This document shows, in pieces, positions 1 to 64,000 of a stretch of 64,000 bases of DNA; positions within the stretch are counted from its first letter, which is position 1, and the number at the start of each line of letters is the position of its first letter. Origin of the DNA: Octopus vulgaris (Eukaryota); NCBI GenBank assembly GCA_951406725.2, contig OX597831.1, forward strand, positions 15,190,001-15,254,000. The letters are read 5' to 3'. Both the position numbers and the translations under genes were made by a program. A model generated the notes under the pieces. The model saw only the letters and a list, made by a program, of their open reading frames with translations, did not search any database and was not told the origin of the DNA.

Positions 1-3000
1 TGAAAGGGATAGGGAGAGGAAAAGATTAGTCTGTGGAAAGCATATTCGAACATGCTCCAATATTATACATTTTTCTTATACGCACTGGGTATGAGCAAAT
101 GAATATTCTCCTTTATATACATTCTCATTTTACAATTGTTTGTTAGTTAACTTTTCTATTACTGTTGAAAATTACAGACGTTTGTGGCCATATTTTGCAG
201 AAAGAAATATTGTTGTTATATCTATTACAGACAGTTTTAGAGTAGGCTGCTTTGATAATACGCTTATGTCCTACAGCACATTTCCCTACTCAGCATGTAG
301 AAAATAAAGAAACTAGAAAAGCATAACAATAACGAATGAATAAGAAATCGAAACAACCTTAAAATAAAATAGCCATAAAATAGCCGAATATTTAAAAGGA
401 TCCATCTGTTCCATATATTTACGAGATCGTTCAGATAATAAACAATTGATATATTACATCCGTTTGCATTAGAGATTCAGATAAATGTTTTTACTAACGC
501 AGGGGATCTGATTATTTACAATATATTGAATAACGGCTGTTCAACATTTACTTTCAAAAACGCATATCTATTCGTCCATGTTTTATCATTGCATCAATAA
601 ATCTTTAAATTGGAACAAAGACTATGTAGGAATGTATTTACAAAATGCTAATTTGCGCTAATTATAGACGAAGGACGACCCTAATTGAACAGAGTTAATA
701 CATAATATTCTTGTGTTTACGCAGAGATATTTTGGCGCCACCTATTTGGTGATTTGGTGCTAAATTATTTGACATCAGGCGTTTAAATTTTTCCCTCGTT
801 TCCCCTCTACCCTCTTTCTGGTTATGAATACGAGCATCTACCTAGGTTTATATGGTATATGTAGCGACTTTCTATCCCTCTATCTTTCCCTTTCTCTCCT
901 CTTTACTCTCATCCTCTCTCTCATTCTATCTTTCTGTTCGCGTGTTCGTGTGTTCGTGTGTTGGCTTTCATCGTCAAACACGTTGCTGCCAAAACAAGTT
1001 CAGATGACACATAACCATGATACAGCAATGATAAAATAATACAATATGTTACGCTAATCCAGAGATTCTGAACATATTTAATTCTAAATTTCTTTCACAA
1101 GGTGTGAAATATTTCACAGGATAACTTTATAATCTGCTCTTGACTCAGTTTTATTAGTTGCGAAGTTACTGCGTCAGTGAACAAGTCGGCACCTTACGAA
1201 ATAGGGATGAATTTTAAAGGGATTGAAGTGCTTTGTGTGTGTTTTTCAATAGTTTCTCCACATCATTGGTGTTTCAGTTGAAACGTATTGTACCAAATGA
1301 AATTATTCGCCAGACTCGCATCGCTTCGAACAACATTGCATTGTAGCTATTGTTAGGAATTTTCTATAAAACTGTATTTTTCTTATTTAGAGTTTGGATT
1401 TGGTTTGCAAATTTCCTGGTGCAACCTACTGAGTGAAACACATTTTGTTTTAAATTAGGAGAGACATGATGATAATGATAATCACACGCTAGTTCCTTTT
1501 CACTTATCGTTAGTCTATAGATCAATATTTAACCCGTTAGCACATCAAATACCGCGTTAATAATTTAGTCAATCAGCTAATCAACTACGTTTGTTAAATT
1601 CCTTCCGTGATATGTCTTCTCTGCCCTAAGCTGAAAGATGCCTGGATTACAGAAGTCATGTCGTTGGTAAGACCGTGAATAAAAATGAAAGAGCTTGAGA
1701 ATCTTAGTTGATTGATGGAAACATAATTAATTAAACAATCGATGAGTTAATTGGTTAAACATTCTGATATGCCATCCACGAATTAAAATGTAGGTCATTT
1801 AAAAGCGGAAACCATTTCGAAGCATTAAAATCCGTTTCATTTTCAAAGAAATAATTACAGAAATGTCCAAACCGCCAGCCCTCTGTATATGTTTTAAATA
1901 ACCAATATCATTTGGAAATCTAATTATAAAACGAAAAGTTTTGAATGGTGCTATAATACAGACAATGGGCTAATACCCAATGCTTCAAGCGAACTATAAT
2001 ACTCTCCTAGTTATAAAGATAGAAGTTGTTAAATCGATAGTTTGTTTTTTGTTACATTGAACAAATAAGTATATCTCCTTTGGTTACTTATTTCAAAGGC
2101 CAGGCGTTATATCATAAAATATAAGACAAAGATTGAAAGATTGAAAGGAAGTTGACAGTACAATCATATTACAGAAACTTTGGGACACGACGAAGGGATT
2201 ATGTAAACCGTGTCAATACCACAACACGGTCCACATTAGATGATATTCAACTTAGAAAAGCTTATATTACAAAACATGCAGTGGTATCTTCGAAACAGTT
2301 TAGGTGGTTACTTGTCCTGCTAAAAATATCAGCCAAAGTGTTCGCTCAACCAACAGTCTGTCGTTTTCAATAGGGGATATATATATATATATATATCTGA
2401 TGAATAATGTAATCCTTATCCTGTTGAAAGGGCTCCCTGCATCGATAGTCTGCCGGATACAGTTCGGTAAGTGGTCAACAACTGAAGCAACAATGAAAGT
2501 TTACCGGGGCCAAGCGTAACTGATCGTTTACATTTGATTTGCGCATGAATGAAAACTGAAAGCAATGGGGGTTAGATTTGATGTTCTGACTGCAATATCC
2601 CCAATGACATATACTGACTCCATTCAAGCTGAACAGGATGCCAATACGTGACTGTTTTACTTGCAAGAAACTGCAGCTGGATCTCCCTCAAATTACATGC
2701 CGGATATACAATAAAACAGAATATGCATGATCGAAACGTGTTTTTTATTGGTGTTTTCTATTCTGTATACCTGTGTTAACATACAAAATCAAGAAACACC
2801 ATTTGAAACTATTAAGACTACACTAAAGCAAAGCTTTATTCCAGTCCTGTGCATGAATTTATATACTGTAGTTGTTGGATATTTCCAGCGCTGTAGTCAT
2901 TTATTTTTATCAGAAGTTGCTTCACTTCCAAAAATTTCTATTTCTGAAGGGCAGCCACCGTGAAGGATCTCGTAAAATATTTTGTACATTCTCAGGGCGT

Positions 3001-3092
3001 AACGAAGCTGATTCAGTGATATGAAGATATATATTCTCTCTTTCTGTTCACTGGAGGCAGTTATATAATGGCAGAGAGATAGACATAGTGAT

Positions 3093-3130
<38 letters not shown>

Positions 3131-3469
3131 TGTGTGTGTATGAGTGACTGTGTGTGTGAGTACAGAAGGGGAGTAAAACTTTTCTTGTTTTATGTTGAGA
3201 AATTCTTATCGGAGAATGAAATGTGGAAAGAGAGAAGAGCACACACACATATAAGGAGCGGAAGTCAGTGGGAAAAAGAGGGAGAAAGAGATAAAAAAGA
3301 GAATTGACGCAGGCAATCGATTCGTACTTTATTCATCAATTTCAACATATGAAAAGCGGATTTGACATCAGCTGGGTTTGAACGTACAGGATGGGGAGTC
3401 CGAACAAGTATCAAAAGTCACTCTATCCGGCTTTGTAACTTCTACGTCTACTTAAGAATATAATGATGA

Positions 3470-3682
3470 TTTCAAATTTGCCACAATGGCAGCCATTTTC
3501 GAGGGACGTTCTACGTCTATGACATTTACTCCAATGTTTCACTGGCACTTAATTTATCGACCTCGAAATGATGAAAGACAAAGTCGACCTTCCCGGAATT
3601 TGAACTCAGAACGTAGCGGCGGCGACATACCGCTAAGCATTTCGTCCAGCGTGCTAACAATTCGGTCAGCTCGTCGCCTTAT
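3470..3682 (-). mobile_element. SINE, same Meta-domain-like family
   Basis: gaatttgaactcagaacgt...tcgtcgcctt. Further copies at about 5680-5790, 18375-18585, 23730-24015, 29890-30220, 31340-31500, 31737-31946, 32455-32660, 40730-40940 and 49650-49815. Confidence 0.8.
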
Positions 3683-4472
3683 TTAGATATATAATGCGTT
3701 GCTGTATATACTGATAAATGTAAACATTACATAGAAATATCCAGAACACGAAGAAAACCACGAGGAGTAGTGGCGTTAACAATGGGAAACCAATCCAACA
3801 AACGTGGTGTGTTTAACAGAACTAGCTTGCCATCAGGAAGACAAACTATTCATGTTTCAACCATTAATCCTGCTATGAATAGCAGAGACGCATTTCCGAA
3901 ATTCCAAACGTTTTGTAATCCATTGTATATGAGATTAAAACTAACAGGATATTAGGAAGAGAGTGCACAAGGCCTCGTCTAGTGTGATCAAACTAGGAAC
4001 CTCAAGAAGGAAAAGCACATTTCTTAACTACAAACCTCTCCATTGTATTGCGGAAATGACCCGATGATATCTAGACAGGAGCTGCGATAATGAGAGTGTT
4101 ATGATAATAAAGACATTTAATCAAATATACAGGATTGTTTAGACAAACAAACACAATAAATCTTAATGCTGTTAATCAATGAAGGATAATATTCTTGCAG
4201 TCGATGAAAGATTATATATTTGGGATACATTGCAGACATTATGATTGGAACTAGATAATAATTGTCGCACTCATATGCATAAACATCAATTCATGAATAC
4301 ATACATAATCACGTACATAGTTTACACACACACACACACACACATATTTATAGATATGTGTGTGTAAAGAAAAAGAGAGGGAGAGAGATACAAACATACA
4401 TATGCATACTTATATAGATATATATGCATATAAATAAATAAATATATATATATACATGTATACATATATATG

Positions 4473-4503
<31 letters not shown>

Positions 4504-4567
4504 GTGTGTGTACGTATATAAACACACATATATACATGCATACACACACAAACACACACACACACAC

Positions 4568-4598
<31 letters not shown>

Positions 4599-4601
4599 AA
4601 G

Positions 4602-4642
<41 letters not shown>

Positions 4643-6724
4643 AGGGATGGATAGTGAATCCGATCTAGAAAGAGAACGAAAATAGAAGGCACCAGTCTTA
4701 TGTGAAGGCAGAAGGCATTCTGGGAGAATTAGAATCGAATAGTGAATAGAAGGAAGCGAGAAGAAAAGACAGGGCAGAGACAAATGAAAGAAAACGGGGA
4801 GGAGTAAATAAAAGGGGAGAGTGAGGAGGAGAGAGAGAGACAGAGAGAGAGTTCCAGTTTATTGCCAGGATGTATATCAGGAGCCAGGCTGCAAGTATAG
4901 ATTCATAAATAAGTACATAAGTAAATATATGTGTTAACTTAAAACACTGATTTTCATAATACAAAAACCTGATGGCTATTGGTATACGCTCAGTTTTGTT
5001 TGTAGATACTATGGAAAGGTTACACACAGCGGCAGAGATTGATTTTTAATTTTTTCCATTCGGTCTTTATCAGATTGCTTTGTAATAGAATTACTTTATT
5101 ACATAAATGATGCCAAATTATAGCAACAAACTAATTTTATAACATGTGAAACATTTTCAACTTTAAGAAACATTGATGGCAGCGTCAGCAAAAGTTACAT
5201 AAATGCATCCTCCACTCTACTCCCTTGAAATAAAACACTTAGAAATGCATGCCCCAGATTCCTCAAATACATATTATGGAAATTTTATTTATGTACAATA
5301 ACAATGGATCCGATCCTGAGTGTTCAGTCGATCGATCCAAAAAGATCCTTGCTTTTCCGCATAATGTTCCTGCTCGCTGGGCATTCGTCAAACACACGTG
5401 CTCTCGATGCAATTGACCAGCGAAATCAGCATATCGCAGTGGGTGAGAAGGCTGCTCTTTTGAATTAAGAATTCATTCCATCAAAGAGGCTTCTGCACAG
5501 TTTCTGCTCACCTAATTCCGTTGTCCTGAGGATTTAAAAAAGTATTCTTTCTCATTATGTTACGCCTTGTAACTGAAAGGTAACATTTAAAAAATGCTCT
5601 TGTTAACGATTCTGCCATATTGCACCTATTAACATTTTGACACAAAATTTGGCGGAGGGAATAAGTCAGTTGCATCGATCCAGTGTTCAATTGGTGCTAA
5701 TTTATATCAGCCCCGAAGTGATGAAAGTTAAGGTTGACCTTGGTGGAATTTGAACTCAGAACGTAAGGACGAAATATTGTTACCACTAAGTAATAATTTA
5801 CTATCTTTTGTTCTAAAAGTTTTAATGTAGCAATAATTTTCTATTTATCCTCTTCGGTGTGAGGAGATCTGAAAGATTGAGAACCACAAATTTCTACTTA
5901 ATACTATATTTTATTTTTAAAGTTCCTCTCTCCCCAAATCATAAGATATCATATCATACCATATGATATCACATCAACAAAAACCAAACCCTCATTTTGC
6001 AATCTAACAGTGTAATTAAGACCAAATAATTGGATTTTAACTATCAAATTTATTGAACATGATATGATGCGATATCATATTAAAAATATATTAGATTCTT
6101 CCCTATTTTTGGTTTGAAATAAAGTCCAGTTTTCTTGGAGATTCGGTTTTGAATGAATCTAAAGCTATTTTTACTGTTAGCATTTTTATAGCATCGAAGC
6201 TATATCATTTTAGATTAATATGGCTTCAAAACTGTAATAAATCTCAATATCTTTCAAGGATAAGTATCTTTGGCTACGAGGCAAAAATGTATTGTCGTCA
6301 ATAATTTATGCCAGTCTCTTTTTATTATCGTGTCTGGTCAGTGAGTTCATTATTTTGCTACATAATCTATTCCCAAAATATCATGGGAACAAACTTCAAA
6401 CATAACTAACGTCAACAAGCATTAATATCAACAGCACTGACAGCTTATTAATATGCTAGTATGGTGCCCTTTAATACTCGGTTGAAGTATAACGAAGGTC
6501 ACGTAGATTTCATAACTTTCATGCGTGGATATGAAAAGATATTTGCGATTAACATAGACAAAATATAAAACAGATGATGAGGTACAGAGTATAAAAACAG
6601 CAATAAACATTAATAAACATCATGGAGAAAAAACTAAAATGTTCTGGATACATAAATGAAGTGAAAAATATAAATGGTCTCTATCACACTTAATGCAGGC
6701 AAATAGAAAATTAAACGAGAATTG

Positions 6725-7278
6725 GGGGAAAACATGGGGGTTGGGGTTAGTCGATTATCTCCAGTGTTTGACTAGAAATTATTGAATGGCAATATCGGCC
6801 ACCGTGGATTTTGAACTCAGAACATAAAACTGCAAAATGCTGCCCAACAATTTATTGAGCGTGTTAACGATTCTTATTTCTTTATTGCTCACAAGGGGCT
6901 AAACATAGAGGGGACAAACAAAGATATTAAGTCGATTACATCGACCCCAATGCGTAACTGGTATTTAATTTATCGACCCCGAAAGAATGAAAGGCAAAGT
7001 CGATCTAGGCGGAATTTGAACTCAGAACGTAACGGCAGACGAAATACCTTTTTCTTTACTACCCACAAGGGGCTAAACTCAGAGAGGACAAACAAGGACA
7101 GACAAACGGATTAAGTCGATTATATCGACCCCAGTGCGTTACTGGTACTTATCTAATCGACCCCGAAAGGATGAAAGGCAAAGTCGACCTCGGCGGAATT
7201 TGAACTAAGAACGTAACGGCAGACGAAATACCGCTAAGCACTTCACCTGGCGTGTTAACGATTCTGCCAGTTCGCTGC
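6725..7278 (-). mobile_element. Tandem or nested cluster of tRNA-derived SINEs (Meta-domain-like family)
   Basis: A box (TGGCAGAATCG), B box (GAGTTCAAATTCC) and central GCCTTTCATCCTTTCGGGGTCGATAA..AAGTACCAG. Three head-to-tail units. Confidence 0.85.
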
Positions 7279-8274
7279 TTTACGTGGAATGCAAATATCA
7301 ACAATTAGACAGGATAAAATATATTGAAACTAGGGGAACAGCAAAATGAAATAGCAAAATAGTTTTCAATGTTATTCAATTTGCTAACTGTGGACAATAT
7401 CCGAAGACGATTATACGTAGTGGAATAATGGAATCATGTGACACACATCTTAATCCTAGTCGTATGTATTGCAGAAACACTCCTGCTATAAACTGAAAAA
7501 TGTTCGGGCTCCTCTACAGTGTAAAAATGATTATATAATTTCTCTTTCTAGTCTGGTCACGGCCTGTCTTTATAAGAAATGTAAGTGTAAAGTGAGTGAT
7601 GTAGTCTTCCATATGGAAAATACAGGATGACGCAATGATCGGGGTCCTGTTACTCAGAATTGCTCCGAGGTACAAAACATAAGCGGTTATCATGGCGCTT
7701 GTATTTACGAAATGGCTATACACTGCAACAACTCAGCGTACAAGAAAAGTCAGCTAAATTTGGATTAGATCTTAATCAAGTTCTTTTAAATATGTAGATT
7801 CTGATATACAAATAGAAATATTTTTCAGCATAGGGAAGATGTTTTAGATCAGAAGTCTAGTTTGTAGAACGGCTAAATCAATCACACAACGCATTCTTTC
7901 TTAGCGTTTCCATAATATATGGGAAATCTAATCGGCAGCCACCTGAGGTTTGATTTCTCTAGCAACGGAATTCGATTTCGCCAGAAGCAAATTATTCTAC
8001 ACAGAAGATACTGTTCCTTCCGTTATCTTGCCTACTCAAGAAGTCAATGCAGTTATATAGGAAGAGAGAGAGAGAGAGGGAGAGAGAAAGAGAGAGAGAG
8101 GGGGGTTATATGCTGGAGAGAAATAATACTTTGGAGCACGGTTATTGAAACCAATCACAGAATCTGATATAAGGGTTAAATATAAAAATATTATTTCTTA
8201 GTTAACAGTTCTTAAACCATACAGTGGTAGAATAGTGTTTCTAACGAGTGATTGCATACATAACCACTTGCGTA

Positions 8275-8318
<44 letters not shown>

Positions 8319-8321
<3 letters not shown>

Positions 8322-9975
8322 CAGAGATACCCGGCGTTGGCCGTGTTACATGCAACTGAAGAATTAGAGTTTTCTGTTATATTTTCTCTAATAAACTGGA
8401 ATACCTATGTTTCGAATGTCATCAAAATTGCAGATGAGGGTTATTTCCCTCTTTACACACCCAGACAAAATTGTAATCGTGCCACATCTATCCCACACTA
8501 CTGACTTTTATGCACAGATTCTAAAATTCCAGTCTTATAGAACCTGTTAAAAGGATTTTGCTCCTGAAAAATGGAGGCCATGGAGCTCTAATATGTAAGA
8601 GTCAATGTCCCAATTAGGAGTGAACATCTTAATATCAACCAGAGAAGTTGAATTTTTGAGAATACTTTTAACTTGGGTCTTATATCTATTGTTTGAATTT
8701 CTTTGAAAAAGGAAATATATGTTTTCTGGGTTTGTAAAAGAGTGCAAAGCTACAGGAAACCAAAAGACGAATGATCACAATAAGCTACAGTACCCTAGAC
8801 GTTACCACCCCCAATGTAGGATTCCTCATCATCCAGGTGACAGGCACAGCAGTAAGATGCATTACGAATCTATAGCAAATGGAAGGCCGTGACTCAACTG
8901 AAATAAATATTAACAACTGTGTGACGTGAGGGCTAAGGAGAAATGAAAGTTGGAGTTTGCAAATGACCACTATACTGATACGTAACTGGACAGAATGCAT
9001 ATACAATCTACAAATGTCTTTGAATAACCAGTCACTCATCTGGGAAGGCCTTGAAATCAATGTTACCATGTGGGGACTATGTGTGACCCAGTGATAATGA
9101 AAAGACTGAAAGGAGATCTGCAATCAGATCACTCAACACTTTGCAACTGAATCAGTGGAGGCAAAGTTGCCTCTCATTTACTTGACAATTTATGTAGCAC
9201 ATTGCAGAAATCACAATCTAAGTGTATGTCAAAGAAAACTCTTACACTATTGTACCATTGAATTACAAATAATGCTCATCTTCTATGCTCGGATGACCCC
9301 ACACCCTCCAAGAGTACAACTATTCGTCTTTGCTTAGATAAAATGACAAAATTGTGGGTGTTAAGTCCCCATGGAGGGGTCTTTCTAACTTGTAAGAAGA
9401 TGACATTTTATAAATATTACTTCATTTGTATTTAATATCTATGGTTAAAATTTCATCATCAGCAAAAATATATGAATTGTCATGGAGGTTGTGGCCCTTA
9501 TGCATAGAATATAATTTCCAAATTTCGTAAAGATCCATTCAGTACTTTTGACTTAGTTTTGTATCATAAAAGAAATGACTAAAATTTTGCACTTAAGGCC
9601 CCCATTACGGTGTCTTAGAATCCTCATGTGAAGTGGAAACTTTGAGAATACTTCTTGATGTGTGTCATTTACGCATGGCTGAAATTTAATCAACATCGAA
9701 AATTTATGAATTTTCATTGGGGGGTTATGCCCCTTTTAAGTCATCTGAAATTCAAACCAAACATATTGCATTATACCCGCTCTTATGCATTGAATCTAAG
9801 TTTCAAATATCATAAGGATCCATTCAGTAATTTTGGTTCATGAAATTGTATGAAACACAAAGCATTACCCTTCTTTCTGGGCTTCGATTTTGTGTTCCAA
9901 AATTTCATTATGATCGGTGCAGCAGTTTTCGAATGTATAAGTCATACACGAACACATAAAGACATTGTCTCTGAT
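8319..9975 (-). mobile_element. Older non-autonomous Helitron-like element
   Basis: cagcagagatacccggcgttggccgtg resembles the 3' hairpin end at 38065. The other end (AAATTTCAttatgatcgg...acacataaagac) resembles the 5' region of the other Helitrons. Confidence 0.55.
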
Positions 9976-10016
9976 ATGATAAATATGAACGTACACACAT
10001 ATATATATATACATGT

Positions 10017-10093
<77 letters not shown>

Positions 10094-10171
10094 GAAAAGG
10101 AACACACGAGTTGATATATATGAAAAAACAAGTAAAAAATAGAAAATGCTAAAATAATTTTATAGTGAACA

Positions 10172-10215
10172 TTTCAGTACCGGTTTCGGTCATTTTGAGA
10201 CCTTTTCAACTGTAA
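10172..10215 (-). ncRNA. Minimal type I hammerhead ribozyme (U3-A8 variant) in the PLE 3' pLTR
   Basis: The - strand reads cag-TTGAAAA-GGTC tcaaaat GACC-GAAA-CCGG-TA-ctg: stem I, core, stem II, palindromic stem III and a GUA cleavage triplet. Confidence 0.85.
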
Positions 10216-10550
10216 CGATTAAATAATTAAATTTATTTTTAGAAAAATTAGAAGAAAAGTTTTTTTAAAAGAATATTTCTATAGTAGTGTTCAGATTTAA
10301 GTGGCATTCTGCCTTTCTCTGACTCCCTTGTTTGCACTTGTGTGTTCGAGGTAGTTGTGAGTTCTTGGTAGGGTAGTAGAGGGAAGGCTGGTGAGGAAAG
10401 GGGGTGGGAGAATCTGGGAGTGCCCTGATGGTCGTATTTTGAATGGTCAGTGGCGGCTGGCAGTCTCAGTTCAATTCAGGATTGTTTATAGATTTAGCGT
10501 AGGTGTTATACTAAAAAACATTAGTGACAAACTTAAGGGGTAGGGGGTGG

Positions 10551-10800
10551 AGAAGAAGAAGAAGAAGAAGAAGAAGAAGATGTAGGAGAAGGAGAAGATG
10601 ATGGTGATGGTGGTGATGATTATGACGACGATGATGATGATAACGATGATGATGAAGAAGAAGAAGAAGAAGAAGAAGAAGAAGAAGAAGAAGAAGAAGA
10701 AGAAGGAGAAGGAGAAGATGGTGGTGATGATGGTGGTGATGATGATGACGCCGATGATGATGATAACGATGATGATGAAGAAGAAGAAGAAGAAAAAAAC
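10551..10800. repeat. (GAA)n/(GAT)n compound microsatellite inside the PLE 3' UTR
   Basis: An equivalent compound tract lies at the same relative position in the second PLE copy (36234-36435). Confidence 0.9.
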
Positions 10801-10926
10801 AGAGAAGGGAGAATATGAATGGGTGTAAATATAGCTATGAAGGGGCTGATTAGTAATGGATTCTATGGAGTGTAGTATTTGTGTGTGTATATATATTTTT
10901 TTCTTTTATTCTAAAGTTGAGGTATA

Positions 10927-11454
10927 TTAATTGTTTGTCGTAGACCCGTTAAGAAGTGGCTTGTATTTTGTAATAAAGAGATTTTCTTTACTTATTCTTT
11001 GTCTCGAGGTTGTATCGTCCCTAAATTGGTAGAGGGGGAAAATTCTGAAGTTTGGTGTTTTTTTGTTGGCGCAAGTATCTATGTGTTGGCTAAAAGCTAT
11101 TTTTCTGTTTTGGGGAATTTTTATCTGGGATCTGTGCAGGGCCATTCGTTTACGCAAACCATTTTTTGTTTGGCCTATGTACTGCTCTTGACACCCGGAG
11201 CAGGTTAGTGAGTATATTAGGTTCTCCGAAGCACATGTGAAGTTGCTTTTCACTGTAAACCGTTGTCCCTGTTTGAAGGAGAACTCCGAACCCTCGATTA
11301 GATAGTCGCATATCCCGCAATTGGGTCTTCCACATTTTTTTACTGTCGGCTTCTGTGTTGAAGAGTGAATTCGGGCTTGTGTAAGGAGACTTTTCATGGA
11401 TCTAGGCTGTCTTTTGCTTTTTATGATCGTGTGTGTTTGGAGGATTGTGTTCAT
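10927..11454 (-). CDS. PLE GIY-YIG endonuclease with Cys-rich linker (C-terminus of the RT-EN polyprotein)
   Basis: CGRPNCGIC...FTCASENLIYSLTCSGCQEQYIGQT...LRKRMALHRS...QH...KENLFITKYKPLLN. Removing one C at ~11472-11474 fuses it in frame to the RT (LHNIPLLKKDHRMNTIL). Confidence 0.93.
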   Translation of the reverse strand: MNTILQTHTIIKSKRQPRSMKSLLTQARIHSSTQKPTVKKCGRPNCGICDYLIEGSEFSFKQGQRFTVKSNFTCASENLIYSLTCSGCQEQYIGQTKNGLRKRMALHRSQIKIPQNRKIAFSQHIDTCANKKTPNFRIFPLYQFRDDTTSRQRISKENLFITKYKPLLNGSTTNN

Positions 11455-13306
11455 TCTGTGGTCTTTTTTTAGGGAGGGGTATGTTGTGGAGGATGGTGTC
11501 GAAAGCTTCGTTATTGAGAGGGTTGTGTGTGGAGATGTATGGTAAGGCTTTTGGTTGTAAGTTTTTCTTTGATTTGGGATGTCTCAGTTCCTTGATGTTA
11601 AGTTGAAGGGCACGTTGAATGCACTTGTCAATAAGTGAAGGTGGATAGTTCCTGGTGATTAGGGTATCTTTTAGTTCTTGTAGTCGTGTGTCTCTGGTGT
11701 TTGCGTTAGAGACTATAGTGCATATCCTTTTTGCTAGATTGAAGGGGATATTCATCCTGGTGTGTCTGGGGTGGCATGAATTGAATGGAAGATATTGCTT
11801 AGAGTCTGTAGGCTTATAGTATATGTCTGTTTCTATTATATTATTAGCTTTCTTAATGAGGATATCGAGGAAGGGGAGTTGTTGTTGGCTATATTCCATC
11901 GTGAATTGGATGTTTACGTCCAGTCCGTTTAAAATTTTCTGGAATTCTATGAGTTTTTCTATATTTTTATGCCAAAGGATGAAACAGTCATCTAGATATC
12001 TCTTCCAGTTGTTTTCTATGTAGATGGAGAAAGGGCTGCCATATCTTTCTAGAACCTTACGATACAGACTGATCTCTAGGTATCCTATGACTAGGTTGGC
12101 AAAGGAGGGGGCCATTCGTGTACCCATCGCAGTCCCCGATTTTTGTCGGTAGAAGTTGTCATTGAAGGCGAAGAAGTTATTTTCCAGGATGAATTTAACC
12201 CCTTCTATCACAAATTCTTTTTTGATGCGGTGTGGTAGTTCGTTGGCGTGATTCTCTAGCCAGAATTGGATTGCCTCTAGTCCTAGGTTGTGGGGGATAT
12301 TGGAGTAGAGGTTGACTACATCGAAGGATACCAGTATGGTGTTTTTGTTTATAGTATTCGGTAGGTGATTGAGCATATCTAAGTCGTCCCTTATATAGCT
12401 TTTGACATGTTTGAGGAGTGGTTTTAACAGGGTGTCTAAAAAGTTACTGAGGCGGTGGGTTTCGCATGCGGGACCTGCTATTATGGGTCTCAATTTGAGG
12501 TCATTAGGATTAGGGACTTTAATTATTTTGTCTGTAGCTATCTTGCATGCGTTGCTTATTTTTTCACTTTTGTGGATCTTAGGTATACCGTAGAATTGGC
12601 TAGTTTTACTTGTGAAATTGGTCATATAATCATATTCTTTGTCGGTGAGCCCTGCTTTGTATGGGTTTAATATGGATTTTAGTTCCCTCATTATTTTTTG
12701 TTGACTGTAGTTTTGTGCCTTTTCATAGTATGTTGTGTCTTCCAGCATAGAAAGTACCAAAGTTATGTAAAATGTCGTATCCATTAAGACAACAGCACTC
12801 CCTTTATCGGCCTCTTTGATTGTTATTGTTTTATCTAGTTTTAATTTGTTCAACTCAGCCCATTCTTTTTTGCTGAAGTTTGGTTTGTGTTTTTGTTTGT
12901 GCATATGTTGATATGGGTAATTTGATATGTGGTCACAGAAATCATCAAGTGTTTTATTCTTACCTTTCGAGGGGGTGTAGTTACTCCTATTTCTGGCTAA
13001 CGATTCGTCCTCGTTGTATTTATCGTATAGCTCCTCAGTAAGTCTTAATTTTCTGCAGAATTCTGCGATGTCTTCTTTCATTTCATTGTAGTTGGGGTGT
13101 TGTGGGGTGGGTGTAAACTTGAGTCCTTTGGAAAGTATGTTTATTTGGTTTGCTGTTAGTTCCTTGTGAGTTAGATTAATAATTTTTATTACTTTTGGTT
13201 CCTCCTGCTTGTTTGGTGCTATCTTGTGTCTCTGTGTTTGCGTATTGGGTCTAAAAATGAATGCGGTGGTTGGGACGGTAGCTAGTATATAGTTGTTCTT
13301 TGTTGA
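11402..13306 (-). CDS. PLE reverse transcriptase (frame open 75 codons upstream of the ATG at 13081)
   Basis: Motifs INLTHKELTANQINILSKGLKFTPTP (upstream of the ATG), ADKGSAVV, FYGIPKIHK...LRPIIAGP, SFDVVNLYSNI, GTAMGTRMAPSFANL, WKRYLDDCF, LPFLD, YYKPTDSKQYLPFNSCHP. A 1-nt frameshift near 11472 separates it from the endonuclease. Confidence 0.95.
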   Translation of the reverse strand, partial: STKNNYILATVPTTAFIFRPNTQTQRHKIAPNKQEEPKVIKIINLTHKELTANQINILSKGLKFTPTPQHPNYNEMKEDIAEFCRKLRLTEELYDKYNEDESLARNRSNYTPSKGKNKTLDDFCDHISNYPYQHMHKQKHKPNFSKKEWAELNKLKLDKTITIKEADKGSAVVLMDTTFYITLVLSMLEDTTYYEKAQNYSQQKIMRELKSILNPYKAGLTDKEYDYMTNFTSKTSQFYGIPKIHKSEKISNACKIATDKIIKVPNPNDLKLRPIIAGPACETHRLSNFLDTLLKPLLKHVKSYIRDDLDMLNHLPNTINKNTILVSFDVVNLYSNIPHNLGLEAIQFWLENHANELPHRIKKEFVIEGVKFILENNFFAFNDNFYRQKSGTAMGTRMAPSFANLVIGYLEISLYRKVLERYGSPFSIYIENNWKRYLDDCFILWHKNIEKLIEFQKILNGLDVNIQFTMEYSQQQLPFLDILIKKANNIIETDIYYKPTDSKQYLPFNSCHPRHTRMNIPFNLAKRICTIVSNANTRDTRLQELKDTLITRNYPPSLIDKCIQRALQLNIKELRHPKSKKNLQPKALPYISTHNPLNNEAFDTILHNIPLPKKRPQNEHNPPNTHDHKKQKTA

Positions 13307-14092
13307 TTAGGGGTCTCCTGTTGTGATTTGTGGTGTGTGTTCTTGGAGCAGTATTGAGGAGAGCATCCCGATATCCCATATTCGGGTGTGGTGTTCTAGG
13401 AGGCCTTCGTTGGTAATCATTGCAAGTGGTGTGGGTTTGTTGTGCATGGTTGTTTAACCGGTTAATGGGACGAAGATTTCGTTGGTAACTCCTTTGGGTG
13501 GGGATGAGGTTGCAGTGTCTATGCTGTGGGTGTTGATTTATCCTTTCTCTGCTTGAAGTGGGGTATTCCTGATATTGTATCGCTGGCTGCTTACAGAGTT
13601 GGGGTTAGGTCCTGTATTCTTTTTTTGATAGTAGTGAAGGTTCCGATTTTTAGACGGGTGTGTATCGGTGTTTGGGTGTTGTTTTGGTTTTCTTATTTTC
13701 TGGAAAGGGTTGTTGGAGGCGTGCTCTGTTTGAAAGACGGCTTCATAGTCTGAGAACCAAGTGGCGCTTTTCTCCCAGCGTTGGAGAGATTTTTTAGTAT
13801 AACACCTACGCTAATTCTATAAACAATCCTGAATTGAACTGAGACTGCCAGCCGCCACTGACCATTCAAAATACGACCATCAGGGCACTCCCAGATTCTC
13901 CCACCCCCTTTCCTCACCAGCCTTCCCTCTACTACCCTACCAAGAACTCACAACTACCTCGAACACACAAGTGCAAACAAGGGAGTCAGAGAAAGGCAGA
14001 ATGCCACTTAAATCTGAACACTACTATAGAAATATTCTTTTAAAAAAACTTTTCTTCTAATTTTTCTAAAAATAAATTTAATTATTTAATCG

Positions 14093-14136
14093 TTACAGTT
14101 GAAAAGGTCTCAAAATGACCGAAACCGGTACTGAAA
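14093..14136 (+). ncRNA. Minimal type I hammerhead ribozyme (U3-A8 variant) in the inverted pLTR
   Basis: ttacagTTGAAAAggtctcaaaatgaccGAAAccggTActgaaa, identical to the copy at 10172-10215. Confidence 0.85.
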
Positions 14137-14183
14137 TGTTCACTATAAAATTATTTTAGCATTTTTCTATTTTTTACTTGTTT

Positions 14184-14245
<62 letters not shown>

Positions 14246-14959
14246 GTGCGCGTGTGTGTGTGTGTGTTTGTGTGTGTGTGTATGTGTGTGTGTGTGTGCG
14301 TGTGTGTATATATATATATATATGTGGGTATGTGTGTGTGAAGCAGCGATGAGTGTGAAACAGAAACAAAGTCACACATGTGTTTTGGAACGAAGTTTGT
14401 TACCATACAGCCACACCTTCACCAATGTATGTGTGCATGGGCGTATATATATGTTCATGTATATATGTGAATATATATGTGTACATATTACATGTACATC
14501 TATATATATATATATATACATACCACATATACATGTATACGTATACATCTATATGTATAGAAATAAATATATATATATATACAACTATACACATATACAC
14601 ACACACACATACATAGGTGCAGGTGTGGCTGTGTGGTAACAAACTTCGTTCAAAAACACATGATCCTGGGTTTAAATTTAAATTTAAAATAAGGGTTAGA
14701 AATTGAATATTAATATGAATTGAAAACCAGTGGTGTAGCATATATGACCATAGCTGATCTTCCTCTGGCAAAATGGATGTCCACTGTTAATGATTCATCC
14801 CTCTTATATAATAGTTTGACTTTAATAGTTTCAGTATTAAATTGAAAGTATCTGACATTACAATAGAGAGATGTTTTTGTTTCACTTTTAACACGTACTA
14901 CTGAAATAGTGGAGAAGATAATGATATTGATGTGGGCTCGCCCTAGGCAAGAAGTTAGA

Positions 14960-15308
<349 letters not shown>

Positions 15309-15870
15309 AATACAGACTGTTGTAAAACTGTGTACAATATAGTGAAAAGCCAGGTGAATAAAATGAGTACAACGTGCACTTATATATATTTTACATAACT
15401 GTACACAAACAATTAAATAGAGTTTTCATGTAAATTTACAGTCAGAAATTTTAAAACGACAAAGCGTTGAAAGTCATCTCCTTTAATTGTGAATTTTGTT
15501 TTTTCTTTATAGTAAACATTCTTAATAAATAGTTCAGCTGAGAATAGAATATTGAATGCTAATTGAAAATAATTGCGAAGGTAACAACAAAGAAGTGTTT
15601 TTAATGAAAGTTTTTGAGATTGAATGGAAATTGAAATGAGATGGTTGATAAGAAGTAATGAGAAATTCATTGTATGATCAGGGAATAATGAGTTAGGAAT
15701 TGGGAAATTGTGTGTTTTTTAATGATTTCCCATTTGATCATTGCTTTTTTTATTAATCATACACACATACATATATATACATACACAAATATGGGTGTAT
15801 GTGTGTGTATGTGTTGTGTGTGTCCGTATGCGACTATGCATTTAAATATCCTTGAGGAAAAAGAATTATA

Positions 15871-15903
<33 letters not shown>

Positions 15904-15904
<1 letters not shown>

Positions 15905-16138
15905 GAGGCGCAATGGCCCAGCGCTTAGGGCAGCGGACTCTCGGTCGTAGGATCGCGGTTTCGATTCCTGACCGGGAGTTGTAAGTGTTTATTGAGCGAA
16001 AACACCTAAAGCTCCACGAGGCTCCCGCAGCAGGTGGTGGCGAACCCTGCTGTACTCTTTCGCCAAAACTTAATCCCTTTGTCTGTCCTTTTTTGTCATC
16101 TGTAATTTACCCCCCTTTGGGCAATAAAGAAATAAATA
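15904..16138 (+). mobile_element. tRNA-derived SINE (third family) with a Tx1-like tail
   Basis: GGAGGCGCAATGGCCCAG A box and GGTTTCGATTCC B box. Body shared with 48430-48557. Ends gggcaataaagaaataaa. Confidence 0.8.
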
Positions 16139-16151
16139 ACATTGAATTTAC

Positions 16152-16321
16152 CATCCTTGGTTGTTGTTTTAGATTTTAAACACGCCAAGACCGACTTCTT
16201 ATCAACGAATTGAAAGAATGCTGTCAGTTGATCAATGTTTTCCATCATTTTACTATGCTTATGTGAGTCGCCACTCTGTATATATTTAGTTTGCAGAATG
16301 CGACCCTGGGTTTCTTTCAAT
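16152..16321 (-). other. Candidate internal exon
   Basis: Acceptor tttttctatgcaatacag and donor ATG|gtaaat. 170 nt, open in one frame (LKETQGRILQTKY...KTTTKD). Confidence 0.4.
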
Positions 16322-17176
16322 CTGTATTGCATAGAAAAATGCACAACTACACTTACATTTATAGAAATCCCTTTATCCATCCATAAAGAAACATTCAACC
16401 ATAACATAAAGGCACGATTGATAAGAATGTGTGAGAAAGAGAAAATAAATATTTACAAAGAATAACCACCGTAATCAGTGGGGAATTAACGAACACAACG
16501 GGGCAGGGTCACACCATTTACAGAAGGACTGATATTCAGGCATCCGTTCATTTCTTGTTTTGTTATCCAATCTTTATTCGTGCAGATACATCGATAACAC
16601 TAGATATATTACTATAGAAACCAGAATTTTCTGCTCAATATATCTCCTTCAGTGAAGAAAACAAATAATTATGTAATATAAAAGTCTGAAGTGAGTAGGA
16701 ATCCAAAGATCAGAGGTGGGGGGGGGGGACTTGTGTCTAAAGATAAATATAAACCTTATATTCTAAAACCTTTTCTGCTTTGATTGCTCACCTGAAAACT
16801 AATATTTTATATGAGAAGTAAAACAGGTGTCAGAGGCGATTGCTGAAAGAAAACAGCAACACGTAAAGCAAAATCTTATTGAAGTCAGCGCTCAGCGAAA
16901 TCTATATGTATAGAATAACTATTGATTTCTCACGTTCACATGAAACGATAGGCTGCAGAAGGAAGGCATGCATAGTTATGGGTATATATTTGGGATCATT
17001 AGCTAGTAATGTAACCACATTGCTTAATGAATCAAATTCAGGGAGTAAATCTTATAATAAATATGGAGTATTATCGGAAGAATGGTGATACATTGTATGA
17101 CAAATATTTTCGGTTCTTCAGCTCTAAATAAGGAGTCATTTTGTCAACTGACTCAAATGTTGGGAATAAATCTTAC

Positions 17177-17380
17177 ACGGAATCTGAAATGGATTGAGAG
17201 CGTGTTGCTTCGATACTCTGTCGAGAACCTCTGTAGTCGACTTGTTGCCAAACCACAATGATCCTCAGTTCATTGGGCCAAACTATCGACGTGTCGTGAG
17301 CGTGATACTGGCGAATGGAAAATCCAACATCGCCATACGATTAAAGAGGTCTGAAATCTGAAGAGGCAGCTGCTGTGTCA
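17177..17380 (-). other. Candidate internal exon
   Basis: Acceptor ttactttcccacag and donor CGT|gtaaga. 204 nt, with a stop in every frame. Confidence 0.4.
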
Positions 17381-18813
17381 CTGTGGGAAAGTAATTTTAA
17401 AAACCAGGGGCGGTTAACTCACACGTGTTATGCTACATTTCATCATCTTACCGCCTGTTGGTGCAAAACTCTCTTGATACACGCGAAACAAAATTGTTCT
17501 AACTATGCGATTATAAAATCGATTCTTGACAGCAAGTAATTTAATAACTCTGAAAATTTGAAAGACAAGGTGAAATCATGTCGCATTTTAACACGAGTGG
17601 TACGTATTAGATACTGATTTCGAAAACTTGCACAAGAACATAATGCTGGGAGATTTGATGGTAGATTAAACGGATCAGAGTGCTTCATTGTTTCATTATC
17701 TTACCGCCTTAAGAGATGAACAACAAATTCAACTTCAGTAGAGGTTTAACTCAGATCGTAACATGCTCTGTTATAGGAAAATCATTTTAACAGTTCTATC
17801 GATCCGCTTGACATGGATTGGCTATTATTACATTTCAGACGCATATTACAGTCCGACGTAATCATCATTGAAAACTGTCAGTTCAGTGAATTAAATGAAA
17901 GCTAGTATAAAACCATTTTATTCCCACGAGACGTGAAAGTTTTCAAATTCGTTTCTCCATTCATCGTCTGTCTCTTTCAAAGCGAATGAAATCAAAATTT
18001 TAATCAAATGGCAAATGGTTACTAATTTTATCTACGAAGCATCTCTCGTTGGAAGCTATACATTGAAATTATATGCAATATGCAAAATTGTTTCCCGGTT
18101 GGGTATTTTTTCATGGAAAATAAATAGATTTCTTAACGATACCGCAAGAAAATGTAAGTTAGTAGAAAGCGGAACATTAGCATAAGATTTATTGACTGAA
18201 ATCATATAATTAGGAGGCAAAATTCTTAAGTATTTCTCCGTTGGGGAAACTAGTAACTTAATGTGAAACTATATTTAGAATAAACGTACATAGGAATGGT
18301 GTGGATGAGTCAGCCAGTAATATTTATTGAAAAATAAATCAATAATGTATTACTAATCTGTTATAAATTAATTTTTTCTACTCTAGACACAAGGTCCGAA
18401 ATTTTGGGGGAAGTGACCAGTCGATAACATCGGACCCAATACGCAATTGGTACTTAAGTTATCGACTCCGAAAAGATGAAAGGCAAAGTCGATCGCGTCG
18501 GAATTTGAACTCAGAATGTAAAGACAAACGAAATACCGTTAACCATTTCGCCCAGCGTGGTAAAGGTTCTCCCAGCTCACCGCCATTCAGTTGAAAAATA
18601 ATGTTTAACTACTGGCGCAAGAGTGTCTGTGTAACAAGAAGCTTGCTTCCCAACAACGTGGTTTCGGTTTCAGTCCCCCAGTCCCACTGTGCAGCACCTT
18701 GGGTAAGTGTCGTCTACAATAGCGTGGGTCCGACCAAAACCTTGTGAACAGATTTGGTAGATAGAAATTAAAAGAATATCCTAGCATGTGTGTTTGTTAC
18801 CGTGGTCGGTGCC

Positions 18814-18865
<52 letters not shown>

Positions 18866-18869
18866 ATGT

Positions 18870-19048
18870 ATATACTTTATTAAAAAACAGCAAATATATC
18901 ACAAAAGCGGTTACTCAAGGTTTCACTTTCCCGTTCGTCGGAGAGTTTTTGTGATATTTTTGCTGCTTTTTTATGAAGTATATTTATCTACCTCTGGTAT
19001 TCGAGTACTAATTTTTTCCACTTTGTTTCGCATTTGTGTGCTTTCACT

Positions 19049-19050
<2 letters not shown>
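18870..19050 (-). mobile_element. Short TA-flanked element with a degenerate hammerhead (18903-18949), inserted in a SINE
   Basis: The - strand reads CCGACGA-acg ggaa agt-GAAA-ccttgag-TA, enclosed by a ~37-bp inverted repeat (18870-18906/18946-18983). It splits the SINE 18613-19365. Confidence 0.55.
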
Positions 19051-19123
<73 letters not shown>

Positions 19124-20403
19124 CTGTATGAATTCCTGTATATATTTATATATGTATGTATGCGTCTTTGTGTCTGTGTTTGTCCACCCACCATCACTTG
19201 ACAACTAATGTCGGTGCGTTTACATCCATGCAACTTAGCAGTTCGGCAGAAGAAACGGATATAATACGTACCAGGCTTACAAAGAATAAGTTCAGGTGTT
19301 CATTTATTCGACTGAAAAATCGGTGCTTCAGCATGGCCACAGTGAAATGAATGAAACAAGAAATGGAATGAAAGGACATAGTGAATTTAAGTGAATGGAC
19401 GAGGATTAATAACTGCAAAGCCTTTAAGCTACACGTTTCGTTTGGATTCCATCATATCAAAGCGGATATAAATAAGATTATGTAAATATTACACTCTGGC
19501 CATTAAGTAATGTGTGACTTGAAGCAACTTCATATAAGAGCATAAATAGACATATTATTACTGTAATAAGGGAAAATAAGATAGATGTTGAAGAGCATTT
19601 TGCTATAAATTGCCGAAAATGGACATATAGATCTATAAGTATAATAATCAGAAAGAAGATGGGTATTGGAGATGTATTTTGTTATACTTTGGGAAACAAT
19701 GAACTAAAGTAGAATATGTATTAGACTTTTGTTTAAGAAAAAGGAAAAAAAAATGTCATATAAACAATGACGACTGGCAAAGAATATTTTTTTATTTTCA
19801 TGTTTAATAGCATTTGTCTTCTGATAGAGAGGACGTGAAGAAAAAGGATGTGTTAGAAAAGGACGTGAAAGCGAAAAATTAATCGAATGCTGTGGACTAA
19901 GGATTGAAGTGGAAGATCTGGTTTTGTTAACAGAAATAAGAGTTACAAAACAATAAGAAAAATGTATTGATATAAGATGATAACACGTTATAAAAACAAT
20001 ATTTGCAGGATAAGCAATAAGTAACGAGAATCCTGTGCGAGTATTTTAGCCACCCAGGTGAAAGATGGGAGGATAGAAAGACATTCACATACACATGCAC
20101 AGAGAGGCACAAACACACACATTCGCACACACACAGAGGCACTCACACATATGTATTGATGTATACAAATACACACTCACACACACTCACACACACATAT
20201 ATATAAGTTCATCAAAATTTAGATTCAAATGAATATGGTACTTAAGTCAGATGCACCAGGATTTTGTACGGTGTTATCCATATAAATCCATGGTTGATTA
20301 TAATCAAAGTAAGCAACAAGAATATCTTCGGTAATTTGATACGATCGGTTCACGCTACATCATTTTATTAAATATTGTAAGTATTACACCAGTTTTAGCA
20401 ATC

Positions 20404-20438
<35 letters not shown>

Positions 20439-20719
20439 AACGCACACATACACACATACACACACACACGCGCACACACGCGCGCACACACGCGCGCACA
20501 CACGCTTAGAAACCTTAGACAGAGCGAAAAATGTGCTATCGAATTTGTTCCGGTTGTATCCGCTCTGATTTGAATAACGGATGTGGTCAACAATGTCCGT
20601 CTACTAAATTTCCTTTTAAGGTCTCGCTTCGGCTGGATCTATTGGAGAAGATATTTGCATTTCGAAACAAGATAGGGAAGAAAATGTTAATTAGAAAGGC
20701 ATACCGACACCTACATATA

Positions 20720-21066
20720 TACATAATTTAGGTTTTTCCTATCAAGCTGTATAGGAATATCAGGAAAAATGTGAACCGGTGGCTTCTGCTTGATACCTAA
20801 AATTTGCTTAGGAGTAGGGCAAGGTTGGTGGATTACTTCCGTCTTCTTTGTGCTGATAGACAAACCAAAAGATTTACAAGCAGCAGAAAACCTGTGTAGA
20901 ATGGACACAAGAGCAGCCTTCATTCCCTCATGCAGGAAGATGACAACATTTAGCATCGCATCAGGGAAGCCAAGATTTTTCGGAATTTTCCAAAGTGTTT
21001 GGCAGTTAACACTGTGGAAGGCGTTAGTAAGGTCGACGAATACAATAAGCAGCTTTTGATTTTCTC
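20720..21066 (-). mobile_element. RTE-clade LINE RT fragment with an internal deletion
   Basis: IVFVDLTNAFHSVN...LWK...LGFPDAMLNVVIFLHEGMKA is joined directly to RFSAACKSFGLSISTKKTEVIHQP. Confidence 0.8.
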
Positions 21067-21116
21067 AAGTACCCTCCCTAGATATATGCATCTGTGAGTA
21101 TGCGTGTATGTGTGTG

Positions 21117-21154
<38 letters not shown>

Positions 21155-21156
<2 letters not shown>

Positions 21157-21550
21157 CGCAGGAGTGGCTGTGTGGCAAGTAGCTTGCTAACCAACCACAT
21201 GGTTCCGGGTTCAGTCCCACTGCGTAGCATCTTGGGCAAGTGTCTTCTGCTATAGCCCCGGGCCGACCAATGTCTTGTGAGTGGATTTGGTAGACGGAAA
21301 CTGAAAGAAGCCTGTCGTATATATGTATATATATAAGTGTGTGTGTATATGTTTGTGTGTCTGTGTTTGTCCCCCTAGCATTGCCTGACAACCGATGCTG
21401 GTGTGTTTACGTCCCCGTCACTTAGCGGTTTGGCAAAAGAGACCGATAGAATAAGGACAAAGAATAAGTCCCGGGGTCGATTTGCTCGACTAAAGGCGTT
21501 GCTCCAGCATGGCCGCAGTCAAATGACTGAAACAAGTAAAAGAGTAAAGA
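21155..21550 (+). mobile_element. tRNA-derived SINE (second family, with an internal microsatellite)
   Basis: GGCGCAGGAGTGGCTGTGTGG...GGTTCAGTCCC...CTTGGGCAAGTGTCTT...CAGTCAAATGACTGAAACAAGTAAAAGAG. Relatives at 18613-19365 (+), 45928-46310 (-), 46405-46460, 50880-51045 (-) and 55150-55215 (-). Confidence 0.85.
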
Positions 21551-21700
21551 TTATATATATACATATATACAGGGAGGGAGAGAGAGAGATAAATATATAT
21601 AGTTCAGTTTCCGAGTCCTAATTCTGAGCCCAGTGCAAACCCAGGACTGGGTTCTGTTTATGCATTACTCCCCCTCCTCCTCCTCCTCCTCCTCCTCCTC

Positions 21701-21765
<65 letters not shown>

Positions 21766-21893
21766 GCTACTACTACTACTTTTTTTAAATTTTCATCGTT
21801 ATCAACATCATCGTAAGGCTCTCCGTCTCCTACCTAACCTCCGCACATTGGTAGAATTAAGCATGTCAAAGACATGCACACGCACATGTATAG

Positions 21894-22802
21894 TGTTATG
21901 GTTTGGCTAGTGCAGTATTTCTTGACCCACTTTGTGGGAGTGGCGCCTGCAGGTCTAGAGTCAAAAGCGAAAGGCCTTTGTTTACTGGAAGAGTAATGGC
22001 TTTTGGGGGGACCTTTGGCCTTGTGCGGTCGATTGGAGGTCGTTCTAGACACCCCTTGAAGAAGAGGAAGAGGAAAGTAGTGAGAAAGATAGAGTAAGGG
22101 ATCTGAGAGCTGTCATGAGAGAGTGACAGCAGCAGCGCCGATAGAGATAGGTAGTTAGGGCTGAGAGCAGATAGAGAGGGTATGAGCAGTAGAGACAGAT
22201 TGAGGGGTAGTGATAGAGGGACAGTAGGTATTCGGTCGTCAAAGCGAACAGTCGGATTTTGGTCGTCAAGCCAAGCAGTCGGCGGTTTTGGAGTATTGGG
22301 ACAGAAAGAGATATATACAGAGGAATAGGCGGCTGTTAGAGAGGAACTACAATATGGAACACTGGCTATTCAATTAGGAATTAAGGTATTTAATTATGTA
22401 TTGATACGTGTCACGATGTAAAGAGACTGTAAAAGAAAAAAAGAGAAAGAAGAAAGAGAGAGAAAAAGAAGGACTCTGATGTAGTCGTTAAAGACATTGA
22501 ACTGTATATGACTTGTTGATGTGTTTTGAAACAGAACTGTGTCTTCGGGCGTGTACCTTTGAAATGCTGATGCATCGACCTTGTTGTTTCCTTTAAATGC
22601 TTTGATGTTGTAACAATTGATTGTCATATAAACTAGTTGTTAAATGTAAGCCAGTTGTTGCCTTGCCGTTTTGTGTCTCTCTCGGTTGCCTCTGTAACTC
22701 TGTGCTGCTGCTGCTGTTGTTGTAGTATCTCTCCTCTCCTCTCTCTGGGTTCCGTGGCGAACTTGCCCGTTCGTGTGAGCGGCGACGGGTGATTCCGTAA
22801 CA
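21894..22802. mobile_element. Solo LTR (909 bp), probably Gypsy-type
   Basis: TGTTATGG...CCGTAACA inverted termini. Flanks ATAG/ATAT give a 3/4 match to a 4-bp TSD. Composition is distinct from the flanks. Confidence 0.7.
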
Positions 22803-22819
22803 ATATGTATGTGTATGAC

Positions 22820-22860
<41 letters not shown>

Positions 22861-25036
22861 GTGTACCTATATACATATATATGTTATATATTTCATATAT
22901 GCATACATGTATATGTATTCCATACGTTCGTCTCTACATACGTACAGGTATACATACTTATGTTCAATAATTTTGAATCTTAAGATATTGGTCTTAAAAA
23001 AAAAGAAAAACACAGCTCGATCACATTTTATTTCAATGTATTCGACTCGACGCCTCTTGGATTAGGTTTGACCTAGGGTTAAACACTAATTACAGAAGTT
23101 ATGATATATTTTCTGTGGTTATTGATTTCTTAAGAAACATTTGTGGAGTATTCCACCTCTACTTTTACATTTTCGTTTTTACTTAAAGTATAATTTTAAT
23201 ATTCTCTCCGCATTTATTTTAATGTTTTTTTCCAAATTATAATTTCATTTCCTTTAATTATTTTTCATTTCTTTGACCTTTCCTTGAAATTTTTTCATAT
23301 CTTTATATATTTCTTAAAAAATAATTGAACAATTTACTTTCAGTTTAGTTCTTTTTTCTTCAATTTTTTGTGCATAAGACGCCTCAAACCGAGAAAATTT
23401 TAGCTGTTTTGTTTTAATTTTCAGTTAGCTACAAATGATGACCGAGTTCTTTCCTATACACTTGCAAAAAGATAAACTGCATAATGCAGTATTGAGCTTC
23501 AATACTGGAATGACAGAATCAAAAAGGTTGGAGAAGGCTGTACAAAGTTTGCCCTATCAGGGTCAACAAGCAGTAAGAAAAATAGAACAACTCTGATTTA
23601 CACAGGTTTGGTAATGCGTTACTATTTGCAATCGACATTGGTATTTGAATAGCAATGTTGTCGACCTGTCTGCAGATTAAACACTCGACCTAAAATCTAG
23701 AACTTCTTTTATTATAATTTAATACAAGCCGAAGGTGGTGAACTAGCAGTATATTTAACGCCTTGGATGAAATGCGTAGCGGTATTTTGCCCATCGCACC
23801 GCTCTGAGTTTAAATTCCAACGGGGCTAAATTTGCTTTTCATCCTTTCGAAGTCGATAAAATAAGTACCAGTTAAGCCCTGGGGCTGCCCTTGTCACAAA
23901 ACCAGATACCAATCTTTTCAATATAGCAAAGTAGCGAGCAGGAAGAATAGTTAACACCTTTGATTAAATGCTTCGCAGAGTTTTGTCTGTCTTTAAGTTC
24001 TGAGTTCAAATTCCCAATGTACAAACTCCCAATGTCTCACTTTTAACTTTTTGGGAAGCGGAGAAATTTCTTCAGAAATAATGTAATTTAACTGTTGTTT
24101 CTAGCATTTCGGGTTTTCTGGTTATGCTGTAATATTTTTTACGTCTGTTATTTCAGTACAATTCTACGCATGCGTGAAACATAAGGCGAAAATGAAACAC
24201 TGAGTGTTTTTGCTTTTCGAAAAGGGTAGGTGATGGGTGCGAGGTGGGGGAAGAGGCATAGAGCGTGTCTTTAAGAAAAATTAGACTTTAAAAAAGAAAC
24301 ATGTTTCCCAGATTCGTAATCTCTGTATTTTTCTACATGGATAGCAAAAAAAGTCGTTAAAAAGTTACAGCTTAAGAGACCGTCATGGAGAGGGGGAGAC
24401 TGAAACTTTGGCCACTTGTTTTCTAGGCGAAATCGTTTGAACCGCCTTTTAGACGATAAAACAACACATAGATTGTGATCATTTTAAAGAACAGTAAACA
24501 CTTTCATACGAACTCATGCAAATTGTACCCTCCCCACTTCTCTTTTAAACAAACAATAACTTCCATTACTCAGCTACTTGCACCTTAAATTGAGGAGCAG
24601 GCTGCTCGGAACAATTGGATCCTTCATCGTCGTAGTTGACGGAACACCAAAAGAGAAAATGCATGTATATGAACATATGCTTGCGTAAGTGTGACACTGT
24701 GCTTTTGCGTGTGTAGTAATGCCCTTGAAACAGTAATATGCTCAAATAAATTCGTTACAGTCGGCCACGCGGCCGAGCAATTTGATCTCAGTTTTGAATT
24801 CATGTACTTGTTCTTTGAATATTATTTACCAAACCAACTTTCCACCTGGCGGTGGATAGATGGTACGGACAAAGAGAAACAAACATATGTCGGAGATGTG
24901 TGTGAACTTGCACACCTCCAAACGTGCCCGCCCGAGCGAGTGCGCACACTTGTGCTCGTCTGGATAACAGTCTAATTTATTCATCCACTTCATTGCCTCC
25001 TTCTTTATATATATATATATATATATATAAACAGGG

Positions 25037-25110
25037 CTCTTACCGATGAATTCTCCCTGAGCAAATAAATTATCTTTATTGCTGAAAAGAACGAAACTGC
25101 AGTCTAAGAG
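25037..25110 (+). ncRNA. Hammerhead ribozyme (U4C variant) in a short TA-flanked element
   Basis: ctctta-CCGATGA-attct...agaac-GAAA-CTGCAG-TC-taagag: perfect 6-bp stem I, palindromic stem III and a GUC triplet. Confidence 0.78.
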
Positions 25111-25272
25111 TTACCGAGTTAGTAAATGTTTTTATCTTCATTTCATTAAATTTATCTAGCTTCTGTGTTTCAAGCACATATTTCGCCTTAATGTACTGAT
25201 ATATGAAAAATATATGGCTTGTGCTACAAATACCAGCGATAATAATTAATTTATTTTATCGCAATTTGACTT

Positions 25273-25323
<51 letters not shown>

Positions 25324-25344
25324 TATGTCTGTCTTTATGTATTT

Positions 25345-25425
25345 TCCCCCTGACGAATGAGGTATTATCTGGATGCACCCTAGTGCTTTAAACATAATAA
25401 TACACCCCTGAAAAGGCCATAGGGA
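25345..25425 (+). ncRNA. Degenerate hammerhead ribozyme
   Basis: ccc-CTGACGA-...ggtattat...ataatacacc..-GAAA-aggcca-TA-ggg. Stems II and III are partly mutated. Confidence 0.55.
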
Positions 25426-25559
25426 TAAGTAAATATGGTTTCCTTTTAACTATAAGGCTTCTTTTACTTGAATAATTATTTAATAAGATTTCTAAACGAT
25501 GAAATTTTATTTTATTTACTTGATATATATTATATATTTTTTATATGCTCCTATATATA

Positions 25560-25624
<65 letters not shown>

Positions 25625-26010
25625 ATATACTTATATATTTTTATATATTACTTTATATTATAATTTTACGTTCTAGGTGTTGTAAGGTTTTTTTTTTTTA
25701 AATGTATTTTTCTGAATCGCTAAAGTATTAACTCTAAACTGTGATGAAGAAAAGTTTTTTTCTCGCACCTTATTATTATTACTATATGCTTGTATGCTTG
25801 TGCAGATGAATTATGTTCCATCTTGCGGGATGTTTATATGTATATTCCATGATTAAATGTTCGAATTATGAAATGCTATGCGGATGACCTTGCATTTGTT
25901 TGTTCAATAACTTTAATTTGATATATTTGTCTCTTTCAATAGAGCACTTCTATAGCAGTCCTATTAATCTTTTTGTTCCTGACAAGAAACAATCACTGTA
26001 TTATTGATAT

Positions 26011-26044
<34 letters not shown>

Positions 26045-26965
26045 GCGCACGCACGCACACACACACATATATATATATGTACGTTAATATATACACTCTA
26101 AAATATTACATGTTTTGTTTCTACGTTAGTGTGTGTATTTTTGTACGTACACACATACACGTACGTACGTACAGCCACACTCACGCTCATATAAAATCAC
26201 ATACACGTACACACACGTAACTTCCAGGTGGAATGCATATAATTTTGCAAGTGTCACGGAATCTTGTCTTTATATGACATGTGTGTTAATGTATGTGCCC
26301 GCACGCGTATGGTGTATGTGTGTGTTTGTATTCAAATATAACCATTTCTTTGTTGCTCCGTTATTAATTTATTCTTTTTACTTAATCAAGTTCGTTCTAC
26401 TATTTCTTCAGTAACATTTGTGATAAATCAGCGGTAGCCTATTCTGTGTTACGAAGTTGGATATATTTAATTGATTAAGATTATTACTCTGAATGTCGAC
26501 AAAAATCAATTACCTGTATATAAAAAAAAAATGCTGCAAAGAAAACGTACGGCAACACAGCGTTTACACCCACATCATTACTATAATAAAAAACAACTGC
26601 TTCTTAATGAGTTTTGTTATGTAACTATTACGAAAACAACGCGACTGGATATTCATAAACCAATGTAAATAAAGGCAACTCATCACGTCGTCAGAGCGTC
26701 ATGGTTACCATAGCGATTGGGCGACTTTAGGAGAGAATTGTATGATGCGGAGAATACTTATTAACGCAAACAGTAATTGCTGATGCTCACTGAAGATAAT
26801 ACTACATGAAAAAGATTGCGAAACGGCAGTAATCCGACTGATGTTACGTGGTTATATAAATAAATATTTATTTGCCGAGCTCATAAGAGCTTTCTCCGAA
26901 TCTTATACTACACATATATGTATATAGAGAGAAAGTAAAGATTATTTGCCAACATAACTCGGTAG

Positions 26966-27113
26966 TCCTTGTTAGGACGAATGCTACTGTTATTTAACCC
27001 TAGGAAACATTGTCTCCAGCTGGTTATACAGATAGACAGATAATGTGACGGTTAGCCAGGTGGAGACGACGCTTCCTGGGGCTAAATAGCTGTAGCATTT
27101 GTCCTAACGAGGA
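26966..27113. repeat. Imperfect foldback (MITE-like), ~60-bp arms
   Basis: tccttgttaggacgaatgctac...ctggtta pairs with tagccag...gtagcatttgtcctaacgagga. Confidence 0.8.
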
Positions 27114-27176
27114 ATGCCGTGTGATTATGGTTACTGAATGTCTCTGGTTGAGAGATTTACAAATAGCAATTTTCGA

Positions 27177-27239
<63 letters not shown>

Positions 27240-27324
27240 TGTGTGTGTGCGTGTGGGCGTATGTGTGTAAATTTAATAACGATACTTGTTCTTGGACTTA
27301 TCATACATACACACACATTTAACA

Positions 27325-27464
27325 ACTGGTTCACGACTACTTCCTCCAGTCACGTGATGTAGACCTCCGTGTTGAGTCCGAAGCCGTGTGGGAAGATGAA
27401 TGGAAGCATAACGTTGCCATCATAGGTGATTACTCCAAACACCATAATGACGACAGGATATTTT
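27325..27464 (-). mobile_element. Tc1/mariner (DD37D/maT-like) transposase fragment
   Basis: The - strand translates KYPVVIMVFGVITYDGNVMLPFIFPHGFGLNTEVYIT*LEEVV. Confidence 0.7.
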
Positions 27465-27473
27465 ATAACTCAC

Positions 27474-27627
27474 GGTAAACATTAGTATTAGAGCTTCCGG
27501 CACTTCGTATTGGAGCTTCCAGCGCGAATGCCAAGCAGTACAGCATGTCGTTTCGAAATTTCTGGCAGAGTGAATCGCGACATAATACTGTTTTTCTCAC
27601 TGACAGTGCCCAACTGATCCTACGATA
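27474..27627 (-). other. Candidate internal exon of an unannotated - strand transcript
   Basis: Acceptor ttttgtattttgtctctgctccacag and donor ACC|gtgagt. 154 nt of non-repetitive, GC-richer sequence. Confidence 0.45.
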
Positions 27628-27988
27628 CTGTGGAGCAGAGACAAAATACAAAACAAAAAATGTGCATGCGCGATATTAAAAATAGAAAAATGCTGACAAT
27701 TTACCCTGCATATTCTGAGATAAGATAATTATTGACAGCATCTTCGAAGATTCCAGCAGGAAAGCCATTGTCGGAGCGCGGTCCGACGCTGGTTTACCTG
27801 TGCAAAACTTTCGCTAGTCACTCTCAGTAATTTTGTTTTTGAAGTTTAATATCTAATTCTACTCTACAAAATGTAGTGTAATCCTTCAGATTAAATACAA
27901 AATGTTCTTTATAAGAGATAACAACGAAAGAGAAATGTAAACACACACATCCGCACACATTTACACCCACACCCACACCCACACAGAG

Positions 27989-28038
<50 letters not shown>

Positions 28039-28040
<2 letters not shown>

Positions 28041-28113
28041 TTTGATACTTTGATACTTTGATAGGTTTCGGCCATTATTGGCCCAGGCCATGTCCAACTT
28101 AATAGCACCACCT
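28039..28113 (-). mobile_element. Extreme 5'-truncated 3' tip of the same LINE family
   Basis: The - strand reads aggtggtgctattaagttggacatggcctgggccaataatggccgaaacc(tatcaaag)3, which matches 34682-34745. Confidence 0.75.
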
Positions 28114-28225
28114 ATATGTATGTCAGTATATGTATATAAAGTATATGTATATAAAGACCTACAGCTGTGTCAAAGTACGATGATGGCCGGCAGCACTTCT
28201 TCAGCCGTGTTAATCACTTTCTGCT

Positions 28226-28316
<91 letters not shown>

Positions 28317-29076
28317 TGCGTATTTACTCGTGCGCGTTTGTGTATCAGTGTTTGTCTCCCTACCAAATAAGCAATCCATACTGAATACTTGTCTCACTAT
28401 CGCTGTGGTTTTCTAAATGCTCGACATAATAAGTACAAGATGCAAAATGTGTGTAAGGGTAGATGCAACTGAGCAGATCTACCCCACCTGAAATAGATTG
28501 CAACTGAACGACAGGAACAAGTAAACACGTTAAAGAGTAAAACTGAATTTTCATTAATCAAAATCTAATAAGGACATGTCGTTAAATAGGTGACTGTTAC
28601 AAGTGAAGGAACGGCGCTATGACAAACCAGAAATGGAATAAATTTGAATCAATTAAAAGTAGAAAAAAGTTGTGAATGATTTCGATAATTAGCAGAACGG
28701 TGTTAATATCCCCGGAGAGGTTTCAATCTCATTGACATCATAGAACCGAATTGTAATGTTATTATCCGTGTAGACGTGTAACTTTGTTTTTTTTCTTTAA
28801 TCACTTGTATTATGGTAATGTGATAAAATAAATGCTTGTTCGATGTTGTCTTGCTCTCAGCAAATGTTCCCATTATTATATTTATCTTTTTTGTTTTGGC
28901 GTTTGTATGTGCACGATTGAGAGTTAATGGTGATTATTATGAAAGAAGATTGATGATTAAATTAAATTTAGAAGAAAAAAAAATAGGCAAATAAAACATA
29001 AATCTATAAAGGAAAATGATTGATTGGGAAAATGAAGGCCAGAGGGGGAAAAGCTTACTGAAGTTAAACTTCTATT

Positions 29077-29880
29077 ACGAGGTGGTATCAAAACGTTGGT
29101 GGTCTAGTTATTTTTAATAAAATATAACTTATTCATTGAAGTTTCAACAAATTCTTCGAGATAGTCATTTTTTGGAGGAATAAATCGGTCTCAGCTTTCC
29201 AGCCACTTTTGGAATCCGGTCCTGAAGTTGTTTGCCGAAAGGGAGTCGATGACCTTCCGATCTGGATCTCGTCAATGGTGTTAAACCGCGAACTTTGAGC
29301 TGCCTTTTCCTCTACGGAAAGAATTGGTAGTCTGCGGGAGCTGAATGTAGTGAATAGGGCTGTTGCGGTGCGATACCATGCTGTATCTGGTAAGAAACTC
29401 ACAAATGAGGAGAGCTCGCTGACAGATGGCATTGTCGTCGTAAAGAATCCAGTTCTTCCTGCTTCACAGATCTCGAAGCTTTCACCGATTGTCCTCCCGC
29501 AAACGTTTCGAAAGTTCGCAGTTGATCTCTCGATCAGCGGTCTGGCTCTTGGGAACGATCGATTCAAACGACCGCTGATATAAAAAAAAGTCGATGGACA
29601 TGCTGTTGATTGAGCATGTTCGGTCATGGACAGGAAGGCATCTTCCATCGTGCACCCTGCTGCTTCAGCGCCGTAAGCTTGTTGAAACACGCTCAATACC
29701 TCTGTAGGAGATTTCCCGAATTTATCGCAAAACTTCACGTTGGCTGTTTGTTCCAACTTCCTGTACGTTACAAAATCGTAGACTACAGCATACACGGGAT
29801 CACAAGAACCCACAATTCACGAATTGCGAAATAAACACAGCGATGTGTCTCGGACACTCCCTTATGAAGGTCACTACCGC
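29077..29880 (-). mobile_element. Degenerate, internally deleted mariner
   Basis: TA+CGAGGTGGTATCAAAA terminus at 29077. N-terminal LEQTANVKFCDKFGKSPTE...QQAYG, with HDNA- and YSP-like remnants out of frame. Confidence 0.8.
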
Positions 29881-31583
29881 TCTTACATTTTAGGTGGCTG
29901 GGGTGAGACGATTGCATCAACCCCATTACTCAACTGCTACTTATTTTTTGGGAGCCAAAAGAATGAAGGAAAACTCGATTTCGATGAAGTTTGAACTCAG
30001 AAGTTTAATATTGTGAAGCTCTTCTGCAGCATGCTGAAGGTTCTGGCAACTAGGCACCTTTAAAATAATGCTTTCAAACTTTGGCAAATTCCCAGCAATT
30101 TCAGGAGAAGGGGCTAACTGAGCAGAATCGGCCCTGTATTCATTTGGTACTTATTTTATCACATTGGAAAGTCGATTCGGCGGAATTTGAACTCAGGATT
30201 TATAGACTGAAAAAATGTCAGTGTGTATGATATTAAAAGATGAACGGAATGGTACTAAGTAGCCTAAAATATCGACAGTCTAGTGAGGTACATCATTCAG
30301 TACCATAAACTGGAAGCTTAATGCCTTACAGCGGGATCGATCCCGGTACGTCTGACAAAGAACTTGTGAACACTGTTATGTCTATGCCTGAAACATTTCA
30401 GATATGTTTTTTTTTTCCGTGTCTGCGAACTGGTTTTATGCACTTCAAATGAAACTGTCTATTTTTGTAGAGTGTTGGCTTTCATGATATCTCAACCTCT
30501 ATTTTACGAGTCTTAATAAAATTGGCAAAAGCTCTGCTTTGCTTTTCATCATATGCACTACTGGTATTTTTTTCATTAGTTCCTAGTTCTTTCTTTTCTT
30601 TCTTTTTCTGCGTCTCCGTTTCACTTCTGATCTAAATTGGTTTCCCCCGTCGTTTATAATTTTCCTTTCAGTATATTTTACTGCTTTCTGCACAAACACC
30701 CACATCCAACCGCCATTCTTTTTTTTGCCATAATCAAACTTCTTTACAGAAACGAACAACAAATATGTGGAAATATAAATCTATATCCATTGGACAACTA
30801 GCAGAAACTGAGAGTTGAAACCACACAGACACACGCACACAAGCACATACAGACGCACATGGATACACACACACACACACGCACACAAACACACATACAC
30901 GCACACAAACACACACACACGCACACATAAACACTCAGGCAAACACACACATACGCGGGCAAAATATTTCATGCAGTATCACTTTAGAATCCACCCACGT
31001 ACAGCTATACATTTTCGTTCCGTGTATATGTGATTTATCTTGTATGAAATTTCCATTTTTTATATAGTCATTTGGCTTTGTTGGAGTTGATATGCCAGCC
31101 TATTAACTGGCACATCCTAAGTATATAGACATTTACGATGCTGCCTTCGGAAAAAAATATGATGCGTTTTATTTAATATAGCTGTTCAAGAAAACTAATT
31201 TTCCCATTTTACTGCATTGAAGATACATGAGAATTCACGGCGTGTGTAGTTAATATGTGTGCATACACACACAAACACACATACATACACACACACACGC
31301 ATAGACACACACACTCAAGCACACGCATGTGTATATGGATTACATCGACGTCAGTATTTAACTGGTACTTATTCTATTGCCCCCCTCCAAAATGATGACT
31401 GGAACAATTGTCCTAGGCGGGATTTCAACACAGAACCTGAAGAGGGACGAAATAGCTGCTATGCATTTGGCCCACGTTTTAACGATTATGCCTGTTCGCC
31501 GTTTTCATGGACACACGCACAAATTCTGCACTTACCACTATCTGATGTGCTGTCTATTCTGCATTTGATATAATTGGTTCACA

Positions 31584-32398
<815 letters not shown>

Positions 32399-33307
32399 TC
32401 CGCTTCTCGAAATTGCTGGCCTTGTGCCAAAATTTGAAAGCAGTATTAGTCATGCACAGGTTTTCGAGCTGCCAGAACTTTTAGCACGCCGGACAAAATG
32501 CTTAGCAGCATCTGTTCCAACATTAATTTCTCAGTTACAATTTCGCCGTGGTCGATTTTGCCCTTCATCCTTTCAGGGCACGACCTCATGACGATGATCG
32601 ATACAATTATTTTACACGCTTCCTCGAAATTGATTACCCTTGTGCCCCAAAGAGAATTCAATACAATTCAAATGACGATTATGTCAGCTTGAAGTCGTTT
32701 AACATACAGAAATATTTAAACTTTATGTAAGTTCATATTTATAGTATCCTTGCAGTAAATCCGCTCAATTCAGACGTAAAACAATGTTTATTTTTGCTAC
32801 GAAGTATTTATTTTGTTTTAATATTATTTACTAGTGTAATCAACAGAACGTTATTTACGGTAATCCATTTATAAACTTTACACACAAATTTGTATTTCTC
32901 CTGGAGTTATTTACAGTTTTATGTTTGTTTTACACAAATTGAAATCAAATGAGATTTTTTATCTCATTGCACAAGACGTAACAGTAGATTAGTTCCGCTG
33001 CCTTCACTGAAAATGCAAACGAAAAACAAAGCTTTCAAAACGAGAAAAAAGTTATTCAAAAGCACAATTTACTCACAACTATTTTTTTCATATTTGATTT
33101 GAAGATGTTTCTCAATTTTTGTTGTCTGTATGGCAACGTGAATGGGAAACGGTATGATATTCACAAACAATGTTCTAAATAATGTGGGCGTTTACGTATG
33201 TAATATCTTATCCATATAGACACACAGGCATAGAAACACACACACACACGCACTCACTCACATATATACTCACACACTTGTACCCCCTATATATATATGT
33301 ATGTGTA

Positions 33308-33437
<130 letters not shown>

Positions 33438-33504
33438 CATACATTCATACATATATACATTACATATATACATGCAGACATAAAAACATATATGTATATC
33501 ATGT

Positions 33505-34750
33505 GTGTCATACACCATGATTTCAGCAAGGCATTTGACAGAGTGGACAACAAAATCCTGCTGAAGAAAGTGTCCAACATTGGCGTCCACGGAAAGCTGC
33601 TGCAGTGGACCAAGTGTTTCCTCACGAACAGAACCAAACATGATGTGTTTGAGGGAATAGGATCCAGCTCAGCGAAAGTAAGTGGTTGTGTGCCATAAGG
33701 TAAGCGTTGGGCCCAATCTTCTTCATTATTTACATCAACGAGATAGTAGATGTCATCAAACATTCTGCATTGAAAATCTTCGCAGATGATTCCAAACCCC
33801 GGAAAGCCATATTCGATTGAAGAGACCGAATCTGCCTTCAGTTAGATCTGTGTGCTATCGTCCAATGGGCGGAAAGAAACAATATGCATTTAAATGAAGA
33901 TAAGTTTGATGTGATCCACTTTAAGAAAGAGGAAACTCTGAAATTACCATATGCTCTTCGCTCGGGCGATACCCTAGTGTCAACCAATAATACCAGAATT
34001 CTTGGAGAGATTGTTGATAACAATCTAAGCTGGAGGTCCCACGTATACAGCAAGGTTTACTTGGCTCGCAAGATGTGCTCCTGGATTCTGAGAACTTTCC
34101 GGTCTAGAGATGCCTACATTATTATCCTTCTCTACTTTTGCCCGGCTTCGCCTTGAGTACTGTTGCCCACTGTGGTTTCTCCATACGAAACGACTCATTA
34201 TGAAAGTAAAAACATTCCAGAGGTCAATAACATGAAAGATAGATGGCATGAGATAGCATTGACTCTTGGGGTCGACTAAAAAATAAATACTCGACATCTA
34301 CTATCTCGAACGCCTCTGGGAGCGCTTCATCATTTGTGTTATGTGGAAAATATTCCATCAATGTTGCACAAATGATGTTGGGATCAATTTTAAAACCTAT
34401 ACAAGACTTGGCCCCCGTGCTATCCGCCAACTACAAAAGTCGACTCGGTACACATAGCAACATTACTTCACAATTACTTTACCTCAACCGACCCAACTCT
34501 TTTCAATACCATACCAAAATACGTCCAAACGGAAACGGATCCCATAAAATTCCAATGTTTACTAGACAAATTTCTTTAAAAAAATCCCGGGCCAACATCC
34601 TACACGCGGATATGTCCCCAACAATAATAAAAATTTCTTAGGGTGGGCTATAGTGCTCCATGTAGGACTAAAGGCTTCACCAGGTGGTGCTACTGAGTTA
34701 GACATGGCCCGGGCCTATAATGGGCGAACCTATCAAAGTTAAAGTTATCA
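33505..34750 (+). mobile_element. 5'-truncated CR1/L2-group LINE (RT pseudogene and 3' end)
   Basis: DFSKAFDRVD, GKLLQW..FLTNR, KIFADDSK, LQLDL..W...NNMHLNEDK, LGEIVDNNLSW, with stops and frameshifts. Ends in short aaagtt repeats. Confidence 0.9.
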
Positions 34751-34809
34751 TATGTACATACATACATATAGTACATGCATGCATTTATCAAAATATACAT
34801 ATATATGTG

Positions 34810-34860
<51 letters not shown>

Positions 34861-34864
<4 letters not shown>

Positions 34865-35653
34865 TAACAAAAAGGGTTCACCAAAGATTTGCTTCACCAC
34901 ACACCGAAGTTTAGAAATAGCAGCCAAAAATCTTAGCTATTTCTTCTACTTTAAAAGGGGTTCTCCTGGAGAAACCAAAATACTTGAAGATAATTCACAC
35001 AAGCAGAGAGTAAAGCAACGAAAATCAATCAATATCTGGTTATCCATGGACGCGCGTTTCTGAATTAGGTTTTGCTTAAAGAATATAAAATTATACTTTA
35101 CTAAACATATTTTTCATCGGCATGGCTTTCCACGATAATTCGAAGGTACTAGAATAGTTGAACAAATCTTTCCACCAAACGGTATTAGAACAGATCAAAT
35201 TCAATGTTAGCACCGCCGAATTCAAAATATGAATGAGGTTCGCTTAGCTCCCCCGCCCGCCAGCGTGTGTCTTCAAGTAAACTACTACAGGAAAAAAATC
35301 TGCAGTTTGTTCTCTGGGAGAAAATTCTCTTATCAATAATAACAAATGGTAAAATTAATTAATTAAGAATTAATTAATAATTTCACCAAGTAGAATTCGG
35401 TATGAAAAAAGGACCATTTCACGGTAAGTTTAAGTAATATTAACAAAAAGGGTTCAGCAAAGATGAAAAGTAGAAGAAATAGCTAAGATTTTTGGCTGGT
35501 ATTTCTAAACTTCGGTGTGTGGTGAAGCAAATCTTTGCTGAACCCTTTTTATTAGTATTACTTAAACTTTCCGTGAAATGGTCCTTTTTTCATACCGAAT
35601 TCTACTTGGTGAAATTATTAATTACTTCTTAATTAATTGATTTTACCCTTTGG

Positions 35654-35660
<7 letters not shown>
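34861..35660. mobile_element. Rearranged non-autonomous PLE-like pLTR element with nested inverted repeats
   Basis: 34861-34953 is inverted at 35466-35558, and 35337-35464 is inverted at 35531-35659. Contains a hammerhead and is flanked by (TA)n. Confidence 0.7.
35044..35125 (-). ncRNA. Hammerhead ribozyme (U4C variant, long AT-rich stem II)
   Basis: The - strand reads ccatg-CCGATGA-(~53 nt imperfect hairpin)-GAAA-CGCGCG-TC-catgg. Confidence 0.75.
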
Positions 35661-35750
<90 letters not shown>

Positions 35751-35784
35751 CGTACGTACATACATATATGTCTTTATAAATATA

Positions 35785-36369
35785 TATATATGAAAAAACA
35801 AGTCAAGATAGAAAATGCTAAAATAATTTTATAAAGAACATTTCAGTACCGGTTTCGGACATTTTGAGACCTTTTCAACTGTAACGATTAAATAATTAAA
35901 TTTAGAAAAATTAAAAGAAAAGTTTAAAAAAAAATAAAATTTTGTATAGTGTTCAAATATGTGTCATATTCCTTGTTTCTGCCTTGCTCTGTCTCTCTTG
36001 TTTGCACTTGTGTGTTCGAGGTCCTTGTGAATTCTTGGTAGGGTAGAAGAAGAAGAAGGATGATGAGGAGAAGGGGTGGAAAAATTTGGGAGTGCCTTGA
36101 TTGTCGTATTTTGAATGATCAGTTGCAGTTCAATTCAGGAGAATATTTCTATTGAAAGGTTTGTTTATAGAATTTGCGTAGGAGTTATACTAAAAAGCAT
36201 TGGTGATAAAGTTAAGAAGTAGAAGGTGGAGCAGAAGAAGAAGAAGAAGAAAAAGAAGAAGAAGAAGAAGAAGAAGAAGAAGAAGAAGAAGAAGAAGAAG
36301 AAGAAGAAAAAGATGATGATGACGATGTTGATGATGATGATGAAGAAGAAGAAGGAGAAGAAGAAGAAG

Positions 36370-36400
<31 letters not shown>

Positions 36401-37125
36401 CGACGATGATGAAGGAGAGGAAGAAGAAGAAAGAGAAGGGAGAATATGAATGAGTGGAAGTAGTGAGGTGTTGTATGACTTGAAGTTGGCACGTTATGGA
36501 TTATAGCTGTGATTGGGGATGATTTGTAATGGATCATTTGGAATGTAATATTTGCGTGTGTATTTGTGTTATTCTAAAGCTTGGGTGTATAAATCGTTTG
36601 TCGTAGACCCGTTAAGAAGTGGCCTGTATTTTGTAATAAAGAGAGTTTCTTTACTTATTCGTTGTCTCGAGGTTGTATCGTCCCTGAATTGGTAGAAGGG
36701 TAAAATCCTGAAGCCTGGTGTTTTGTTGTTGGCGCAAGTATCTATATGTTGGCTGAAAGCTATTTTTCTGTTTTGGGAATTTTTATCTGGGATCTGTGCA
36801 GGGCCATTCTTTTACGCAAACTATTTTTTGTTTGGCCTATGTACTGCTCTTGACATAAGGAGCAGGTTAGTGTGTATATCAGGTTCTCCGAAGCACATGT
36901 GAAGTTGCTTTTCACTGTAAACCGTTGTCCCTGTTTGAAGGAGAACTCTGATCCCTCAATTAGATAATCGCATATCCCGCAATTGGGTCTTCCACATTTT
37001 TTTACTGTCGGCTTCTGTGTTGAAGAGTGTATTCGGGTTTGTGTTAGGGAGACTTTTCATAGATGTAGGCTGCCTCTTGGTTTTTATGATCGTGTATGTT
37101 TTATGATCGTGCGTGTTTTATGATC

Positions 37126-37130
<5 letters not shown>
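35785..37130 (-). mobile_element. 5'-truncated copy of the same PLE family (GIY-YIG pseudogene, 3' UTR and pLTR)
   Basis: 36590-37095 aligns to 10925-11435 with frameshifts. 35790-36215 aligns to the pLTR. Flanked by (TA)n on both sides. Confidence 0.93.
35841..35884 (-). ncRNA. Hammerhead ribozyme (U3-A8 variant, one stem II mismatch)
   Basis: The - strand reads cagTTGAAAAggtctcaaaatgtccGAAAccggTActg. Confidence 0.75.
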
Positions 37131-37197
<67 letters not shown>

Positions 37198-37548
37198 TTT
37201 AACATAAGTCTCCCTGCTTCTATGCAGGTATGAGTTTCTATATCTAGGCATGTATCTATGTATATATACACAACGGAATTTTCAGAAGTTACTGCTCATC
37301 AATTTTAAATGTTCTCTCCGAATAGATGGGTCACAATAGATTCTACAAACGTGACGTATAATTTTAACGTAGCTTCCAATTAGAATCGACATAATATATT
37401 GAGGTGTCTCGCTCATTGAATTCCCACGGAAATCACCCTAACCGACTCATAGAGTGTCCGTCTCACCACTTTATTAGACATGATTTCGTTACAAGAAGAA
37501 AAAGGAATGGAAATGGTTCATGATGCTGACGAAAGGGATTGAACTCAC

Positions 37549-37626
37549 AAACACCTGGATACGAAGTAGACTTCTTGAATACTCAGCCAAACCCACGTCG
37601 GTATTTTTATCGGTAAAGATGCACGC
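37549..37626 (-). other. Candidate internal exon
   Basis: Acceptor tatgttctacag and donor TTT|gtgagt. 78 nt. Confidence 0.3.
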
Positions 37627-37736
37627 CTGTAGAACATACCAGCTATGCAGGTAAAAGGAGAGTGTGAGTGTATGCGTTCGCGTGCGCGTGCACACACGTA
37701 CATGCACACATATATACATATTTATATATGCATTAC

Positions 37737-37767
<31 letters not shown>

Positions 37768-37866
37768 CTTCATATATAAAAATATATACATATATATTTA
37801 TATGTACGTACATTTCCGAATCACCAAAACATGTATGTGCATGTATATATCTATATATTTATATCC

Positions 37867-37898
<32 letters not shown>

Positions 37899-38033
37899 TG
37901 TATGTATGTATGTATGTATGTATGTATGTATGTATGTATGCATGTATATATATATATAGAGAGAGAGATATGCATGCATACATACACATATACGTACATA
38001 CATATATACACATACAAGCACACATATACATAC

Positions 38034-38064
<31 letters not shown>

Positions 38065-39217
38065 CTAGCAGCTTAGCCCGGCGTTGTCCGGGTATGTAAG
38101 AGCTCCTAATAGGCAACGACTAATCGCAATCTAGTCCTTTCCCTCTAGGGAACGAAGGCGCATGTGTAGTTTGCAATGTCGTCCCAAATAACTATCAAAC
38201 AGCTATCGATAATTCAACCCAACCAATTCCTACCAGGAAGAAATTACATTCGAGACTTTACCCCCAACACCGCCATTTCTGCTAATAGTTGCTGCAGCCG
38301 CAAGTTATTCGAATACATTTTTTGTTTAAACTTTCCTTTTAACTACCACCCCAGACGTTTTACCTTAAATTTTTGACGTACCCTAAGGGTCCTCGGACGC
38401 TACTTACAAACTCTCGGTTTATTATAAATCGCTTTTGTCATGTGCACCAAAAAACCTTTTCCATTCGTTTGTTCAGTTTGGTCACTTTTGACTTTTTCGT
38501 TGTTGTCACTCACATTGCTGCCCGCTTTTTTGCCGTTTTTGTACATTTTAATAAATTTTGGGATATTTACCACACGTGTTCCGACAGTTAAAAAGGTCGA
38601 GTTGCGTCCCCTAGACAGTCTGTGGTTTGTATTTAATTCACAAATCGGTGTGCTATGTGTGCCACATATGATTTAATCAACCGATTTTTTCCAGTAATAA
38701 AGTATCCTATTGGAATAAAAAAGGCCATATAGCTTCTTGGAGCAGACATGATGCTCGCTGTGAATTTAAAAAACAAATCCTGCCAATTTGTTAAAGATAT
38801 TGTCGAAAATATGTCATCTTGAATTTGAACGCGATTTCCCAAAATGGCATGATTTTATCGATTTTTTCTGATGATAAGGTATTGCATGGAAAACTAACGG
38901 CAGAATTAAGTTTCTTAGGGTAACATTAAGCTTCACCATGAGTTTGGTGAAAATCGATTGCAAGTTGAGAAAACTACAACAGAAAATGTGTTGCATATAA
39001 AGAGCTTAGATTCTCGACCCCATGTCGAATTTATCGATTTTCTTCAGAACTGGGGGAACTTTTCAAAATTTTCGCTGCCTTAGTTTTGAATTATGACAAT
39101 GGGTTATGTGTGTGTCAAGTTTCATGAGAATCGGTTGCAAGCCGTGGTCAGGGTGAGGGTATAAACTGATAGACACACAGACACACAGACAGACAAACTG
39201 CCGTTTATATATATAGA
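38065..39217 (-). mobile_element. Non-autonomous Helitron
   Basis: On the - strand it starts TCTATATATATAAACGG. It ends with hairpin CCCGGacaacgCCGGG about 10 nt before CTAG, followed by T. No TSD. Confidence 0.85.
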
Positions 39218-39842
39218 GAGAGATATATAGTGCGTATATTTATGTATACGTACATACACCCGTACATCCACACATATCCACACATATGTTTACATACACG
39301 TATAAAAATTCACACACACGTACAGAGGTATACAGACTCACGCATATACATATATAAATACACACAGAATGAGAGAGAGAGAGAGGGGGGATGGAGATAG
39401 AGTGAGTGATTTAAGTGACACTGTCAAGAAAAATTATATTTGTTATCATAACTTCTTAAAAACTTTTGTGAAATCTCCACATTATTTCTTTCATGACATG
39501 AAGATAAATTAAGGCTAGAAAATCAAGAAGCAGCAGAAGTATTATTATGTGAGTCACATAATCCTTCATGAACGTATTTATGTTGAAACAGTGATTATTT
39601 TTTCTTCGCGGAATCTCATCGATTTTCTTCCCGTTTTCTTTGAATTCCTCTTATTTTTTATTTACCCAATACTTCAGTGTACTGTCGTTTATTTTAACCC
39701 TGAGAATTTGCTTTTTGGTCTGTGTGTCTTAATCTTTATATTTGTGATTTGTGGTGAAAATATGGTTTTGTCTTTAAAGAATTTACTTAGTAACGAAGAC
39801 ATTCAGGGTTTGATCCTATATCCAGTTAATGCATTTGATTCC

Positions 39843-39883
<41 letters not shown>

Positions 39884-39906
39884 TCAATAAATGGTGGGGT
39901 TGTGTT

Positions 39907-39985
<79 letters not shown>

Positions 39986-40036
39986 ACATACATATATATA
40001 GAGAGAAAGAGATACATGCATACACACACACATACA

Positions 40037-40116
<80 letters not shown>

Positions 40117-41900
40117 AAATTAGAGTGACAAAGGAGTAAACAATGTTATTTTAAGCGTCATGCATTACCTTAGAGTTGTTTCTGTTATAAGTATGCAATG
40201 CTCTCATAATTGAATGTTTGAATATCACCCGATAGCTTCATCGAAAGCATCAAACATTCAGATTTTAGCATATTGCACCTTAGAGCAGAAAACAGCTGTA
40301 AAGTAATGAAGTTTATAACACAATTTCTTTCATTCTGTTGCCATTCTAATTTCTCGTTACCACTCTTTACGTGGCCAATACTTTGTTCTGAAACATACGT
40401 ATATTGAATTCTAGCACCAGGTTGTTAGTACCGCTATGGCTAGGTAACATAAACATACATTCATATAAATATACTCCATAGTACATAGTTTGGGGTTGTA
40501 TTTTGAAAGCAATTACGGATACGAATTCAATAGTCCAGAGCTGTGTGTAGAAACGCTGTAAGGGACGCAACTTTGCTATTTACACAAGATAGGAACATGT
40601 TATTTTTTCGGAGGCACTCCCTCCGCTTATGTTTTTGCATAAGTCCAGTGGCAGGAAGCATTCCAAGAAGTATAGAATACAAGAATATCTTTTATTGTAA
40701 CGACTATAAATATTGTTTAATATCCTTAAAAAGGTAAGGGACTGGTAGAATTTCTTAGGAAAACATGCTTAGTGGCATTTCGTTCTTCTTTACCTCCCGA
40801 ATTCACAATCCGCGGAAGTCAGCTTTGCCGCTTCAGTGTCGCCAAAATAAGTTCCAATAACTATTAATCCCTGGGGTCGATGTAATCAACTTTCCCTCTC
40901 CTCCGAAATGGCGAGCTTTGTGCCAAAAATTGAAACGATACTCTTTAAAACATCTGCCTTTCTTTATTTGGATTCGTTATTAAAACCCATTTTAACCCAT
41001 AGTCCTCGTTTGAGGACAGCTGCATTAGGTTTCTTTACTGCAATAAAGGTTAAATGGACTCAAAATAGCACTTATGTTTATTTAACCACTGTATTTGGTT
41101 TATTTACTGCAGTAAATCTTAAGTGGATGCTTCCGGATGTTTGTTATCCCTATTTATATAACTATCTTCAAACTTTCGACAGGGTTCATCTAGGTTAAAA
41201 TGGGTCAATTATCACTTCTCATATCCCATTTCCTTTACGAGTATATCTTCATCAACATTTTCTTCAGTTGCTATCACCTTTCCTTTTCCTCTTCTTCATC
41301 AACATCAACATCAGTTCATTATTACCGTAACCATCATCCTTCTTCTTCTCCTCCTCTTTCTCATCGCCATCATCCTCTCTACGTCTCCATCTTCCCAGCC
41401 TTCCTCCACCGCCTCTCTTTCAATCTCTTACTCCAGGCCTTCCTCATCATCCTCACCCTTTTCCTTTCAATTTTACTTCTTAATGTTTCTCTTTATATTT
41501 CTCTCATCTACAGATTTTCATCGCCATCGCTAGGTTTCTCTTTAAATCTTTTTCTTTCCTCTTCTTCCATCTTCTTTCATTATCTTTCATCAAGTGCCAT
41601 AATTTATTTTTCATCTTTTTCGTCCCCACTCATTTATGTTAGTTCCTTCTGTTACATCTGTCCGTAATTATTCTTCAATTTTAATTATGCTTTAATGTTT
41701 ACTCAGATAGAAACCTATTCAAATGTGTCTTGGCGGTGAAAACCGTTGATATTACTCTCGAACAGTTCTTAATGTGGTAGCTGCGGCACAAAAATAGTAG
41801 TGAATAATTTCAAAGCAAATGGGACAACCTCAAAAGAGGGAGGGAGAGAGAGAGAGCGAGATAGAGAGAGATAAATAGAGAGAGAGAGAGAGAGAGATTG

Positions 41901-41977
<77 letters not shown>

Positions 41978-42532
41978 AGTTTAAACTCCTGTAAAATTAC
42001 ATCAAAAGAAGTTGATTTTCATTCAGAACGTTGAGAGAGGACGTCACTCAAAACCAGTTTCATCTGAAAGGCAAATGACGCAGAGATAAATATAGATTCT
42101 AGTTACTGCATGCCAGAATCACATACATAGCACTAAATACTCACTAGATCATTAACTCGTTGGAATAGATTTCTTCTACTCACCTTCATCTTCTGTGAAT
42201 TCGAAATTTTTCACGAACGTGAAGTAGGTTGATTTTGTTTTGTTTTACGAAGATCTACACTCGCTATGATACAGTCCTTAACCCCAAGAACGAACCCAGA
42301 AAAAACATAACATAAAAGAAGTAAATGAAAACGTTCTTCAATCAGAGAAGAGATATATTTAGAGAACAAAATTCATAAGAAGTTGCTTTCGCTTGAAATG
42401 GATATACGCTTTGATGGACGTGGAACACGTTCTAAATTATAATGATTGTTATATACGGTGACACGCATCCGCATTTACAGATACAAACACACGCAGCGTA
42501 TACATACATACATACATACATATTTGTATATA

Positions 42533-43822
42533 CGAGGGGCGTTCAATAAGTAATGCCCCTGACCCACTTCCCATAGCAGTAGAGCAACGAAACTTGGCAC
42601 AGGTATTAGTCTTTTTCTACATAGGAACAACCCAGAGGTACGCATTTCTCCCATCGTTTCATGCAGTTCTGGAGACCGTTTTCGTAGAAGACCCCAGCTT
42701 GGTCCTCCAACCACAACGTGACTTCAGAAATCAAGGCTGCATCATCTGGGAAACGCTTTCCTTTCAAAAATAACTTCATGGCTGGGAAGAGGTGAAAATC
42801 AGAGGGTGCAAGGTCAGGAGAGTAGGGGGATGGGGGAAGAGTTCATAGCCACACGCCTGTGCTTCTGATCTGGCGACACGCGAGTTGTGGACCGGAGCGT
42901 TGTCCTGCAGGAGGAGGATGTATTGCTGATCTTGCCCCGCTTCTTGGTTTCGATAGCTTCTCTTAATTTCCTCAAAACTGAAGCATAATAGGCTCCTGTA
43001 ATTGTGGTATCCTTGGCCAGGAAATCTGTCATCACTACTCCGTCCTGGTCCCAGAAGACTGTGAGCATGACCTTGCCAGCGGAGGGCTGCACCCTTGCCT
43101 TCTTTGGAGTAGTGAGTCATGGTGCTTCCACTGCATTGACTGGGCTTTGGTCTCTGGATCATAGTGATGGACCCAGGTCTCATCCTGCGTAATCAGTCTT
43201 TTGAAAAATTTTGACTCATCTTCTTGGCACATCCCTAAATTCTTGCTTCTGGTATTCTTGCGTTCTTGCTTCTGGAAAAGGTGTGAGCAACCTGGAAATC
43301 CATCTGGCAGACACTTTTTGCATATGCAAATGGTCATGAATGATAGTTTCCACAGACCCGGTACTAATCTTAACCTCATGGGCTATTTGGCGAATAGTTA
43401 TGCGTCGATCTTCTAAAATGGCAGCCTCAACTTGACGGACAGATGCCTCATCAATGGCAGAAGGGGTGCGACCAGATCTGGGAGCTGTTTCCACCGAGTT
43501 CCGACCATGTTTGAATTCACGATGCCAGCGTTTTACAAGGTCATATGATGGGGCATCATCACCATAAGTTACTTTCATTTCAATAAAAGTCTCCTGTGGT
43601 GTGCGTCCTTTCAAATACAAAAACCGATCACTGCTCGACACTCAACATGCTCCATTTCCCACTTGACTCAATTCAAACACCTGTAAATCAGAAACCACAA
43701 TTATTTCGGAGCTGTAATTTGCCACTTAATCTATAGAGATATGAATAATTGCACATGCAAAATTTCAGCTAGATCAAACAAAGGCAAGTGGGTCAGAGGC
43801 ATTACTTATTGAACGCCCCTCG
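42533..43822 (-). mobile_element. Full-length mariner DNA transposon with a frameshifted transposase
   Basis: TIRs CGAGGGGCGTTCAATAAGTAATGCC...GGCATTACTTATTGAACGCCCCTCG with TA duplication. Motifs WHREFKHGR..RSGR, WISRLL (WVPRLL-like), ITQDETWVHHY, LLQDNAPVH and FPHPP are spread over three frames. Confidence 0.95.
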
Positions 43823-43913
43823 TATATATATACATATAATTATGTATGTACATATTATATGCACACATACATATATAGATATTCATAAATTTGCATACAT
43901 ATATATATGTATA

Positions 43914-43946
<33 letters not shown>

Positions 43947-43950
43947 GTAT

Positions 43951-44053
<103 letters not shown>

Positions 44054-45302
44054 CATATATATATATGTCAATATGCGTTTGTGTCTATATAACAGTATAT
44101 GGCGATCTTTTTTTTTTCAAGTGATTTCATTTAAATAATTAGTGAAGACATAGCATGAAAATCCATTAAAATTTGTTATTCGTATCTCACGTAGCTGTGG
44201 TGCCTCTTCCATATTTTGATGACGGTTGTCTATTCATTCACACGGAAGTATATCGGGACACATACTATTCAATGACTTATGTTTCCGATGGCAGCCGTTT
44301 AGCAAGTTTTCAATAAAAATGATTGGATCACATCCTAAGTCACTTGACCGAAGAACAGAAATCATGTTTAACGACGCCATATTAACGACAGATAAGATCG
44401 AATTCCGAACTTTTTCAACCGTCATAATAATCTCTCTTTTCATAACTTTTACTTCACGTCAAAGAAATTACTCAGACTTGACAAGACTTGACAAGGCTGA
44501 GAGTTTAACCGTTTCCAATGGATTAATGTATTTATCGATCAATCTAACCTCAAAGGGTGACTTATATTCAATTTGAATTAATGTCTTTATATTCATTTCT
44601 TCTTCAATTCCTCTTTTCTCCGACATAGATTCGTAGTACCTATTAAATGTTAATGTCACCCGCTTTTATGCTTCTTATCAATTCCAGATTCGTCGGTTAT
44701 TCATATCTATGCATCGATGAAAACGCGCATTTCAAATCAAATATATAAGACATTTAAGATTTATATCAAGTGCTTCATCTGGCAAAGGTCCAGACAATTC
44801 ATGTTCATAACTCCCTTAAGAATGTTGAATTTCACAAACCGGGTAGAGCAAAGAGAACTAAATAAATAAGAACTAAAATCATCAAATTTACTTCTTAAGA
44901 ACTTAGAATTTACGTGACACTAAAGAACGGACGGTAGTAATGTGAACAATTCTTAATAAATCAAAATAGGTCGATATATTAAAACTCTCTTATCACACAA
45001 AATCTAATTCTATTTATTTATTTATGAATATATTTATTATATCGCTATTTATTTATTTAGATTTCAAATGCTTTATTGCAAAATACTTAATTCTTTGCAT
45101 TTAACTTTATTGTTTTATTCCGATACAGGTTTCGCTCATTGGACTGTAGCCACGTTGAAGTAATACCCGCCACGATTTGGCGACCACAACGATTCCACTT
45201 GTTATTGTAAGACTGACATCGTCTTATTTGTCTTATCTCATAAAATCTTTATACAATAAGCACATAAACAAATATAGGCTCTAAGACACATGGTCACACG
45301 CG

Positions 45303-45340
<38 letters not shown>

Positions 45341-45366
45341 TAGATAGATGAATAAATACATACCCC

Positions 45367-45406
<40 letters not shown>

Positions 45407-45430
45407 CATACATACATACAAAACAAACAA

Positions 45431-45460
<30 letters not shown>

Positions 45461-45461
<1 letters not shown>

Positions 45462-45630
45462 AGGCGAGAGTTTGCCAAAAACAAAAGAAGAAGACAGGTG
45501 GCGTACAGAACAAACAGATGTATTAGTATAACGCTCAGGAATAGAAAACGTCTTTTACGTTTCGAGCCTACGCTATTCTATAGAAAGGGACACAGAAAAA
45601 AAAAACAAGGAGAGCAAAAAGGGTGTTGTA
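45461..45630 (-). mobile_element. Probable PLE pLTR fragment with an atypical hammerhead-like motif (45551-45587)
   Basis: The - strand reads cttt-CTATAGAA-tagc gtag gctc-GAAA-CG-TA-aaag. The element starts directly at a TA tract. Confidence 0.4.
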
Positions 45631-45833
45631 CTCCTGATCGTGAGATCGTGGTTTCAGTATGTGATCAGTTGGTACGTGGTCCACCTTACACTTGTTTCAA
45701 AAACGTCCATTTTATGGAGGCACGGAGGTACTGTACGACGCATACTTTCGATCACTAGACACAATCTGCTTGTCCTGGTCGTTCGGTAAAATCTGAACAC
45801 TCGTACGTTGTCTTCAACGGAACTCTCCATCGT

Positions 45834-45909
<76 letters not shown>

Positions 45910-46714
45910 TGTGTGTGCGTGCGTGTGTATTCTTTTGTTTGTTGCAGTCATTTGACTCCGGCCATGCTGGAGCACCGCCTTTACTCGAACTTACTCTTTA
46001 TAAGCCTAGTACTTATTCCATCAGGCTCTTTTGCCGAACGGCTATGTTACGAGAACGTAAACACACCAAAATCGGTTATCAAGAGATGGTGGGAGGACAA
46101 GCACTGATACACAAACGCACACCCACTTATATATATATATATATATATAAATATACGATGGGCTTATTTCAGTTTCTGTTTACCAACTCCACTCACAAAG
46201 GTTTGGTGTGTCCGAGGCTATATCAGAAGACACACGCCCAAGGTGCCACGAAGTGGGACTGAACCCAGAACCATGTGGTTGGTAAGCAAGCTACATACCA
46301 CACAGCCAATCCTAATTTTAAAGTACATAATTATAATATAATTATAATTAAGGGTGTTGACATGTCTCAGCCTATATACTGGAGGTACATGTGAAATACT
46401 TACAGTCGTCTCCAGCATGGCCGCAGTCAAATGACTGAAACAAGTAAGAGAGTAAAAGAATTAAAAAACACACATATACACATACATACAAATGGATGCA
46501 TGCGTTCACGTGTGTGTATGCATGGGTATACTATCTCGACGAACCTTACATCTTTACTTTGCTGTACAATTTTCTCATTCATGGGCTTTTCCACCTGGCG
46601 ATTCGGTGATCTGAAGAGACACGCTTTCCAAGGAAGAGTATTAATAGGTGATACCGATAAACACAACAATTCAGGTATTGCTACATATTTCTTCATTCTA
46701 GTAACCACATGTGA

Positions 46715-47050
46715 AGGCGCATGACTCAGTGGTTAGAGCGTCGAGCTTATGATCATGAGGTTGTCAGTTCGATTCTCGGATCGGGCTGTGTGGTGTGTTC
46801 TTGAGCAAGACTCTTTGTTTCACGTTGCTCCAGGTAACGCAGCTGTAGAAATGAGTTGCGACATTACTGGTGCCAAGCTGTATAAGCCTTTACTCTTCCC
46901 TTGGATAACAACAGCGGTGTGGAGAGGGAAGTCTGGTATGCATGGGCGACTGCTGGCCTCCCACCAACAACCTTGCTCGCAATTGTGCCACGGAGAGTAA
47001 CGTTCTAGGTGCAATTCCATGGTCATTCCTGACTGAAGGGTGTCTCCTCA
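46715..47050 (+). mobile_element. tRNA-derived SINE (fourth family)
   Basis: GGCGCATGACTCAGTGGTTAGAGC A box, AGTTCGATTC B box and a gtgttcttgagcaagac central motif. Confidence 0.7.
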
Positions 47051-47267
47051 TGAGTAACAACAAATATGAGTAAAACTGACTTTCAGTTTAGTAATTGAGA
47101 GCAAATTTATTCCTGCATCAATGATGTAATACGATCCGTTAAATATTTTGAGTGTTAAAATTGGTGAGTCTCTATATAAATTGCATGGCTCTGTATTGTT
47201 TTAATAACATTTCATAATGAGTATTTTTCTTAACCATCAATTAATGAAATTATACACGAACGCGCTT

Positions 47268-47326
<59 letters not shown>

Positions 47327-48212
47327 TTATTGATTATGAATATAACATAGAAATTAGTGGCAATCCAAAGTAGTTAAATCACTCTCTGTTTCTTAATTTT
47401 CTATCTTCTACATCTCTCTATTTATCTCTCTCTCCCCCTCTCCCTCTCTCTCTCTCTCTCTCTTACTCATTCTCTTTCTCTATCTGTTCTTCTATCGCCT
47501 CCAGTACCTCGATGCTGTGTATAAACTCATGCAATTAAATTATAATTGAGATCCGCAGATTGTATATTATATTACATTTCTTTCCAACTGCCCATTAATA
47601 TTTATTGTCGAATTTATGGTAAACTATAATAAATTGATGATACTGTAAGCCATATTTGAAACCTGATGATATTTACTGTTTTTTGTTATTCTTGAAGTTC
47701 TTAATGTTTATATTTGGCCGTAACATATTTTCCTCTCCTTTTTTTTTTTTTGGTTTTAATTGCTGGTGCTGCTGATGTTGTTGTGGTTTTTATTGATTTT
47801 AATAGCGCGGTTTCGGCACATGTTAGCCTAAACGAATGGAGCTATGTTCGATTTGTGACCGCTAAGTAAACTAACGTGTTGTTTTGTAAATGTTAAGATG
47901 TATTTTGAGTGTGTCTTTTACATTTGTCAGACGGTATGATTAAGGATATAATTAAGGAAATTGGAGTTGTTTCTAGCAGATCAATGAAAAGAAGAGGAAA
48001 AAATAGCGCCACCATCGTTGAATTGACAAAAAGTTGCCAACATAAGAAAAAAATTCTATGCGCTGATGCTCCCAGTTTTTGGTGTAATGATTTCAAATCC
48101 CACCAAAGTTATCTTTGACTTTCGTCCACCTAGTGTCTAAATAAAATTATATACCCGTCATGTGATGAGCTTAACGTAACTGAATAATCCTTCCCCACAA
48201 ATTTCTAGCCCT

Positions 48213-48557
48213 CTGATGATGATGATGTTGAGCGAAGCGGTCTTCGTCCTCTTGGGAGAAGTCCGAAACGTGGTCCTTTGCTATTCGTAAGACCAGCAGA
48301 AGAGAAAGCAGATCAACCTCCGACACCGAGAGCATCGACGGATGGATGAATGCGCATCCAAGCTCAACGGTTGCGTAGGAAGTCGGGGACAGTAAACAGG
48401 AAGAAAGAGTGAGAGAAATTTGGAGCGAAAGAGTGCAATAGGGATCGCCACCACCCCTTGCCGGTGCCTCGTGGAACTTTAGGTGTTTTCGCTCAATAAA
48501 CACACACTCAATAAACCGCGAGTCCGCTGTCCTAACCATTGGGCCATTGCACTTCCT
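48213..48557 (-). mobile_element. SINE, third family, with a different tail ending in (CAT)n
   Basis: Same head and body as 15904 (gtgtttattgagcgaaaacacctaaag..ccacgagg) but an unrelated 3' half. Confidence 0.8.
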
Positions 48558-49340
48558 TCAAACCCTCTGCCTATAGAAGCAGTTGTTATTGATAGTGACA
48601 TTTTTTTGGCGGTCGTCGTTATTGTTGTTGATATTATCGCTGCTTCTCCAGATGTTTTATTGTTGTTATCGAATTGTTGTAATTGTTATTGTTTTTGTTT
48701 ATCACCAAATCAATTACAATATTGCTGGAAATCAGAATGACCATTTTATTTATAAGTAGTATCAAGGATTACAATTTTCTGGCCTGTTGTTCATTTAGAA
48801 TCTAGTTCGTGAGATATTTATTATTTCTAGTTAGTCTCGCGACTCGTAGTAGAGGAATGGCAGACTCATTGGCATTTTTGGTCTGTCGTCAAACATATAT
48901 TAGAGTTTGGGAGTCAGATGGGGACAGATGTTCCTAAAAAAACATTCATAGTTGAGGCGAAACTAAATGAGAAAGTCGATCAACGAGAAGTAAGAATACG
49001 GAAAGTTAGCCAAGTTAATATTTCAGAATTTCATGCGAAATGGCATCCTCAGAGTACAGAGACAGTTTTATTCAGTTAGATTATTTAGTGTGGAAATGGA
49101 AATAGAAATTATTCTTATTAAGTTAAACAGATCTTGAGAAGACCAGAGCATGGTGGAGAGTTTGCGTTGCTTCAGCCGTAAAAACCATTCCGTATTGTGT
49201 GTATTAGACTCGTTTTCGTGGAATAATACCTGCGTGGAATTTAAAAAAAAAAAGGAAAAACGCGCGTGTCTCGGCCTGTATATACGAGATAGGGAAATAA
49301 GTTTCATGTTTGAACACACACACACACAGACAGACAGACA

Positions 49341-49384
<44 letters not shown>

Positions 49385-50248
49385 TTTGCAAACATAAGGC
49401 TTATAATTTGCAATGATTTCATTAATTGGAGTCGGTTTTTATTCCGACTGCGATCGAACTCCGAATCTACACGCATTACAGTAATATCGATTGCAGAAAT
49501 TATATCGGAATATTTAGAAAAAAATAAATTTCTGTGCTTTAAAACTGAGCCGCATGTTCGAATGAATGTAGCTGCCGGTCGTATTTTGGATTCTCATGAT
49601 GCAGCGACATCGCCAATGTGGGTAGTAATGAAATAGGTACAGACATATAATCCTTTTTACTACAGGCACAAGGAATGGATTTTGCTGGGGGCGGGGCGGT
49701 TGATCACATTGACCCCAGGACTCAAATGCTAATTAATTTATCGACACCGAAAGGATGTGAGTCACAATCGACCTCGGCAGAATTTGAACTCAAAACGTTA
49801 AGAAGAACGAAATACGGTGCAGACTAATAATGAAAGAAAATCCAGACATGACAGTCGCATCGTTTTTTTAAGCACAATGACACACAGACAATACCATCCA
49901 TGGTATCCTTTTCAAAGCTGATTGACAAATGGTTGTTTTTTGCTAGTACGAACTTTGGCATCATTCATCAATCTTGTTGGCACGCCACTCATTGTTGTCA
50001 TTGATAATGGCGGCGGTGGTGGTGGAGTTTTGTTTTAGAATAATCAATACAATAATTAAAGTGTATAACTAATCAGCCCGTTTATATCGTCAGTGGACCA
50101 GGTGATAATTAGTAAATTTGAATAACAAAGAAAGGCCTACACTCTTGAATGGGGTGAAAAGAATTTCATTAAATGTTAATATCATCATGACCACCATCAT
50201 CACCACATTCTTCTTCTTCTTCTTCTTCTTCTTCTTCTTCTTCTTCTT

Positions 50249-50279
<31 letters not shown>

Positions 50280-50406
50280 TTCGTTTTTTCTTTTTTCTGT
50301 TTCTTCTTCTTCTTCTTCTTCTTCTGCTTTTTTTTTTTTTTCTTCTTCTTCTTCTTCTTCTTCTTCTTATTCTTCGTCTTCTTTTTCCCCTCCTCCTCCA
50401 CGGAGC

Positions 50407-50499
<93 letters not shown>

Positions 50500-50705
50500 T
50501 TGAAAGATACGGTGACGGAAAGTGGAAATATTAAATGAGAGAGAAGAATCGGTGAAGATAAATAGAGTACTGACATGGTTATCTAGAATTGGTGGCGAAG
50601 GAGGACAAATACATACACACACATATTTAAATACACATCTACCTATCTAGCTGAATGTCTGTCTGTATGTCTGTCTGTCTGTCTATCTATCTATATGTAT
50701 ATATA

Positions 50706-50794
<89 letters not shown>

Positions 50795-50842
50795 CTATGT
50801 ATCTATCTGTATATCTGCATTCTGTCTGTCTGTCTTCCCGTG

Positions 50843-50877
<35 letters not shown>

Positions 50878-51631
50878 GTATGTTTGTGTCTCTTTCGGCC
50901 CGTCTATTACAAACTTCTACACAGATCCCTTCCACCAAAATTCCCTCAGGAGACGTTGATCAACCTACAGCACCGAGTAAAAGGAATGAATCTGAATCTA
51001 CGTGTTTAGTTACAAAAATATTCTTAACCATACAACCATGCCTGTAGCTGTGAACAAAACACATTAACTGTGATCTTCTGGTTCGTCTTATTCTAATTGT
51101 TTTAGATTAATTGCATTTTGTCCTAGAATGGTGTGGTTTCTCCAATCTGTCTACGTCGAATTTGATCTCAGATTGCAGGATTGAACTAAGATAATCAAGA
51201 ATGCCTACAAACTGTAAACTTATAAAATGTCTTTCCTTTCAAACGTTCATGAGAAAACCAATGTATCAAATTTAATTCATTTTCGTTCAGTGATGCACAG
51301 CAAAAGAGCCTTTGTAGCAGTTGATATTCAACTCTTAAACATGTCTAGAGAAATTATTGACAAGTAATTGGTTTCATGCAGTACTTAGTTATAATGAAAC
51401 GAGCGATTATCAATGCAAGAGAAATAACTTGATTTAACTCGAGGCATCAAAGTTGTCAAAAATTTTACTTTATATTATTATATACAGCAATCAATCCTAG
51501 AATTTAGAAACAATTTATATTGTGCGCGTATGTACTTCTTATGGTCAATATTAACAATCTTCAGCGTCTTCTCCGATGCCAGGTTAAGATGTTAAGTGAT
51601 TGTTAACATCGCAGTTAAAGCCATTCAAGTA

Positions 51632-51673
<42 letters not shown>

Positions 51674-51694
51674 ATATATATATATATATATATC

Positions 51695-51730
<36 letters not shown>

Positions 51731-52058
51731 TTATATATTGAACTTCGTTGTAGCGCGTGTGTCAGGCAATCGGTTAAGAAGATGTCGCATCAGTGATTAA
51801 TTACAAGTCTAGGCAATTTGAGGTGACCGGTTTCAGCATGAGATGAACCATCTGTGATACACCAGGTCCGAAATCAATAATTTAGAAGTAATTTGTAATG
51901 GCTACAATATATAAGTGTAGGTGCCTGTGCGTGTGTGTTTCTGTCGTGTGTATATACATTGACACCACAACCCATTCTCATATGCACACACACACACATG
52001 TGTATATATACGCGACACAAACACAAACGCACACACATATATGCATATATATTTTTGC

Positions 52059-52160
<102 letters not shown>

Positions 52161-52420
52161 GTCTGTCTGTCTGTCTGTCTGTTTATCTAACTATCTGTTT
52201 GTCTACTTACATATGTACCTATGTTAATGTTTTGTTCTAAGTTCAGTTTTGATAGTAATGATTTTTACATTAATCGGATGATGCACTCTATACTTTTGTA
52301 GAGTAAAAAATCATTCTTAGAAAAGAAAGATATTGATAGCTACTGACAATAACTTTCTTGTTAAATCATATGTATATATCTTTATATTTACACACACAGA
52401 CACACAGACGAACACGCACA

Positions 52421-52478
<58 letters not shown>

Positions 52479-53354
52479 CATATACGTGTGTGTATATCTG
52501 TTCCATGTAAACATTATCATGAACATATTTGTATAAATATATATTTCTTGCAAATTTACATTATGATTCTTATTCAGTAGAACAGAATATTCTCTTTACG
52601 ATCAGATCAAATGATTGGCATTTAATTTTGGTGTGAGATGACTAATGAAAACTTTCAGAACAAACACATACGCATATATACGTGTGTATACCATTTTCAT
52701 GCAATTGTTTAGGGTCGTCGCACGATCCTGCCTCGTCAGGGTTCTTGGGAAGAGTAGAGAGATAAGCGATAAAATCAACATAATCCCGTTAGTGAACTCA
52801 TGTCACGTGGTGTTATTAGTTTCAAAACAACATCCGTTGCTTCTTTAGTCTTAGACCCACGTACTCGAACTGATAATGCGAGTAGCAGTCGCTGCTGTGT
52901 TTGTGGGTTGTGGTGTCGTAGAATTAGTGATATTAGTTATTGTATTTGATGCTAGACTGTGCAGTGTCATCGCATATCATTTGCTCGGTAAAACGTTTCA
53001 TGGAGAACGATCATATCAGAGGTAACTGCAATTCCGTGCGAGTCAGCAGTTTGAAGGTGGTGGGATAAAACGTTTGGTCGCGCTACTTATAAAACTTTCG
53101 AAATTCAGTGTTTGAATCGCGACGACTCAGAATGTGATGGTATGCAATTCTATTGAATGCAATTGTATTGGATGTAATTGTGCTCATACAATTATATATT
53201 CATACACATTGATGAATTCATCTGCAAACCTTTAACAATAGATATATGCAGATATAATATGTACGTGTGTGCGTGTAGACACATTAAAATATTTGCATTT
53301 TATGTTTATCAATGAAAGTATGCACGTATATAAGTACGAATGACTGAATGAATA

Positions 53355-53925
<571 letters not shown>

Positions 53926-54111
53926 TTATTATATAGAAGGATACAGTCATCAAGAACATAACAAGAATTTATTAGCATTATACTTTAGAATGATTGTAAT
54001 ACATATGGGAGTGGTCAGGTAATAAAAATAAAATAAAAATAAAAATTTTTTTATTACCTTGACCACCCAAGTATGATATTTCTATCACCCCAAAGTCCCC
54101 CACCACCATAA

Positions 54112-54151
<40 letters not shown>

Positions 54152-54232
54152 CGCTATGTATTGAGTACCTTATTACTGTGGTTAACCCGAATATATATAT
54201 ATATATATATATATATGTATACACACACACAC

Positions 54233-54273
<41 letters not shown>

Positions 54274-55334
54274 ACACACATATAATTGTGATATGGATAT
54301 TTCGAAAACTACTTTCATTTCCTCATGTGTTGCCGTTAAGTCTCTCGCCAGTCTCTTCCCATAAATCCATCACTCACATCGTTCGACATATGAAGAATAT
54401 TTAAACGATAAAAAGCATCTTTATAGAAAGAAACAGTCGACTGACGTTTGTTATTGTTAATAGCACTTTTGGTTCCAGTTAAATGTTTGATATTCCTCAA
54501 AGTTTTTAAGTTGGCAGAGCATTCATTTTTAATTCTGGTTTCGCTGCCAGTTCCACTTCTTTTTACCTTTTCTTCTCTCATCTTATTTTATATGATTCTT
54601 TAATGGCGGCAGTAACTTTTAATGTTCATAGTTTGTATATTATTAAACTCTGCAGGGAAAAAACCGAACGAACTTGTAGGAAAAGATGAAAGCTTAAATT
54701 TCGTTATTGCAGCTAAAATTAGGTTTCTTGCAATATTCAGTGGTCTTTATTCTCGTAATTGAAATGGTGGCTTTCGTCTGGTCATTTGTTTATACATATT
54801 TTCTATCAGTATTTTCGGTTTAATTCACGAAGAGATATAGAATAAAGAGGATACTACTTGATATCTTACGGTTGCTCCGTGGTATATCATGACTTAAGTG
54901 TGCTGGATTAAATATTTTGATACTTCTCGTTTTGTCCGAGTAATTTCTGCGTCCCCAAACCCCGAGTTTTCAACTGTAACTTTATGTCTCCTGATATCAC
55001 TAAAAGAAAAGAAAAAAAAGAAGAGAAACTATGTGTAAAGTTAGTTGTACAAGCCATGGATATTTATTGCTTCTTCGTTTTTATCTTATTGATTTGGGAC
55101 GTCTATCGCATACATACAAGCATAAATACTTACATGCATATATTATTTTATTCTTTTACTTGTTTCAGTTAGTTGACTACGGCCATGCTGGAGCAGCGCC
55201 TTGGAGTGTTTTAGTCGTGCTTTTGTACAATGCACAAAACTCGGCCCCTTGTGTCACTATTGCTTTTGCTAAATATTAATACAGATATACATATTCCCAT
55301 ATTTTGAACTCTGTTTATGCTTTTTTGCATCACT

Positions 55335-55383
<49 letters not shown>

Positions 55384-55590
55384 TACATATACTTATATAT
55401 CTGTAATCCACATCTGCAAACCCACACCACCATCTCTTCAGTTATCCGGATAGCTGAAAAGAGATAGTTGTGTGGATTTCCACCTCGGCATCCGAAACTC
55501 AGAGTTTTACCTTGGCTACCAAATAATTGTCACATTAGAGGAATTTATATTTACAGATAAATTTCTTTTTTTATCTTAACGTTTTTACCA

Positions 55591-55723
<133 letters not shown>

Positions 55724-56458
55724 TTAATATTTCCGAGTCCACAGGGGAGGAGAAATTCAATTTAGTAGTACTGAAATGAATTTCTCGCTGTATTATATGC
55801 ATATATATAGAGAGAGGTTTAAGAGACAGAACCACCTTCAACCAACTCAAAGAACATTTAACGATATCATGTATGATAGAGATATATAAGATTAAATTTT
55901 ATTAAATTAATATCTACAAGTACTATTTTGAGTCATATATTAAATTATATAGACAACGGGCGTTTCATGACAATATATCTATCAGTATTGCTGAAATAGA
56001 AATTCAATACCATATCAATTCGAATATGCTGCCAATCTTCAGGTGTGGATTATATAAAACTAAGTATGGCAGTATATCCGGATTGAAATGGTATTGAATT
56101 CCTATTTCAGCAATAACAGGAAGCGGGAGGACATTTTTTGTCTTTGTTATTCACTGTTACAATTATTTCTGGATGTTTAACCTACCTATAAGATTTTCAT
56201 TTTGGTAACTACAGCAACAAGAAGCTGACGAGATAAGTGAAGAGCAAAGAGAATGTTGATAAAAATATAAACAAACGATAGAGAACATATGAAAGAGGAG
56301 GAGACATAATGAGAAAGGAGAAAGGTATAAAGATATACGTGTGTGTGGTCGCCATTTTTTAAGAGACTATTTGTGTTTGACGAAACACCTATACTGCTAA
56401 GCTCATTAGAGGTGCGAAACAATGGTCACCGTACGGCTGGCCATAACATTCATCGTTC

Positions 56459-56543
<85 letters not shown>

Positions 56544-56652
56544 ATAATAAATTAGAGACAAAACCACTATTATGCAAATCATACAAAGAAAGACTTAAGC
56601 CAATACATAAAATATAAAATAATTTATATAAATTAAAATTTAACAAATGTAT

Positions 56653-56704
56653 AACCACTACGATCGTTTCGTGTCAGCACATCTTAGACATTCTTCAGGT
56701 GGTT
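56653..56704 (-). ncRNA. Minimal hammerhead ribozyme (mirror copy in the palindrome)
   Basis: Reverse complement of 56765-56816. Confidence 0.85.
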
Positions 56705-56764
56705 TCTAAACCTTCTTAGCGAGTTATAAACTTCATAGTTTATAACTCGCTAAGAAGGTTTAGA

Positions 56765-56816
56765 AACCACCTGAAGAATGTCTAAGATGTGCTGACACGA
56801 AACGATCGTAGTGGTT
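56765..56816 (+). ncRNA. Minimal hammerhead ribozyme
   Basis: aaccac-CTGAAGA-atgtc taagatgtgct gacac-GAAA-CGATCG-TA-gtggtt: 6-bp stem I, canonical core and palindromic stem III. Confidence 0.88.
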
Positions 56817-56998
56817 ATTCATTTGTTAAATTTTAACTTATATAAATTATTTTATATTTTATGTATTGGCTTAAGTCTTTCTTTGTTTGATTTGCATAAT
56901 AGTGGTTTTGTCTCTAATTTATTATAATATAATAATTTATTATAAAATTGGATTCAATCTTAAATCTGATTTTTCCTTGTAAATTTGGATTTATTCCC

Positions 56999-57040
<42 letters not shown>

Positions 57041-58701
57041 CATACATACGTCATACATGGAACGAAACCGCTAAGACGAGTCGGGTCTAAGCTTTAAATT
57101 GGGTTTATCTACAATATACTATCAATACGTAATATATTAGTTGTTTGCTCACCGTGAACTTTATATAATAATACATAACTATTTGTGGCACCCTTTGTGT
57201 TGATGAGCCTAAGTTTTATTCAGTATTTCTAACTGATTTGTGTGTGTTTATCCACGGAAACATACGCACAAATTAGCTATAAGGACGAGAAGGACGAGTT
57301 ACACATACTTACAGACCAAAACACAAGAAGTTTCATACTCATACAGAAAAACAAAGACGTATTCACTGGCGAATACATTCACACATGTCTTTTTACACAC
57401 GCACACGCATACACACACATGCGTTAATAAACACTCTAAATCAATGCATGTATCGGCACATAGGCCAACACGCATAGATCACTTTACATACATTTACGTA
57501 CGAATGCGATTATCCATATAGGTGCACTAAACTCTGACACGTTATGCTGTACATATTAAAATAGCCCCTAGCCGTCGCTGGCATGGGAGTATAACCCTGT
57601 ACAATGTACAAGGAGTCCGCTACTTGATAATGGGGTTTTTGTGATTGGGAGCTCTTAAAACTAACCTCTCCCTCTCTTACCACTCTTTCCGGAGTGGACC
57701 ATGCATGAAGTAAAAGAGCAGAATAAATAGTGTGTGCTGTCGAGAGCAGTTTTGGTGTTTGACACCCTGAAGCCCTACCATCATTATACAAGGTTATTCA
57801 GCAGCTCCATAAGTGTCTTCATCCCCATCTCCCCTGAAACTGTTCCCGGACTGCGTGTGCGACAGATCACGCACTTGCTTCCATATCTTACTATGCAATA
57901 GGCAGGCTGTACCTACACTCTGCTGGTGCTTATTTTCCGCCGAGAAGCAAATCGCGAAATATCAACAAAAGAGCATTTTTCAAAGACACCCGAACTACCA
58001 ACTCCAGAAATCAACGTTTTTTTTTTTTTCTTTTGTCAGTCCAACAAGTTCACTACAACGCTACAATCCTTCAGTAAAGCAAAAAGTAAAAACAACCCCA
58101 AAAAAACTTAAACCAAATCAATAACTAAACTGTAAAATTACAATAAAACACACTCTGTGAGGCTTTTGATGCTCTTTCTTAATATTACACAATATTTTAT
58201 GTGAGGAAACAATATTTATGTATTGTAATTTCCCTGCAATTATAAATCGGTTGAAGAAGGAAATTTATTGCGTGTTATTTACATAAAATTTACAAGGCTT
58301 CATTAAAACAACATTTACGGTGTTATTGCTTTATGTAAATATTATGAAACTGTTTAAAATATGTAGTAGCTAAGATAATGTGTTGTGTGTGGGAGGAGAA
58401 TGGGGGAATTCGTTCAAAGGGGCTTTATTTGAAAAGATAATGTTTAATGAAGTGTTAATGTTTAGTTAACGAATAATTGATCGTGTTTGAGTGTTGTTGG
58501 TGGTGGTGGTGGTAGTACGGTGGTGGTTGGTGCAAATTGACAATAGTAAGGAGTGGGTGGTTGCTGTGGTAGTGGTGGTGGTGGTGGTGGTGGTGGACCT
58601 ATGGAAATTGGGAAAAGGAAAATGAATATAAATATACATTGAAAGACGGGCATTAATGGAGATAATAGAGAGATTGTTTGACACATCGATGGATAAGACA
58701 A

Positions 58702-58777
<76 letters not shown>

Positions 58778-58855
58778 GTAGATAGGTAGATAGATAGATA
58801 GATAGATATATAAATAGACAAATAGATTGAAAGATATATATATATAGAGAGAGAA

Positions 58856-58940
<85 letters not shown>

Positions 58941-58965
58941 CAGACAGATTGATAGATAGATATAT

Positions 58966-60380
58966 GTTTTTTATTAGCCACACAGGACTGCACACATACA
59001 GGAAAGATTACAAAGTAGAGCTTTTTTTTTTTTGGAAAAAATAAAAGGTGGGGTAGGTTTTCGATCAAAAGGGATCGTAAAAGGGAAAGAAGAGAAAAAA
59101 AAGGAAAAAAGAAAAGAAACAAAAGAAGAGAAAAAAGAAAAACGAAAAAAAAACGATCAATAGGGATCGTGTATCACAGTGTCATGATGTAAGGTGTAAA
59201 GGGGGAAGCAGATAAGGATTATCCGTGGGAAGAAAAGCCTACGGAAAAAGACTACGGTAACTTCGGTCAATATTGTTACATGTTACTACATTTGTTTGCA
59301 AGTAGGTAACCCTCTGTTTTATATTTCCGGGTTCATAGGATTATGCTCAAGGTCGCTTCGTCATTCACACGTGCCATCCTTGCTACCTTCACCCAACATT
59401 TTTGAAACATTCGCTAGACAACACATGCCTCTGTACTCTCACTTTCCTTTTCAAGTGATACTTGAAGAAGTTGATGAGAGATTGACCTGAGAGGACAGTG
59501 TTTGTCTCCAATTCTCTCAGACGAGTCCACCAGATACATTCTTTCGCCATAGCCACAAGGATGATGAAAATAGCTCTTCCTTCCCGTTTGAAGGAAGGAG
59601 GCGTGACAATATTAACGATAGACTCGGCTGATAAACCGACTCGTCTCACACGTGACAACAGCTGTTGAAAATAAGCCCATAGGTCGGGCATTGTTGGACA
59701 CTGCACGAGTGCGTGCAGAATTGTTTCGTCGCTCTGACCGCATCTCGGGCACGTCGGCCCCGTATTTCTCGAGCCGTGTCTGTAGAGTTTAACCCGAATG
59801 GGTAGCGCTTCTCGGTAGCACTGCCAGGCTAGGGATATCGGGAAGTTGTCCATGGGTCCTGGCCCGAAAGTCGTTCTGAACAGGCGGGTCAGGTATTCCT
59901 CGTCGACGTCCAGGTTCGCTCCGAGCTCGTCGTACTTCCCATCCACTAATCCCCCATAGAATGCTTGGGTTGTGTTGAAGTCACGCAAGGTCGACCCAGG
60001 ACGGCAAAGTTGCTTGAGAGCAAAGCGACACTCGCGGTGCCATTCGCCCTTCCTCGGCCTCTTTTTGATCCACGACTCCAGTTCGGTCATGGAGACGAGT
60101 TGTGGGAAAGCGTGCCTCACAAACGGTACCACACCTGTTCACCGTCGTCTACGTAGAGCTTGAGATATCGCAATCTCAGCGCGTGTCTATGCAACATCAA
60201 CCACGGCATGCCCAGTCCTCCTTTTAACGGTTGTTGACAGCAAATGGATCGCCTGACCATCGGGACGCATCCTTTCCACAAGAAGCGAAAGAGAATACGT
60301 TCTAGTTTGGTGATGGTAGGGTCGGGACAAGGCACGACGATCAGGCGGTGGTAGATGACGGGCGTGTTGTACGAGTTCGT
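58966..60380 (-). mobile_element. 5'-truncated Tx1/L1-clade LINE (ORF2 C-terminus and 3' UTR) in (GATA)n
   Basis: [12 protein letters not shown]...[10 protein letters not shown], zf-RVT-like CPRCGQSDETILHALVQC, IWWTR. The 3' UTR ends AATAAA then (TATC)n. Confidence 0.88.
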
Positions 60381-60381
60381 G

Positions 60382-60441
<60 letters not shown>

Positions 60442-60515
60442 GTAGACAGACGGGTAGATAGATGCACAGACAGGTAGACAGACAGCCAGACAGGTAGATA
60501 GATAGACAGACAGGT

Positions 60516-60550
<35 letters not shown>

Positions 60551-60666
60551 TAGACAGATAGATAGATAGATAAAGAGGTAGACAGACAGGTAGATAGATA
60601 AAGAGGTAGACAGACAGGTAGATAGATAAAGAGGTAGACAGACATTTAGATAGATAAACAGACATG

Positions 60667-60738
<72 letters not shown>

Positions 60739-60757
60739 CAGACTAGTAGATAGATAA

Positions 60758-60945
60758 CTTTCTTTATTGGCCACAAAGGGCAGAACACAGAGGCGACAAA
60801 TACAAATGTAGAGCTTTTCTTTTCGAAAATGAAAAAACAAATGGGGGAAAATAAGAAAAAAGTATAAATTGCAATCGAAACGGATCGGGGAAACCAAGAA
60901 AAAACGAAAAAAAAACGATCAAAAGGGATCGTGTATCACAGAAGA
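60758..60945 (-). mobile_element. 3' UTR-only copy of a related Tx1 subfamily
   Basis: Shares tttattRgccaca, tacaaa(t)gtagagcttt and acgatcaaWagggatcgtgtatcacag with 58966-59180. Also ends in (TATC)n. Confidence 0.75.
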
Positions 60946-60971
60946 GTTTTAAAAATGTAGAAATTAAGATT

Positions 60972-61072
<101 letters not shown>

Positions 61073-61144
61073 TAGATGGATAGATAGATAGATAGATAGA
61101 TAGATAGAAAGATAGATAGATATATAGATAGACAGAGAGGTAGG

Positions 61145-61223
<79 letters not shown>

Positions 61224-61928
61224 CAGACAGATGGACAGTTAGAAAGCTAGATAGAGAGAAGATGATAGATAGAGAGTCAGGTAAAGAGAGAGTGGATTGC
61301 AGCGAAGGAGAGAATAACTAATTTTGCATGTGTAAATGGCATTAGTAAACGGCAGATAAATTGATTGATTAAAAGATAGAGAAGTAGACAGAGGGAAAAC
61401 GAGAAATATGAGGGGAATTTAGAAGGAATGTAATAAAGATGTACTGAGTAGAAAAGGGATGAATGTAATACGAACTGGAGAAACAGGCAATAGGGAAAGA
61501 ACGTAGCACATATTGAGCACACGCGCACATACACAGAGGCACGCACACACAGACGCAGACGCACACACACGTACGTTCATAAGAATACGGCACCAGGCTG
61601 GACGACATTGTTTTGATAGGGACGAAGTAGCGTATCTGAGAGGAAATTACCTCGGGTTTAGCGACAAGAACTTTTACTGATGGCGGCAGAAGCGTGAACA
61701 CTCAGACGCGCAAACGAATATACATACAGACAGAAAGGATGCAAAAAGTGGTACGAAAGAGAGAAAGAGAGAGACGGAGTGAAAAGGGAGAGAGAGAGTG
61801 AGGGGGCAGAGAAGGGAGAGAGGAGTAGAAGAAGAAATATATGAAAATGCCTAATGCCAAAATCAGTCACGAATGCACGACGCCAAATGCGCGGCGCCAG
61901 AAAACTGTAACATGTCTCACAAATGAAC

Positions 61929-61977
<49 letters not shown>

Positions 61978-61978
<1 letters not shown>

Positions 61979-62478
61979 TAGCAGTATCGCTCGGTGTTGC
62001 TCGGGTTTGTAAGGGAAATAACTATATAAGCATTTTTAGAGAGTTACTTCCTTTATAAATGCCAATTCGGGCTTTCTTAGCCATTTCTGTTTTGGTGTCT
62101 TCAAGCCATGAAGTCGTTGTTCTAAAAGAACGCTGGTCTCCTTGACAACGCATTACGACGTTGATTTCCTTACACTCCCTTCCCCACAGCTTCACGTGGG
62201 AGGGAAGAAGGGGAAGAAGCAAACACAGGTGCAGGTGTTTGAGCGTGGACACCAACTCCGCCGCCGTCGACACACGAAAAATTATGCATTGAAATGGAAT
62301 AAAAAATGATGTTAAATTATTTTTAAAATCGTAGACTCATTGTAGACGCGCGCTAATAGCCAGACGGGCTTGATATTAATCACGACTATAAGATACCCGA
62401 ATTTGGTTAAACTGCACCGCAAAATGTGGGAGGAGTTAGGAATCTAAATCGAAGGGGACAGGCACTCACACAACTACA

Positions 62479-62490
<12 letters not shown>
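61978..62490 (-). mobile_element. Non-autonomous Helitron
   Basis: The 3' end is CCCGAGcaacacCGAG...CTAG|T. The 5' end (TATATATAAAACTG) merges with a TA tract. Confidence 0.75.
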
Positions 62491-62528
<38 letters not shown>

Positions 62529-63122
62529 GAACATGTATATATATATGTATATCGAGAGAAAGAGAGGGAGAGAGACAGAGAGAAAGACAGAAAGACAGAC
62601 AGGCAAGGAGACGAAATGAGAAAGAAAAGAGAGAGGGGGAAATGGGACAAAGAGTTAGGGAAGAGACGAGAGATTAAGAGATTTAAATTTGATGACAAAA
62701 TGTTTTTAACCGGCCTTCCATTTTGTTAAAATCTCTATTGTGAGCTGTAAAAGAAATTTGGTTCATATTTCAAGCAGGCAGAACGACCGTATCCATCTAC
62801 CCTTCTAAGATTACTCAGTGGCAGAATATTCGCCTTTTGTTGGCCGACCGATGTGACGAGGACTACCCAGTGCTTGGGATGATATGTTTCTCTGCCCGTG
62901 TCGATAGGGAATTGTGATGCAAGTTGGAAATCTGATGGCGCTGGGTTTCCTGACCTCCCTGAAATGCTTGACAGGTAGAAAAATAGAAAGATTTACGCAT
63001 CTAAAATTAGTTATTTTCTATTTCACTTCGCCTCTCACTTTACATGTCTGTCTGTCTATCATCTTCCTTCTATCTAGCAGTCTATCTATCTGCCTGACTC
63101 TCTGTCTGACTATTTATCTATC

Positions 63123-63179
<57 letters not shown>

Positions 63180-63216
63180 ACTATCTATCTATCTATCTAT
63201 CTATATCTCTCTCTCA

Positions 63217-63286
<70 letters not shown>

Positions 63287-63304
63287 CTATCTATGCATGT
63301 ATGT

Positions 63305-63358
<54 letters not shown>

Positions 63359-64000
63359 CTATCTATGCATGTATGTATGTATGTATGTATCTATCTATCT
63401 ATCCATTTATTTCTGCATCTATACACCTGTCTGATCATTTCAGTTTCGCATATCCTTGTGGACAGCTGACCGCTATGTGCGTTTGTCTGAGCTGTCTGCC
63501 CCTTCGTGTTATGGCTAATGCAGAAGCTCGTTGGAAAAGCGTTTAATGTGTCTTTCAAGTGCTGCGCTATATGAGAAATACGAACCGATATACCTTGATC
63601 TTTGATATTCGAGGTTACGTCACCAATATAATTAATACACCTACACTAAACGGATACATTATGTATTTAAACTCGCCTACCACTTACCGTAAATAAAATT
63701 TTATATTATAGTTAGGTAGATTTCATAGACTTTCAACTAAATTATACGTAACTTAAACAAAATGAAAATATATCAAAAGAATCTATTTCTGAGAATTTCT
63801 AAATTTAAGGATACAGATATAAAGTGCTTCAAGCGCAAACATTTGTACAAATAATTTTGTCGAATGTCACGTGGTGCACCAACTAATTAAGCGAATGATA
63901 TTCACACGAGTAAAGCTGGACTAAAACCGCTCGACACACTGACATTCATCGTTTCACACATGACTGGAGTGCTAAAATTCCACCGAGACAGAAGGTGTAA

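Follow-up and report, generated by a model that had tools for sequence, protein, structure and literature searches.

The window, the whole 64-kb stretch of Octopus vulgaris DNA analysed, most probably holds on its minus strand a 5′-truncated, frameshifted insertion from a very young Penelope-like element (PLE) family, likely of Neptune type, whose intact copies carry a 411-aa ORF1 overlapping a reverse transcriptase (RT)-endonuclease frame; ribosomes probably enter this frame by a programmed −1 shift at U UUU UUA (Table 1). Pfam profiles detected an RT domain (PF00078, E 2e-8) followed by a GIY-YIG endonuclease (PF01541, E 7e-5) with CCHH-type cysteines, as in EN+ PLEs, and the other traits of that group, pLTRs derived from partial tandems, an inverted 5′-truncated copy and a one-sided tail, were all present. 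The window copy lacks the first 718 nt of the 4433-nt unit. An initial annotation of this DNA had placed the element at 10114..14194, bounded by (TA)n on both sides and by inverted arms of about 405 bp with one mismatch. The (TA)n flanks and the inverted 5′-truncated pLTR stood, and the 3′ end was moved 24 nt further, to 10090, to include the tail. Comparison of the two arms (405 and 406 bp) recovered the mismatch (10493/13815) and a 1-nt indel within an A-run that had been overlooked. An inverted duplication of the flanks was absent at the window locus; elsewhere, an older inverted repeat was seen in the flanks at locus L023 and a local repeat at L029. The arms would fold into the long dsRNA panhandle first suggested only if a single transcript spanned both of them. 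Inverted arms, one-sided tail and hammerhead are already published PLE features, and the insertion itself is a textbook PLE.

Table 1. Features of the insertion and its flanks, in window coordinates.
Feature	Position	Strand	Remark
(TA)n target repeat, left flank	9999..10089		
24-nt 'tail', where the following unit of a tandem transcript begins; the insertion's true 3′ end	10090..10113	-	At this end only; also found after the pLTR end of tandem copies
3′-terminal pLTR arm, 405 bp	10114..10518	-	
Minimal type I hammerhead, U3-A8 core variant, 4-bp stem II, palindromic CCGG stem III	10175..10212	-	Descriptor match; predicted cut after 10178
3′-UTR	10519..10926	-	Trinucleotide repeats at 10551-10778
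ORF2 (RT, linker zinc finger, GIY-YIG)	10927..13281	-	Broken here; intact copies have 784 codons from stop to stop
GIY-YIG endonuclease, C-terminal	10957..11220	-	PF01541, residues 122-209 of 218-aa frame
CX4CxxC linker finger, then 24-aa spacer to next Cys (Neptune-type length)	11308..11334	-	By-eye comparison with Fig. S2 of PMC8557442
One extra base in homopolymer run, breaking ORF2	11472..11474	-	Private to window copy
Reverse transcriptase core	11933..12496	-	PF00078, residues 271-458 of 634-aa frame
ORF1, 3′ part, beginning near residue 221 of 411	13219..13789	-	1-nt loss at 13560-13563
Position of the family's ORF1 stop codon	13219..13221	-	11 codons past the A-site codon of the heptamer
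Slippery site U UUU UUA	13252..13257	-	One U short here; intact in 29/29 other copies
Inversion junction, 4-nt overlap common to body and arm	13790..13793		Body begins at unit position 719 of 4433
Inverted 5′-truncated copy of the 3′ end, 406 bp	13790..14195	+	Without tail
Second hammerhead copy	14096..14133	+	Descriptor match; predicted cut after 14130
(TA)n target repeat, right flank	14188..14245		

The presence of a minimal hammerhead in each pLTR arm, also proposed at the outset, was confirmed with a descriptor that had just two matches in the 64-kb window, one in each arm (cores at 14099 + and 10209 −), whereas 300 shuffles averaged 0.01 matches and never gave more than 1. Rfam models gave no match in the window at the gathering score, the nearest being a weak HH9 match (19.7 bits, E 0.39); Rfam miRNA matches in the window were rejected as AT repeats. 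In a cofold model the stem III regions of two hammerhead copies paired with each other, and the ribozyme is predicted to cut only as a dimer. Searches of the sister-family loci with hammerhead patterns found none, so that the motif has no covariation support.

We compared 30 copies (the window copy and 29 others), which were picked as the closest to it, so their mean pairwise difference of 0.26% understates the age range of the family. The nearest copy differed by one substitution in 2.88 kb. The RT-endonuclease frame was intact in 26 of the 30. The family is very young, and the part of the initial annotation that described it as recent was upheld. The same annotation had read a single polyprotein broken by one extra C. 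The RT and GIY-YIG domains and the affected run at 11472 were found as described, but the family has two ORFs and the window copy three frameshifts: the extra base, absent from 29/29 other copies, and two further 1-nt losses in a G-run (13560-13563) and an A-run (13253-13257). The window copy is likely dead. That the three frameshifts are assembly errors, and that in the animal the retained part of the locus reads in intact frames, has close to an even chance, a little below it: all three, like the arm indel, sit in homopolymer runs, and the window copy has 3 indel events against 0 or 1 in each of the other 29 copies (5 in all). However, slippage of the RT within one insertion could yield the same indels, and even a corrected copy would still lack the ORF1 start and a correctly oriented upstream pLTR.

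The family had been assigned to an active Naiad clade with a single polyprotein, a reading that we now regard as extremely improbable. In the available text of Craig et al. 2021 (PMC8557442), the defining Naiad traits are an endonuclease N-terminal to the RT, DKA, extra sequence from RT3 to RT4 and the lack of a canonical hammerhead, and cephalopod Naiads are remnants. In contrast, the window element has its GIY-YIG domain C-terminal to the RT, ADKG in place of DKA, a standard minimal type I motif in both arms and two ORFs; the RT3-RT4 span is 64 residues, against 65 with the same pattern in Poseidon-type rows, without the IFD of about 20 extra aa (itself missing in some Naiads). The CxC motif region also differs. 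What the two share is the bias for (TA)n targets, the inverted 5′-truncated copy, the one-sided tail and the type of endonuclease and finger, which Craig et al. call indistinguishable from those of Neptune. The two marks on which the Naiad call had been based did not hold either: the CxxxxCxxC linker is not diagnostic because a CX2-5CxxC finger is common to Neptune, Nematis and Naiad, and the long stretch after PKIHK, first given as about 20 aa and corrected to a spacer of 26 aa, is not a Naiad mark because the two Naiad proteins shown have only 5 aa from PKxHK to R (PMC8557442).

The family is instead likely of the Neptune type, an assignment made on motifs read by eye rather than on a tree containing named references. 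As in the Neptune clade described by Craig et al. 2021 (PMC8557442), RT is followed by a C-terminal GIY-YIG with a CX4CxxC linker finger, and DKG, absence of an IFD, a pLTR hammerhead and (TA)n targets are found together. The post-finger spacer of 24 aa agrees with the 25-27 aa that we counted by eye in four Neptune-type rows of their Fig. S2, and exceeds the short spacer of Nematis (about 5-8 aa, also by eye); thumb and pre-linker motifs look like those of the Neptune rows in Fig. S7 of the same paper. A quick-method tree of 69 rows, from which strict motif filters left out 8 two-ORF loci, set the window family apart from the finger-less single-ORF group, and in it the 26-aa spacer after PKIHK marked a well-supported subclade (SH-aLRT 99).

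The less ordinary part of the element is its coding organization. In intact copies the 411-aa ORF1, found in 12 of the 13 copies that retain its AUG, overlaps the RT-endonuclease frame in the −1 frame at U UUU UUA, and the first AUG of ORF2 lies at residue 68, downstream of a conserved GLKF motif at residue 53, so that no AUG precedes the conserved N-terminus of the RT. Canonical EN+ PLEs are described as single-ORF elements in the available portions of PMC4209133 and PMC11167929, whereas the window family has two overlapping ORFs. The ORF1s of the loci have a conserved core in common, and a structure model was confidently helical over residues 100-240. Pfam at curated cut-offs found no family in 11 ORF1s, a homologue search returned 3 unnamed proteins and comparison with the Atlas gave no usable match. 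No relative was found in the viral contigs searched.

To see how far this arrangement extends we examined 97 loci. A 5′ boundary of the RT could be defined in 43, a set whose thresholds were picked after the table was seen and whose related loci are not independent. Neptune-type marks were found in 13 of the 43 (the window family and 12 distant relatives), and all 13 carried a long −1-frame ORF1 with an in-phase heptamer; among the other 30, a single locus (L101, of DKN type) did so. Long overlapping ORFs lay in the −1 frame 15 times and in the +1 frame once, and heptamers occurred at 15 sites, compared with about 3 expected from the background of the same elements. Three more families from the window's own genome (58-72% RT identity), two of which were fetched after the pattern had been noted, all have U UUU UUA in phase, and a DKN-type group among the loci has A AAA AAC in phase; at one further locus, L082, a possibly Neptune-like element has no such signal. 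A programmed frameshift site is expected to have an X XXY YYZ heptamer that is in phase within a −1 overlap and conserved among relatives, as observed here, and judging from the sequences ORF2 is likely expressed by programmed −1 frameshifting. A downstream stem-loop does not seem to be part of the signal: nested folding of 45 and 90 nt against shuffles revealed no shared fold at the 15 sites, with better folding at only 2 of them (z −4.2 and −2.2) and none in the window family.

Could ORF2 be reached in another way? The U-run of the window family ends in UAG and is preceded by branch-point-like words, as would a 3′ splice site joining ORF2 to an upstream exon, and introns are known in PLEs (PMC8557442, PMC4209133). 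Nevertheless, no AG follows the run at L034, L044, L075, L111, L038, L060 and L101, three of which have A-rich heptamers, and in every case the heptamer keeps its phase with respect to the two frames, which makes splicing very unlikely. Half or more of the query words were contained in 20 of the 24 sequencing runs listed (8 studies), no RNA run being listed among them; contigs from three runs, whose RNA origin is a guess, crossed the slippery site without a joint, too slight an observation to be given weight. We consider it unlikely, although less so than splicing, that ORF2 is translated by termination-reinitiation or from an AUG or near-AUG start of its own near the ORF1 stop. Families L127 and L170 and several homologues do have an ORF2 AUG at this position, and in the window family an AUA overlaps the stop; yet the stop-overlapping codon varies (AUA, CUA, GUA, UUA), most two-ORF loci have no AUG there and the conserved in-phase heptamer would be left unexplained. 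An AUG ahead of the conserved motif is present in two sister families of the window's genome, in the distant loci L060 and L075 and in many database homologues, and other expression routes may therefore exist.

A refinement of the frameshift reading, which we offer tentatively, is that slipping would be stimulated by a ribosome paused at the ORF1 stop, holding its follower on the heptamer, instead of by an RNA fold. The distance from the A-site codon to the ORF1 stop was 11 codons in 9 of 17 loci or families, 12 in two, 13 in two and 18, 20, 21 and 1 in the remainder (L173 and L171, without an intact motif, were left out), while the distance to the RT motif varied about twofold across the same set. 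For the first 15 loci, an 11 had a background chance of 3.2%, and simulations produced 8 equal values at a frequency of 2e-5, a significance overstated by the common ancestry of the loci; two families fetched afterwards gave 11 and 21. A spacing of 11 leaves 10 codons between, near the 9-codon spacer at which a UGA-stalled ribosome most raised −1 slipping of its follower in E. coli reporters (PMC6815119) and equal to the minimum gap of 10 codons in yeast, where disomes are longer at stops (10.1101/2023.02.01.526718), as far as the available text of these reports goes. On the other hand, several families have Arg-Trp at codons 10-11, which may instead point to a constraint from the peptide or an AUG; the stimulator could also be a bound protein or a long-range fold; and in SARS-CoV-2 the stop position matters otherwise, by letting the pseudoknot refold (PMC8168617, in the part available). 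It is possible, though doubtful, that in Neptune-type PLEs of many origins the RT-endonuclease is translated after a −1 shift that is stimulated naturally by another ribosome, one that terminates a ribosome-length downstream. Eukaryotes would then have a natural frameshift programme in which a queue of ribosomes, and not an RNA fold, is the driving element, with enzyme output tied to the ribosome load on ORF1; in the literature we found queue-stimulated slipping demonstrated for engineered reporters in bacteria only. With a fixed spacing from heptamer to stop and no common fold, reporters could show whether a queue behind a terminating ribosome can stimulate frameshifting in animal cells.

We propose the following course of expression and insertion. 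A tandem copy would be transcribed from its upstream pLTR, and most ribosomes would translate ORF1, whose product, all-helical by prediction and with a basic, disordered tail, probably packages the RNA, while a minority would slip at the heptamer to yield an ORF1-RT-endonuclease fusion of about 1,180 aa in a gag-pol-like ratio. The endonuclease would nick both strands of a (TA)n tract, in line with in vitro work on Poseidon, and each nick would prime reverse transcription inside an RNA left uncut at the hammerhead site, starting from either of two UA-rich sites separated by about 25-35 nt; two internal priming sites would account for a tail at one end and none at the other. The two cDNAs would stop early and join through a few common bases, giving the inverted arm. 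An inverted partner was found at 15 of 18 truncated loci, and the tail occurred at exactly one end in all 14 insertions for which both ends could be read, an outcome that had been predicted beforehand for 8 (L030/L166 was dropped, its ends not being found). This one-tail-per-insertion rule lends genomic support to two-site internal priming within one insertion event.

EN+ PLEs are usually described as single-ORF elements. In this lineage ORF1 is conserved and a frameshift signal of gag-pol-like type is present, which alters the view of the active protein and of the construct that biochemical studies should express. The hammerhead resembles the minimal PLE ribozymes of PMC4209133 in its U3-A8 core variant, small palindromic helix III and predicted dimer, with no notable difference from the part of that work available. 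Poseidon PAc from the green anole (PMC11167929) likewise nicks and extends both strands, begins reverse transcription internally, at two neighbouring sites the distance between which yields the tail, and uses mainly uncut RNA as template; its priming sites are reported as non-homologous to the target, whereas the end points of the window family lie in UA-rich words matching (TA)n. A killifish Neptune also has two ORFs, but the available text of that report gives them as non-overlapping and mentions no frameshift (PMC12602865), whereas here they overlap at a slippery heptamer. The same heptamer and structural-to-enzyme layout are found in HIV-1 gag-pol, where U UUU UUA is followed by a stem-loop (PMC4373837), while the window family has instead of a stem-loop a fixed distance to the zero-frame stop. 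Athena/Terminons and Coprina are PLEs that combine an ORF1 frameshift with a pseudoknot. PLEs with an ORF1 split off by a frameshift and pseudoknot (Fig. 1 legend, PMC8557442) similarly have a coiled-coil-like ORF1 joined to the RT frame by frameshifting, unlike the window family in their downstream fold, and Neptune may be among the clades marked with a frameshift in that figure.

The element lies on the minus strand, with Pfam matches in the order reverse transcriptase (RT) then GIY-YIG endonuclease (EN), and both of its ends abut (TA)n repeats, as the initial annotation had reported. Alignment of the arms, the two inverted copies of the terminal repeat (pLTR), over 406 columns confirmed the single mismatch noticed earlier and revealed one further indel. 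The RT plus GIY-YIG frame is indeed broken, and the window copy has three private 1-nt indels instead of the one extra base described. All three fall in homopolymer runs, the other 29 copies carrying five events in total; assembly error fits these indels, and so does RT slippage. Given one transcript spanning both arms, these would base-pair; because the 5′ arm points outward, such a panhandle would require read-through from the flank.

Coordinates of the arms, of neighbouring elements in the window and of individual loci
Feature	Location	Strand	Observation
pLTR arm	window 10114-10518
pLTR arm	window 13790-14195
Mismatch between arms	window 10493/13815
Candidate decayed transposase	window 29133-29816	-	227-codon frame, by eye like a mariner-type transposase
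Older relative of the family	window 35784-37119	-	5′-truncated; 78-85% DNA identity; end in (TA)n, without tail; stem II mismatch in its hammerhead
L1/Tx1-like fragments	window 59389-60935	-	interrupted by a tetranucleotide repeat; by eye, presumably C-terminal part of an L1/Tx1-type retrotransposon
Second Neptune-type subgroup	L075 1-975		long ORF1; end taken by eye to resemble SGNH esterase motifs, Pfam without match
Second Neptune-type subgroup	L090 1917-3845		long ORF1; end taken by eye to resemble SGNH esterase motifs, Pfam without match
Second Neptune-type subgroup	L060 1331-3655		long ORF1; heptamer U UUA AAC, stop immediately after
Nested insertion (L023 + L163)	G000:C10 near 66.61-66.62 Mb		mid-way in an older ~100-bp inverted repeat
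Paired copies (L002/L003)	G000:C9 40.507-40.517 Mb		two long copies head to head, inverted, forming a several-kb inverted repeat; direct pLTR precedes one

Copies of the family were sought in a 2.8-Gb genome (G000), where the 40 scored out of 4,204 candidates gave 51 matches; the top 30 were used and are the closest copies by design. Over a 2.88-kb coding stretch these closest copies differ by 0.26% on average and by 0.76% at most, the window copy is one substitution apart from its nearest neighbours, and ORF2 is open over 784 codons in 26 of the 30, which upholds the earlier proposal of a recent family with intact copies. In a second search with 150 places scored, about 49 had an open frame of 784-785 codons by our own count. 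A natural unit is 4,433 nt long, the body of the window copy beginning at its position 719. All in all, the window holds an unremarkable insertion from a young, very probably Neptune-type family. The same genome holds at least three further families of the lineage (L127-L156 and L167-L176), with intact near-identical copies and RTs 58-72% identical to that of the window family; in two of them ORF2 has an AUG at the codon matching the window family's ORF1 stop.

The family had initially been placed in the Naiad clade. According to the available sections of Craig et al. 2021 (PMC8557442), Naiad elements have an N-terminal EN, the RT motif DKA and an RT3-RT4 insert, and lack a canonical hammerhead; none of these four marks is present here. 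The linker finger, taken as a Naiad mark, is common to Neptune, Nematis and Naiad, and the spacer after PKIHK, also invoked, measures 26 aa and is missing from the two Naiad proteins compared. The finger spacer of the window family is 24 aa, close to the 25-27 aa counted by eye in the Neptune rows of Fig. S2 and unlike the roughly 5-8 aa of the Nematis rows, also by eye, and in Fig. S7 the Neptune rows show a similar thumb motif (PMC8557442, in part). The 26-aa spacer marks an 11-row clade (SH-aLRT 99) in a quick-method tree built without named references. The family is almost certainly not Naiad and very probably Neptune-type.

ORF1 starts with AUG and encodes 411 aa in 12 of the 13 copies retaining that codon. 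Its overlap with ORF2, which is in the -1 frame, spans 20 codons and contains the slippery heptamer U UUU UUA in phase, and the first AUG of ORF2 is downstream of a conserved N-terminal motif. We compared 97 loci (80 from metagenomes, 16 from genome collections and one own copy); bacterial labels on the 16 are probably due to host contamination. Forty-three loci were kept, in which the RT match begins no later than residue 60 and the 5′ boundary falls within the contig, cut-offs chosen after inspection of the table. An ORF of at least 120 codons beside the RT frame was found in the -1 frame at 15 of these and in the +1 frame at one. An in-phase heptamer accompanies 14 of the 15, where chance would give about 3. 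Neptune-type marks, scored separately (finger spacer, thumb motif or 26-aa spacer), occur in 13 of the 43, and the signal is present in all 13; the fourteenth locus with a heptamer is a DKN-type element. A possible counter-example is L082, a candidate Neptune-type locus without the signal; L067 and L116, for which a loose pattern gave 27, were left out of the Neptune-type count. U UUU UUA is also retained in three further families of G000. The ORF1s of seven elements share a core. AlphaFold, run on nine sequences, modelled ORF1 as all-helical (pLDDT > 90 at about residues 100-240) with a disordered tail; Pfam at curated cut-offs on 11 ORF1s and homologue searches gave no family name.

The DKN-type group (L065, L084, L085, L088, L091, L092, L094, L095, L098, L103, L110) mostly has no endonuclease motif by our own pattern, and has ORF1s of up to 800 aa, A AAA AAC in phase close to where the RT frame begins, and an overlap of ~200 codons coding in both frames. 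Separately, L111-L126, P0029, P0071, P0076, P0077, P0080 and P0093 are sequences of Penelope-like elements (PLEs) under bacterial genome bins and gill-symbiont names and are probably host DNA.

The RNA downstream of the heptamer, folded in stretches of 45 and 90 nt, did better than shuffles at only 2 of 15 sites, neither of them in the window family. The ORF1 stop follows the heptamer at a distance of 11 codons in 9 of 17 cases and of 11-13 in 13 of 17 (remainder 1, 18, 20 and 21), the background for 11 being 3.2% and the loci being related by descent. From the parts available, engineered E. coli reporters showed that a stop-stalled ribosome increased -1 slipping of its follower, with a maximum at a 9-codon spacer (PMC6815119), and yeast disomes required a gap of about 10 codons and at stops were longer (10.1101/2023.02.01.526718), so that a ribosome queue behind the ORF1 stop would fit these spacings. 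However, in one of two later-fetched families the distance was 21, codons 10-11 encode Arg-Trp in several families, a pair that makes an ORF2 AUG, and the stop position may have other roles (PMC8168617, in part). We regard the queue as a possible but less than likely stimulator of the slip.

Each arm carries, as first annotated, a hammerhead motif, of minimal type I with 3-bp stem I, U3-A8 core, 4-bp stem II, GAAA and palindromic CCGG stem III. A descriptor search of the 64-kb window returned exactly these two (0.01 expected from 300 shuffles), Rfam matched them weakly, and of the 46 occurrences of the motif at 30 loci, 40 are identical. The U3-A8 variant and palindromic helix III have already been described for PLEs (PMC4209133, in part).

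A direct upstream pLTR is present at 12 of the 30 loci. The other 18 are truncated, and an inverted 5′-truncated partner accompanies 15 of these. These 15 junctions show 2-8 nt of overlap (8), are blunt (3) or have 3-14 extra bases (4); no palindromes were evident in those inspected, in contrast to the rotifer cases in the available part of PMC3846280. Insertion ends map to two UA-rich words in the RNA, separated by about 25-35 nt. The tail, which runs 24 nt past the pLTR in the window copy, was at a single end in 5/5 insertions with both ends initially available; the far-end state was forecast correctly for 8/8 more and a ninth agreed, giving 14/14, with one further end unreadable. One-sided tails have been published (PMC8557442, PMC3846280, both in part). 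We infer that both nicks would be primed in a single event, one per UA-rich site. In vitro work on a Poseidon element has demonstrated internal priming at two neighbouring sites (PMC11167929, in part). Craig et al. derive the tail from endonuclease resolution of an intermediate (PMC8557442, in part), and the 14/14 data do not separate this from two-site priming.

A literature search for programmed frameshifting and pseudoknots in Penelope retroelements found no paper, and the frameshift literature, among the matches listed, does not mention PLEs; nor do the examined parts of 10.64898/2026.07.22.740005 and PMC13282606 mention a frameshift. Frameshifting in Neptune may already be known: the Fig. 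1 legend of Craig et al. describes PLEs in which a frameshift and a pseudoknot set ORF1 apart (PMC8557442, in part). Available parts of other accounts describe canonical EN+ PLEs as single-ORF (PMC8557442, PMC4209133, PMC11167929) and mention esterases of Neptune-like PLEs (PMC5408684). The killifish Neptune has two ORFs like the window family, but no frameshift is noted in the part of PMC12602865 available. What stands out here is the family's two-ORF layout together with a frameshift signal that is conserved and, apparently, free of structure, and not the window insertion.
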